Assembly (NCBI GenBank): GCA_976551045.1
Contig: CDPCPM010000233.1
Location: forward strand, 62,001-126,000
DNA: 64,000 nt
From: Glaucostegus cemiculus
Taxonomy: Eukaryota
Reading direction: 5' to 3'
How positions within the stretch are numbered: position 1 is the first letter of the stretch; every line of letters begins with the position of its first letter. Position numbers and translations under genes: made by a program. Below, in pieces: positions 1 to 64,000 of the stretch. The notes under the pieces are model-generated. The model saw nothing but the letters and a program-made list of their open reading frames with translations, ran no database searches and was not told the DNA's origin.

Positions 1-1489
1 CCCAATAGACAAATAGTTGGAAAGGTAAACAGTGCTAGAAGTTCTCTGGTGCCTCAGCAGCATCTGTGGAAAGAAATACTTGTTCACAATCCAGAAACAA
101 GTTGAAAGCAAAAGTGTTGATTATTTACTTTTTTTTTCATACAAATTCTCTGAGTGAATTTGATTCAGTATCTCAAACTTTTGGGTAGTTAATTCTGTAA
201 GGGTAAATTTCTGTAACGTGGGGGTCACCTATACAGACCCCCATGATGGGAGGAAGAAAAGAATGAACAAATCTGTCATCGGGAACCAGTGATTAAATGA
301 GCAATTTATTTACTTAACACCTATTTAATATCCTGGAATGTTTCACGGAATAACTTCAGTTTCTCACTATTTTGTGAGATATCAGGGTGGGTGATGAGCT
401 TGATCAAAATGTAGCTTTTAAAGCACTTTAAAGAAGATATGCAAGGTTGCAGGAGCTTTAAAAGGAAGTTGTATAGCTGGGATCCACAGCAACCATTAAC
501 AACATTTAATGGTACATTGGAGTGGTAGATTATAATCTAAAGTTGGAGAGTCCAAAGGTTTTAAAATGGAACGATTGCATTGAGATGCTTTGAAACAGTG
601 ATAAATGAGAACAGGTGCCAAATTGGGTGGAGAATTAAAATGGCCAGTAACTGAATCTTAATTTTGCACTTTTTTACTGAATGGAGCTGTTTGCCTCTCA
701 GTGTATATGTGGCCTCCCCATCTGATGATCTGCATTTGAGTAGTGAATACACCACACTAAAAGTACAAGTAAATTGCTGTTTCATGTGTAAAGTCTGCTT
801 GCTGAGATGGAAAGAAGAGAAAAAATTGAATATTCTAACTTGCATTGCAAATTTTGGAAGAAAAGAATTTGCATTGAAGGCAATGTAAGAGATATTTAGT
901 GTCAGTTTGGGGGTAGCTGAGCTTCTACTAAACATACTGGTGTGATTGGAAAAAGTTTCCCCCTGCATTCATATTATTCTGAAGATTGAGGCAGTGAAAA
1001 ATTGTCAAAGATTTGTACATAAACCCTCTTGAAGTTGGGGGTTAGAGGTAAGAAGGCTCAAAGGTATTTTGAGATTTGGGTTTTAGCATTTAATGTCCTA
1101 GTTGCCAGTGGTATAACCAAGGATAAGAACTTAGTTGAAAATGTCCTTAACTGAGCCAAGGTAGGTTGGTAAGTCTGATAAATGCAGTGGACTCTGTGGG
1201 TTTTGAATTGGGTATAGTTCTGGTTTTAACTAGATTTTCCTTTGGAACAAAGGTGTAATTGATTTGTACCCTTTGCGAGTTAGAAATTACTAAGCTGTGA
1301 ACATCTGAATCTCAAAATTGCATCAGTCATGTCATTGGGTTATTTTGAAAGTATACTAAGAGATTCTATCAGCTTTAAAATTGAGAATGTTGTGGGGGGG
1401 GGGGGGAGGAGAAGAGAGAAATCCCTTCATAGTACATTGTGACCCTTGTTTTTTGGTTGGGTTCCCCTCCTGGTCATGTTTGCTATTTA

Positions 1490-2100
1490 TTGAGATCTGG
1501 GCATTGAGGCATGGCCTCTTTTTTTAAATGCCCATCCTTGACAGCCTTTGAGAAGGTGTTGAAGGTGAAATATTTCCAAGCCATGATGATCTATGACTTG
1601 AACTCTGCAGCTGGTATTTTCATATGATTGCTGTCCTAATCCCTTTAGAGATCACTAGTTTGGGCTGTGCTGTTGGTAACCTGGCAAGTGATTGCAGTGC
1701 ATTTTGTAGGTGGCACACTGATGTGCTGACCAGGGTGTTCATATCAGTAAATGAGATGCTTTTTCTGGAGAGTGTCAAGCTTAAAGGTTGAGAGTTGCTC
1801 TTATTCAGGCAAGTCTATAATAAATCTTGCTACCAACTTGTACCTTGTAGATGACAAAAGATTTTGGTGCTATAGGAGGATGCAAGAAACCTAACACCTG
1901 AGTTGTGGCCATGATATTTGTGACTTGTCCTGCTGAATGTCTGGTCAGAGGTGGGACTCAACTAGACCACTACCTTCATGGGTATTTTTGGCAAATGTTC
2001 TAAGCTCTTGCATGGAAGTATGAGTTGTTTTAGATGTACCTGGCCTTGGGGAAAATTTGTAACTGGTGCTGATTTGGATATTGGGACATTTAATGCCACT
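1490..2100. repeat. Degenerate interspersed repeat (probably LINE-derived), family also seen at about 5580-6050, 40160-40450 and 42040-42420
   Basis: Shared motifs gcccatccttgacagcctttgagaaggtg / catccctaattacccttgaaggtggtgg, and ccattgaatgttaagggatag...aagcttggatgttatccaggtcttg. Confidence 0.45.
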
Positions 2101-2643
2101 GAACCCCATTTGTATGTCTTTGTCCCCTGGCAGTGCCTGGTATAATTTGCCATTTGAACAAGGAACTGGGCTTCAGAAGTATTTGGAATAGTTTTTCCTA
2201 TCTACCTAACTTTCTCCATTCTACCCTCTGCTCCCTCTTCTAACTGCAGCCAGCAACAAATTCACCCTTTACTTGAAGCAAACCTTAAGCTTGGTTGAAG
2301 TTTGGCTGAGCTTTGCCCTGGTGGGTATAAGCATTAAAAGGATTTTTAAATGACCTTGACATAAATGCCAGTATTCTCATTGCCACTCTGGTTGAGATCA
2401 TCAGTAGATGAAAGATTGAAATTTTCCTAAACTGTGTTGCTGTGCTCCTTGCTAGATCAAGCATCAAGCCAGTTTGTGAATTGCAAGTTGTATTCACAAT
2501 GTCCAGATGTTATGGCACATAAAGAGAATTTAAATTTGTGTAGTGAATTTAATGTTCTTTTTGTATGGATATTATTTATAAAAGGAGACACGGTTTTTGT
2601 AGATTTGTTCTATAATGCTTTACTTTCATACTCCAGCTGTAAA

Positions 2644-2781
2644 ATGGAGAATCTCTACGCTGTGTCTTCAGAGCATCTTACTCCTTCAGCCTCTAATACT
2701 CTCTGTCACCCTCTCTCATCAACACGTTCTGCCTCAATCTGTGCTAAAAAACAGAAGCGAATTCCACTTTATCAGAGATCA
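2644..2781 (+). CDS. CSDE1: CSDE1 alternative N-terminal extension exon, 46 aa (MENLYAVSSE...KKQKRIPLYQRS); probable exon 2637-2781
   Basis: Pyrimidine-rich acceptor tactttcatactccag ends at 2636, ATG is in a strong context (AAAATGG), and the donor TCA|gtaagt follows 2781 in phase 0, in frame with the ATG at 4327. Resembles the recalled human long-isoform N-terminus MENVFTVSS...KKQKRTPTYQRS. Confidence 0.85.
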
Positions 2782-4326
2782 GTAAGTGGGGAAGAATTGG
2801 GTATTTAATCTTGTGTGCTAACAGCATGCAGTAACAGCATTAGTTTGTTGACTTGGGTTATAAACACACTTGCATGGACTAAAGTTCAATGCTTTTTGTT
2901 TAAACCATGAGCTTTTTTGACTATGTTAGGGAGTCAGAGCATCATTAAATTTGTAACTGGTAATGTAAATGAATTTAGTTTGTCAGCCATTTTTGTCTTA
3001 ATCTTGTAAATCCAAGTTTGAATTGAGGTAGTACTGTTTAGCTTGCATAGCTATTTTATGACCATGACTGATGTTGCTGGCTTCAAAGATCATCCTTGGA
3101 GCAAAACAAAAATATCTATACCTGGTATGGCTTACACTCTTGCATGAGCACTGTATCTAAAGGTACTTTGTATCCTAGAGCAAGTGGAATGTAATGAGCT
3201 CACTCCACATCCATCAGATAAGAGAATAGACAAGTTAATGATTTTGATAGATTTTTCAGGGTTGTAATGAGTTGAACTGCACTGAAAGCCTGGGCTGAAA
3301 AACCAATATCAGCCTAAATAATTATAGCAATTTTTACTTTTGAAGTTCTAAGTCCCATTTAACATGAAGAAATGGAAATGATCCCAAATATTCAAAAAAT
3401 TGTACCATTCAAATATTGCATCCTGTTATCTTTTGGCTTTCTCAAGCATTAACTAACTATCTTAACAGCTTCAAAGAAAAATTATTGTGGTGGGGCCAAC
3501 TTGGTTGTCTATCAGAAGGAAGTATTTCTGGATAGTAATAGTTCTTGATGCCTACAGCTGATTTGTATTGCTAATTGAATGATGATTAATTGAATGCATG
3601 TTGAATTCAAGCTAACTCCAAACTTGCAATGGTGATTGTTTGTATTGTCCTCTTTAGTTTTTGCTTCATCTGTTCCTAGGTCACTTTGTTGCATATACTC
3701 TGATAATCTGAATTTTAATCTTCACTTGGCTGCCTGTTGGGTAAAATGACATTTTGATTCTCTGCAGTGAAGCTTAAATTATCTTGATTCATGAAAGCTT
3801 TTGAACTTAATGTGTAATGTTATAATGCTGAGAGTAATCCACATTTATTTTTGCACCCTTGAGTGACATCTCAACAGCTTTATTAGCTTTAAATAAACAT
3901 TTTTCCTGACATATTTGACATAGAAATGTAGCAAATATTGTTTATAAATTTAACAATGGTATTATAAAGCAACATTTATTACATCCTAATAACAAAAGCA
4001 ACCAACCACATTCTGTAGTGTATATGTTTAAGCAAGAACTTGTATGCAGTAAGTAATTGAAGGACATCAGAGTATCAAGTTAGTGTACTTTCTGTTTTTC
4101 CCCACCCCATACAAATTGCTCTTTAAAAATAAGCCTATGTTTTTGACTAGCATGTGTGACTCGATGAAATTTATTAAACATGCAAATTTAAGTGGTTTAG
4201 ATCAGTATTATTTAGTCTGTCTGCAATCATTATCACTGTTTACACAGTTGGTCTCCTTTGGTTTGCAGTGATTACAGGGTGCTCTTTGTGTTAAGTTCAT
4301 AAATATCTTTTATATCCCCATCACAG

Positions 4327-4525
4327 ATGAGCTTTGATCCAAACCTCTTGCATAACAATGGCCACTCTGGTTTTGCTAATGGTACCTCAGGAGCCCTGCG
4401 CGAAACAGGCGTTATTGAGAAGCTGCTGTCATCGTACGGTTTTATCCAGTGCACTGAACGTCAAGCCAGGCTATTCTTCCATTGCTCACAATACAGTGGT
4501 AATCTCCAAGACCTCAAAGTGGGAG
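4327..4525 (+). CDS. CSDE1: CSDE1 coding exon 1 (start codon, first part of CSD1)
   Basis: tcacag|ATG...GGAG|gtgag; MSFDPNLLHNNGH...YGFIQCTERQARLFFHCSQY...LKVG; 199 nt. Confidence 0.97.
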
Positions 4526-7500
4526 GTGAGAAATTGTCGCTGCTTGATATGTATGATGTTCCAGCTTTTTATTTTATAGGAACTTCTGCAAGGATAAAGT
4601 TGTTTTGTAGTTTTGCTCTACATAAGTAATGTTGAGTGGGACTAACTTATTTCAGAATTCTTCACTTCAAATTAAATTGGCAAGTATTTTCCTGAACAGT
4701 GAAGGCCATGCTAGTGTTTAAAATTGGATATTTTTCAATGCACAACATTTTAAAATCTATATTTTAAATTTTGCACATGGGCAGCACATTCAAAGGGATG
4801 AGAGCACAACTGTTGTTTTTCCTCCCCAATGAAAACTGCTGAGACATCCCGTGCCCAGCTCTCCATCAGCCGCAGTTGTTCTGTAATAGGATTGACTGGT
4901 CACATAACAGGGATTGGTAGTGCTCTTTTACAGTAAATCTGTATTACACAAATGAGTTTAGGATTTTGTTTTGGCAGAGTTTTCAGCATAAATCAGAATT
5001 CTGCCTAAATATGTGAAGATGCATAAACATAAATTAGTTATTTGATAAGAAAATATAATGGCAAAGCTGACTTAAGGAAAACAATAAAACTCATTGCATT
5101 GGAAATTGCCTTAAAGAACCAAGTATTGTGTTTAAATGAGAAATGGTGTACAAATAACTGCAAACTGTTTTTATATTGAAGGATTAATCTGGGGGCTTTT
5201 TCCAAGCTTCTCCATTAATTGCTGCAGGGAAAATGTCTTTGCAAGTTAATAACTATGCTTTATTTTCATGGGTGGTAGCTCTGCATCTGTATTTGTCTGG
5301 TCAAGGCAGCTGCCATGTTCAGTTTTAGTCTTGGGCAAAAAGAATCAACTTCACATTTCACAAGGCAAATTTTAATCTAGTGGATCTCTAAAGGTCAGAA
5401 ATTGGACTTTGTAAATACAAAGATCTTGTCTTTATAAATTACACTTAAAATCTAATTAGAATGCTTAAGATTTTCACTTGCCTTAAGAATTGTGATTTTT
5501 AAACTTTTGGAATTGTTGCTAGCATCTAGTGTAACCACTATGTTGAGTGGAGGGAGGGGATAGATTTACAGTCAAGGAAATGACCTTCCTTGATGCTGTT
5601 TAGCTGTATGTATGGGCACTGGCTTCATCCAGGCATGTGAAGAATATTTCATCACACTCCTGGTGTAACTTGTAGGTATCAGTTATTTGCCACTGAATGT
5701 TACCTTTGACATGCTGTGGCATTTGTGATTGATCCTGTTAGACTTCAGGTGATCCTCAGGCCACCGAGTGACTTAACAATGGCTATGCTATTGAAAATAT
5801 TGGGAAATGATTATTGTTGGAGTTGGTCATTGTCTGTCAAGATTCAGACCACATCAATTCAAGCTTGGATGTTATCCAGGTCTTGTTGTCTACAGACATG
5901 GAATCTTTCATGAGGCATTGCAAATGGAACTGAACATTGCAGTCAGTGGATAGACAAGCTTGTGACCGTGTAATGGAAGCAACATTATTGATCATGCACC
6001 TAAATACCTCAGAATACTGTCCTGCAGAACTTCTGGATACAACTGGCCCTTAAATGCCATACATACTCATCTATATAAATTTATCTCCCCTTCCTGAACC
6101 TATACTACAGTGTCTGTGTTCTGGATAAAATGGGCTAAAAATTCTGTACAATATTCATTATGACATCTTGGATTGGGGAAAACTTCTCAGCCATTTACGT
6201 AACTACTGTCCTGTGAGAGCACTCCTTGCTTTCTTGGAAATACAGGCAACCCCTGTGTTGTCCTTTCCTATCACCCTTTCCCATTGAATCCTATGACTTA
6301 AGAAGAGATGTGTTCCGAAAAAATGTTTTTCCCTCAAGCCATTTTATTGTCGATTGCAAAGTGATCCGCTGCTGTTATTTAACAGCTGAGGCCAATGTTA
6401 GACTTGGGGGGTGGAGGAGGAATAAGGCCCTGTGCAAAAGAAAAACAAGTTTAGTCACTCAATACTGAGGCAAAGTGATTTGGATGTGACATGTCAATTG
6501 GATTGGCAGTAGTTACATATGAGTCCACTATCCCCCTTGCTATGCCCTCTCCTGTCTGAGGACATCTGAGCATATGCTTCAGAATGCAACCCACTGTGCT
6601 CTTCATCCGAGGCATTCTCTCTGGGCAAGTGTCATGGATTAGGAAAGGGTTTGAAGTGTGGATATTGAGGAAAGATGAGATTCAAGGACTGGGGTTTGTG
6701 GTGCAGACTGAGTTCAGGGCAGTAATGGGTTAAAATGTGGTGACTTGGTGGAAGAGAGAGGATTACTTTTAAGGGGCTGGCAACTGCTACTGCAGCTCCC
6801 CACAGTGCAGTACCTCAAAAGATACCTTGCCTGTATGTGGGAACTTTCCATTACTGTGGTGTCTCTAATTGGGTCCACCCTGTTGCACAGCAGTTTATCC
6901 ACCACTGCTGCTTGTGCCCCACCCCTCAAAGGTCTGGTACTCTACTCCTCACTCTGCCAGAAAACTTGTTATGATCCACCTTATGCAGAATTTCCTTTTC
7001 TAACATTTACTGTGCTCCTGTGTTTTGAAAGCAGTGCTCCCATGTAACTTGAAAAAGATAACCCACATGAGTTGAGATTTCAAAAAAACTAGCTGTTGAC
7101 ACTTTCCTCTGAGGCAAATATTTCCCACAGGAAAAGCCAAGTTGCTGTACACATTTCCCCTCTAACCATTTTAAATGCAGTGCAGCATCCACTCTGGGAA
7201 TCCTTTGTGCTCACATACACATCCTAAAGATTTTCTTTTAAAAAAAAAAGTGGTAGATCATTGCAGGGTTGATAATTTAATCAATTTTAAGGTCACTAAT
7301 ATAGTATCCTCACGTTATGTGGTGATAGATTTGTCCATTAATGTTTTCAGTTTCTGTATCCCTATGTTTAGAGTAGGATCTGCACTCTGGATTTTTGCCA
7401 GCATGCTTCCTAGATTTCCTTTACTGGTCCACCAGGTGGAAAACATTGGTGGGAGGTTAATAATTTCTGCTGCCACAGCCTTCAGAATGCTTCTGTGGAT

Positions 7501-7939
7501 CCTGGGCCTTCTAATCATGTTATAGTTTGCTTCTTAAGAAATTTGTATGTCCCTGGAGTTTTCTGGGTCAATTCTAGTCTGTCTTGGGAAGTTTGGTGTC
7601 ACATGGGAAGCCAATTTTCTCCGATGCTTGACTATTAGAAACCCTCTGCCAGGTTCATTTAGCATGTGAATGCCCAGATGGGACAGAAGTGGACCTTGCT
7701 GGGTTGGGAGGTCAGTAAGCAACTTGTATTAATATAATTTTCCCCACCATGCAAATCTGCTGAGTTGGGTTAAACCATTTCCTCGCTTATCATAACTTGT
7801 AGAATGTTGGCAATTGGAACAAATCCACTGTATTTGGCAAAATAGCTCTAATTGAGATGTAATGTGCTCTTGCTGCCTGTTTTTGATAGACTAACTATCT
7901 GAATGCAATGTAATGGAGCACTGCAAATTCATTAAAATG

Positions 7940-8600
7940 AAAAACACTAGTGCTGTAGGAACTCTGCAGGCCAGGTAGCATCTGTGGAGAAGAGCAAGCA
8001 GTTAACACTTCGGGTCAGGACCCTTCAGGACTGAAGATAGGAAAAGGGGAAGCCCAATAGATAGGAGGGAAAAGCAGAGCAGTGTTAGGTAGACAAAAGA
8101 GGAGGTGGGGTGGGCATAAGGTGGTGATAAGTAGATGCAGGCAAGAGATAGTGATAGGCAGGTGCAGGGGAGGAGGGGAGAGCAGATCCACTTGGGGATG
8201 GGTCAGAGTTAAGAGGAAAAGGGTGGGTAGAAGAGGCATGGTTGGGGCAAGGGGAAAAAGGTATGGGGATTACTTAGAGAATTCAGTGCTCGTGGTCTCT
8301 TAAGTTGCTAGGTTCCAAGATGGAAAATGAGGTGCTATTCCTCCAGTTTGTGCTTGGAATTCTCCTGGCAGTGGAGGAGGCAGAGGACTGACATATCTGT
8401 GATAGTGTGGGGTGGGAGTTGACCTGTGATAATGTGTGGGGGGGGGGGGGGAAGATGGAGATCATGGTTATGGACAGAGCACAGGTGTTCTGCAAAACGG
8501 TCACCTATTTGTGTTTGGTCTCACCAATGTAGAGGAGGCCACACCTGGAGCACCTAATGCAGTAGATTATATTAAGGGAGGTGCAGGTGAATCTGTCTTT
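7940..8600 (-). mobile_element. Penelope-like element fragment (GIY-YIG endonuclease region and 3' flank)
   Basis: Minus strand of about 8511-8591 translates FTCTSLNIIYCIRCSRCGLLYIGETKH (IIY...YIG motif), followed by GDRFAEHL after a frameshift. Confidence 0.8.
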
Positions 8601-8681
8601 ATTAAAATATTCTGTGCAGTCTGACAATTTCACTTCTAGCCTAATAAGAGCTCCATGATAACCAATCTGAATCATCTGCAG

Positions 8682-8791
8682 ATGATGTGGAATTCGAAGT
8701 GTCCTCTGACAGACGGACTGGAAAACCGATTGCTGTGAAATTGCTGAAAGTGAAGCCAGAAATTTTGCCTGAAGAAAGGATCACTGGTCAG
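8682..8791 (+). CDS. CSDE1: CSDE1 coding exon 2
   Basis: ctgcag|AT...CAG|gtaaag; DDVEFEVSSDRRTGKPIAVKLLKVKPEILPEERITGQ; 110 nt. Confidence 0.96.
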
Positions 8792-11650
8792 GTAAAGTTC
8801 ATTGCTGCATCCAGACCTGGGGAAATGCCTTACCAATATCTTTAAAACTATTGGGGAGAGTTGATGGTAATGTGGGGAGAATATAAAATTGGATTAGTGT
8901 AAATGGGTGCTTGAAGGTCAGTGTAGCCCCCATGGGCCAAAGGGCCTGTTTGTGCTGTATTAATGACACTTGGAGTTTAGTTACTGTGAACAATATTTAC
9001 TGTTCTGTAAAACTACATTTCAAAATCTAAATTTGCAATGCATCATCTGCTCCAACCTGAATTTAATTCTATTTCATAGGAATTGAAATGGGTAACTTTT
9101 GGAACAATTGTCTTGCCAATTTCAAACTGGATTGGAGTTTTTCTTGATAACAGCATACAGGAAGCCTGATCTTTTTCAAATCTCAATATTAATGCTTGGG
9201 ATGGTTGGGGATGGGCAGTGGGTGAAGGAAGGTCAGTACTTTAAATTCTTTGTTCTCCACATACCATATATATTTCCCTTAAGTCATTAAATCCAATGGA
9301 ATGCTGATGTTTGAATTCCTGCTCCTTTGAGAGAATACCTTGTCTGCATCTCCCACCTGGTGGTATTGAAATTGTCATCTGTTGGGCTTAGATTTGAGGA
9401 TCCAACTTTGAAACTTCATAGTCTTCAGCTGGATGGGACTTGTGTATTGCAACATACATAAATCATACTTATTGCTTTTTCAGCTCTTCTGTTTTTGGAG
9501 CCCTAATTCAGAATGTGCTCATGGTTTTTAATGAGCCACAACTGGAGTGAGAATTTGAGTTGATGGAAAAAGTCAGAATTGACAATGTGCTGACTTTCTG
9601 AACCTCTTTCAGTTCCTAGGGAGCATTCTTTCCATTAATTTTAGCTGCTCCACGTGCATGATCTTCACTCATCCAATTTGTGCTCTTCTAATGCAAGCAA
9701 CTTCTGAAATATTGCATTTGTCCTTCAGGCACAACCATGACTGGATTCGCAGGCATTTTTGTCCCTCTTGCTCCTCCATCTTTTCACATTTTTTCCCTCT
9801 TGTGTTGCTATCTGATTTTTAAAGTAAAATTAAAGTTTCTTGTATTCTTCAAGGTGGATGCAAAAAGCTCTTCAGGTGATACTTGGAGGAAAATGGCCTC
9901 TTAACTCAGCAGTTTTAAGTATTGCTTTCATATCTGTAGAAGCTCTTTAGTATTTGAGTGGTATTGTTTTCACCTATGTAGTGTGCACCTGGTTAGATTT
10001 TTCTCTGAAAAATTCCTCTTGTTCCTTGCATTTAAAGGATTATTTATATAACCTCATGTACATTAAGATTCTCATTAGTTTGAGATTGAAACTCATTACA
10101 CTGCTTCCTGGCATCACAACGCAAAGTAACTTGCATCTTTGGTGTGATCTGAATCTTTTTTTGGTGGGTGGGGGAGAAACTTCAGTGCTGTTTTAATTAC
10201 CACTGTCTGGCTTTTTATTATTTTGGATCTTGGATACCTTGCACTAAAGGCCATGGTCCTTCAATCAAATTTTTTTTTAGATTTCAGAACATGCAGAACT
10301 TGTTCACAAGGAAGCAGTTCTAACATCAACAGATAGTTATTTTGGTCAAATGCTGACAAATTCTCTTCCTGAACTCCAATGTAAAGCAGCATGTTTAGAC
10401 TTGCTGTGAAAATCACATCAAGGAAGTGTATACAGAAATTCAAATGCCTTCAGGCAAACAACTCTTGTTTTTGATTTAAGCTGTACTTCCACTGATGAAG
10501 TGAAATGATTGTGGCTGAGGAAAAGTGTGTTTCTGCAAATGATGTCAATAAATCAGGTGATGAATTCTGCCATTGTGCCAGTTTTTCTGATCTGTGCTCA
10601 TTTATTTTGAGGAAAACATGAGTACGTCAAGAGGAAGAACTCTGGATGATTGACTTGGGCACAGTAACTTGCTCTATACTGTCGGACTATATGCTACATT
10701 TGGGTGTATGGCTATTGTGCTAATATTTGGTGTTGCTGCTAGTAATGTTAATAGCTTTACAGATAGGATTCATTACCAGTGTTGGCACTTATTGTATCTC
10801 TATTCTTTTTAACAAAATAGGTTGAAGTTGCTTAAACTTGTGGCCTGTTGGAGTTAGAACATTACAGATCCTGTCTTGCTGAGGATACTCTGTAGTCTGC
10901 AGCTATCTTGAATGCAGTTATGAATAGTTATAGCATTTGGGCTTATCAGTTAGTCATGCAGAAAATAAGTGAACTCTTTCAATGGAGTTGCCCTTTGTTG
11001 AAACAAGCTTTTTATTAGTTTGACTTTCAATCAGATACTCTAACCCCAGTCTATTTATCTTTTCCTTTTCTTTCCCCATGACTGCCTCAAACTTCTGTGA
11101 AACAAAGGCTGATCTGAGTAATCCTATTTAAGACTAATGTACCTGGTGAGAGTAATAAGGTAGCTTCAACTAGTGTCCCAATTGATCTGCCATGTTTTTT
11201 GGGACAAAGAGGGTAATTGCATGACAGATGTGGCAATCTTGCATGTGGGTTGTATTATGCAGTCTCTAATACCCTTCTCATCCCCTTCATCTTGACTTTA
11301 ACTCCCACACCAAAAAATGGACAGGTGGAAGTTGTATTTACCTATGAGTAGCTAGCTTGTGAAAATGGGCACTAATCTGAGGAAGTAATCCAAACAACCA
11401 GACCTTAAAGCAAATGGGACATGTCTGGAGATTCAATCATGATGTTTGAGTGCAGTTGAAATCACTTAGTTTATTTGTGTACAATATTTTAGCCCTGCTG
11501 TCAGTTGGTCTGTACATACAGGATTAAAGTAGTTAAATTTTGTTAAATCAGTGTATTGCTCTTCAGGTTACTTGAGATTGTATATCAGAGCAGGCAATCA
11601 AAATTGGACATCTTGAGCAACTAAAGTGTTCTAATAAAGACAATCCAAAA

Positions 11651-11950
11651 TGAGTCTAGGACCAGAGGGCACAGCCTCAGAATAGAAGCATGTCCCTTTA
11701 GAACAGACGAAGAATTTTTTAGCCAGAGGTAGTAAGTCTGTGGAATTCATTGCTACAGGTGGTTGTGGAGGCCAATTCATTAGGTATATTTAAAGCAGAG
11801 GTTGATAGGTTCTTGATTAGCAAAGGAATTGGTCATGGAGAGAAGGCAGAGGAAAATGGGATTGAGGGGGAAAATAAATCGGTCATGATCGAATGGCAGA
11901 GCAGACTCAAGGCAGAATGGCCTAATTCTGCTCCTATGACTTGTGGTCTT
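11651..11950 (+). mobile_element. CR1 LINE 3' end fragment
   Basis: Typical CR1 tail: gagtctaggaccagagggcacagcctcagaata...aatggcctaattctgctcctatg; translated remnant SLGIFKAEVDRFL. Confidence 0.8.
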
Positions 11951-13791
11951 AAAATCTGTCCATTTTGCAGAGGGAAAATGGCTGTCTTTTTGAGGAAGAT
12001 GGGTTTCTACCTATTCATCTAAGTGGAGGAATTGAGAGTTAAATCTTTATTTAAATCTAGAGCAGAAAGAAATTGGGTAATTCCACTTTGCTTGAAACAG
12101 AAGCATTTGTTATCTCCTTTCTTGATTTGATAATTGTAAATAAGTTTAACTGGTCCATAGTTACATGTTTGATTTGAAGATGGCATCAATACTTCACTAG
12201 GTGAAGAGGAATGATCTCTCACTTTTGGCAATATCATGAGCTTGCCTTGTGTGCAGTTCATAATGTCTTGTCTGCAGTGTTTATATTTAAAAAAAGATGG
12301 TGTAGAACACTTCCATTGTGATGCACAAGAATTATAAACTGCATTCTGTACTCCAGTAGTGAGGCTGAATGGGTAATCTGTTATTAAAATTATGAAGGGG
12401 GAAGAGTAGTGTGAGTTAGTATGGGTTTGTTTATCCATTAGCTAAGACCATATCAAATGTGGGGAAGTATCATTCTTGTGGCTTGAGTGTCAGCCTGTAG
12501 GGTGAGTGACCAACTACTAGTGATGTTTTATTTGAGATTAGAGCAGCCTTTCTTGTAACACTTAAATTCCTGCAGTATCTGAATTCCAGGTTTAATGACA
12601 TTCTACCTTTTACTACTTAACGTAGACCAGAATGGCCTAATTTATATACTCCAAATGCTATGATTTGGCTGCTGATGAATGGTATTTGGTTAGCAGAATA
12701 TAGTCTTTCCACTGGTTGAGGTTCTATTGTGGAAATGCACATGGTGTGTGGAGGATAATGAAAAAAATTGCTCATAACTTCTATATTGTGTTGAAATTGC
12801 ACTCAACTTACCGGTCTTTCATTCACCACTCCGAACCAGTTCTAGACCTTGCTTCAATAATCTGGTTCTTGAGATATAGCTTTCCATTTTGTTGTACTTT
12901 GTTCCTGGTTCTAGGAAGCTCAGTCTGATCTGCTCTGGCTTTTTTAATGCAAGTACCCTTTTCAAAATTAATGATAAACATTTGGTGAAGTGGATTTGAA
13001 GAGTTTTTCTGCATGTAACTTGGAAAAGGAGTTCAGTAATCAACTGTATACATCTTTTCATGTGACATATCCTGGACACTTTTACAGCAACATTATTAAA
13101 ACAAAATGTGACTCCAAGCCTCATGAGGAGGAATTGGAGTGGATAACCTAAACCTTATGAAAGGTAGATTTTGAAGTGGTAACTAAGTAGTTGAAGGCAT
13201 AACCACCAGTGACAGTGACTGACTAAAATTGGGGATGCTCAAGGGCAAATCTCTTAAAGGGACAGATGAATAGTGATTACCCCATTGCATCATGATTTTC
13301 TTTCTTCCCCCATGGTATGTGGAGGATAATATCTTCATGTTTCAATGAAACTACACGTGTGCAAGTTACCTTTCTCTAATGGAACATTGTCATCAAATGT
13401 TTTGACTGTTGTCTACAACAAAAAGTTTGACCTTGTAAGAGAACTGTTTTTTGCCAACAAATCATCTGGAAATCAGGGGTTGAAAAGTTAGATGTAGTGG
13501 TTTTGGAAACAGACACTGGAATTTTAATCACTTTGTCAGGCCATTGCAGGTCTGATAGTTTCAGTACCGAATTACTGCTGCTAGATGTGTAATATGAATA
13601 GAATAGTGGCAGAAATCTGGTACTATAATTCATTTTTTTCTACCAATTCATAAGACATTGGAGAAATATTTTCTGCTGGTCTAAACCCAAAACTAGACAC
13701 CTGGGGCCTTTGACCAGTGGCATTTTCAACCCCTGGAAAGCCTTCATGTACCCTCCTGACATTATTCTTTGTTATGTCATGGTATGTCCAG

Positions 13792-13890
13792 GTTGTCTGT
13801 GCTGCTCCCCTTAACCTTGAGAACAAATCTGGGCTGAAACCTTCATCTCCTGGTCAGACTTCAGGCAGTGTGTGCTATGAACGCAATGGG
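13792..13890 (+). CDS. CSDE1: CSDE1 coding exon 3 (symmetric cassette exon, 33 aa)
   Basis: gtccag|GTT...GGG|gtaaga; VVCAAPLNLENKSGLKPSSPGQTSGSVCYERNG; 99 nt, phase 0-0. Confidence 0.94.
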
Positions 13891-16124
13891 GTAAGATTGG
13901 ATTTTGTCTTTCCAGGTAATAAATGATCTTTCAGGTAGGTTGCCCATACAGGCACGAGTTTAGGCATGCATGCATATGTCAGCCAGATTGATTTTAAATT
14001 AGATGGTTCCTATAAATATGGGTAACCTCTTGCCTCAATTAAATTCCACACCCCATTAATCTTTGTGCTAATTTTGGCTTTTATCATTTAGGTAGCATTT
14101 GAACAAAGGTCATGGAAAATTGTTCCTTCAGAGCTTAACTTTAGTTTTAAATAGTTTAACCTTTGCAAAACTAGAGTCTAAAACTTAGTAATATGCAAAA
14201 TTAAGCAATAACCATTTTTGCCAAAAGCCTGAAAATGTCCAAATGTAGGTCTGAAGTATTAATCAAGTTCTACAACTGCAGGATTCTGGCTCCATTCCTC
14301 CAGTGAATGCTGTGCATGGCTTCAAACAACTGGAGATGTTTCACTTTCTAAATTTAATGCAAATGCTCATTTCAGTCCCTGAAAAACACTGGATCATTTT
14401 CAGTGTTATCAGCATTGATTTCAGTACTTCTGACTGCAGATGGTGCCTCTAGCAAGCTCCAAGATACCACCCTGTACTGGTTTAAGGGGACTGTATCTAT
14501 TTCTGTAAATGTATTAAGCAAGATGTAGATGGGTTGGAGGGATAAGCACATGGGTCATGAGAATTTCTGGGTCCCAGAGTTGTCAAAGTTGACAGCATTA
14601 GGTTATGGTTGTCATGATATATGTGGGCTATTTTGCATGTTGTGCTTTTGGTCAGATTTTTTGGCCCAAGCTGTCTTGTATAAACATAATTTTGCCACAG
14701 TTTTAAGTAATACAAATGGTTAAGTGCCTATAATAGTTTTTTGGGTGATGTTGAAATGATTAAGTTTATTTGGACACAATATTTTAGCCTTGCTAGCAGT
14801 TGGCTCCTTGGTCCTTGCTGTTTGTTTGAAGTGGAAGATTCTTCCAATTCATTTGGAAGAGTTTCCAGTGGTGTAAAGATTAGACTATCATTCTTGCATG
14901 CGGTTGGGGGGTGGGGTGCTGGTGGGGGTTGGTTGCAGGGGGCACACATACTGTATTTTGTTCAAAGTGAGTGGTTGGCTTTTATAAACCTTAAAGCTGT
15001 ATACTTAATCTTTCTCTCTTGCAGTCTTGTTCTAATATCGTGGATTATTTCAAGTAAATATTCCAAAGTTAGCAAGCCAGAGTAATTTCAGTTTGCATTA
15101 ATTTGAAGATGCCCCTTTGCCTAATATCTACTTTTCCTCAGAGTTGGTCTCTTGAATGTAAAACAGCAACTGCAGTACATTATGGAAAATGCTTTAAGTA
15201 TTTCACTGGCCACATGCAGAGGTATCTGAAACTGTTGTAATGACTCCATGCTCATTAATTGGAGTGTTGTGCAAGAGTCATAATTGGAAAAGGTTTCTGA
15301 TTTATTTGCTTCAGGATTTGTTAAACTTCAAAGATTCTTGCTCAGTTGTCACAAGGTAGAAATGGGGCAATCAAATGGAGTTCAACATCTATTCAACTAC
15401 TTTTGGAAGGACAGAATTGCCCTAGATTTGTTTTTCTCTGAATGTTTTAATGTTTTTTCTAGTTCATTCTGCATTATCCTCTACATACCATGAGAAAAAA
15501 ATCCAGTAAATCCACTTGATTTCTTTAGATTGCTGCTCCCCATACGCTCCTGCGAATTTAATTTCACCCGTATAGGATAATGTTGGAAAGCTATAAATGT
15601 ACATCTTGTTGATGTTGAGTTTAGTTTAAACTTCTTGCCTTGAATTTGCCAAGCTTTTGTGAAATTCTCCTCTTGTCAAGTTCTAGTTTCCAAATGTATA
15701 ATTAAATCTTCTTGCTGGCCTCTGCTTTACTCTGAGAAATAACCAGCAAAATTTGTTGACACAGCTAGTGTGTGCAAGAGATTAATGTTAACCCTTTTCT
15801 AATTGTACCAAGTTAAATTCACTCCTTTATTGATTTTTTCTTCCATTGTATGCCACCTTTCATGCAGTTTCAACTATGAATGACTTGATGTAAAATAGCA
15901 TTCCACATATCTGAATTTGATGCTCGTAACTCTGGTATAGATCCTTTGCCTGATTGACATGCATTTAGTTGAGTTTTGCAGTGCATTGCAGTGTTTAGAT
16001 TTACTCTGGTAGGTGAGGTTTTGATTAGATATCTGCTGTGCTTAATTTTGTTATTGCACCTTTACAAAAGCAAGTAGAAGAATTTGTTTAAATATAATTT
16101 GTTAGAAGATTCAGACAGAGTCGG

Positions 16125-16420
16125 GTGCTTTGGTGCAGCAGTTAGTGCTGCTTTGGCTTCAGGGGCCCAGGTTCATTCCTGACTTCAGGTGCTATGTGGG
16201 GTTTGCACATTCTATCTATGACTCTGAATTTATTGATGCTCCAGTTTCCTTCCTCATCCAAAGATATGCTAGTAGATTAATTGTTTGCCATTAAAATCTA
16301 CTAATATAGGTTAATAGCAAAAGAATAGAGAGAACTGGTAGGAATATGAAGGTTAAGTTGCAGGAGTATAGAGAAGTGGGGGAGGGTGAGCTATAATGGA
16401 CCTGATGGGCTGAACAGTCT
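16125..16420 (+). mobile_element. Degenerate tRNA-derived SINE
   Basis: A-box-like ggtgcagcagttag, B-box-like ggttcattcct, core gtttgcacattct...gctccagtttccttcctcatccaaaga, and CR1-like tail ggacctgatgggctgaa. Confidence 0.65.
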
Positions 16421-17794
16421 CATCATTACAAGTATAATATGAGAAGAAAATATATCAGTGGAGGACATTTGGATTGGTTCTACACGCGTGGTGAGTCTTG
16501 GGTCTGCTGATCATTGGATAGTCCCTAGTACAGGGAGGACATTTGATCTATTGTCTGTATCTAGTAGCTTTAGGGTAGAATGGAATGTCCTGCTTTTGGA
16601 TTCTTTGGTTGGGATTACAATTCACTTTATAGATCGTGAAGCATTGCCTATGGGTACAGTAATGATGTGTGTTGGAATATTCATCAAGTCAGTGGAATGC
16701 ATGAAAACAATTCTCTCACAGCTGCTAGTTTTTTTCATGAAGGAATGGAGAAGGAACCAGTGGTTAGAATTTCACTGCTGCACAGGTGTAATAATTGTCC
16801 TTGTGCTAATTGGTTCTGTGGTCCACAGTGGGTCTGCCATCAGGTACCCAAGGCCCTGGTGGGGATTGCACAAAGGACTTCTGTAAATCCAGTACGAGTG
16901 ATTTGTGTGTAAGGGAAGTGTAGGATGATTTAGAGGGTTAGGGGTGTTGATAGGGGATGGTCTTGGATCAGAAAAGTGAGCAAGAGTCAACTGCTGTTTG
17001 CATACATCATACCACTAGTTGTTGGGAAAGTGCAGATGGATGAGTTGTGGGGTCGTGAAATCAGTGCATGGGGTAGGGTATGGTTGGTGATGAGGGAATA
17101 ATTTGATTTGTCAATCAAAAGCTGAGGCTTGTAGTGATTGGATATGGGGATGGTGTTTCAATGGCAGATAAAGGTTTTGATTGGGCAAAGATTGTGAGCT
17201 GGGAGGCTGTGGTAGGGTTTAGGGTGTTGTGGAGAGGTGGCAATGGTAACATAGGAGGTAAGGTGGCTGAAACACCAATAATATTTGAAGAGGGATCTAG
17301 TGTGGATTAGGACCTCATCTGGAAGACCCCTTTAATCTGTTCTTCTGCAGCATGTGCTGTTATCACCAGCAGTAGGTGCACTTGATCATTGTGATCAAAT
17401 TTTACATACTAGTGTTACTGTGGGTATCCTGTAATATCCTGTTTAACATGGAAAATTTGTGCATGTGCAATTGATAATAGGAAGTAGATGGCCAGATTTC
17501 TGAATTTATGCTTTTGATCTGGAAATTGCTTTGTATCAATGTGCTGAAAAGATGCCACAGTTTTCAATTTGGTAAAGATAGTTCCTTGTAAGGAGATGGG
17601 TGCCTGTGCCAGCGTTATTGCTGAACTGTGCCATTGATTCAGATAGTTTGTATTCAGCATAGTAATTTGTCTGCACTTAAGTTTTATGAAAATTTCAGAC
17701 AATCTTTTGATCAAAGCATACTGTTCAATTAATATATCCCTATGAACAAAATATTAAGGGCATCAGTTTAAATTTGTGTAAACAGGGAATGGTA

Positions 17795-18900
17795 AGGCAG
17801 CATCTATAAAAAGAAACATTTAATATTTCAGGCTGAAGACCCATCAGAACTAGCAAAGATATAAAAGGTAGCTTAAGTTCTAGGGTCATGGTGATGGCAT
17901 GGAAGCAGGCCTATAAAGTCCACACCAACCCACTTTCACGCTATTCCTATCCTCCATTTTCCCCACATTCCCATCCACCTCTCCCCACACACATTTGTGT
18001 GCATGCAGTCTCTCTACCACTTACCTACACACTAAGAGCACTTTACAGTAATTAATCTACCAACCTGCCCAAACTCCAGATAGTTGCTGAGAAGCTGGTA
18101 AAAGGAAAGCATAAATGGAATATCTTGGTTAGCTGAGGCCAGGTCAAATGGGTTAATGGGGCATTTGGAGTGATTATGCTTAATTGTATATTGCTAATTA
18201 TGGAGGTGTGGAACATACCCAGTTGGTCAGACTCTACTAAAAGGGAGAAAGCAACTGAACCAGTATCATAGATGAGTTGAAGCAGAAATTGCTCGTTCTG
18301 TCTGTTAAGACAGAAAGCAATTTACCTAAAGCTGAGGAATTCTATATTCCATAAAGCTGCAATGTTCCCAGGTGGAAGATGAGATGTTGTCCCTCAGATA
18401 TTTGGATCTTTTACTGCGTAGGAGGTCATGGGTCAGAATGGGAGTGGGATGGAGATTCGGTGGTAGGTGACAGGAAACAGATGGCCATTCCTGCAGATTG
18501 AATACAACACTTCAAAATAATTGTCTAATCTGTTTCTCTGATGTAATGGAGACCACATTGAACATGAAAGGCAAAACACAATTGAAAGAAGTGCTAGTAA
18601 ATTGCTTCACCTGTAAATACTTGGTCCTGGATAGTGGGAAGGGAAGAGTTGAAAGGACATGAAAAATGGTGAATGGTTGGGTATGGAAGAGCAGATGGAT
18701 TCATGGAGGGAATGGTCCCTTTGAAATGCTGAAAGGGCAGGCGAATGCATCTGCTGCTGGAATCTCAATGGAGCAGGTAAAAATTGCAGAGGACCCTTTG
18801 GGTGTGAATACTGCAGGAGTGGAATTTGAGGACATGATGGCTCTGACCTTGCTAGTGCATATTAAATTTGGAGAAAGTAAGTGGAGTTGAAGTTCAATGA
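17795..18900 (-). mobile_element. Degenerate Penelope-like fragments with an embedded SINE-like piece (about 17895-18070)
   Basis: Shares motifs with 7940-8600 (gcagcatct...aagacccatcagaact; aagatgagatgttgtccctc; gggagtggga). Confidence 0.5.
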
Positions 18901-20479
18901 AAGGACAAGTTTAGCCAGGCCTAAATGAGTGTTGCTGCAGAGGAATTGGTTCAAGGAAGAGCCAGAGGGTGCTAAGCCCTTTCTAGTCTAGGATGGAACT
19001 GTAGAGCGATTGAACATCCCTGGTAAAGGGTGATCCAATTAGGGCTAGATAACTGGAAACTTCACTGGTGGAGGGTATCTAAAGTGTCATGGATGCAAGT
19101 GCGAAGAGCCTTGCTATTAGTAATGCAACAGAAGCATAATCACTCTCCAACTATCCCCATTAACCCATTTGACTTGGCCTTGCCCTATCATAGATATTCC
19201 TTTTGTCTTTTCCATCCTTACTGTAACTTGAAACTACATTTTTTATATTCCTTTCCTGGTTCTGGCAAAAAATCTTCAACCTTCCCCACAGATCCTCCCT
19301 GACCTGAGTGTTTCAAGAATTTTGTTTTTCAGATTGACAGCATCTTCAGTGTTTGTTTTATTGAAATAGAACCTGGAAAAGTGCATCACAGGAACAAGCC
19401 CCATTTACCTTTAACTTCCAATCCTATGTCTAAACTAGGACCTTCTGTAATATCCTGTGCTTGAATGCTTTGTTTAAAACTTATGGGAAGAATGTGAAAG
19501 GAGATGGATAGCTAAGTCTTTGGCTCCTGTGGAGAAGTTCCTGGTTTCCACTCAGTACCACCCATAATTTGATTTAGAAATTATTAGTATACAAGAAATA
19601 CTGTCATGCTCGTTGTAATAGTGTTATGCCATGACAGAAAACAGGAGTGATTTCACATTTAACAGTTAACTTAATATTACCAATCTTCAAATTTTCACTT
19701 TCTTCTAGAAGTCATCTGATTATCTGTTTAGGCTTCTGTCAAAGGTAATTTCTCCTTTCCTGTTTCTTTGTTGTCAAACTTATTAGCCCCAGTAAAATGC
19801 AAATAATGACTATTTAGCTCCCCATGACAATATTGAAGGAGTTCAGGTTATCTCCCAACTTGATGTAGTGAGTAAAAAAAACTGTAATTGAAAAAATTTT
19901 AGGTTTTAGTGGAGGAGTTGTCACAAAGTGGAAGAAACTTTTCTTACTGGTACCTGGCTTGCATTCTTGAAATGCTACATCATTGTTTATGAAAGCTGCA
20001 GTTTTTTCAGTGTACAGAATGCAGTATCATGTTGTAGATTATCATTGTGCAAGGAAACCATGAGCTCCAGGTATGCTTAGTTCTGTTAAATTGGTTTTGC
20101 TTTATTCAGGCTCTGCTTTCATGGATTTCTTAATGCGGGTAGGACAGTAGAGGGAGATTTTAGACAAAATGGATTGTTTTAAGGCAGTTTTTGTTTCTTT
20201 GGCTCTGGATTTTGTAGGAAATACTGTATTCTTGAATTTTCCCTGCTTTGAGTACATCTGACCTGTTTTAGTAGTTGCTCCTAACACTCTGGTAAAGGAG
20301 CATTACTAAGTTTGGTTGAACAGAGGTGGAATATTGACATTAATATCTTACATCAGATGCCTGTGAGGAAAATCTGTTTGAAAGCTTCATTCTAGACATT
20401 GATGGAGAATGAGAGATCCGCTACTGTACTTGAACAACAGAAGACCATGAGCCAATGTTTTAATGTCAGTGATGTGCCT

Positions 20480-22118
20480 GGAAGATGTGGAAGTGGGTGA
20501 GGTCCTTAATAATTCTCTTCAGTATTTACCAAGGAGAGGGGCCTTGATGACGCTGAGGGCAGTGTTGGTAAGGTTAATGTTTTAGAGCATGTTGATATCA
20601 AGAGGATGTGTTGGAGCTGTTAGAAAATATTAGGACAGAAGTCCCCAGAGTCTGACTGAATATTCCCCAAGCTGCTCAGCAAGGTGAGGGAGGATACTGC
20701 TGAACCTTTGGCTAGGATCTTTGAGTCCTTGTTGTCCATGGGAATGGTACCAGATGATTGGAGGGTGGCAAATGATGTCCCTTTATTCAAAAAAGGTCGT
20801 AGGGATAGTCCAAGGAATTATAGACCAGTGAGCCTTATGTCTGTGGTAACTAAGCTGTTGGAAAGGATTCTTAGAGATAGGATTTATGGGCATTTAGAGA
20901 ATCATGGTTGATTGGGGGCAGCCAGCATGGCTTTGTGAAGGGCAGATCATGTCTCTCAAGCTTGATAAGTGTTCTGAGAAGGTGACCAGACAGATTGAGG
21001 GTAGTGTAGTAGATGTGGTCCACATGGATTTTAGTAAGGCATTTTGTCAGGGTTGCACATGGGATCCAGGGAAGCTTGGCTATGTGGATTCAGAATTGGC
21101 TGGCCTGTAGAAAGCAGAGGGTTGTGGTGGCGGGACTGTGTTCAGCTTAGAGGGCTGTGACTAGCAGTGTCCCACAAGGATCGGTTCTGGACCTCCTGCT
21201 TTTTGTGAATTTTTTTATTAATGACTTGGATGAGGGGATAGAAGGGTGGTTTGGCCAGTTTGCAGGTGAGGCAAAGTTTAGTGGTGTTCTGAATAGTGTG
21301 GAGGATTGTCAAAGAATGCAGAGGGATACTGATAGGATGCAGAGCTAGGCTGAAGTCACAGATGGAGTTTAATCTCGAAGTCTTTGGAAGGCAGAATGCA
21401 AAGTTAATGGCAAGATTCTGGTTAGTGTGGAGGAGCAGAGGGATCTGGGGGTCCATATCTACAGATCCCTGAAAGTTGCCTCACAGGTGGAGAGGGTAGT
21501 TAAGAAAGCTTATGGGGTGTTACTTTCATAAATCAAAGTATCGAGTTTAAGAACTGCAAGGTAATGATGCAGCTCTATAAAACTCTGGTTAGACCACACT
21601 TGAGTACTGTGTCCAGTTCTGGTTGCCTCATTATAGGAAGGATGTGAAAGTGTTGGAAAGCATGCAGAGGAGATTTACCAGGATGCTGTCTGGTTTAGAG
21701 TATGCATTATGAGGAGAGACTAAAGGAGCTAGGGCTTTACTCTTTGGAGATGAGGATGAGAGGAGACATGACAGGTGTACAAAATAATTAGAGGAATAGA
21801 GTGGACAGCCAGTACCTCTTTCCCGGGGCACCATTGCTCAATGCGAGGGCATGACTTTAAGGTACTGGGTGGAAAGTTCAAGGGAGATATCAGAGGGAGG
21901 TGTTTTTACCCAGAGTGGTTGGGGCATGGAATGCACTGCCTGGAGCAGTGGTGGAGGCAGGTACATTGGTCAAATTCAAGAGATTGCTGGATAAGCATAT
22001 GGAGGAATTTAAAATAGAGGAATATGTGGGAGGAACAGGTTAGATAGTCTTAGGTGAGGTTTAAAGGTCGGCAAACATTGTGGGCTGAAGGACCTGTATT
22101 GTGCTGTACTGTTCTATG
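20480..22118 (+). mobile_element. CR1 LINE, 5'-truncated, with frameshifted ORF2 reverse transcriptase
   Basis: ORF remnants PDDWRVANDVPLFKKG...NYRPVSLMSVVTKLLERI, VDVVHMDFSKAF, SSVPQGSVL...FINDLDEGIE, and 3' tail gggctgaaggacctgtattgtgctgtactgttctatg. Confidence 0.95.
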
Positions 22119-23904
22119 GAGGTAGCATCTGAGAATATGCCATAATATCCAGGCACAGCTAGAGTGTAAGATTGATGTTGGCCCTTTTCTAATTGTGCTT
22201 AAATCCATTTCTTTCTTGATTTTAACTCTGCATTTAAAGGTAGCATGCAAAGGGAGTACAGACAGATGAGTAACCTGGTAACAAGACTGCCTGTAAACTC
22301 AATGCAGTTAAATTCCTTGACCACAGACTGCACTTTTGATCTTTGGAAAGATTGTAGTGACTTCAGTGATTAAACGACCCTAAAACACCACTACCTGCCA
22401 TTGTTTTTATCGTCTTTAAGTAAATAGCTTTAGGCATCATCTAGTGCCAGGCTTGTCTTGCAGGGAATTTTTACTGTAACTACAGTTTCTGTAGAATGTC
22501 TGCCCATTTCCCTTTGCTGAATTGGGATTTTCCCCTCGATACTGTTATTGTTTGAAGCATGTTATTTATAGGAGAAGCAATTAAGTACAAGAGTAAGTAA
22601 AACTCTTAATTGGCAAATTCAGAGCTAAACCCAAGTGTATATGAGAGACTAACCTATGAGGAATTTCATAATACTTCTGTGTAATATGTTGAGCGTGCGG
22701 GTGATGTCTTTTTCCACACAGTGAATGTTTTTCCTTTACCACTATGATGCAACAGCTTTGGGGAAATTTGGTATAGGAGTTACTGTCATCAAACTCCTGT
22801 ACCCTCAAACATACTCATTTGCTTGTGCGTTAAATAATATGTACTATTTCAAGGCTACAGCTTGTTTGCAGCATCGGGGGATTGGTAAACTTTGTATCTT
22901 GTTGGCCCTCTTCAGTGCTGTAATTTGAGGAAAATGGGAACTTTGCATTTTATGGTTTTCTACTAATTTCAAAATACTTCCAGTACTCAACTGGGATTTC
23001 TTTAAATTTTAAGTGGCTTCTTATCTCTGTTCTACTGTGTGGTTTCTATATTGAAGCAAACATTGTAATTGACCTAAAAATGTTTGCTTTTATTGCCCCT
23101 CTCAATCTCCACATACTAATTTCTTGGTCTCTACTGTATGGTTTTGGAGATGTCATAAGGTGGTGAAGGAATAAAATGTTATAGCAGCTTGTCCAAGAGT
23201 TCAGTCAGGCATTTTACCAGCTTGTTTATTATAAGGCATGATGCCAGTAAGGCACGTGTTTTAAAAAGCAGGGGTGTGGGGGTGGGTAAAGGAAAGTATT
23301 AATGGCAAATTAATTCTGGTGATGCCCTATCCAAATATCTCTAGAACTTGAACTAGTATTTCCACTGGTGTTTCATCAGTTTAGTAACCACGTTATAGAG
23401 ATGAGAAAAGTGCAAGATTTGATTTTTTCCACCCATGCTGTATCAGGAGCTTTCAGCATGCCATTGGCCTTGGTACTCTGGGTTTGGAGCAGTTGGTCAG
23501 AGTTCCTTCTGACTGACCAGGGCCATCTGTAAATTGAGACCTTTGCGTAAAGGTAGAATGCACTTGGCTGATTCACCCTTCATTTAGGTGACATTGAGAC
23601 TACTTTTGTCACTGCTCAAAAAAAAACTATTTTAGAGCTATATTGACTAGTGAAATCTTCAATATGGAGCATTGTAAATCTAAACCAACTGGTGAAAAAT
23701 GAAAGGAAAAATGGATTAGCATCAGCTGTGTACTTTCCCCAATGGCTAGTTAAAAATTCACTCATTCATAAATACTCAATGTTTTGGCATACAAATCTGA
23801 CAATTACTTCTGTAGTTTAAAAATTAGATTGTTAAAATGGTTAATAATTTTGCTCTGTGATTGTATTTAAACCACCAGATCTAATTGATTGCTTTTTGGT
23901 TTAG

Positions 23905-24002
23905 GAAGTGTTTTATCTGACATATACACCTGAAGATGTTGATGGAAATGTCCAACTTGAAACAGGAGATAAAGTTTCTTTCTCCATGGAAACAAATAAA
24001 CA
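23905..24002 (+). CDS. CSDE1: CSDE1 coding exon 4
   Basis: ttttggtttag|GAA...CA|gtatgt; EVFYLTYTPEDVDGNVQLETGDKVSFSMETNK; 98 nt. Confidence 0.96.
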
Positions 24003-25845
24003 GTATGTATGGTCAACTTGGTTTACTAATTTTGGTGTTTTATATTTTGTGATCAGATTCATTGCATAATTCAAATCAAATATAGCCCTATACAATATTC
24101 TGAAGCAATATCTTGAATAGATAGCACGTATAGTTTTCAGGAATATGCTTACTCCATCTTGAACAATGTTTTGCTGCTAAGCTGGGTTCTCTAATGACAT
24201 TGCAACAAAAGTTCACTGTTGCCATTTAAAAGGTCAGCCATATAACTGAAAGATCAAAATGATTTTGTATAAATCTCCCATGCTCTACCGTGAACATAAA
24301 ATACTTGTATTCTGTGCTATACCGCGGCAATTGCTTTAACATTTGTCCTTCGTTCTTTCAAACTGGCTTTAATTTTAAACGCATGGTTTCTACTTGTTAA
24401 ACATCTCCAGAAAATCCTGGAGATGTTTAGCAGGTTTTTGGAGAAAGACATTGTTTTCAGACTGCTTTCATCAGATCTATAAGTGAGAAATGTCTTGAGT
24501 AGTGGGAGTGGCAGTAGGTTGGAAAGAACAAAGAATATCTGTGCCAAAGTGAATACTAAGATTGTGTGACATGCTGTTTTAGTCTAAGGGGTGGTGTTTG
24601 TTAAACATTCTGGAACTCCAGATCAGCAATAATTCATTATCCTCTTCGGTACCAATCACAATAGTGTTATCTGGGAAATCTTAATCACCACCTACCGGCC
24701 CCTGCACATCTGTTATGGTCACTCTTCCACTTCTGATGGAAGGTCATCAACCGGAAATGTTAATTGTTTCTTTACACAGATGCTGCCTGACCTGTGCATC
24801 CCAAGCATTTTCTGTTTTCTTTTCAGATTTCTAGCACCTGCAGTTTTATGGTCTTCATGTTCATATTTAAATCTTGCATCAATAATCAAAAACTTCCATA
24901 TGCATAATTACCAGATGTATTTACTGTGCTCCATCCCCAGTTCTAAAGGACAAATTCCCATCCTGCTTAGGATGGGATTAAAATTTTGGCAAGGTCTGGT
25001 TATTTTATTTATTCACAGGGCATGGATATCATTGGTAAGGTCTGTATCTACAATCCACTGCTAACTTTCTCCCTGAACTGGTGATCTGCTAGATTATTTC
25101 AGGGGGCAGTTAAAAGTCAACCATGTTGGTAGTTCCAAAGTCATCAGCATTGATAATAGCTTTATTCCTGGTTTATGTAATTGAATTTAAGTTTCCCCAG
25201 CTGATGGAGTTCAGATTGTTCCAGAATTTAGCTTCCAGTAAATTCAAGTGAACTAGCCTATCTCCAAGTAAACAGTTCCCTTATTTTCCCAGGAAAAAAG
25301 TCCTGTCATAACAACACAATATTACTTAAAAGGTCATTGGTGCAGTATTGCATTACAGAAAGTGATTTCTAGGAACTCAAATAGCTCAGTTTTGTATTTT
25401 ATTGTATATCCACACTAGATATTTGGACAGCTTGCTATCCTTAATCATTTGTTAGGCTCCAATTTTATTTTGCCATTTTGAGTTGACATTCTGGTCACCT
25501 CGTTCAATTTAGAATCTGTCTTGTAGCACGGCAGCAGGCCCTTGGGCCAACCACGTCCATGCTGACCACCTTGCCCATCTACACTAACCTCATTTGCCTG
25601 CATTAGGCAGTGTCCTTCTGTGTCTTGCTTGACTATCTGTCCAAACACTTGTTAACTGTGGTTGTAACCGATTCTTCTTCGTCCTCCACCTCTGGTAGCA
25701 TGTTCCAGAGATCAACCACTTGTTACAAACAAAAAACCTTTGTCCTTAAGATCTCAAAGCTTTTTCCTCTTGCCCTTTTGATACCCCTGCCATAGGAGAA
25801 ATTTTGACTGTCTACCATATCTGTGATTCTCATAGTCTTGTATAC

Positions 25846-26268
25846 TGTCGGATCCAATTATTTTCAAATCCACAGGTTCTTTCAGGAGTCCAGGAATGAG
25901 TTGAAAACAACTTGTTACTTCAAAGTTTTATTGGAGAAGTTTAAAACAAAAACAGTCACAGAGCCCATGGCACTGGCTTTGAGCCGAGACAAAGGAACAA
26001 AAAGCTCAGGCCATGGGAGAGGAAGAGCAAGAGAGACTAATGAAAAGTGACACCTTTTCTACCTGAGATAAGAGGTGCACTTTAAGTAACAATAATCCAA
26101 TCAGGAAACCTATCAGACAGTTGTGGCCAAACTAACCAATGAAAAAAAATCACATTCACTTGATGGACAAACCAATACGCTAGCAAGCGGCCATTCCTTG
26201 TGCAGCTGCTTGAGGTATATTAAACGCTATACCTGTTAAAAAGCTAATTAAAATAGTCCAATCCAACA
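25846..26268 (-). mobile_element. Putative solo LTR (423 bp)
   Basis: Termini TGTCGGAT...ATCCAACA (TG..CA, 7/8 inverted match), minus-strand AATAAA at 25927-25932, CCAAT boxes at 26097, 26136 and 26172; cleanly interrupts the CR1. Confidence 0.7.
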
Positions 26269-26405
26269 GCACCTCTATCAGGTCACGCCTCTGCCTCCTT
26301 TACTCCCAAGAAACAGATTCCAGCCCATCTTTTGTCTCCCTATAATTAAAGTCCTCCGATCTAGGCAAAACCTTTGAATATCCTCTGCACTCTCTCTCGT
26401 GCATA

Positions 26406-26474
26406 GTATGTTTTCCATTTAGACTCTATCCTGGAGGAGGTAGATACAGTTGATGTATGGAAAGCTGTAGATTT
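26406..26474 (+). repeat. Dispersed direct copy of 28441-28509 (first 69 nt of the intron after coding exon 5)
   Basis: Manual ungapped alignment gives 65/69 identity; GTGCAT occurs on both flanks (26399-26404 and 26477-26482). Confidence 0.92.
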
Positions 26475-28358
26475 TAGTGCATCTTTGCCATAGTGTGGTG
26501 ATCAGAACTGTGTCCAATACACCAAGTTTTGGCCAGTTTTTTAAGTTGGAATGCAGCATCCTTGCTGTTTAATTCTGTGCTGACCTATGAAGGCAAGCAT
26601 GCCATATGCTTTCATCACCCTGTCAACTGGGTTGCCACCTTCAGGCAAACCATACTTGGACCCTGAGGTCTCATCAGTGTTCCATAGTGCCCTACCATTT
26701 ACTCTGTCCTACCCTGACCTCCCTACAATGCAGGACCATGCCAAATGCTGTACTAAACTTTATCAACACCCTGCTGCCTTCAGTCTCCTTTGTTACCACC
26801 TTAAAAACAAATTAATGCGACAGGATTTCTCCTGCACAAAACTATGCTATCTCTGATCAGCCCCAGCCTTTCCAAATCGACATATTTTCTGTTCCTTAAG
26901 GTTTTCTCCAATAATTTCCCTACCACTGATAAAGGCTCACTGGCCTGTAGCTACTTGGCTGTATCCCTGTCGCCCTTCTTAAATGAACATTAGCGATCCT
27001 CCAGTCTTTAGGTACCTCAGCTGTGGCAAACAGATCTTAAAAAATTGTCAGAACCCCAACACCCCTCTTCCCATAGCATTCTGGGATAGATCTTACTGAA
27101 CCCTTGGGATTTATTCACCCTTATATGTTCCTCTGACACCCCCACTTTCTTAATACTAACATGCTCCAGATTCTCAACATATTCCCTCTTGAAGGATTTG
27201 TCAGCCTTCTCATCCTTGGTGAATATGGATGAGTAGTATTTTTCTAGGACATTGCCCACATCCCCTGGCTTCACGTGCAGATTACCCCTTTGGTCCTAAA
27301 GAGGACCCACTCTTTCCTTAGCTGCCCTCTTTTTCCAAATATACTTGCAGAATGACAGGATTCTGTATTACATTGCCTGCCAAAGGTATTTCATGGCCTC
27401 TTTGTCCTGTTTCATTAAGTACACTCCTAATGGATAAGGCATTATATAGAAATTGGGCTTCATTCACATATGCAATGAAAAACTTACTTCCTTGCATATT
27501 CTTCTGTATGCTATGTGCCTCATCACAGGTACATAGCATCAGAGAAGCAGCACTCAAGAATATGTTGTAGCAACTTCATATCATTAGTCAGATTATTACA
27601 GTTCCCAGCTAGGTACCAGTGGTTTCAAAGAATTTACATTCCATTTAATTGGAACTGAAGATGTTGCCTGTGGCAGCAGTTTCATTTGGTGCAAGAAGTA
27701 GCCTGTTCATGTGAAATAGCTTATTGAGGCAGGCAGATTATACTTTTTACTTGTAAACCTTGCCATCTAAATTACAACAATATAATTGTAGCCTGTGATC
27801 CCCTACCTAACCCAAGGGGTGTTGGCAATCACTGGGTTAGACTGTTTCACAACAAGTGGTCACGATCCACCAAAGAACCTTGGAGTGTGTTCTGCATGTC
27901 CTTGTCTGCAGAGGAACAATGAGGTAACAGTTCATTAGTTGAATGCTTATCTCAGCATTGTTTGAAGGTTTAGCTGCATTCAAAGAAACACTGTAGTTTT
28001 AATAAACTGAGTCCATGTATATAACTTGACAAGTGCAAATGGGATTTCCATTTCTCATGGTAAAGACCACCTTTTGGCACATGCTAGAGTTGACAGGTGC
28101 TGGCTAAACCAACGTTGGCCCAGATGTTGCTTCGCTAGCTCAGCTGCTACCCATCTGTGAAGTGCCAGAAAATTAGCTTTTACTGTATTTTATTTGGCAT
28201 GTGTGCAGATGACTTGTGGGTATGCTTCTGCACATTTTGAACAAATTTTTAGGATAATTGAATGTACAAAATAAAGCAGAAGTTGGCAATTCAGCTTCTC
28301 ACCAAATGTAATTGTGTAAAATACTTAATCTCTAACCACAGATCTTTGTATTTTTCAG

Positions 28359-28440
28359 TACTGGTGCTGTAAACGCTCACAACATTGTATTGGTGAAGAA
28401 GAAGCAGGGCCGATGTCAAGGCGTAGTTTGTGCTATGAAG
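28359..28440 (+). CDS. CSDE1: CSDE1 coding exon 5
   Basis: tttttcag|T...AAG|gtatgt; (H)TGAVNAHNIVLVKKKQGRCQGVVCAMK; 82 nt. Confidence 0.96.
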
Positions 28441-29597
28441 GTATGTTTCCCATTTAGACTCTATCCTGGAGGAGGGAGATACAGTTGATGCATGGAAAGT
28501 TGTAGATTTCCATTGAAAGGAAGATGGCAGATTTGTTTCTTTGCCTAACTAAAATTACAGGGACAAAACAGTAAAGAAATTGATTCTTTAGAAATGCAAG
28601 AACAGTTGAACTGATCAGAATCTGGAAAAAAAGTTGGATTGAATTGATACTGTGTATATAGTGCGCCTTTAATTTTGTCCCTGAATATGACTAGTTTTGG
28701 TTACAAGTGGAAGGAGTGGAATATATTGCCTGCTGGAACCAGTCCTCCCATTCATTTAGGTTTATCTTCTATCTTGAGTCCATTTTTATGTTGAGTCCCA
28801 ATGTTCTGATTCCTTGGGGTTTGTTGTGGGGTGGAAATGGCAAATATTGAAAATATTCGTCTATGTTAAGATATTTGCTGTTTCTTTAATATTCGAAGAT
28901 CTGTGTTTCCTTATCACACTTTGGGTTGGCTAAGTAAATTTGTATGCTCTGACAATAGCCTACTGGAATTTTAATTGTCATTTAAAAAATAACATAATTT
29001 TGTAAGTAACTGAAGCTGTAGAAGTACATTCTGCTCTTAAGAAATGGAAGTTATATTGCCCCTCAAGCCTGTTTGACCTTTCAGTTGGCTCATTGCTGAT
29101 CATAGATGTAATTTATTTTTCTTGCCCAGTCACTGTGTCCTCAAACTCCCTGAAGAAAGATGTATCTACAGTTTTCAGAATTTGATACGAAATGCCTCAA
29201 GAGTTACCCTCCTTTATTGATTTGAAATATTTTCAGATTTTTGGATTGAAATACTGTAAATTTAATATCAAATTTAGTTTGTTCAATCTTATTTCTCAAG
29301 ATTTGAAAGGGGAAATCCAGTGTGTGTCAAAGAGATCGTGCAAATAAGGATGTGTATCTCACTGATGTTTGAATACTTTTTTGTTTAGAAATATTTGGCT
29401 CAATTCAATAGGGAAATGCTTATGCCAGTGCAGGTGTACAGTTGTCAGGAAAGGGAGGTTGTTGCATTTATTGTTAAGCCAATATAATTAGTTTAACTGA
29501 AATTTAATCAGAAAAATATGTGCTCATTTAATGTATGAGGATCTTGTATGTATTTCAGGATATTGTGTTAACACTAATTGTTTGTTGAAATTCACAG

Positions 29598-29726
29598 GAA
29601 GCATTTGGATTCATTGAAAGAGGTGACCTTGTGAAAGAGATCTTCTTCCATTATAGTGAATTCAAAGGAAACCTGGACACATTGCAGCCAGGCGATGATG
29701 TGGAATTTACTATTAAAGAAAGAAAT
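29598..29726 (+). CDS. CSDE1: CSDE1 coding exon 6 (CSD core)
   Basis: ttcacag|GAA...AAT|gtaagc; EAFGFIERGDLVKEIFFHYSEFKGNLDTLQPGDDVEFTIKERN; 129 nt. Confidence 0.97.
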
Positions 29727-31623
29727 GTAAGCAGTGTTGAAGTAAAATACAGAAGAATGAATCTCAGTACCTGTACATTTGGCTAGTTGATCCACAAAAC
29801 CTGCAGTTTCGAGGATTCAATGTAGATATCCTTATAAGAAACTATACCATTTCAATTTTTCTTTATCCTGCACTTGCACCTACTCTGCAATTCAGTCCTT
29901 GGTTGTCATGGTTGTCCTTTATCTCAGTACCACATTCCTAATTTCTCCATGTTCCTTTGTCCTTTTTGTCTAAAAAATCAGGGACTCAAATATTCAGTGA
30001 CTTGACTTCTGTGGTTGAGAAATCAACTGCTTCAACACCTGATGGAAGAAACCTCTCGGTTCTAAATATCTTGCCCTGTATCCTGAGTGTTACCCCCTGG
30101 TTCTGGACCCCACCCCTCTCCAAACCAAGGGAAATAGCCATTTGATGGTTTGCTGTGAGCTGTTAGTAACTGGGGCCTCTGAGCTCTCTGCCATATTTCT
30201 TCAATATATTAAGAAAAGCTACATCTGACAGTTTTCATGCAGCACTTTTTCAGCTTAACTAGCATATCATGAAAGTGACCTAGTGGAATTTTAATTTCTG
30301 CAATCAATTATTAAAATGTATTTTTAATTACCGCTCAGATTGAAGTCTTAGATGAATATAGGAAGCTTTTCAAGTACATGACAAGCCTTGTGTAGAGCAT
30401 GTACACAGTCTGAGCTATAATGACTTGTGCAATAAGTTTTACAGAGGAGCATGTTAAATTTTCAAGTATTGCTATTTTTCACAAATCCCAGAGGTTTGCC
30501 CTATAGTTCATGTGGCTCTAGAATCACTTTTGGGAAATAGTGACATCTAGTGCGCAGATGAGAAGTTTCATCCTTTAGTCATATTATGGATGTTCATTTT
30601 CTTTAAATGTAGATTCCAGAATGTGTTTAAACAAAACAAATCGGGAAATGTACTTGTGGCTCTTTCAAGTCTCTTTTACATTTATACATGCCACATTGAA
30701 CTACAAAGCTGAGGTTTTGAATCACAATCTAAGCTCATGCTATATTTGTTAATTGGTCTAAACTAAATTGTGGTAAAAAGCCTTTGGAAAACTGGAAGGG
30801 AGAGAACCTGGCACTGTTTCCAATCTGCAGCTCACTTTGTTGGTTCAGTTTGATAGTCCAAAATATCCATTAAAGTAATTGTAGGTACAAAAGTAGCTGG
30901 ATGTTGTACAAAAGGATGGGGATAGTGGGAATCTACATCAAGGGCCTCCACCTATGTTCCACCATTGGGCTTGGAAAGATTAGTGAAGTTCACATTTTTG
31001 TTTGTTTTAGTGGAATAACCATCCTGTACATTGAAGATTTGTTCACTCATTCTGCGTGATCGGAGATTTCAAAATCCTTGCATAATTCTGTATCCATTAT
31101 TTCCCTTGTTAAAAACTTGTATTGTTTAAAAACATTTTTTCTCCCTGAAGTAAGAAGTTGAGAGCAGTACATCTGCTCTTCTACTGTAATCCACTTTAAG
31201 TTGTGTATCCATTAAGCAGTAACACCCACACAGGTGAACAGTGATTAGTTTTAATGTCACTATGGTGCAACACTTGAATTTGCCATGACGTGTGCAACTG
31301 CAGACAGCTGTAATGTGACTTTTTGTAATCATTAATAATAACCTCAGAACCACAGGGGTTCTGTGGTGTACAGTCACAAAAGATTTCTTTATGTTCATGT
31401 TTCTTGTTATTATAGCCATTGTAAAGGGGTAAGATGCTTGATTTCAACATGATCAATTCCCCATAGCTATCCTGAAGTAATGTGCTTCATAATACACTAC
31501 TTGCCAAAATTGTTTTGAATTTCTTTGGCAGTATACAGTCAGTACAGTGAGCAAAGAATTGTTTTCATTTAGGAAACTAACTGTAATGAAAACTCAATGG
31601 TCTAGTGATGTTTTGTTTTCTAG

Positions 31624-31749
31624 GGAAAAGAAGTTGCCACTGAAGTGAAACTGTTACCCCAAGGAACTGTCATATTTGAGGATGTTAGTATTGAACAGTT
31701 TGATGGAACTGTCACCAAAGTTATTCCAAAAGTATCCAGTAAAACCCAG
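31624..31749 (+). CDS. CSDE1: CSDE1 coding exon 7
   Basis: ttttctag|GGA...CAG|gtaaat; GKEVATEVKLLPQGTVIFEDVSIEQFDGTVTKVIPKVSSKTQ; 126 nt. Confidence 0.96.
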
Positions 31750-32631
31750 GTAAATCTAGTATAAATTTACTCCGGTTATTTCAAAGATGTACATGTTCCT
31801 AAATGCAAGATTGAATTGTTGCAACAGGTGTTCTCTCTGGCAGAAGTATGGCAAAATGGCCATTGTGTTCAATAACTTTGCTGTTTTTCATATTTCAACT
31901 ATTTAGTAATTGGGCAAAACAATTCTTTTTAAACATTTTAATAAAAATTGACATTAACAATTGCTTCATTGAAATTGGAGAACAATCTCAAAACATGCAA
32001 ATAGGAAAGTCAGGAGCATGCAGAGAACTACAATAATGATTTTAAGTGCCAGTACGTAATGGCCAAATGTGAGTCAAGTAAGCTGTTCAAGTAGACATGC
32101 CTGGAGTAATCATAACTAATCTTGTTTTAGTCAAAATCTTACTGGCTACTGAAGTTTGTGACTGAGGAATGAAATTCATTCTGAATTAATGTCTATGATA
32201 GCAAAGGGGAGAGGGAAGGGTTGAAAAATGCATATTCAGTTAATTGCTCACTGGACACCGGCAGTGATTTTATACTAAATGTGATCTTTGGTTTAACCCA
32301 CATGGTTTCTAGGGTAATGAGACGGGAAATATCAACATCTTTGAAAACTTAATAAATTGAGTACAAGCAAATGAACAATAAAACCATAATGTTCCAGTAA
32401 ATGTATAAATATGATCTTTTTGTAAGTACTCAAATCGTAAACAATTCCAGTCACTAGCATAACTTATTTTCCACAATGTTTCCCTATAACCAAATTACAA
32501 AATGTACTTTGATTTTAATTTAAGTTTGCAATTCTGCAATAATTAATTACTAATCATTTGTGTATTGTTACTGATCATTAGACTTGTTTTATCACTTACC
32601 TACTGAAAGTTGCAACTTTTTTTTATTGTAG

Positions 32632-32844
32632 ACTGATCCTTTGCCAGGACGTATCAAAGTAAACTTTACCATTTCCAAAGAACTTCCCTTTGGAGATAAG
32701 GACACCAGATCTAAAGTTACTCTATTAGAAGGTGACCATGTCAGGTTTAATATCTCCACTGATCGACGTGACAAATTAGAACGAGCTACAAATATTGAAA
32801 TCCTGACTGATTCTTTCGAGTTAACCGGAGAGACCAGAGAAATG
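32632..32844 (+). CDS. CSDE1: CSDE1 coding exon 8
   Basis: attgtag|ACT...ATG|gtaagt; TDPLPGRIKVNF...TGETREM; 213 nt. Confidence 0.97.
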
Positions 32845-32902
32845 GTAAGTTTAAGATTTTAAACTCTTAATACAAGTAATCTATTAGGATGCATTGAGGT
32901 AT

Positions 32903-32923
32903 TAGTGACTTTAAAAGTCACTA
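32903..32923. repeat. Near-perfect palindrome (10-bp arms, 1-nt spacer)
   Basis: TAGTGACTTT-A-AAAGTCACTA. Confidence 0.9.
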
Positions 32924-33112
32924 GTGGTTTTGGAAGGGGGAGGTAAACAAGTAGATGGTGAAATAATGGACATGGCATTGGGAGCACAAGTATAGGTAAT
33001 GGGTTTATTGATTTTTTAGGGTGACAAACTAAGGATACTTGAACATCAGTGAAAGTATTTGTAAATTATGTATTCTTTCCCTGAAGAGTTACAGATACTC
33101 TTGTTTCTGTAG

Positions 33113-33253
33113 GGTGTGATTGCAGCTATGAGAGATGGATTTGGTTTCATTAAATGTGTAGATCGCGATGCTCGAATGTTCTTCCACTTTAGTGAGATCA
33201 TGGATAGTCTGCAGCTCCACATCTCAGATGAGGTTGAATTCACAGTTGTCCCC
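33113..33253 (+). CDS. CSDE1: CSDE1 coding exon 9 (CSD core)
   Basis: ttctgtag|GGT...CCC|gtaagt; [28 protein letters not shown]...EFTVVP; 141 nt. Confidence 0.97.
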
Positions 33254-34281
33254 GTAAGTGCTTCGATGTGTATATTAAGTGCTTTTATTCAAATTTGTAT
33301 ACAGTTATGATTTGAGCTGATAAAGGAGCAGTATCTTTGGCCTCCGGTCCTTAATTTGTTGCTCACTCCACATAAAGGTAATTTATACTGACTGTATAAT
33401 TGTCTATGTTCACATCTCAAATTGGCTCGATAGCACTTTCTGTAAGCTAACTGCCTATGTATTATGTCCCAAAATGGTAATTGATGTATAATACTGTTTT
33501 AACTTTGGTTCTGCTTGGAGGAATGCTAGCTCTGGTAAATGTGGACGTGCTGTTGGATCTTGTGAATACCTGAACTCCTTGTCAGAAGCTAAATTAAGGA
33601 ACCAGTGGAACACCCTGTGGAACATCAAGTCCTTGACAAAGGAAGGAAATAACTCCCTGGAGATTGGGGGGTGGGGGGAGAACATAGATACCTACAGCAT
33701 AATTCAGTTGCAGATGTCATTGCAGTTAGGGACAGGTGACCAGGTCAGCCACCTTGCAGACATCAGCAGGTGGGTCATTTGGACAGAGACCTCATACAAG
33801 GAAGAGAGATCTAAATGGTAATTTTGAATTGTGACACAGGATTATTGGTGGATTAACCTCTGAGATGGTTGCAAGGGTGCTGGACTCTGCTCATTAGAAA
33901 AGAACAGTTGAGAGAGGGGTATCAGATGTTAAATTAACATTACTGTTGTCTCTCAAACTCTTAAACCCTGAATCACAGGTGTCAATTCAGTCCCAGGCTG
34001 TTGTAAATGTAGATGGGCAGGGAGGGACAATAGTCTTGCAAAAGAGAGCATGGTCTGCCTGCTTGAGAATGGTGCTGGAGGATGAAAACTTCCATATTTT
34101 AATACTTCTAATCAGAACAGTGTACAACTTGTTTCTTAGACATCTTACAGAAACATTAAATAGTCTCCATTACAGATTACACATGGCAAGTTATCTTTCA
34201 TAGAACAGTACATTTCTTGGCAATTGTATATTGTGTATTTGCATTATCAGTAAAGATCTAATTGGTTTGTTTTTTTCTAAG

Positions 34282-34446
34282 GATGTTCTTTCAGCTCAAA
34301 GGAACCATGCAATCCGTATTAAAAAGCTTCCAAAAGGGACTGTGTCGTTTCACACACAATCTGAGCAGCGTTACTTTGGCGTTGTGGAGAAAGAAGCTAC
34401 TGGTTCAGTGTCCAAGTCCACCAGCCCAGCTAAGAGTAAAGAAAAA
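34282..34446 (+). CDS. CSDE1: CSDE1 coding exon 10
   Basis: ttttctaag|GAT...AAA|gtaaga (AAG acceptor); DVLSAQRNHAIRIKKLPKG...AKSKEK; 165 nt. Confidence 0.96.
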
Positions 34447-34634
34447 GTAAGATGAATCAAATCAGTGTGAAGCATTTGGCTGGCCTTGAGGATTCCAGCT
34501 TGATGTTGGTTCTGTAGAAATTTTAAGATGCCCTAATGGAATTCAAGAGAGCATTGATTATTTCTATACCTGAACTGATTACAATGTGAATGTTGCACCT
34601 GTTTTAGAAATATTATCAAAGCTGTTAGTTATTC

Positions 34635-34975
34635 TGACCATAGAATGGAGAAGATGAAAGTGACCTAATCAAGGTTTTCAAAGTAAGGTTTGTAACAGAT
34701 TTTCCTCTCTTGAATGGTGGGTCAATAATATGAAGGTCGTAGATGTAAAACCATTAGAAAAAGATCTAAATGAAAAAAGTTTTTGCCGAAGTAGCTTGAT
34801 CTGCGATAATCATTTTCCATCAGAAAAGTGGTGGAAGCTGATTCAGTACGTCATTTTTAAAGGGATGGAAACTTGAGCAAGAGTTTAGAGTTGTGGGTAA
34901 GAAAACAAGGGTATGAAACTACATGGCTGCTCCTTCAGCTCATGGATTGAATGGTCTTCATCTGTATTGCAGATA
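34635..34975 (+). mobile_element. Old CR1 3' fragment
   Basis: gagaagatgaaagtgacctaatcaaggttttcaaa...gctcatggattgaatggtcttcatctgt resembles the CR1 ORF2 end and 3' UTR. Confidence 0.55.
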
Positions 34976-37900
34976 TGAGTCTGAATGACTTGTTAAGACT
35001 TATCTTTCTAGGCAGGATCTGAATGCATGATGTTTTTGTGCTACTGAAGCCAGAGTTTTGTTAGTGCAGTTGTCTCGTCTCACTATTGTAGCTTCCAACT
35101 TTATCCACGAATGGATTGGAAAGTGGGAGGTATGATAATTAACTACTGAAAACTAATGAAAATTTTGCTTATTTCTGCCCATTATTTGATTTGAGTGGTA
35201 ATTTAATTTAATTTGTATTAAAATTAAGGCACAGTGCCAGGGTGGAGTTTAAAATCTTGTTTTGATTTGATCTGTGTTAGCAAAGTACCTTTGACTGTGC
35301 AGAATTTGGCCATAAAATTCAGCCTGGGTCTCACAACAGATGCTAAAGCAGCTTAAATTATGGCAAAAATGGATTTACTGAGATCTCCATAGCCCAAGTT
35401 TTATACAAGTGTGGCATCCTTTTGAAGACTGTTCCTATCTTTTAGCTTCCTTTCCACAACTTTGGAGTCTGGCTTTCCATCTTTAGTATGCTACTTCGTT
35501 TAATCTGCCAGAGATCTTAAGGAAAAGCAAGTGTTATATTGATGTGGGTGAAATAATTGGAGTTGTAGGAAGTGCACGTAGGCTAACATTGCATTTTAAC
35601 CAACTAAGGTTTCTGTACTTTGGAAACAGCTACAGTCAAGCAAAGTGAGATGAGCATGCATGACCTAGAAGAATCAAATTGTCAAACAACCCTTTGCATC
35701 AGTTTTTCTCCTGATCCAGCAGTATGCATGTGATGTAATGGCACTATCCTTGATCCTGATATTTCTATGGCAGCAAATTCCACTGATCACTCAGCTGGGA
35801 GAAAATACCCATGGCTCATGAAATCCTTTTTTAGTCTGTTTTTAAATGCAACTTTGGAAGTTGCACAGCTTCTGATCATTTGATTCTCTCAATATACAGG
35901 ATGTCACAGAGACAAACTGGCTTTAGTGAATAAGTATTTGGCATCAAAATACTGATATTAATGTGTACTGCCAAGTCTTTGCGTATACATTGGCAAGATG
36001 GGTAGGGCATTGACAAGAATTTGGTGACAGGAAGGCATACAAGGTTGATGGAATTCTGGTAGCAAAATGTCCATGAAAATTGATGGCAAGTTTTTAAATT
36101 TTTACTTTCAACTGCATTTAAACTTGCATTCTCCAGATTATTTGAAAAGTAAAAAAAAAAACTGCAGATACTGGAAATCTGAAAACCTGAAATAAAACTT
36201 CTGGAAGTACTTGTTCTGTCTTTTTAGATAGACATGTTAATTGCTGCTGATCTATCTGGAGATAGTGTAAATAAAGGTTGATGTATGAGAATGGGAAATG
36301 AAGTAATGCAGGAACAAAGATATAGAACACCTGCAGCCTTTTGTTTAGCTGGTAGGTGTATTACTCTGCTATTGTCACTGGAATATGCCCAGGAATACCC
36401 TGGAATTCTGATTTTTATCCAGTGGGTACAAGTCCAAGTCTCTGCTCAACTTTTTATTCCCCTGGGTAACCTTCTGTTTGCTACTCCGGTATGTACTGTA
36501 TAGAGCATTTTATTGGCTACGACATTCAACTGCTCAGCATTTGCCTTAAGTTTGGGTAAAAATGTTTACCATCTAAATTGCAAGCATATCTTCTGGACAT
36601 GGAGAATTCAAGTTCAGGATGAAGAAAGAAAATGATGCTATGGCATGGTATCCTTCATGTTTGAATGCTGTAGTGATCAGTATCACTTTTAATACCACTT
36701 TTCCCTGTCAAAACTTTTTCATTTTTATTAACTGATTTTTCACTCGCCACAAGCTTTTTCTCAAGTATTTCAAAGTGATTGAACTGTGCTTGGGAAGTAA
36801 TGGAACTAAGATATTATTTTAGGGGTGCCGGTGGAACAGGAAGCTAAATTAATGAAAATTGTTTTTAGTTTAAATTCAGAACATTGTGTCCTTGGTGATA
36901 TCAGAGCATGTGGAATCCAAAATGCTGGCCATGCAGAATAGCTTTAATCAAAAGGTCAGGTAGCTGCAGTGGAAAAAGTGTTTCCAATGGGAACTAACCC
37001 CCCCCCCCCCCCCCCCCAAAGTTAGAACTGGGAAGGAGAAAGTTGTTTTCACACTAACCTTTTTCTCCTGAGAATCTTTGACTTGAACCATGAACTCTGC
37101 TTTTATCATTATTAGTTTTACTTCAGAATTCCAACATCTGCAGTTTTTATTTTTGATGTTTTTAATCAAAGGGATTTTGTTCACAGATCTCATGTAAATT
37201 ATTTAACTGAAAGTCTTGGTCCTTTTTGCATTGACCTAATATGCAGCTGTCTTTACAGCAAAGTTTCCCAATCACTCGCCCAGAAATTCTGATGGTAGAG
37301 GTTGGCAGTATTGTCATGGTTGGTAATATGTTGCAACTGCTGTACATGTTTAGTGTAGCTCAGTTTGCACTGAACTAATACTAATTTGGTCTGTATCCCA
37401 GATTGTAGTGTGTGCATTGTGCACTGCTGAAATGCGTCTGAATTAGATCTCTTGATTCTACTTTACTGTCTGCAACCTTGCCTCTTTCAGTTGAAGTACA
37501 AAGAATACCAGAAATGCGAATCTCCTTATTGTGTGCTAACTTTGCTCAGGAAATAAAATGGAGTCCTTGCAAATCCTGTTCATTTGCATTTCATTAGATC
37601 CATGTTTTGTTTTGTTACTAGGCAATATTTAGGCCAAATTTTGGCATGGTTTTACCACAGCACAGTTAATATTTGCGGTGAAGCTTATTGAATCCTTTTG
37701 TGTAAAACAATTCTAGGAAGTTAAATGACTAACTCCAGTGAATTATAGGACCTTGCATTATGCAAGTTATTGGCCTAGTGGAGGTTTTCCTTTGGCTAAT
37801 CCTAAATCTGATAGTATAGAATGTATTCTACCTAACTAACCAGTGAATTGTATTACTTAAATTCTGCATAAAATGCATCTTGTCATAAATGAAATCCAAC

Positions 37901-38657
37901 AATGGAGCAGGTAATTTGCCTAACACCTAATTGGCATGCATTGCGCAATTAGTCCTGCGGAGTTGCTTTTCTGAAATGCACAGTGACATGAAGTTGATTT
38001 GGTTTGCAATAGAATTCCTATGTGCTTTTGTAATGAATGAAATAAGGTAGAAGTTAATTAATATCCCATCTGCTGTGTGTGCTGGCCAGCAGTAACATTT
38101 CATGCCATTGACTGTCTTGTGAAGTACTTTGTCTGTGATACATTGGCACATTTTATTTGCTGTGAAGCCCCCTCACAGGCTGTCCTGCAGTTTGTCAGTT
38201 CAAGTGGCTTTTATTGTCATTCAGTGGAAATGTGCAGTTTGACTTAAGACAGAGCTTGGCAAGTAGATCACATCAGTAGAGGACCATTTGACCCAGGGAA
38301 GTCTGTGATACCATTTCAGCACTCTTGAATTTGTTTATTCAAGATTCCAATTCACTACATCCTCTACATGTGTAAAATGTGGAAGCAAACTTATTGTTGG
38401 CAGAGTTGATCTGCTCTTCATCTCTCTCTTTTAATGGTTCCTATTATCACCTTGTATTCCAGCACTGGCAGCCTGTTTTCCTACTTGCCACCCTCCAGTG
38501 GCTGTCTCCATCTGCCCATCATTCATCACCCCTCAATCCACCTACCACCCCCTATCTTACCCCTCCCCTTTATACCAGCTATCTTCACCCTCCACTCAGT
38601 CTGATGAGTCTCAACTCTGTCTACCATTTCCCTCTTCTCTTCCAAACCTTCCTCCCC

Positions 38658-38690
<33 letters not shown>

Positions 38691-40489
38691 ACACACTCCC
38701 CGACCTGCTGAGCTCCTACAGCAGTTGTTCTTTGGTCCAATTTCTAGTATCTACAGTCTCTTGTGTCTCCATTTAGAACAGCATCCTGTTCAGGGCACTT
38801 CACCTTGGGAAGGATGGGTACCCCTTGAAATGCACGTTCACAGAAATGACAAAGGTTAAATTAAGGGCAGTTTGTTTAAACTTCATCATTTGATGGATGC
38901 ATTTAAAATGAGTAAAAGGAACTTTTCTCTCAACGGAGGAAATCCAAAACTAGGATCAGATCAAGATGTTGGGAAACATACCTTTACACACTAGTGGAAA
39001 TTTCCACAAACCTATGATGAGGTTAAATCGATTGAAAATTTGAAAAAGTTGATGTTTGGTCGGCAAGTGCATTCAGGTTTAAGGAGCCCTGGCAGAAACT
39101 GATCTGGTTAAGGTTTAGACCAGCCATGATCCAACAATGCCCTCCAAAACTCAAGCAACTAAAACTGTAATCTGTTGCTATGTTCCAGTTGTATAGCATA
39201 ATGATTGCAAAATCACCATTTTATTCAGACTATAAAATCATGTCACTGGTATTGATTACAAAGCGTTCTAAACCTAAATATTATTTTAAGATGTTCTTTG
39301 TGCAAAATTGAAAATTCTCCCAACTTTGGCCATTCCATGCAGTTTGTGTTAAATAGTGCATTAAGTTTAAAAAGCAAAGATGTTTGGTGCATTTAGTTTA
39401 CTGCAGAAGGCTCCCTTCCTGAAACATTGTGAAGGCTCCGTGTGTTAGTAAAGTTGTGGTTTAAGAATACAGGGTGAATAGAATGAACAGATTCCGAACA
39501 TCATTTAATATGGAATGCAGGGAAAGAGCAGTTATGTAAAATGAATGATGGAGATTGGTACAAATACCCAATCTAAACCAGTCAAAGAATTAAAAAGGTA
39601 TTTGAAGTAATTGTTTAAAAGGAAGACTTTCTAAATAAACCTTAGGAACAAGCAAACCTCAGGAACTTGAAGAAAATGTAAATTTGAGCTGAAGCAAGAA
39701 AAATGAGACAGGGTAACACTCCTAAGGGCTGTTTGCATTTTAAGAAGCTAGATAGGTTTTGAGACCTGAAAACATTATGCTCCGAGGAGGGTTTTGCCTC
39801 AGATGTAATGCCTTCAAATGAGAAGTGAGAAGATCATGAATAAATTGGTCATCAGAACATTAAAATGCATGGACATTGAAGTTGGCAGGTTTGAGTGACC
39901 TCAGGAGCTCTGTTGCTGCAATCAATCTTGATGCACGTACATCTATGATGTGCTGATGAGTGGCAATCAAGTTTGTTGCTTTGATGTAAATAGTGCCAAC
40001 TTTGCAGCTGCGTTCATGGACAAGTGTAGCATATTCTAGCACCCATTTCTCGAAGTACACTAAATGGAAAAGGGATTTGAGTTGGGAGTGAATCATTTGC
40101 AACTGAAAACTTTCAGTTTATTACCATAGCACCCAGAATTCATAGGATTCGGTCAGTTAACTGTAGTAGTAATACCATTGAATGTTAAGGGATAGTGGTT
40201 TGATTCTTTGTTATAGCAGATGGTCAGAACAAGCAGCCAGTATTTTTATGCCAAATAATTAGACGAAGCCTGAATGTTCTCCAAGACCTGTGAGCAAAGT
40301 TAAATTTATTATAGGAGGAGTTAGATGAGCTGAACACTGGTACCATCAGCAGGCATTAACACTCCAGAACTTAAAGATGGAAGGTTATTAATGAAGTGGT
40401 TTGAACTTGGGGCAATGGTCTGAAGAGTTTTGGCAGCAATTTCATTGTTTGTGCACCATGAGCTTCTCCCACCCTAATTCATTTACATA

Positions 40490-41160
40490 ATTAGGAGCAA
40501 AAGTAAGCCATCTGGACCCTTCAGTCTGCTCTGCTGTTCATCAAGATCATGGCTGATTTGTCTACCTCTGCTCTCTTCCTCCAGTATTCCCCATTTTCTC
40601 AATATCCAGAAATAAATGCAACTGTGCAGTGACCTACAACCCTACAGGGTAGGGAATTGCAAAGATTCTCCACCCTCTGCCAGAAAAAATCTCTCCTCAT
40701 CTTTACCTTAAATTGTTGACTGCTTATTTTGAAACTGATTGCTTGTTCCAGACATCTCGGAACAACTTCCCTGCATCTATCCTATAATGCCCTGTGAAAA
40801 TTTTGTATGATCCACTGGTATCTCCCCTCATAAGCAGACTGGGTCTGTACACTGAATTAAGCTCTCCTTGTATGGCAATGCACAGTAGTGTTTTGACCCC
40901 ACACTTCTGGTAATCCCAGGAATCAGTCTGGTCACCTTTTTCTGCATTCTTTCTAATACTTGTGTATCACCTTTTCCTGCATTCCTTCTAATACTTGTGT
41001 ATCCTTTTTGAGGAAGAAAGACCAGATTTGTACATATTATTTTGAAATCTGGTTTCAGAAGGACCCTGTTTAATTGGAGTAAGAAGGCTGTACTCTAGTA
41101 TTCAAATCCTTTGCAACGAAAGCCATTGGCCCTATTCATTATTGTACTTGCACACAAATC
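40490..41160 (-). mobile_element. CR1 3' fragment (antisense)
   Basis: ttaggagcaaaagtaagccatctggacccttcagtctgctctgctgttcatcaagatcatggctgat is the reverse complement of the CR1 tail type seen near 11880-11950. Confidence 0.7.
40932..41001 (+). repeat. 35-bp tandem duplication (2 copies, 2 mismatches)
   Basis: tcacctttttctgcattctttctaatacttgtgta / tcaccttttcctgcattccttctaatacttgtgta. Confidence 0.9.
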
Positions 41161-41526
41161 CCTGGAAGTGAATATGCAAGGGTACCCTATATCCTTTCAT
41201 ACTTGGTTTTCTGTTATGTGCATCTGTGCTGTTGCTGAGGAAATTCCTGTTAAGCGCCACTTAGAAATGGTAATATGTTTCACAAGAGAACATTAAGTAT
41301 TGAGAAAATTCTTAACATGTAACCTTTGAAATATTGTTGAAAATGAAGTCAATATTGAATTTTTTAAAAGCATGTGAATTTTTGGCATGGTCCTTTTAAT
41401 TTAAGTAGTTAAGCATTATAGGAGTGAAAGAATCCAGTGACGAAGACTCTCTTGCTAAGTTAGGTTAATACGCTGTCAGTGAGCTGACCACTTTTGCTAA
41501 ACTTTTTTCCTATTGTCATTCTTTAG

Positions 41527-41634
41527 GATTCTGAAGAGGGAGTAATTGCATATGATGAAGCTGGGATAAGAATGACTGTACCATACCATATAAAAGAGCT
41601 GGAAGGGTGTGCAATTCCACAACTTGGTGATAAG
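41527..41634 (+). CDS. CSDE1: CSDE1 coding exon 11
   Basis: tctttag|GAT...AAG|gtacat; DSEEGVIAYDEAGIRMTVPYHIKELEGCAIPQLGDK; 108 nt. Confidence 0.95.
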
Positions 41635-43389
41635 GTACATGACACTGTTTTATTTTTGCAGTTCCATTTTATTTTTGCAAGTAGGTTAAAATGTTGGCTC
41701 AAAGATTTTTTCTCAGTGATGACTGGACTGAAATATAATGAGTCTAAAATCTGGTTTTGTATTAAATCTTGTGAAGAGTTAAAGTTGTGTCTCATGTGGT
41801 ACATTGTAGAATTTGCTGTAAGTCTAATCACAAAGCTGATTCTTTCCCCTTTGCAATTGTTTTAATAAAGAATTTACCCCTCCTAAGAATTTGCACATGG
41901 GAATTTGAGACTGGTTAGAGGATTGTGGTATAATAACAGGGCTGTGTTCCAGGGAAAGGGGAAAAATGGGAGTTGGAGTGGGCTGGTGAGAAGCAATAAA
42001 TCTTTTTACTATTAGCTTACAAGATGTGGGGTTCATTAAGCAACCATTTTCTGATCATCCCTAATTACCCTTGAAGGTGGTGGTTCATGGCCATCTTGAA
42101 CAGTTGCTGTCAGTGTGGTGAAGGTACCTACACTGAGTTTGTGGGTTGTTCAAGGAGACACAGTGAAATTTGCAAGTTGGCAGTGTGAGATCTGGAGGGG
42201 AACTTAAAGCTGGTTAGGCTCCCATTTGTTTATTGTCTTTTTGAGCTTTTATAGATTGCGCACTTTTCCCTAGATAGGATTCTGCTTTCATTGGAGCGGC
42301 ACTTTTTCCATCACATTTGATATGTTGATAGAAGGGCTTTGCAAAATCAGGAGGCAAATCACTGAAATGGATTTTGCCACACTATTGCTGGTCCAGTTTT
42401 CTGTCAGAGTAATTGTTTGTCTCCCACCTCCCACTCAGTATTTCTACAATATTTTTATTGAATCCATGAAAAAATAGAGTACATGATCAAGAAAGAGCAT
42501 AAAAATACTACTGAATGTTGTATTAAATCATACTTTGATTATTAATTTTGAGTATTGTAATCTCATTGTAAATTAATAAAGGAAGAGAAAAATTGAAATA
42601 TTTTGTTATATAAAAAACCTATTCCCACTTCCAAAACTGTTAGATGGAAAAAAAACAAGGAAAAACTTTTAAAAACGTAACTGCGTCAACCAATATCTAC
42701 AGTATTTCGATCCTATACACTGATAATGTTGCCTAATAAGAATGGGCTTGTTGACTATTAACAAGCTTTTGATTATTCTACTACAAATTTTAAAAATGTT
42801 TAACTATCAAGTTCACTGAATTATCAGGTTTCTCCTCCCTTCAATTTTTGCCCTGATTTTTGGGTTCAATTTGCCTTTTTATTTAAATTAAGCTGGTGCA
42901 GAGCCACCATGTGGCCAAAGTTGAGAAAAGCAAGGTTATTTGCCAATAATTTCTGTCCTGCAACATTGGATTTAAGAGAAATTTTGAACTTTGGTTATGT
43001 TGTATACAGATGTAATGATAACTGTAAGCAAGTACTATGTTCCTGTTGGGTGTTCTCATTGAAGTATTGTGGCAGGATGTATTAATATTTTGAAAAGGGG
43101 TAGTCTTTAATATAGATATTGGTACATACATTCCTGCACATTGTGCAATTGCAGAATGCACTCATTATATTGCAATGCAAATCTTAATTTCTAATCTGCT
43201 ATGCCTAACATTACTGTTACATACTCCTATAGTGTTGAGGTTTTTCTAAAAGAATGCAATAACCAGCAGCACCATTAGGTATTCACTTTGTTTCCTCTAC
43301 AGTTTAGAAATCTTCAAAATGGTCTTCATGAAAATTTACATCCTTGTTTTCCATATTTGGAATAAATAATGCCGTCCCAATAGCCAATT

Positions 43390-43830
43390 CACTTCATAGG
43401 CACCCTGTAAATCAGTCGCCTAATCTGAGTTTGGTCTTCCAAACGTAGAGGCGGCGACATCAGGAGCACTGTATGCAGTAGATGAGGTTGGAGGAGGTGC
43501 ATGTGAATCTTTGCCTCACTTGAAAGGGCTGTTCGAGTCCCTGAGAGGTGGTAGTGAGGCAGGAGATGTAAGAATAAATGTTGTACCTCCTGTGGTTGTT
43601 GGGGAAAGTGCCTGAGGTTTGGGGGGGGGGGGGGTAGGGGGAAATGGGTGGTGAGGGATGAGCAGACCAGGGGAGCCATAGAGGGAGTTTTCCCTGCAGA
43701 AGGTGGAAAGGGGTGGGGAGAAGATGTGGTTGATGGTGGGATCTCTTTGCTACAGGTGGAAATGACACAGGATTCACTAGATGTGGAGGCTGGTAGGGTG
43801 TAAGGTAAGGACTAGGGGATTCCATAGTTT
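43390..43830 (-). mobile_element. Penelope-like element fragment (GIY-YIG region)
   Basis: ORF 43460..43870(-) ends QPFQVRQRFTCTSSNLIYCIQCS, homologous to the 8511-8591 fragment. Confidence 0.82.
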
Positions 43831-44786
43831 TCTGTCCATGCTGTACATTGGTAGTTTGTCCATTTTCCATCTGCCCATTTTATCAATAGATGAAGAGGCT
43901 GTAATATTTGATCCAATTGAAGTTCCCATCTTCTGGTTGGTCTCAACGGAGTAGTGTAGTCCCACAGTATTGTGTTTAGTTAAATGGTAATGCAGATGTA
44001 TTCCATTGTCATAATAAGGGGTAGTAGTAAGAGAAGTTTGAAATCCAGATCCATGTGGTTCCTATCAGGCATATTATAGTGTGAGGCTTGTGTTCATCTG
44101 CACCTACCTATCTGGCATTATTGAAATGAAATTTGAGTTGTCTCCTATATAAGCAGCTGTATTTTGCAATTTATGATGAATTGCTACTTGGTGATCAGGA
44201 ATAGGAATGTTCTTCTCTTTAAGAGCACAGTCCTCTTGAAATGCCCTACCTGTCATCCTAATTTGGTGAGCAAATTTTTAGCTCTGGTCTGCAAGGATTA
44301 GCTATTGGTGGGATAAACTCACTGAAGTGTCAGTTTTATTTGAGTTTAAAAAAAGGTTGAAGATGTGGCCATTTGCTCCTGTGGTATTTGGTAAAACCTA
44401 ATTTTTTATGGGTCCTGGGCCACAAATATACAGCAAAATTGTAATCTCACATCCCGTTTGAGTGGATTGAAGCCCCTAAATGTTAATATAAACATTGTCT
44501 ATATTTTGTCTGTATTATTGCAGTTCAGTGACCTGTTTGCAAGCTAGTTACATTCACTTAACCAGAATTTTAGTGATCAATTGTTCATCAGCATTTTTTT
44601 GTGATGAGGTTACAGATGAAAACATTCTTAAGTCTCTAATAGCTTTTAAACCTATTGCAGTTCCATACCCATAGGTATGTGTTTCCATCGATGTATCCAT
44701 GCTAGTTTATACAACTACACTTGTTAAATGAGCATTGATTGTCAATTGTTTCTTAAAGCAGCTCTTATTTCTAATTTTGCATATAG

Positions 44787-44962
44787 ATTGAATTTAGCAT
44801 TTGTGAAGTTAAAAGAACTGGCCTACAGAGTGCAGTATCTATCAAAATTCTAAATCGTAACCCCAATGCCAAGAGACTTGTAGGATATGTGGCAGCATTG
44901 AAGGATAATTTTGGTTTCATCGAAACTTCTCAACATGATCAAGAAATTTTCTTCCACTACAG
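44787..44962 (+). CDS. CSDE1: CSDE1 coding exon 12
   Basis: atatag|ATT...AG|gtgagc; IEFSICEVKRTG...LKDNFGFIETSQHDQEIFFHY; 176 nt. Confidence 0.96.
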
Positions 44963-46532
44963 GTGAGCTGGTTATTTGACACTTGCACTGCATTTACAAA
45001 ACATTGAGTGCATGATGTTTGCTTGCTTACGATTTTTAAATGAAAAGTATCACCCTTCTCCGTGAACTTGTGATTAGATTGGGTGTGCATTTTGTTAAAA
45101 TATTCACATGATTTTATTTGTAGAATCTCCAGTATTCCACTTTATTTTAAGTTTTGAAACTGGGTGTTTTCAGATTTGCATTAATGGGGAATTTGGTCAC
45201 TGATTTAATTAGATCATGGGCTCCTGTTGCTAATGCTAGTCGTAAGTGGCATCCCTTCGGTAACTCTAAGCAGGTTTCATTAATGGAGAATTTAAACTGC
45301 TGGGTATATTCCATACCAAATTAGTTTGTGTAATATAGAGGAAAAATTAACATCAATTTTCATGACCATGAAAATGCCTTTGATTTATCCTTTTACCGAT
45401 GCATGAGCAAAATCTAATGTTTTTATAGTTTGCAAAAATAATTGAATGCATCATAAACACTACCAATGTGAACTGTCCATTTGGACATCCACAGTTATGC
45501 TGACCCAGTGGGTTATTAGGATGATGGTAATGTTATCCTCCAATAGCATCACCCAAAATGATTCGCATATAAGACTGCAAAACATCTTTAAAGAAAGTGT
45601 AGGTAATATTGCCCCTGGTCTCATTGGTATTGAAACAAATTAGTGGTGTTTTTCAGATTGTTTACTGTTTAAAACAAATTCCTGATTCCTTGACTGACTA
45701 TACCAGCATGTGTTCCAATTCCTTTCCTGTTTCTTGATTCCTATTTTTTTGTTCCATGGTGTAATTGCTTCACAATCAATGACTTAGTATTCTCCGAGGA
45801 TAGTACTTTGAAGGAACAGCTACTTAGAAGATCAAGTAAAGTGTTAAGGGCTACTTTTATAATTTAACAGATGTGATTACTCCCTCTGATCTTGCTGCAC
45901 CTGCATCCTGGAAAAACATGAGATTAAGAATTTGTAAAGGGCAGGATTATAGATTTACAGGGTAGTAGGTTGTTGTTAGCTACCCCATTATCCTTCCATC
46001 ATCTGATTGCCTACCTGTGTAACTGATAAGAGAAAGAAGCCTCTTGTATTTTGATTTTCTAAGAAATATTTAAAGGGCCTAAGTGTTAATTTTGCTTTCG
46101 GTTCTGCAGGGAATTGCCAATGATACTCTCTCCACGGGTAAGCTTGTCCCCTAATGTGCACCTGCCAGTACACCTGCTCCCCTGCTTTGACACTGATCTT
46201 TGCATTGAGCCCAGGGTGGAGTGCAGATGTATTGAACTGATGGCCAGACGTGTTTTGTATCTGACCTCTAAGTTTCATGCCAGATGCAGCTGGTGTAGGT
46301 AACATAACCTATTCATTTGAAAGGGGTTATCAACCTCAATTGGAAAAAGTGTTTCCATTTAGCTTAAAGCATCTTAAAGTACTAGAAATAGTATCATTTA
46401 CATTTTTATTCAAATATGCTTAAACAGTGTTTAAATATCTAATTATTGACAACATTTAAACAGTTAAAAGATAATGGTGGGCTGTCTAAAGGCCATCAGG
46501 ATGGTCCAAGGGCAGGGCTTTAGGATTTGAGG

Positions 46533-46810
46533 CTCAGAATCAGATTTATTATCACTGACTTATGACATGAATTTATTGTTTTGCGGCAACAGTACAGTGC
46601 AAAGACAAGTCTATAAATTACAAAATAGAGTTGTTAAAAAAAAAAAGAGGAAATGTTCATGGATCATCCAGAAATCTAATGGGGAAGAAGCTGTTCCTAA
46701 ATTGTAGAATTTGGGTCTTCAGGCTCCTGTACCACCACCCTGATGGTAGTAATGAGAAGAGGACATCACCTAGATGGTGAGGGTCCTTAATGGGTGCTGC
46801 CACCTTGAGG
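46533..46810 (-). mobile_element. Rex/Babar- or L2-type LINE 3' fragment
   Basis: ORF remnant IKDPHHLGDVLFSLLPSGWWYRSLKTQILQFRNSFFP; tail tcagaatcagatttattatcactg. Confidence 0.75.
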
Positions 46811-47069
46811 TCAGTCACCATTTGAGTGTGGCTCCGCCATGTAGGACTGCTGAGTCTGCCTGGCTGCAGCTCAATTATTCCTGCAGGACTGCAAAAAGTA
46901 AATGCACCCTCTGAAGGAGTAGGCTGTAGGTGAGCTTGGGTGTTGAGCTGAGTTAAGGAGAATCTGGCTTGAATGTCTTGCATTCCAAACAATGCACCTG
47001 TGGAAAAAATTGGTGGGTTTTATTTTAGAAGTTGCTTATAAAAGCCAAGAAGTTGAATCTGAATAAAAA

Positions 47070-47720
47070 CAATGTTAGAAACGCTGGCACAGGTAGCACC
47101 TATAGAAAGAAATGGTTAATACTTCCAGGTGAGGATGGTTCATCAGAATAGTGATAAGTTTAGTTTTTACTTGCAAGGAAGGTAGAATAGGACTAGGGGA
47201 ATATTTCTGAAAGAGTGAAGCCAGGATTGAGAAGGTAATTCCAATGTTTACAGAAGTTATCTGGCTCATGGATTAATGAGGACGAGTAGAATAGAAAAAA
47301 AAAGTTGCAGGTTAAAGCTGTGAAATGCAGATCAGAGTGGTTGCTGAAACCAGAAACCAAAAGAACATCAGGCAGTGTCTGTGGGGAAAAGGAAAACCTA
47401 TGTTAATAATAAATTTGGATTGCCTTGCAGTCAGACTAGCTGGTTCTGATATAAAGCACAAAAGCAAATTACCTGCAGTTGTTCAATTCTATATGGAACC
47501 CTGAAAGCCACAATGTGCCCAGGCAGGAGATAAAATAGAAAGTTTCTGCTTCACCTGGAAGGAGTGTTTGGATCTCTGGGGAAAAGGAAAAAGGAAACTG
47601 ATTGCCTGGGAAGGCACTAAGAATGGGAATGAGCTGAAAGAACGAACAGGGAGTTGCTGAGGAAATTCCCCTTTTGGAAGGGGGAAAGGGAAAGATGTTA
47701 GGTGGCATCAAGTTGAACTT
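47070..47720 (-). mobile_element. Degenerate Penelope-like fragments
   Basis: Shares motifs with 7940-8600 (gtagcacctatagaaagaaatggttaatacttccagg...ttcatcagaa; cacaatgtgcccaggcaggagat). Confidence 0.45.
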
Positions 47721-49800
47721 CATGTCTTGTGCGCATCCATAACCCAAAACCTAATTCTTTATGCATGACACATAATGCCCACTCTAGAAATTTTTTAACC
47801 CAAATGTGCCTTTGTAAAATGCCGTATGTACATTTATAAAAGTATTGAGTTGCAGATCACAAGTTTAGGGTACTTTGCTCAGTGACACAGCCTACTAATT
47901 GACCTAGAGCATAAAGGTTGAAACTATTGGAACACTCGTACAGTCTGGAACCTTTTGGGATTCATTTAGATCTTTACATTTATAAAATAGTTTCTGTGAT
48001 TTATGGAAAACTGCTTTGGCTAACAAGACTTAATGTAACACGCCCAATTTTATGGAATGCTTGGCTGGTCTTAAAAGCAAGGCATATGAAAATTGGGTTA
48101 TCTTGGCTGTTTCAGAATTTGAAAATGGAACAATTTAATGCCTTTGAATTTTGCAGTTTCACTGTGCAACTGCAATATCATCCACAGGTGTTGAATTCAT
48201 TTTATTGCACCTCATCTTTGAGACGGTTCTCAGCGGTGATGAGGTACTTGCTGAGCAACAGTGAACTGTAGGATTTGTGCACAACTTGGGCATGTATATT
48301 GAGGCAGTGGTAAAGTTGGGAGCCAATTAGATAGAAAAATTAGTCTTTATCCTGCTTGGTATATCAGTCCAACTTGTGCTTGATCAGACTTTTTATGAAT
48401 GTACAGCTCAAAAATGGCTTCCTGTTTAAGAGGAAAACTTTGGATAGGATAATGAATTTTGTAGTAAAGTGTTAAGTGCGTGGTTAATCTTGGCAAAGCT
48501 GCATACATTCAATTTAAAATATAGTATTGCTGATACCAAGCTTGTTTCATTTGCCATTGGATGTTTAGCTAATACTATCAAAGCAGTAGAGATCAGTTTT
48601 GACTCTAGGCTCAAGTAAATTTTGCAAGATTTTTCCTGCATAACTTTTGAACACTGCTAATCAAATCAAAGGCGCACAATTGATTACAAAAAATCTAAAA
48701 TCGCAGTGTCAAGAAATAGGTGTTTCATCCCTTTCTGTGCCCATCTAGAGTATGCAAACCTACTTGATCCTTATTTTCACTGTTTGCTTCCATTTCAAAC
48801 TTGGATGAATTCTATTTTCATCAGAATACCTCCAAAAAAACTAGTAGCAGATCTTTCATAAAAGAATATTTTGGGAGTGAAATTAAATGATGTAGCTATT
48901 CACTAGACTTAATTTTCATCAGTCTCTAGCAATACGGGCAAAGCTATACTTTCTGCCCAAATATTTCACATTGTTCCTTGTAATACTGCTACAATAACAG
49001 TACTGAGAATTCCCAGCTACTGCCTGATATTTTGAATATTGCTGTCAGATCTCCTGTTGATCTTGCCGATTCTTTTGAATTCCCAACCCCAGTTCCAACA
49101 ACACCTACAACAAAATTGTTTAAATATCAATCTTTAATAATCTAAAGTGGAGTGCAATACCACACCATGATTTTCTTTCCAATTCGAACTGACACTGTTC
49201 TTCCTCTAGTTTTTTTAGCCCCGTTTCTCATGGGGAAATAAAATGGTTCCTCATGCTGTCTTCTGTAATCTTCATAGATGAAGAATTTTTGGGTGATGAT
49301 ATAGTGGGGAAAAATTGTGGAATACTGTTGATCTTAATCCAAAGACCTGAATAGTTAAAAATACAACAGGAAATGTAACAATTTAGCTGAAATCTAACTG
49401 TTTAGGGCATATGAAACCCAGAAATCACCTTTGATCTAAAACACTTTGCCATTTCCTAGGATGTCTCTTAATCAGATTATTTTAGTGTTTTTCAGAAATG
49501 GGATTTGTCAGGTGCTTTAACCAGCAGTTTTGAAAATTATATAAATGGTTACTTTAAGGCCAGTGTGTAAACATTTACCCATGTAAATGTAGGTTGTTGA
49601 GTATTTTGGAGATGATTGGAATGCATTTTTTTAAACCAGCATCCTAACACTTCATTCTTGGAGCCAGTATTTGACTGTTTTGATGTATTGTTCTTGGCAC
49701 AATCAATATAGTTGTCTGTGCTGTACATATTTCAACCTTTGAGTATTGATGTAGTTAAGTGTTTTTTTTACATTTCGCACATTGATGTTCCAATTTCCAG

Positions 49801-49913
49801 TGAGTTCTCAGGTGATGTTGATGAATTGGAAGTTGGAGATGTTGTGGAATACAGCTTGTCAAAGGGAAAAGGAAACAAAGTGAGTGCTGAAAAAGTTGCC
49901 AAGATTACAACAG
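49801..49913 (+). CDS. CSDE1: CSDE1 coding exon 13
   Basis: tttccag|T...ACAG|gtaaga; (S)EFSGDVDELEVGDVVEYSLSKGKGNKVSAEKVAKITT; 113 nt. Confidence 0.96.
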
Positions 49914-52900
49914 GTAAGAGCCAGGTGAACACTGTCAATTAAAAAAAAATGCTTTCACCTAATTGTACTGGGTAATAAGAATACAACTGTTGATTTTGAG
50001 TTCAATATGGTTGGCTAAAATTTCATTGCATATGAGGAGACAGTTTTAAGGAGACTTGTAGCCATATACTTTTGAGTTCTTAAAACCTGGCAGTAATTGA
50101 CCTAATCAGAATTTGTTTCCATGATCTACATCCCTGTATTCAAAGCCTTCCACAACAGGATACGTTTGACCAGCCCAGTTACACCTTGCTGAAGTTGTCT
50201 GTGTTTCTATTTCTACTGCTCTCAAATGTTGATTAATACCTAAAACCAATCAAAGCCTAAGCAGTAGAAGTGTGTATGAAGATCTATAATATAAAGCAGT
50301 GACCTGGTGTTCTTCTGTCTATTGTTAATAGAACTTTTCAGATGCAGGCAGATAAGAAATTCCATAATTATTTTTTGTGAAATTGATCTAGGGAAATATT
50401 TAAGTAATTAAATAGGAATCTACAGTGCAACTTTGTACTTGTATTAAAAAATTATGCTTCAGTTTTGTTTTAATGTTATTATACCAAATCAGCAAGGATT
50501 TTAATATTTGCTTCAAGTATTATTTTCATTTTAATTCACTTGCAGGGGTGTTTTTTTAGGTGTTTTCTCTAGGAATTTGCATCATTTATCCTTGGCAAGT
50601 AAAAGTAGTAAATCTGGCTGTAAATGGCTCTCTGCATTTCCAAAATCAATCTATTCCCATTTGCTGCATTCAAAACTTTTTAAGATGGCCATTTTTCATC
50701 AACTGAAAATGTAACATTAAATGTTCCACCCTTGTAATATTTAGATTTGCATCCAATGGCTTTTTTGTTCCACCACAATGGAGTGGTAGAGAGATGGCAG
50801 ATACTGAGCAGAATACTGACCCAGAGCATTGAAACCTTTCAAGGTATATCAGAATTAGCCAGCTCTGCTGTAGGTCATGCGTCTTAAATATTGGTGCATT
50901 ATTTTTCTTGCTCTCTTCCCTCATTACTATAGTTTTATCCCAATGGCAAAGCTGGCTTTACTGGATCAGATTTCCTAATCTCATAATCCTCTACCCTACC
51001 ACTATGCAACTTTTCCTCTCCCAGTTCTGATGAAGGATCTTTCTCCCTTCGTGGGTGCTGTCTGATTCATGAAGTATTTTCCATTTTTTATTTCAGATTT
51101 CTGGAATCTGCAGTTTTTTGATTATTTTCATTGTGGTTTCATTTTGCGTTTGTTTCAGTAAACAATTTGATAAACTGAATGGTAATCCTTCCAAGTCATA
51201 GTTGTCAGGTTCCACCAAACAGACTAGGATGGCCCCAAATTTGATCCAGCTGTGGGGATGCAATAAGAAAATTAATCCGTTTTTTTAAAAAATAGGACAC
51301 GTATTTTGGTGTTGAGGCATAGACCAGAAAAAAAGGGGAGATTGAGCTTTTAAACCAATAGAATCCTTTTTTGAGGTGTAAAAAATATATATATTTAAAC
51401 TATGCATTTTGTTGCAACAATTTAAATGTTTTTCAGTTTGCAAACCTTGGGTTAGGAAGGATAAATGGGGGTAATGCAGTGGGTGCAGAGCTAGTAAAAT
51501 GCCAGCAATAAAAGGTTCTTGAGAGTAAACAGGGTTCTTTGGAGTAAGGACTGAGGGGAGATCTCATGGCGATATTCAAAATTGGGATAGTATGATAGGA
51601 AAGTCAGTTTAGCAGAGATTTAGTCTTTTGGATCTGTTGGAACCTTCAGAAAAGGTCGTGGGAGCAGGATCTGTTTTAATTTTAAGACGTGAATGCTAAA
51701 AAAATGGTTCATGGAGTAGTTTGAGACTGGGCTCTTTGTATTGAAGATTTCTTACATAGTTATCCATTCACTGATTTTTTTCAGAGATATTAATATAAGG
51801 GGAGCATTAAAACCTTTACAATTTAATGAAATCTGGAATTAACTCTGCAAACTTCAAGGACTTTAAGCATTTTGCTGACTGCAGTACTGTAAATTTTATA
51901 TAGGCTTTGAATTATCCACCATTTTCCCCCTGACTAAGGGATTTATTTTGTCAAATATAGGAACAGAAGACTTGTGCTTACATGTTGAGTATATGTTGAA
52001 CAAAATGGAAGCCCTGTGATCAATGGTTGTAACATTCAAGTGCAGGTGCAATATTCTAACCTTCCCAGACCTGCTGTATAGTAGTTGTATGATATTTATA
52101 CATCTTGGTCAGGAACAAAGTAATGTTTTAAAAAAATAACATGTTTTGATTGAAATTTGCATTTGGAACAGCCAAGAGCCATCCAAGCTTTTGTGTTTCC
52201 TATTTTCTTGTTAGGAAATGTGTAATAGATTGTGTTTTCCTACTCTTAACTCATTGGTTTTATTGCTTTAATGTTCTGTGTTTGTAAATTAGGCTCTTTG
52301 GTGCTAGGAGAAAAGCAATAAAGGAAGTTTTTAAATCAACATAACTATTTCAAGGTGGTTTTTCAAATAAGCTTCTAACATTCATTAAAATGTGTATGAA
52401 CAGTGAATTTAAGCATAGTACTAAGTTTTTATGCCAGTAATTTCTGTCCTTGGAACAATTTGATATTTGGTATGGAACCACTGTAGACGAGTTTTGCTGA
52501 TTTGAGTTTGTTAGGACACTAAACTATTGTTTGAAACAAATATTTGGGTAAAAATCTTAAATCTACCAGAGAGGTTCTGCTCTCAAGCACATTTAGGGAC
52601 TTGCAAACTTCATCTAGTAAAAGGAATTGATGTAGATGTATTGTGTTGCAAATTCCAAATGCATATTTAAAATGTTCTGGGTTCCAATCTTTGCTGACAT
52701 CTTCAAAAGTAGGAAAGATTTGAGATTCATTAGTGCAAATCTGTAGCAATAGAATGAGACGGAGTGTTGGATTCCCATTTACTTTAAAAGTTATACTATT
52801 ATTTCAGGCTTTTGTCTTATTTTTGATAGTAAGTTAATTGAGAAGATGACATTGCTTTAAGATCACTTTAGGATGACAGATGTTAACATGGATTAGTATT

Positions 52901-53163
52901 AATTGCTGGAAGAATAAATTCAGTGTCCTTGTCTTTCTTCAAAGTACCATGTAGCAAGATTGCCGAACCCTTGTATCTGCCATTTGACCTTTTGTGTTGC
53001 ATGTTTCAAAACTGATCAAGTGTATCTGAGGAAATGCATATCGCTGCAAGTGTTTCTTCCTTATTTTGGATTCCCAGTTTCTATTGCTGCCAGCTGCCTG
53101 CAATGACAATGACTTGTGACAATTCGTTAGGCTTCTCATTTTAATATCTTTTTCTGTTGACAG

Positions 53164-53283
53164 TGAATGGTCCCAGTGATGAAGTGTACCCAACTGTCTA
53201 TACTGGTAAAGTGTTGAGGCCATTGCGCAGTGTCGATCCACAGCAGGCAGAGTATCAAGGACTTGTTGAGATTACAGAGGAAG
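53164..53283 (+). CDS. CSDE1: CSDE1 coding exon 14
   Basis: ttgacag|TG...GAAG|gtgaat; (V)NGPSDEVYPTVYTGKVLRPLRSVDPQQAEYQGLVEITEE; 120 nt. Confidence 0.96.
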
Positions 53284-54410
53284 GTGAATTTCTCCTGTGT
53301 GCATTATTTCAAAGTTTGATGTGATTGTGGGTGGAGGAGGGTGTCAGAGGAGTGGCTTCAAACTACTAACTCTCTGGTGTATACCTACTTTTAAAAGCTT
53401 CATCCATGTCTTAGTCTGTTCCTGGTCAGTCAGCTATCCTCCATTCTGTGCAGTCTTCAGTTTCTTCAGAATTCCTGCATTAAGATGTTTTCAGCTTTCA
53501 CTCCAGTTTTAATAACTTGGATTTTGGTTCCCAGATCCCCCTCATAATTTTCATTCATGTTGTAAACCCCCCCCCCCCCCCCCCCCCCGATGCAGTGCTA
53601 AAAATGACCTTTCCTCAACTTTTGTGTTGGTACCATGTTTTCTCCCCCCTTCCCCCACCATTGTGGTTTTGTCACCTTAGTGGCAGCAGTGCTTAAACTC
53701 CATCTCCCTGTTGTCCCTTATAACTTTACTTTCAAAATGTACCTCTTGCCAAACTTAGTCACCACTTCCAATTACCTGTATCTGGTTATACTTCTGAAGC
53801 CTCTTGCATTTTTTTCTAAAGTTACTATTAAAACATTCTCAGTTTGAGTACTAAAAGCTCTAATGATCAGAATAAATGCTTAAATTGGCATTCTTCAATG
53901 CAAGCTTCTCTCAATTAGATCTTTTCCTTGATCCTACTTTGAGCTAAAGTGTATTAATATTTATATGGTTTTGTTCCTCTTATATCCCCTCCACCACCCC
54001 CATGCACAAAATTCTCTGACCTTCAGACCTTAAGATGTTGCATCTTGCAATTTGCAAATAGCTATTTATGTGCAAGCCTATACAATGATTTTTCAGTGTA
54101 GATTAAAATCCTGATCTGTCCCCTCAATGTTTGCACTTTCCAGTTGATTCATTAAAAAGCAAAGGGCATTTTTTTGGACATCCTGGACCGTGATGCACAA
54201 ATCACTTATGGTTTCAAGTTTGCTCTTAAATTGTGTCTGCACTACTTGATCTTGCTGGCTTGCTGCATTAGTTAAGCTATCGGTGGTGGAAGGGGAAAAA
54301 TAAATTCTGAAAAGGCTGAATTCATTTTTTCACAAATATTAAACCTTCATGCAACACATTGTTAGCTATTTATACTGTTTGGTACTGAGGTGTTTTGTAT
54401 GTTCTTGCAG

Positions 54411-54589
54411 GGACTACAAAAGGTGAAGTATATCCTTTTGGCATAATCAGTCTGGCAAACAAAACAGATTGCCTTCAGAAGGGTGAAACTATTAAGTTCC
54501 AGCTATGCACCGTGGCTCAGACGGGACAGAAATTGGCCTACAATGCCACACCTTTACGGAGAGGCACTGTGGACTGTGTAAAAGACCAG
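54411..54589 (+). CDS. CSDE1: CSDE1 coding exon 15
   Basis: ttcttgcag|GG...CAG|gtgaga; (G)TTKGEVYPFGII...PLRRGTVDCVKDQ; 179 nt. Confidence 0.96.
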
Positions 54590-56279
54590 GTGAGAGTTGA
54601 TGTTGACTGTTTGGCTTAATTCCTGACTCGGCACCTGGACTTTCTTGTTTTTCTTCCTTTCACTTGTCTTTAAAGCTGGTGCAGTTATGTTTAACGGTGA
54701 GACTCTGCCACAATAAGAGATCATTAGACTGACTTATCCAGACAAAAAGGTGGAAGTTTGTGGACAGGCCAACAATTTCCTGAAGTTGGTATGGGCAAAT
54801 GCAGAGTTGCTTGATGACGGGCAGCATTGAAATACATAAGGCCTGCAAATCTTGTGCATTTAAAAAAAAAAAGGCATTTGCTTTTAACATTTGTTTGATA
54901 CTTGATGTGATTTATCATAAATTAGTTGAGTATAATCTAATATTTGTAATTGTTGCAATAGAACTGTGATAAGGGAGATCCTTGTCTACTTGATATGTGA
55001 TGTGCTGTTTACTGCCCTGATTTTTGAGGAATAATTGGAGATTTGTATTTTAGCTATCGTGAAATTGCCATGGTAGCTTAAGCATATTGCAAAGTTTTGA
55101 AGATTTGAGCAAACCAACAGATCTGGTGCCTTTAATAATGAACTTCAGATTTGATACAACTTTTTTTTATGTTGCATAGTAATACAGATGGCCTTTATAT
55201 GACTGAGTTTTGATGAGTATACCACATACTGTGGTTACAAAGATCCCAGCATTGATTCATTCTGTGTCCAGACTGAGTTAGGCCAACAGTACTGGGAGAG
55301 AAGGTGGAGGAAGGTATTGCAGCAAATAAATAAGCCACGGTCCTTGAAATTGGTGAGAATACCGGAAAGGCAATCTCTTGGTATCAGGTTAGAATACAAT
55401 TTGGTTACAGTATGACATCACACTAAATAACCCATTGTGGAATGGCTGTTCGTTATCTAGTGGTAAAAATAGATCAGTTTATGTCCAGATAAACAATTAT
55501 GTGATGGAGTATAATTGAGTGATTATGGTGGCGCAGCTTTTCACAGGCCTGCTATTTTCATGTCTCCAGTTGTCATGGATGCCTGGTAGTTCAGTTGCTA
55601 TGGGGATTGGAATCTTGAATAAGAGGAAAGTGGGCAGTTGAATATCTGTTACTGGGATTTGAATAAAATTTTATAATTTTTATAATTCATCCCAGTGTTG
55701 CTTACATTTCCCATCTATGCCCCCTGGTTTGGCTATGATTCAATAATTGGTTTTGAACCAATTAATTGGTCATCTCCATGATTCAAGTGTCTTTCAAGGA
55801 ACAATTTTGGTGTTCTGAGTAAAGCCTGGTGTTCTTGGCATTGCTGCTTGTTGAGTATGAGATGTATTCTGTTAGTTGCATGAACATGGTGTTGATCTTA
55901 GAGTTTTAATTATTGAAGCTGGTTGTGTGGCATCAATGCAAGTGAGTCTTTGCACAAAAACAGACCAGCAAACCCTACATCTGCTGTTACACTCAGTGGT
56001 AGGATCTCCAGTTTGAGGATGTGAGAGATACTAATGTGCTATATAAGTCCACTAACATCTGTCTAGTGCACAATTAGGAATGAAATTTCTGGGAGATGTT
56101 CAATGCAAAAAGAATAAAGTACCCCTTCTCTAGGATTCTAATTGTGATGTGGAGAGATGTCCACATGGACAACATCAACTACCCTACCCTCATCAATCAC
56201 CTTTGTCACCTCAACTCAATTGATTTTGTAAGAAATTATCTTCTTCCTCCACCACCCTCCCCCCCCCCCCCCCCCAACA

Positions 56280-56440
56280 GCCATGCTGACTATCCCTGAT
56301 TGGCCATGTTTTTCCAAATCTGCATGAATCCTACCTCGAATCCTTTCCGATAGCTTCCTACCATTGATGTGAGCCCTATAATTTCCTGGATTAACCCCAT
56401 TTCCTTTTTTGAACAAGAACCAGGAACAATGTTGGCTGCA
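56280..56440 (-). mobile_element. CR1 ORF2 fragment
   Basis: Minus-strand remnant FKKGNGVNPGNYR...ERIRGRIHADLEKHG. Confidence 0.7.
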
Positions 56441-56700
56441 ACAGTGGCCAGTGTACCTTTTTGAAGCGGGCTGCTGTATGCCAATCTAACATTTAGGTGC
56501 CAGTCTATAAATGACCTGTTATGGATCTTGCAGAACACATTCATACCCAATAGCATGTAATGGTATCAGTCATTTTTCAGCTGAACTAATTGCTTTTTAT
56601 TTACAACTGCAGTCTGAGGCACTGAAATGAAAATGACCTGTCCTTTGTCAAACATTCTGCCTGCTTTGTCCCTAGTCCCCTAAATACAGAAAGCTAATAC

Positions 56701-56930
56701 GGGCGGCACGATAGTGTAGCAGTTAGCGCAATGCTGTTACAGCGCCAGCGATCAGGGTTCGATTCCCGTCGCTGACTGTAAGGAGTTTGCGTGCGTTTCC
56801 TCTGGATGCTCTGTTTCCTCTGAAAGACGTATGGGTAGGTTAATTTGGGGGTTTAAAAAAAAAATGGGCGGGGTGGACTTGTTGGGCCAGCCTGTTACCA
56901 CGCTGTAAGTAAAATTTTAAAAAAATTTAA
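56701..56930 (+). mobile_element. tRNA-derived SINE, relatively young
   Basis: A-box-like tagtgtagcagttag, B-box GGTTCGATTCC at 56756-56766, retained CpGs, CR1-like tail gggccagcctgttaccacgctgtaa and an A/T-rich end. Confidence 0.85.
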
Positions 56931-58454
56931 TAACAAGCAACTGTTTCACTTGATTGTGGAAAAATTTTACCATTGGTGCCTACAACTTTAGTCGTGCACT
57001 TTACTACATCAGTGGCCTTGAAACAGAGGAAACAAGTAGTTTGGAAATGAGGTGGGTGGTGATGCTTAAGCTTGTGTCTTAAAACATCCCCTTGAGATAG
57101 CAGGTGATTTGTTTCCACCGCAGTTCTGTACAGTAGAGATGTTTGTGCTTGAGTCCTTTGATGTGCAGTGGTTTTTGCACACCAGTTACCACAGGGACTT
57201 GACAGTTACTGGCCCAATGGCAAGGAAGTGCAGGACATTGTGAAACTAGGCTCTGCCACACAAGTTGGTGGGCAGTTTGACCATATTTATACATGGATAG
57301 GTGCCTATTATTTTGCCTGGACTATTTTTCACCCTCCATCATGGCACACCTCCTCTTTCAATCACTCTCCCCTACCAACTTGGCTCCTTATTTTCCCTGC
57401 TGTTCCTTTTGCTACCTCTCCTCCCCACAGACCTCGCATACCACATCTTCCAGAGGACTGCTTACTCTGAGACCATGTACTGACTGTTATTTGCTGTCTT
57501 CAGTGCTGGTTGCCTATTGCACAAACTCTCCTGCCAAAGTTCCAGCAGCCACGTTATCTAATGTGTCCCAGTTCAGACCTTAGCTGACTGCCACTATCAC
57601 ATGGGAGAACCTCTGGCCACTGGCTGGTGCTGGCTGCTATTGTCAGATCGTGGTCTCCTGGTACTCTGGGTGGGATGGTGAATCCATGGCTGTTGGCTAT
57701 ATAAATATCCCTGCCCTAATTCGTAACAAATATTTTGGAAGCTGTTGCTATCTTTGTTCCAAAAAGCTATTTGTTTTGAATGACTGAACTATTTATAATT
57801 GTAATATTACAGGTATGTACCTCAGATTACGTGATGTTGCATCAGTCGTGAGATTCGGTGCTTTTCAGAGCTGCAGTGAGATTTTTCTGGACAGAAGGGA
57901 ATCTCCTGCCACATATGGAATGTACATAACATTTTAATCTGAGCAGTTCTCATAACAAATTTGATTTATATTTTGTAAGATTAGTTTTTTTGCCTACAAT
58001 ACAAAGTGCTCAGCCTAGCCCTGCAGGAATGGTTTCCAAGGGAGTAATTTGCACTGCATTTTTGAAGAGGGTGTATTGAGGAGTGTTAAGTTTCACTGAC
58101 TGCACTAATAGATCTATGCACTGCTAACTTGGCTCCATCACCTCTCTCTCCAACAAGCACACAGAGTCACAGGATCCTTTTGCTGAATAGAATTTGTATT
58201 CCCACTAACAATGAGCAAACCTTAACACTTCATTTTACACTAAACTCAGCTTGTTTCTGTTAATTACAATGTCCAAGAGAAAATTGGCCAATTAAAATGC
58301 ATGTTAATCATTCCCTTAACTGTGCCAAATGTGCAATAGTTTTTAATCCTGTGAATAGGTCGAAGGAATTGGCTACACAGTAGAAAATATCATGGGGAAT
58401 GAGTGACTTGATTTTTTTTAGAAGTTTGCTCATTTATTTATATAAAAGGCAAAA

Positions 58455-59200
58455 TGGGGAATCTGAAGTAAAAACAAAATGCCAGGTATGCTGAGCAAGT
58501 TGAACAACATTTGTAAAGGGAAAAACAAAGTACAGGAAGCATTGAGCAGATCATCTCAGAGGCAAAACTCCAGCTCTGACACATTCTCATCGCCCTCTCA
58601 GATCTTCCCTATCCTCTGGCCCAGATGCTCAAGTAGGACTGTTCAGGCTGACCTGCTGCAGTCTATTCTTACCCTAGTTCCTACCTTAATTCCATCCTCC
58701 CTCACCTGGTCTATGATATTTCAGATGCCATTCACTAATTTGAGTTTCCAGTTTCCTGGTTTTGCTCATGTCCACTCCCTTTTATCTTTTCTAGCATATA
58801 TTGAAGACTGGTGCTTTTTCTACACATACAGAGCTCTAATTTCATCACTTCTGCCAGTTTGCTCCCTGCTCTTAGCTTCATCTTTGACTCTTCTTGGATC
58901 TCAGCTTCCATCTGGGGATAAGCTAGCCACACACACCTATGTACAAACCCAACAGCTAATTTGACTAAATTTCCTCCTGCATTCCATTCTCCCAGTTCCT
59001 CTGTCTCTTTAGAATTCACTGGTGGTCTGCTCTTTAATTCACTATCCCACTCCCACTCTGACCTATCCATCTGTGGCTCCTGTTGCAACAGGACCCAATG
59101 CACGTTTTTGGAACAATACTGCATCTGTCAGGGCTCACTTTGGCCTTCCAGCCTGCACCACACCCCAAAATGGCAAATCCTTTACCTTATCCCACTTAAT
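58455..59200. mobile_element. Degenerate Penelope-like fragments in mixed orientation
   Basis: aatctgaagtaaaaacaaaatgccagg...ctgagcaagttgaacaacatttgt, and cactcccactctgacctatccatctgtggc (reverse of the 8380-8420 motif). Confidence 0.45.
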
Positions 59201-59568
59201 CTCTAAGTACCCATGTGCTACTATCTGGTTGCCAATCTCGCACCCTAATGTGACTTAATCCCTAATCGCAACTAGATACTACCCTGTCCCTGCATGTAGG
59301 ACTTCATTTAAGACCTGCATTATGAAATTCCAATAACTACCAGTTTCCTCCATGGAGGAGGGATAGGGTTGTGCAGAGTCCTTCAATTTCTCACTCTGGT
59401 TTTTTACTCTCATTGTATCATTTTGCGAAAAGCTGCTCTGCAGAAGGTGGTTCCTGAAGAACATTGTAATCAGAACTAGGTCTATGTGCGCTCTGTGATT
59501 TAGTTGTTCAAAAAAAGTGTGTGAATATTTGTGTATAATGAACATGATGGTGACTTGTGTCTTCCCAG

Positions 59569-59732
59569 TTTGGCTTCATTAATTATGAAGTTGGTGATGG
59601 TAAAAAGCTGTTCTTCCGTGTGAATGAGGTATTGGATGGTGTGGAGCTTCAGCCTGGAGATGAAGTAGAGTTTTCTGTCATCTTAAATCAGCGTACAGGA
59701 AAGTGTAGTGCCTGCAATGTATTCCGTGTCAG
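59569..59732 (+). CDS. CSDE1: CSDE1 coding exon 16 (last CSD)
   Basis: cttcccag|TTT...AG|gtaagc; [54 protein letters not shown]; 164 nt. Confidence 0.96.
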
Positions 59733-60799
59733 GTAAGCTTCTGGTAAATCCACACCATAGACAATGATAAATCATTAATCAAATATTACTATGTTCTTTG
59801 CAGGTGGGGGTACAGTATTTTGTCCTCTTGGTATTGAATTAAGATTACAATTGTATGACATTTTAAATACTAGGTTACATTTGCTTTTTCTCATGACTTA
59901 TTTTGGCACTCTGCAATGATGGACCAAATCCAATTTTAGCTCCCACTGTTAAATTCTAACATATACATTGTAATACACATCTGTCCCACTCTCATGCATA
60001 TAAACTGGTTCAACTGCACAAGGACACCTTGCTGCTTTTGCACTTGTGCTTCTGTGTATTTGCTGTCCCCTCCCAGCACCAATTTTCCACATCAATTTGT
60101 GCTGTGAGGTAATTGGATTGAGATTTGTCTCATTTCATTCAAGGTCCTTGCAGCAAAATCAATAAATGAATCAGATTTTGGATATGGCTCTGCTTCCCCA
60201 TGTGGAGATTTAACTAACTTCCTTCCTGAATAGCAGGATTACACTTACTACCTTTCAATCTGTGGGAACTGTTACAAAAAAAAACCTGGAATTTGGAAGA
60301 TAAGTGCAAACCATCTATGGGAAATGGTGATGCTTTTATGAATATGCTGATTGCATGGGAAATTGTTCAAAAAATGAATGTATTATCACATTCTAGTACT
60401 CAATGCATAAACCTTTTAAATTGCTAAACAGTCATCTCCTTGCTCCTTAAATAACAATTTTTTTACATTGCCTTACATTACTGAAGGATGTTCAATTCTG
60501 GTAACAACCTGATTTTCCTGACTTCAAATTGTTTCTGCTTTCGTTTGTCAGCAGAAACTGAAACTTTCCTGTAGAGCTGTAAAATCTGATCAGTATCTGC
60601 ATGGAGAGCTAGCATATCATGCCAAATGCAATTATTCAATGTAAACAGTGCTGCCGTTTGAAATGTGATTCGAATTGCTTTGCTGTTGGTAACCTATGTC
60701 TGTAGAGAAAAGAACAAAATATTTACCATTGTCTAATAACTCTGACAAAAATGCAGTTAATTTAAGTTTGGACTTGTCAACTTCATTGTTTAGATTAAA

Positions 60800-61585
60800 C
60801 TCAAAAGGTGAGTTTATTGTGCAATGAAAAACTTGCCTGCAGTATTATCACAGGCACATAGCATCAGGTAAGCAGCATTCACAAGAAAAACAAGTTCTGC
60901 ACAATTTTTACAAAGGACATAATTAGAACGGTTAATTGTAATGCAAAGTGATCATAGTGTTGCTATAGTAAGGTAGTGATTAGGGTTTTGCCAGTTTGTG
61001 CGAGATCTGAATGGTTAAAGGAAAGTAGCTGTTCTTGAACCTGGTGTGGGACTTCAGGCTTCTGTACCTCCTGCCCAGTGGTAGCTGTGAGAAGATGGTA
61101 TGGCTTGGATGGTGGGGATTCTTGATGTTGCCGTCTTGAGGTAGTGCCTCCTCCTAGACACCACTAATGGTGAGGGATGTGCCCATGATGTATTGGGCTG
61201 AGTCCACTACTCTCGGCTTCTTGCATTCCTGCACAATTGAACTGTCATACCAAACCATGATGCAACCAGTCAGGATACTTCCAGCAGTACATCTGTAGAA
61301 GTTTGCTGACATACCAAATCTCCTCAACCTCTAAAGTAAAGATGCTGGTGTGCCTGCCTTTGATGGCATCTATGTGCTGGGTCCAGGGCATGTTAACACC
61401 CAGAAACTTAAAGCTGCTGACCTTCTCCACTGCTGATCCCCCAGTGTAGACTGGTGCATGTTCCCCCTCCTTCCCCTTCCTGAAGTCAACAATCAGCTCT
61501 TAGTTTTACTGACATTGAGTAAGAGGATGTTGCAGCATCTCACTCCTGTACACTGACTAATCACCAGTGATTTGTCCAACAGTGG
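60800..61585 (-). mobile_element. Rex/Babar- or L2-type LINE fragment
   Basis: Minus-strand remnant EKVSSFKFLGVN...WTQHIDAIK; same 3' motif as 46533-46810 (cttcaggcttctgtacctcctgccc...ggtagctgtgagaag). Confidence 0.78.
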
Positions 61586-62602
61586 TCCTATATTTGCAAG
61601 ATTGGTGTCTTTCTATCATGACGCTAAGATTTTCTCTATCATTGCAAAACATGTTTAGTAGTGACTGACACTAATGTGAAAGCATCAGTAGCATTTCCTT
61701 AACTGCACAAGTATTTGAGATCACTTGTAAACAAGTTATGAACAAGCTACTTAGCCCCTTGAGTCTGTTGCACCAGTTACTGTAAAGCTCCATTAAATTG
61801 GTACACTTTTGGGGTCACACCTGTATATTTTCCAGACCATCAGATGTTCTGTTAATACTCCAACACTATTAATTTGCTTTTTAACGTTGCATAGAATATT
61901 TTTTTGTGGATCAGGTGAGTTTCAAGGGAGTGTTGGGAAACAGAACCAACTGTGGGTCTAAAGGAGCATGGAAACCAGGGCACTGGTGAGTGGGGAAGGG
62001 AGTGTGTGAATTAGAACCTAGTGAGCCAGATACTGAATCATTGGGATTTCCAGGCAGCAGATTAGAGTTCTGCTGTAATAATTTAATGGTTGATCGAAAT
62101 CTCAGTTTTACATTTCATGATCCTGTCTACTCATAACCTTTCGCTCCTTTATCAAGAATCTATCTTGGTTTAGAATAGGTTACTCGATTGTTTATAATGC
62201 AATTACAATAAGTGTAATGAAAGCAATTTAAGATGCACACTTTTTAGTATTTCTGTTAAAATGGCAAATTCCAAGTATTTCTCTTGATAGCAAGGCCGAT
62301 TCATTTTCAGGTTGAATGTTCCTTCCTGAGTCAGAACATGAGTTCAAAATCTCCCTTCAATTCCTTGATCAAACTATTCAGGCTGATGCTCCAGTGTGGT
62401 ATTAAATGTTAAGGGGTTGCCTTATCTGTTAAGTAGACTTAAAGCCTATTCTCTCATTTAGAGAAAAAATGATTGGAGTTTAAGAATTCTGATTGGCTTT
62501 ACCCTTTCCTGCCAAACCGTACCTTTTAAACAATGCAAATTGCATTAAGATGCACCACCATGACAGATGAAATTTCTCACAATGTGTATTTTTTTTATTT
62601 AG

Positions 62603-62732
62603 TGAAGGTTGCAAGGTGGCAGCTCCACGTCCTGACCGTTTAGTACATCGTCTGAAGAGCATCACCTTGGATGACGCAAGTGCTCCAAAATTGGTTGTTC
62701 TTCGCCAGCCAAAGGGACCTGATAACACCAAG
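62603..62732 (+). CDS. CSDE1: CSDE1 coding exon 17 (SUZ-C region; penultimate coding exon)
   Basis: ttttatttag|T...AAG|gtaaat; (S)[43 protein letters not shown]; 130 nt; no stop codon reached within the window. Confidence 0.96.
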
Positions 62733-63169
62733 GTAAATGCTATCAATTAACCTGTGTCATATTGCTGGTGATTATTCATTGGATGTTACATTAACTAGCA
62801 TCTGATATCTCTCCCTAATATTGGTCATCATTATAGAATAGATACCAAACCAATTCATGAAATTTGGCATAGTACAGGAGTTGTACTTTAAGATGTGAAG
62901 ATTGTTTTGGGAAAACACCACTGCATTTTTCTGGATATGGATCTAGGCATTTACCTGATAACTATTGCCCAAGTTGCAATATGGACATCTTGGCTCTAGC
63001 ACTTCCATTCTATTCACTTTACAACTATAAGTGTTATTCTCTTCAGATTTTCTTTCTGATGTATAAACTACCAAATCTACACTGACTCTGAACCACACCA
63101 CTCCCCCACCCACCACCAAATGTTGAGCTGAAGCATAGGATGAAGTAAGAAAAGTTCATATACTGAATG

Positions 63170-63900
63170 TTGCAGAAGCCAAGAGAAGTGTAGAAAATCC
63201 AAGCGTGAAATTGTAAAGGGAATTGAGAGAAAATGGATGCACTAAAACTTGTGGGAAAACCAAGGAAACTCCCAGAGTCTTTTTATATAAAGGGAGATGA
63301 GATAAGAGACTTCTGTCTAATTAGGGACAAAAGGGATAATTGTAGTGTGGTGGCAAAAGTTATGAGACACTAAATGGAACATTTTGTCTCTCCTCCACTC
63401 TCGTAAAGACTAACATTGAAGTTGGGGAATAAGCATGTTAAATATGTGACTCTAAAATTATAGAGAGCAAATATTGAGGAACCAGTAACTTGAAAAGTGG
63501 ATAGATACATTGCCAGTCTGGAATGAAATCTATCTCAGGTGATAGAAGCATGAAAGTCTGAGCAGAGGCTATTTCCTATCTTTTTGACAAACTTAATGGC
63601 TTGGTACCTTGATTCACTCATTGCTTTAAAAGGGTGTCAGACAGTATTTACAGACATGCTAACCTAATATCCATAGTGGGGAAATTATTGGAAAAACAGA
63701 ATACAGATTTGGGGAGGTGCAGTTTAAACAAAGGCAGTCCATATGGATTTAAGTTGATTTATTGGGTTTAATAGCCAGTATTTGATAACAAATGTTTCTG
63801 GGAGGAGTGTAGTTGGGGCATATATCTATTTTAGCACTATATTCAACTATGTTTTGTGTGGGAAAACTAGGAAGGATAAAGTTGCAGAGCCTATAGTTGG
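63170..63900 (+). mobile_element. Old CR1 ORF2 fragment
   Basis: tacagacatgctaacctaatatccatagtggggaaattattggaaaa (YRxxxLxSIVGKLLE-like) and aaggcagtccatatggattt. Confidence 0.6.
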
Positions 63901-64000
63901 AATTTAGTGGCCATCTCATCCTGCTTTGATTTTAAACAAAAATGTAACTTGCCAAACAGTATGTATTAGTGCAAATAATTGCCTGCATTTTAACCCCTGT

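Follow-up and report, generated by a model that had tools for sequence, protein, structure and literature searches.

Introduction

The closest described systems are the RDs of Pace, Sen, Batzer and Feschotte (2009), repair duplications which take the form of local copies inside transposable elements and are mostly DNA-templated (PMC2671141). By the definition used in that work, an element is interrupted by at least 50 bp, with its two halves lying within 30 bp of each other in element coordinates, while the interrupting sequence occurs in exactly one other place, the donor being at >50 bp and <5 kb, and carries no poly(A/T), its junctions showing microhomology, filler or a deletion (PMC2671141). 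In that study, 824 of 1,136 cases have their donor within 5 kb, with a distance peak at ~1.2 kb; the mean length is 162 bp (range 50-619), either orientation occurs, 278 of the 824 human donors are intronic, exon-intron pieces are found among the copies, and RDs are found also in zebrafish and chicken (PMC2671141). Among the proximal cases inspected there (n=39), 6 list a target-site duplication (TSD), 31 have microhomology and 8 have none (PMC2671141).

Other forms of break repair and retrotransposition also bear on such copies. The scar left by POLQ is described as a patchwork of flank sequence (PMC13269935), for class 2 TSI/TSIP RNA templates have been proposed and intronic sequences are among the donors (PMC5110952), and whole-intron deletions have been used as evidence for mRNA-templated repair (PMC12065846). 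LINE-1 chimeras ending at splice donors, on the exon side, are likewise on record, in a report whose available text makes no mention of lariats (PMC13174262). Our own literature search, which covered titles and the openings of abstracts and reached subscription journals thinly, returned no donor-anchored or lariat-derived genomic insertion. In this report we consider where, among these processes, a short duplication in an intron of the gene CSDE1 belongs.

The duplicated segment and its host gene

In the window, that is the whole 64,000-nt stretch of DNA analysed, the best self-match (E 1.6e-23) is a direct repeat of 69 nt in which, according to the repeat finder, 26406-26474 and 28441-28509 agree without gaps at 65 of 69 positions (94%), the same value as that given in an earlier note on this DNA. 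The four differences between copy and source, three transitions and one transversion, are 26414 T/28449 C, 26441 T/28476 G, 26456 T/28491 C and 26465 C/28500 T. Copy and source are separated by 1967 nt, and the copy is sense-oriented in the same transcription unit. A search of the genome (2.85 Gb) with the 69-mer, in which very common words were skipped, gave two matches from two candidates, exactly the number of places that had been expected, and since an Rfam scan of 23000-31000 gave no match at E up to 1, no known small RNA accounts for the 69-mer.

The host gene is CSDE1/UNR, as identified by the match of exon 29598-29726 to PDB 2ytx (E 1.5e-22). Its exons, the coordinates of which were read by eye from the window sequence, form a chain of 18 with AG/GT ends, extending over 2644-62732 and comprising 830 codons with no stops; given this stop-free chain and the 2ytx match, the source starts at the first base of a real CSDE1 intron. 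Beyond the 69 nt the bases to each side of copy and source agree at 2 of 10 positions only, so that no exon sequence was copied, and to regard the AG on the left of the copy as exon-derived would require an additional one-base deletion. The earlier claim of a start at the first intron base after exon 28359-28440, with no exon attached, is therefore upheld, and the exon is real. The features of the gene that concern the duplication are these:

23905..24002, plus strand: CSDE1 exon before the host intron (24003-28358), the donor of which has the same +1 to +6 as the start of the copy (exon chain, motif comparison)
26406..26474, plus strand: the 69-nt insert, copied from the 5' end of the intron (repeat pair, genome search, flank comparison)
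28359..28440, plus strand: CSDE1 coding exon of 82 nt, upstream of the source and absent from the copy (exon chain, flank comparison)
28441..28509, plus strand: source, comprising 69 nt of the CSDE1 intron 28441-29597 from its GT donor onward (repeat pair, exon chain)
29572..29578, plus strand: branch-point-like motif of the source intron with a predicted branch A at 29577, from a motif scan alone and bearing solely on an origin from a lariat
29598..29726, plus strand: next CSDE1 exon, encoding a cold-shock domain and closing the source intron (PDB 2ytx match, exon chain)

Elsewhere in the gene, in-frame CSDE1 exons at 2644-2781 (138 nt) and 13792-13890 (99 nt) are present in this fish, and these we take to resemble the mammalian alternative N-terminal and cassette exons. 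The intron upstream of exon 23905 contains a long sense-strand retroelement relic (20460-22120) with a recognisable reverse-transcriptase region and a 3' tail, and a short near-tandem duplication of ~30 nt was noticed by eye within an antisense retroelement relic at 40935-41000.

The split retroelement and the direction of copying

The flanks of the copy match a large repeat family at ~70-80% (49 matches among the 40 scored of 1,195 candidates), and frames of related family copies, which encode reverse-transcriptase and endonuclease domains (Pfam RVT_1), align to 26267-27404 on the minus strand. Because the related frames carry these two domains, the host element is a non-LTR retroelement relic, which we take, by resemblance, to belong to CR1. 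Its two parts are:

26267..26403, minus strand: left flank, antisense non-LTR retroelement relic, C-terminal part of ORF2, in register with paralogues (DNA and protein matches)
26480..27404, minus strand: right flank, the same relic continuing to its reverse-transcriptase region (DNA and protein matches, Pfam)

In one paralogous frame the match to the right of the insert ends at residue 176, and the match to its left begins at residue 180. The element had been described as split by the copy, and its sequence indeed resumes on both sides at the level of both DNA and protein; since the retroelement resumes on either side of 26406-26474, the upstream copy is, judged by the sequence, the derived one, so that the direction of copying proposed in the earlier note holds, given the split.

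The junctions and the question of a target-site duplication

The junctions were resolved by aligning each flank separately to 28 paralogues of the retroelement (a MAFFT alignment of seven paralogues with the window misplaced the insert and was set aside). The projected overlap of the flanks is -3 in 18 of the 28, six others give other small values (-4 to -44) and four were unusable; an overlap of -3 in 18/28 means that 72 bases were added (69 plus TAG) and that the flanks abut, with no net duplication. On the left CGTGCATA lines up with the family's AGTGCAAT, and on the right TGCATCT lines up with the family's CACATCC, which delimits two short stretches:

26404..26405, plus strand: left junction, TA, either filler or diverged element bases (family: AT) (paralogue alignment)
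26475..26479, plus strand: right junction, TAG(TG), 3-5 nt of filler matching both flanks and giving a TSD-like look (paralogue alignment, relatives)

In total the junctions comprise 3-7 nt of filler and a loss of 0-4 nt. CATAGT, read across the left junction, where it overlaps the copied GT, is found again at 26489 (expectation 0.13 in 200 nt, both strands); TAGTG from the right junction has a second occurrence at 26491 (expectation 0.53); and the right-hand AGTGCA is identical to the family's left-flank letters. When the flanks of the source were compared with those of the target, no clear microhomology was seen at either end.

The earlier note had likened GTGCAT, present on both sides of the copy, to a target-site duplication. 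The letters are indeed there, at 26399 and 26477, and TCGTGCAT (26397-26404) agrees with TAGTGCAT (26475-26482) at 7 of 8 positions, an agreement which would suit LINE target-primed retrotransposition, yielding a tailless retrocopy of intron RNA with a target-site duplication of 6-8 nt. The copy is also complete at its 5' end, truncated at its 3' end and devoid of a tail, like the tailless retropseudogenes (PMC5322556). The duplication itself, however, is doubtful, in that a true TSD would need a separate loss of 6 nt from the element at the same spot, seen in none of the 24 readable paralogues, and these show the right-hand GCAT to be mostly a continuation of the element. Furthermore, the signs of a LINE retrocopy (class 1 TSIP), poly(A) and a TTTT/A target, were looked for at the junctions and neither is there; the 3' end of the source has no complementarity to the target, the source continuing with CC and the target with TA (2 of 10 match), whereas 2-18 nt would be expected of a tailless retropseudogene; and a landing 2 kb from the source is unexpected for mobilisation in trans. 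A likely orthologous contig from a relative, organism D, moreover stops short of the G at 26479. We thus regard LINE retrotransposition as a highly improbable origin of the copy. The simplest single event, on the paralogue alignments, would be one in which 0-4 nt were lost and the filler was copied anew from the flanks.

Relatives and age

Relatives were represented by twelve runs from five organisms, sharing 5-10% of the window words, and five of these runs were compared. In organisms B, C and D the source region is found in single contigs, about 5-8% different. In organism D a 782-nt contig matches 26480-26672 at 92% (about 190 nt) and stops at 26480, its 434 leftover letters neither lying on the insert nor being seen to rejoin the left flank, while the best paralogue to the matched stretch in the present genome reaches 73% over 246 nt. 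This contig is likely the orthologue and would represent a partial empty site, and its failure to reach across the G at 26479 argues against a putative pre-collapsed site. For organisms B, C and E, depth across the insert is what the source contig alone provides, the site itself being unassembled, so this was not counted as absence. A joint of 26402 to 26480 in B and C, considered as an empty site, was rejected, its sides being only ~28-40 nt and the sequence probably a paralogue.

The divergence between copy and source is 4/69, with a 95% interval of 1.6-14%. As this interval brackets the distance to organisms B-D (about 5-10%), the event may be older or younger than the split from them. The duplication is real, derived and old. 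An assembly artefact could be suspected in that no run of the source species covers the site (best share 0.10), but four scattered differences and clean junctions inside the element are unlike a mis-join, and both copies lie in one 12-Mb contig.

Possible splicing consequences

Donors were scored with a small matrix built from the 17 window donors. The decoy donor ATA|GTATGT that the copy had been said to plant is present, and its +1 to +6 are those of the host intron's own donor; yet it carries little weight, scoring 3.1 against 3.7 for the weakest real donor (leave-one-out) and ranking 27 of the 239 GT sites in the host intron. Similarly, the TGCATG at 28489, which we take to be an RBFOX motif, reads TGTATG in the copy, as the earlier note had it, but this change too has little weight, there being 34 such motifs on the plus strand of the window and one in 69 nt being expected at ~3% by chance.

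Within 26421-26446, the G-to-T change at 26441 makes a new GT, and between this and the AG at 26421-26422 lies a pseudo-exon of 17 nt that would shift the frame; in the host intron its acceptor ranks 10 of 252 and its donor 15 of 239, and the source is without it.

A splicing element retained by selection would accord with the donor-like start and with the possible pseudo-exon arising through the change at 26441. Against this, the splice scores are mid-range among hundreds of decoys, and that the copy should be either such an element or the artefact discussed above seems to us extremely improbable.

Local pairs and the chance of a donor start

The frequency of comparable duplications was surveyed in 1.664 Mb of the same contig (C233:2001-1666000), compared with itself and filtered for pairs with a length of 26-700 nt, a minimum identity of 80%, a spacing of 50-10,000 nt and no third copy in the sample. 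The survey yielded 22 pairs including 26406/28441 (17 under a stricter identity filter), the lower figure of 10 being set by hand, since some pairs may be repeat remnants; they are candidate repair copies. The other 21 pairs comprise 8 direct and 13 inverted. Near-unique local pairs so counted amount to 6-13 per Mb, extrapolated to 17,000-36,000 per genome, and are thereby much more frequent than the 0.08-0.65 per Mb of element DNA in other vertebrates under a stricter filter (PMC2671141).

For the chance estimate donors were placed in the 65% non-repeat fraction. Vertebrates typically have 150,000-220,000 donors, and this number was assumed. With it, any one pair has a probability of 2.4-5.9e-4 of starting within 3-5 nt of a donor, so that 4-21 donor-anchored cases per genome are expected at that tolerance, and the chance of a donor-anchored pair in a given 64-kb window is, with tolerance, 1-5e-4. 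For an exact start, taking the tolerance-3 values divided by 3, the figures are ~1e-4 per duplication and 1-4 per genome. Given 1-4 exact and 4-21 tolerant cases per genome, donor-anchored duplications must arise by chance, though rarely in any given window.

Of the 21 other pairs, 2 have a donor-like 5-mer at an end, where 0.87 would be expected (P 0.21). An excess of donor-anchored duplications over random breakpoints, proposed earlier as a genome-wide test, was sought in the 1.664 Mb, where 0/21 other pairs are shown to start at a real donor and chance suffices; this count bounds the donor-anchored share at <13% (upper 95%) and is too small to exclude enrichment.

Several individual pairs deserve mention. 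At C233:637461-638065 (L083:1461-1584, 1942-2065) there is a 124-nt inverted local copy of 96% identity which starts GTAAGG after AGG; it was rejected as donor-anchored, a repeat fragment preceding it and 0/117 nearby frames (of 203) matching Pfam, a scan that short or non-coding exons would escape. The pair C233:573228/575261 was rejected likewise, its donor-like motif being in one copy only with no recognisable exon before it, as was the pair 662359/662731, which ends near an acceptor-like AG, no convincing exon being apparent by eye. At C233:1104876-1105589 (L129) lies a two-donor patchwork in which copies of 32 nt (100%) and 70 nt (96%) stand 14 nt apart, with sources 300-600 nt upstream. 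A 162-nt direct local copy at C233:931282-931877 (L112), 99% identical and apparently young, is a good candidate for intact junctions or polymorphism. Finally, C233:1150750-1151746 (L134) holds a 246-nt inverted pair, 91% identical and 515 nt apart, in sequence otherwise unique.

Origin of the copy

The copy is probably a repair-mediated duplication made from chromosomal DNA 2 kb downstream, its start at a donor being probably a matter of chance. What is observed comprises the copy and its direction, the failure of the search to turn up a third occurrence, the splitting of the element and the letters of the junctions; from these we infer a break, copying and rejoining. A germline DNA break would have occurred inside the old retroelement relic in the CSDE1 intron, and a broken end would have invaded or annealed to DNA 2 kb downstream and synthesised 69 nt; rejoining, SDSA-like or by polymerase-theta-type end joining, would then have lost 0-4 nt and re-copied filler from the flanks, TA on the left and TAG or TAGTG on the right. 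Afterwards the copy likely drifted as neutral intron sequence. Repair is made likely by the conformity with the features of Pace et al. (2009), the flank-matching filler, the frequent local pairs and the adequate chance rate, chance being adequate for the donor start because local pairs of such size and distance are common here. Against it speak the exact, ungapped start at G1, which has a chance of ~1e-4 per duplication (donor number assumed), the lack of clear microhomology at both ends, and the sense orientation within one transcription unit, which is what copying from RNA predicts.

The RNA in question would be the excised intron RNA, as a lariat or debranched, captured in cis at a break near its gene, an origin we hold to be unlikely, if far from negligible. 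Priming would take place from the broken end within the intron RNA; copying by a reverse transcriptase or repair polymerase would proceed back to G1 and halt at the 2'-5' branch or at the free 5' end, and the resulting cDNA of 69 nt would be joined into the break. The exact start at G1 without exon, the sense orientation and the location in the same gene are all consistent with this. Of the branch-point sequence that a lariat cDNA would carry 5' of G1, only 2 nt fit: the TA at the left junction agrees with what precedes the predicted branch A, as if the branch base itself had been passed over. The motif scan gives branch-point candidates at 29571 and 29577, and TA stands before each of them. 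Moreover, RNA-templated patches at breaks are documented (PMC5110952), spliced mRNA is able to template repair (PMC12065846), and DBR1 was scored as a modulator of theta-mediated outcomes (PMC13269935).

However, this is a single case chosen for its coincidence, and chance yields 1-4 exact cases per genome. The TA has a chance of ~9%, and the CATAGT shared with the flank accounts for it equally well. Among clones from in vitro read-through of the 2' arm, 67% had mismatches and 10% had deletions (PMC5399748). Source and target share no 3' complementarity, a second case was found in 0/21 pairs in 1.664 Mb, and the documented RNA-derived patches come from distant loci, not from <5 kb (PMC5110952). 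In our judgement, cis priming at most 70 nt from G1 on a short-lived lariat also takes several rare steps. The posterior for an RNA origin depends on the prior, being 0.2 if 1 in 10,000 duplications is lariat-derived and 0.7 if 1 in 1,000 is; we place it at about the lower of these values because the repair-duplication class behaves as DNA-templated and because of the rare steps needed, again a matter of judgement. Of the two origins that the earlier note had left side by side, intron-RNA capture and DNA-templated repair, the second is thus favoured, the case for the first coming down to the donor coincidence.

Significance

As a DNA-templated scar, the copy presents an eye-catching donor coincidence with no shown function. 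More generally, a donor-exact start offers a clean and countable signature of any local repair duplications that may be copied from RNA, the mirror image of the whole-intron deletions (PMC12065846). The less likely alternative is that the copy is a fossil left by a spliceosomal intron RNA which, once excised, was reverse-transcribed in cis into a cDNA ending at the lariat branch and patched into a break in the gene it came from. If so, lariat capture would here have left its first known trace in a germline, and the copy would point both to a hidden RNA-templated subclass of local repair duplications and to a route for spreading 5' splice sites. Should an excess of donor-exact starts exist, excised introns would be returning sequence to the germline genome, a matter of relevance both to intron gain and to how cryptic splice sites arise.

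Comparison with known systems

The copy resembles the tailless retropseudogenes in its complete RNA 5' end, truncated 3' end and missing tail, but those are dispersed and have TSDs together with 2-18 nt of 3' target complementarity, features that are missing or doubtful here (PMC5322556). With class 2 TSI/TSIP it shares the character of a break patch without poly(A) or a true TSD, while theirs come from distant loci and, in the text available, no donor-exact starts are described (PMC5110952). The likeness to the templated insertions of polymerase theta (TINS) consists in the combination of deletion and insertion, pieces identical to the flanks and patchwork junctions (PMC13269935), and with respect to the at least 6 bp identical to break sequence by which TINS are recognised, there is CATAGT at 26489, overlapping the copied GT, and AGTGCA, equal to the family's left flank. 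Unlike TINS, the main template lies 2 kb away and not at the break (PMC13269935).

The agreement is closest with the RDs, which are likewise short nearby copies in a transposable element with one other copy, no poly(A), filler and a small deletion (PMC2671141). Set against their definition, the split consists of 72 added bases with the halves in register in 18/28 paralogues, uniqueness and distance are given by 2 matches of 2 candidates at 1967 nt, and the junctions have no tail, filler with a small loss, and no clear microhomology. In contrast to 31/39 of the inspected RDs, clear microhomology is wanting at the CSDE1 copy, and this copy starts at the first intron base, donor starts not being tested in the available text of that study (PMC2671141). 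Four of five RD features are thus present in the CSDE1 case, the fifth, an empty orthologous site, being partial in organism D, and the copy is likely a further case of the process described in 2009.
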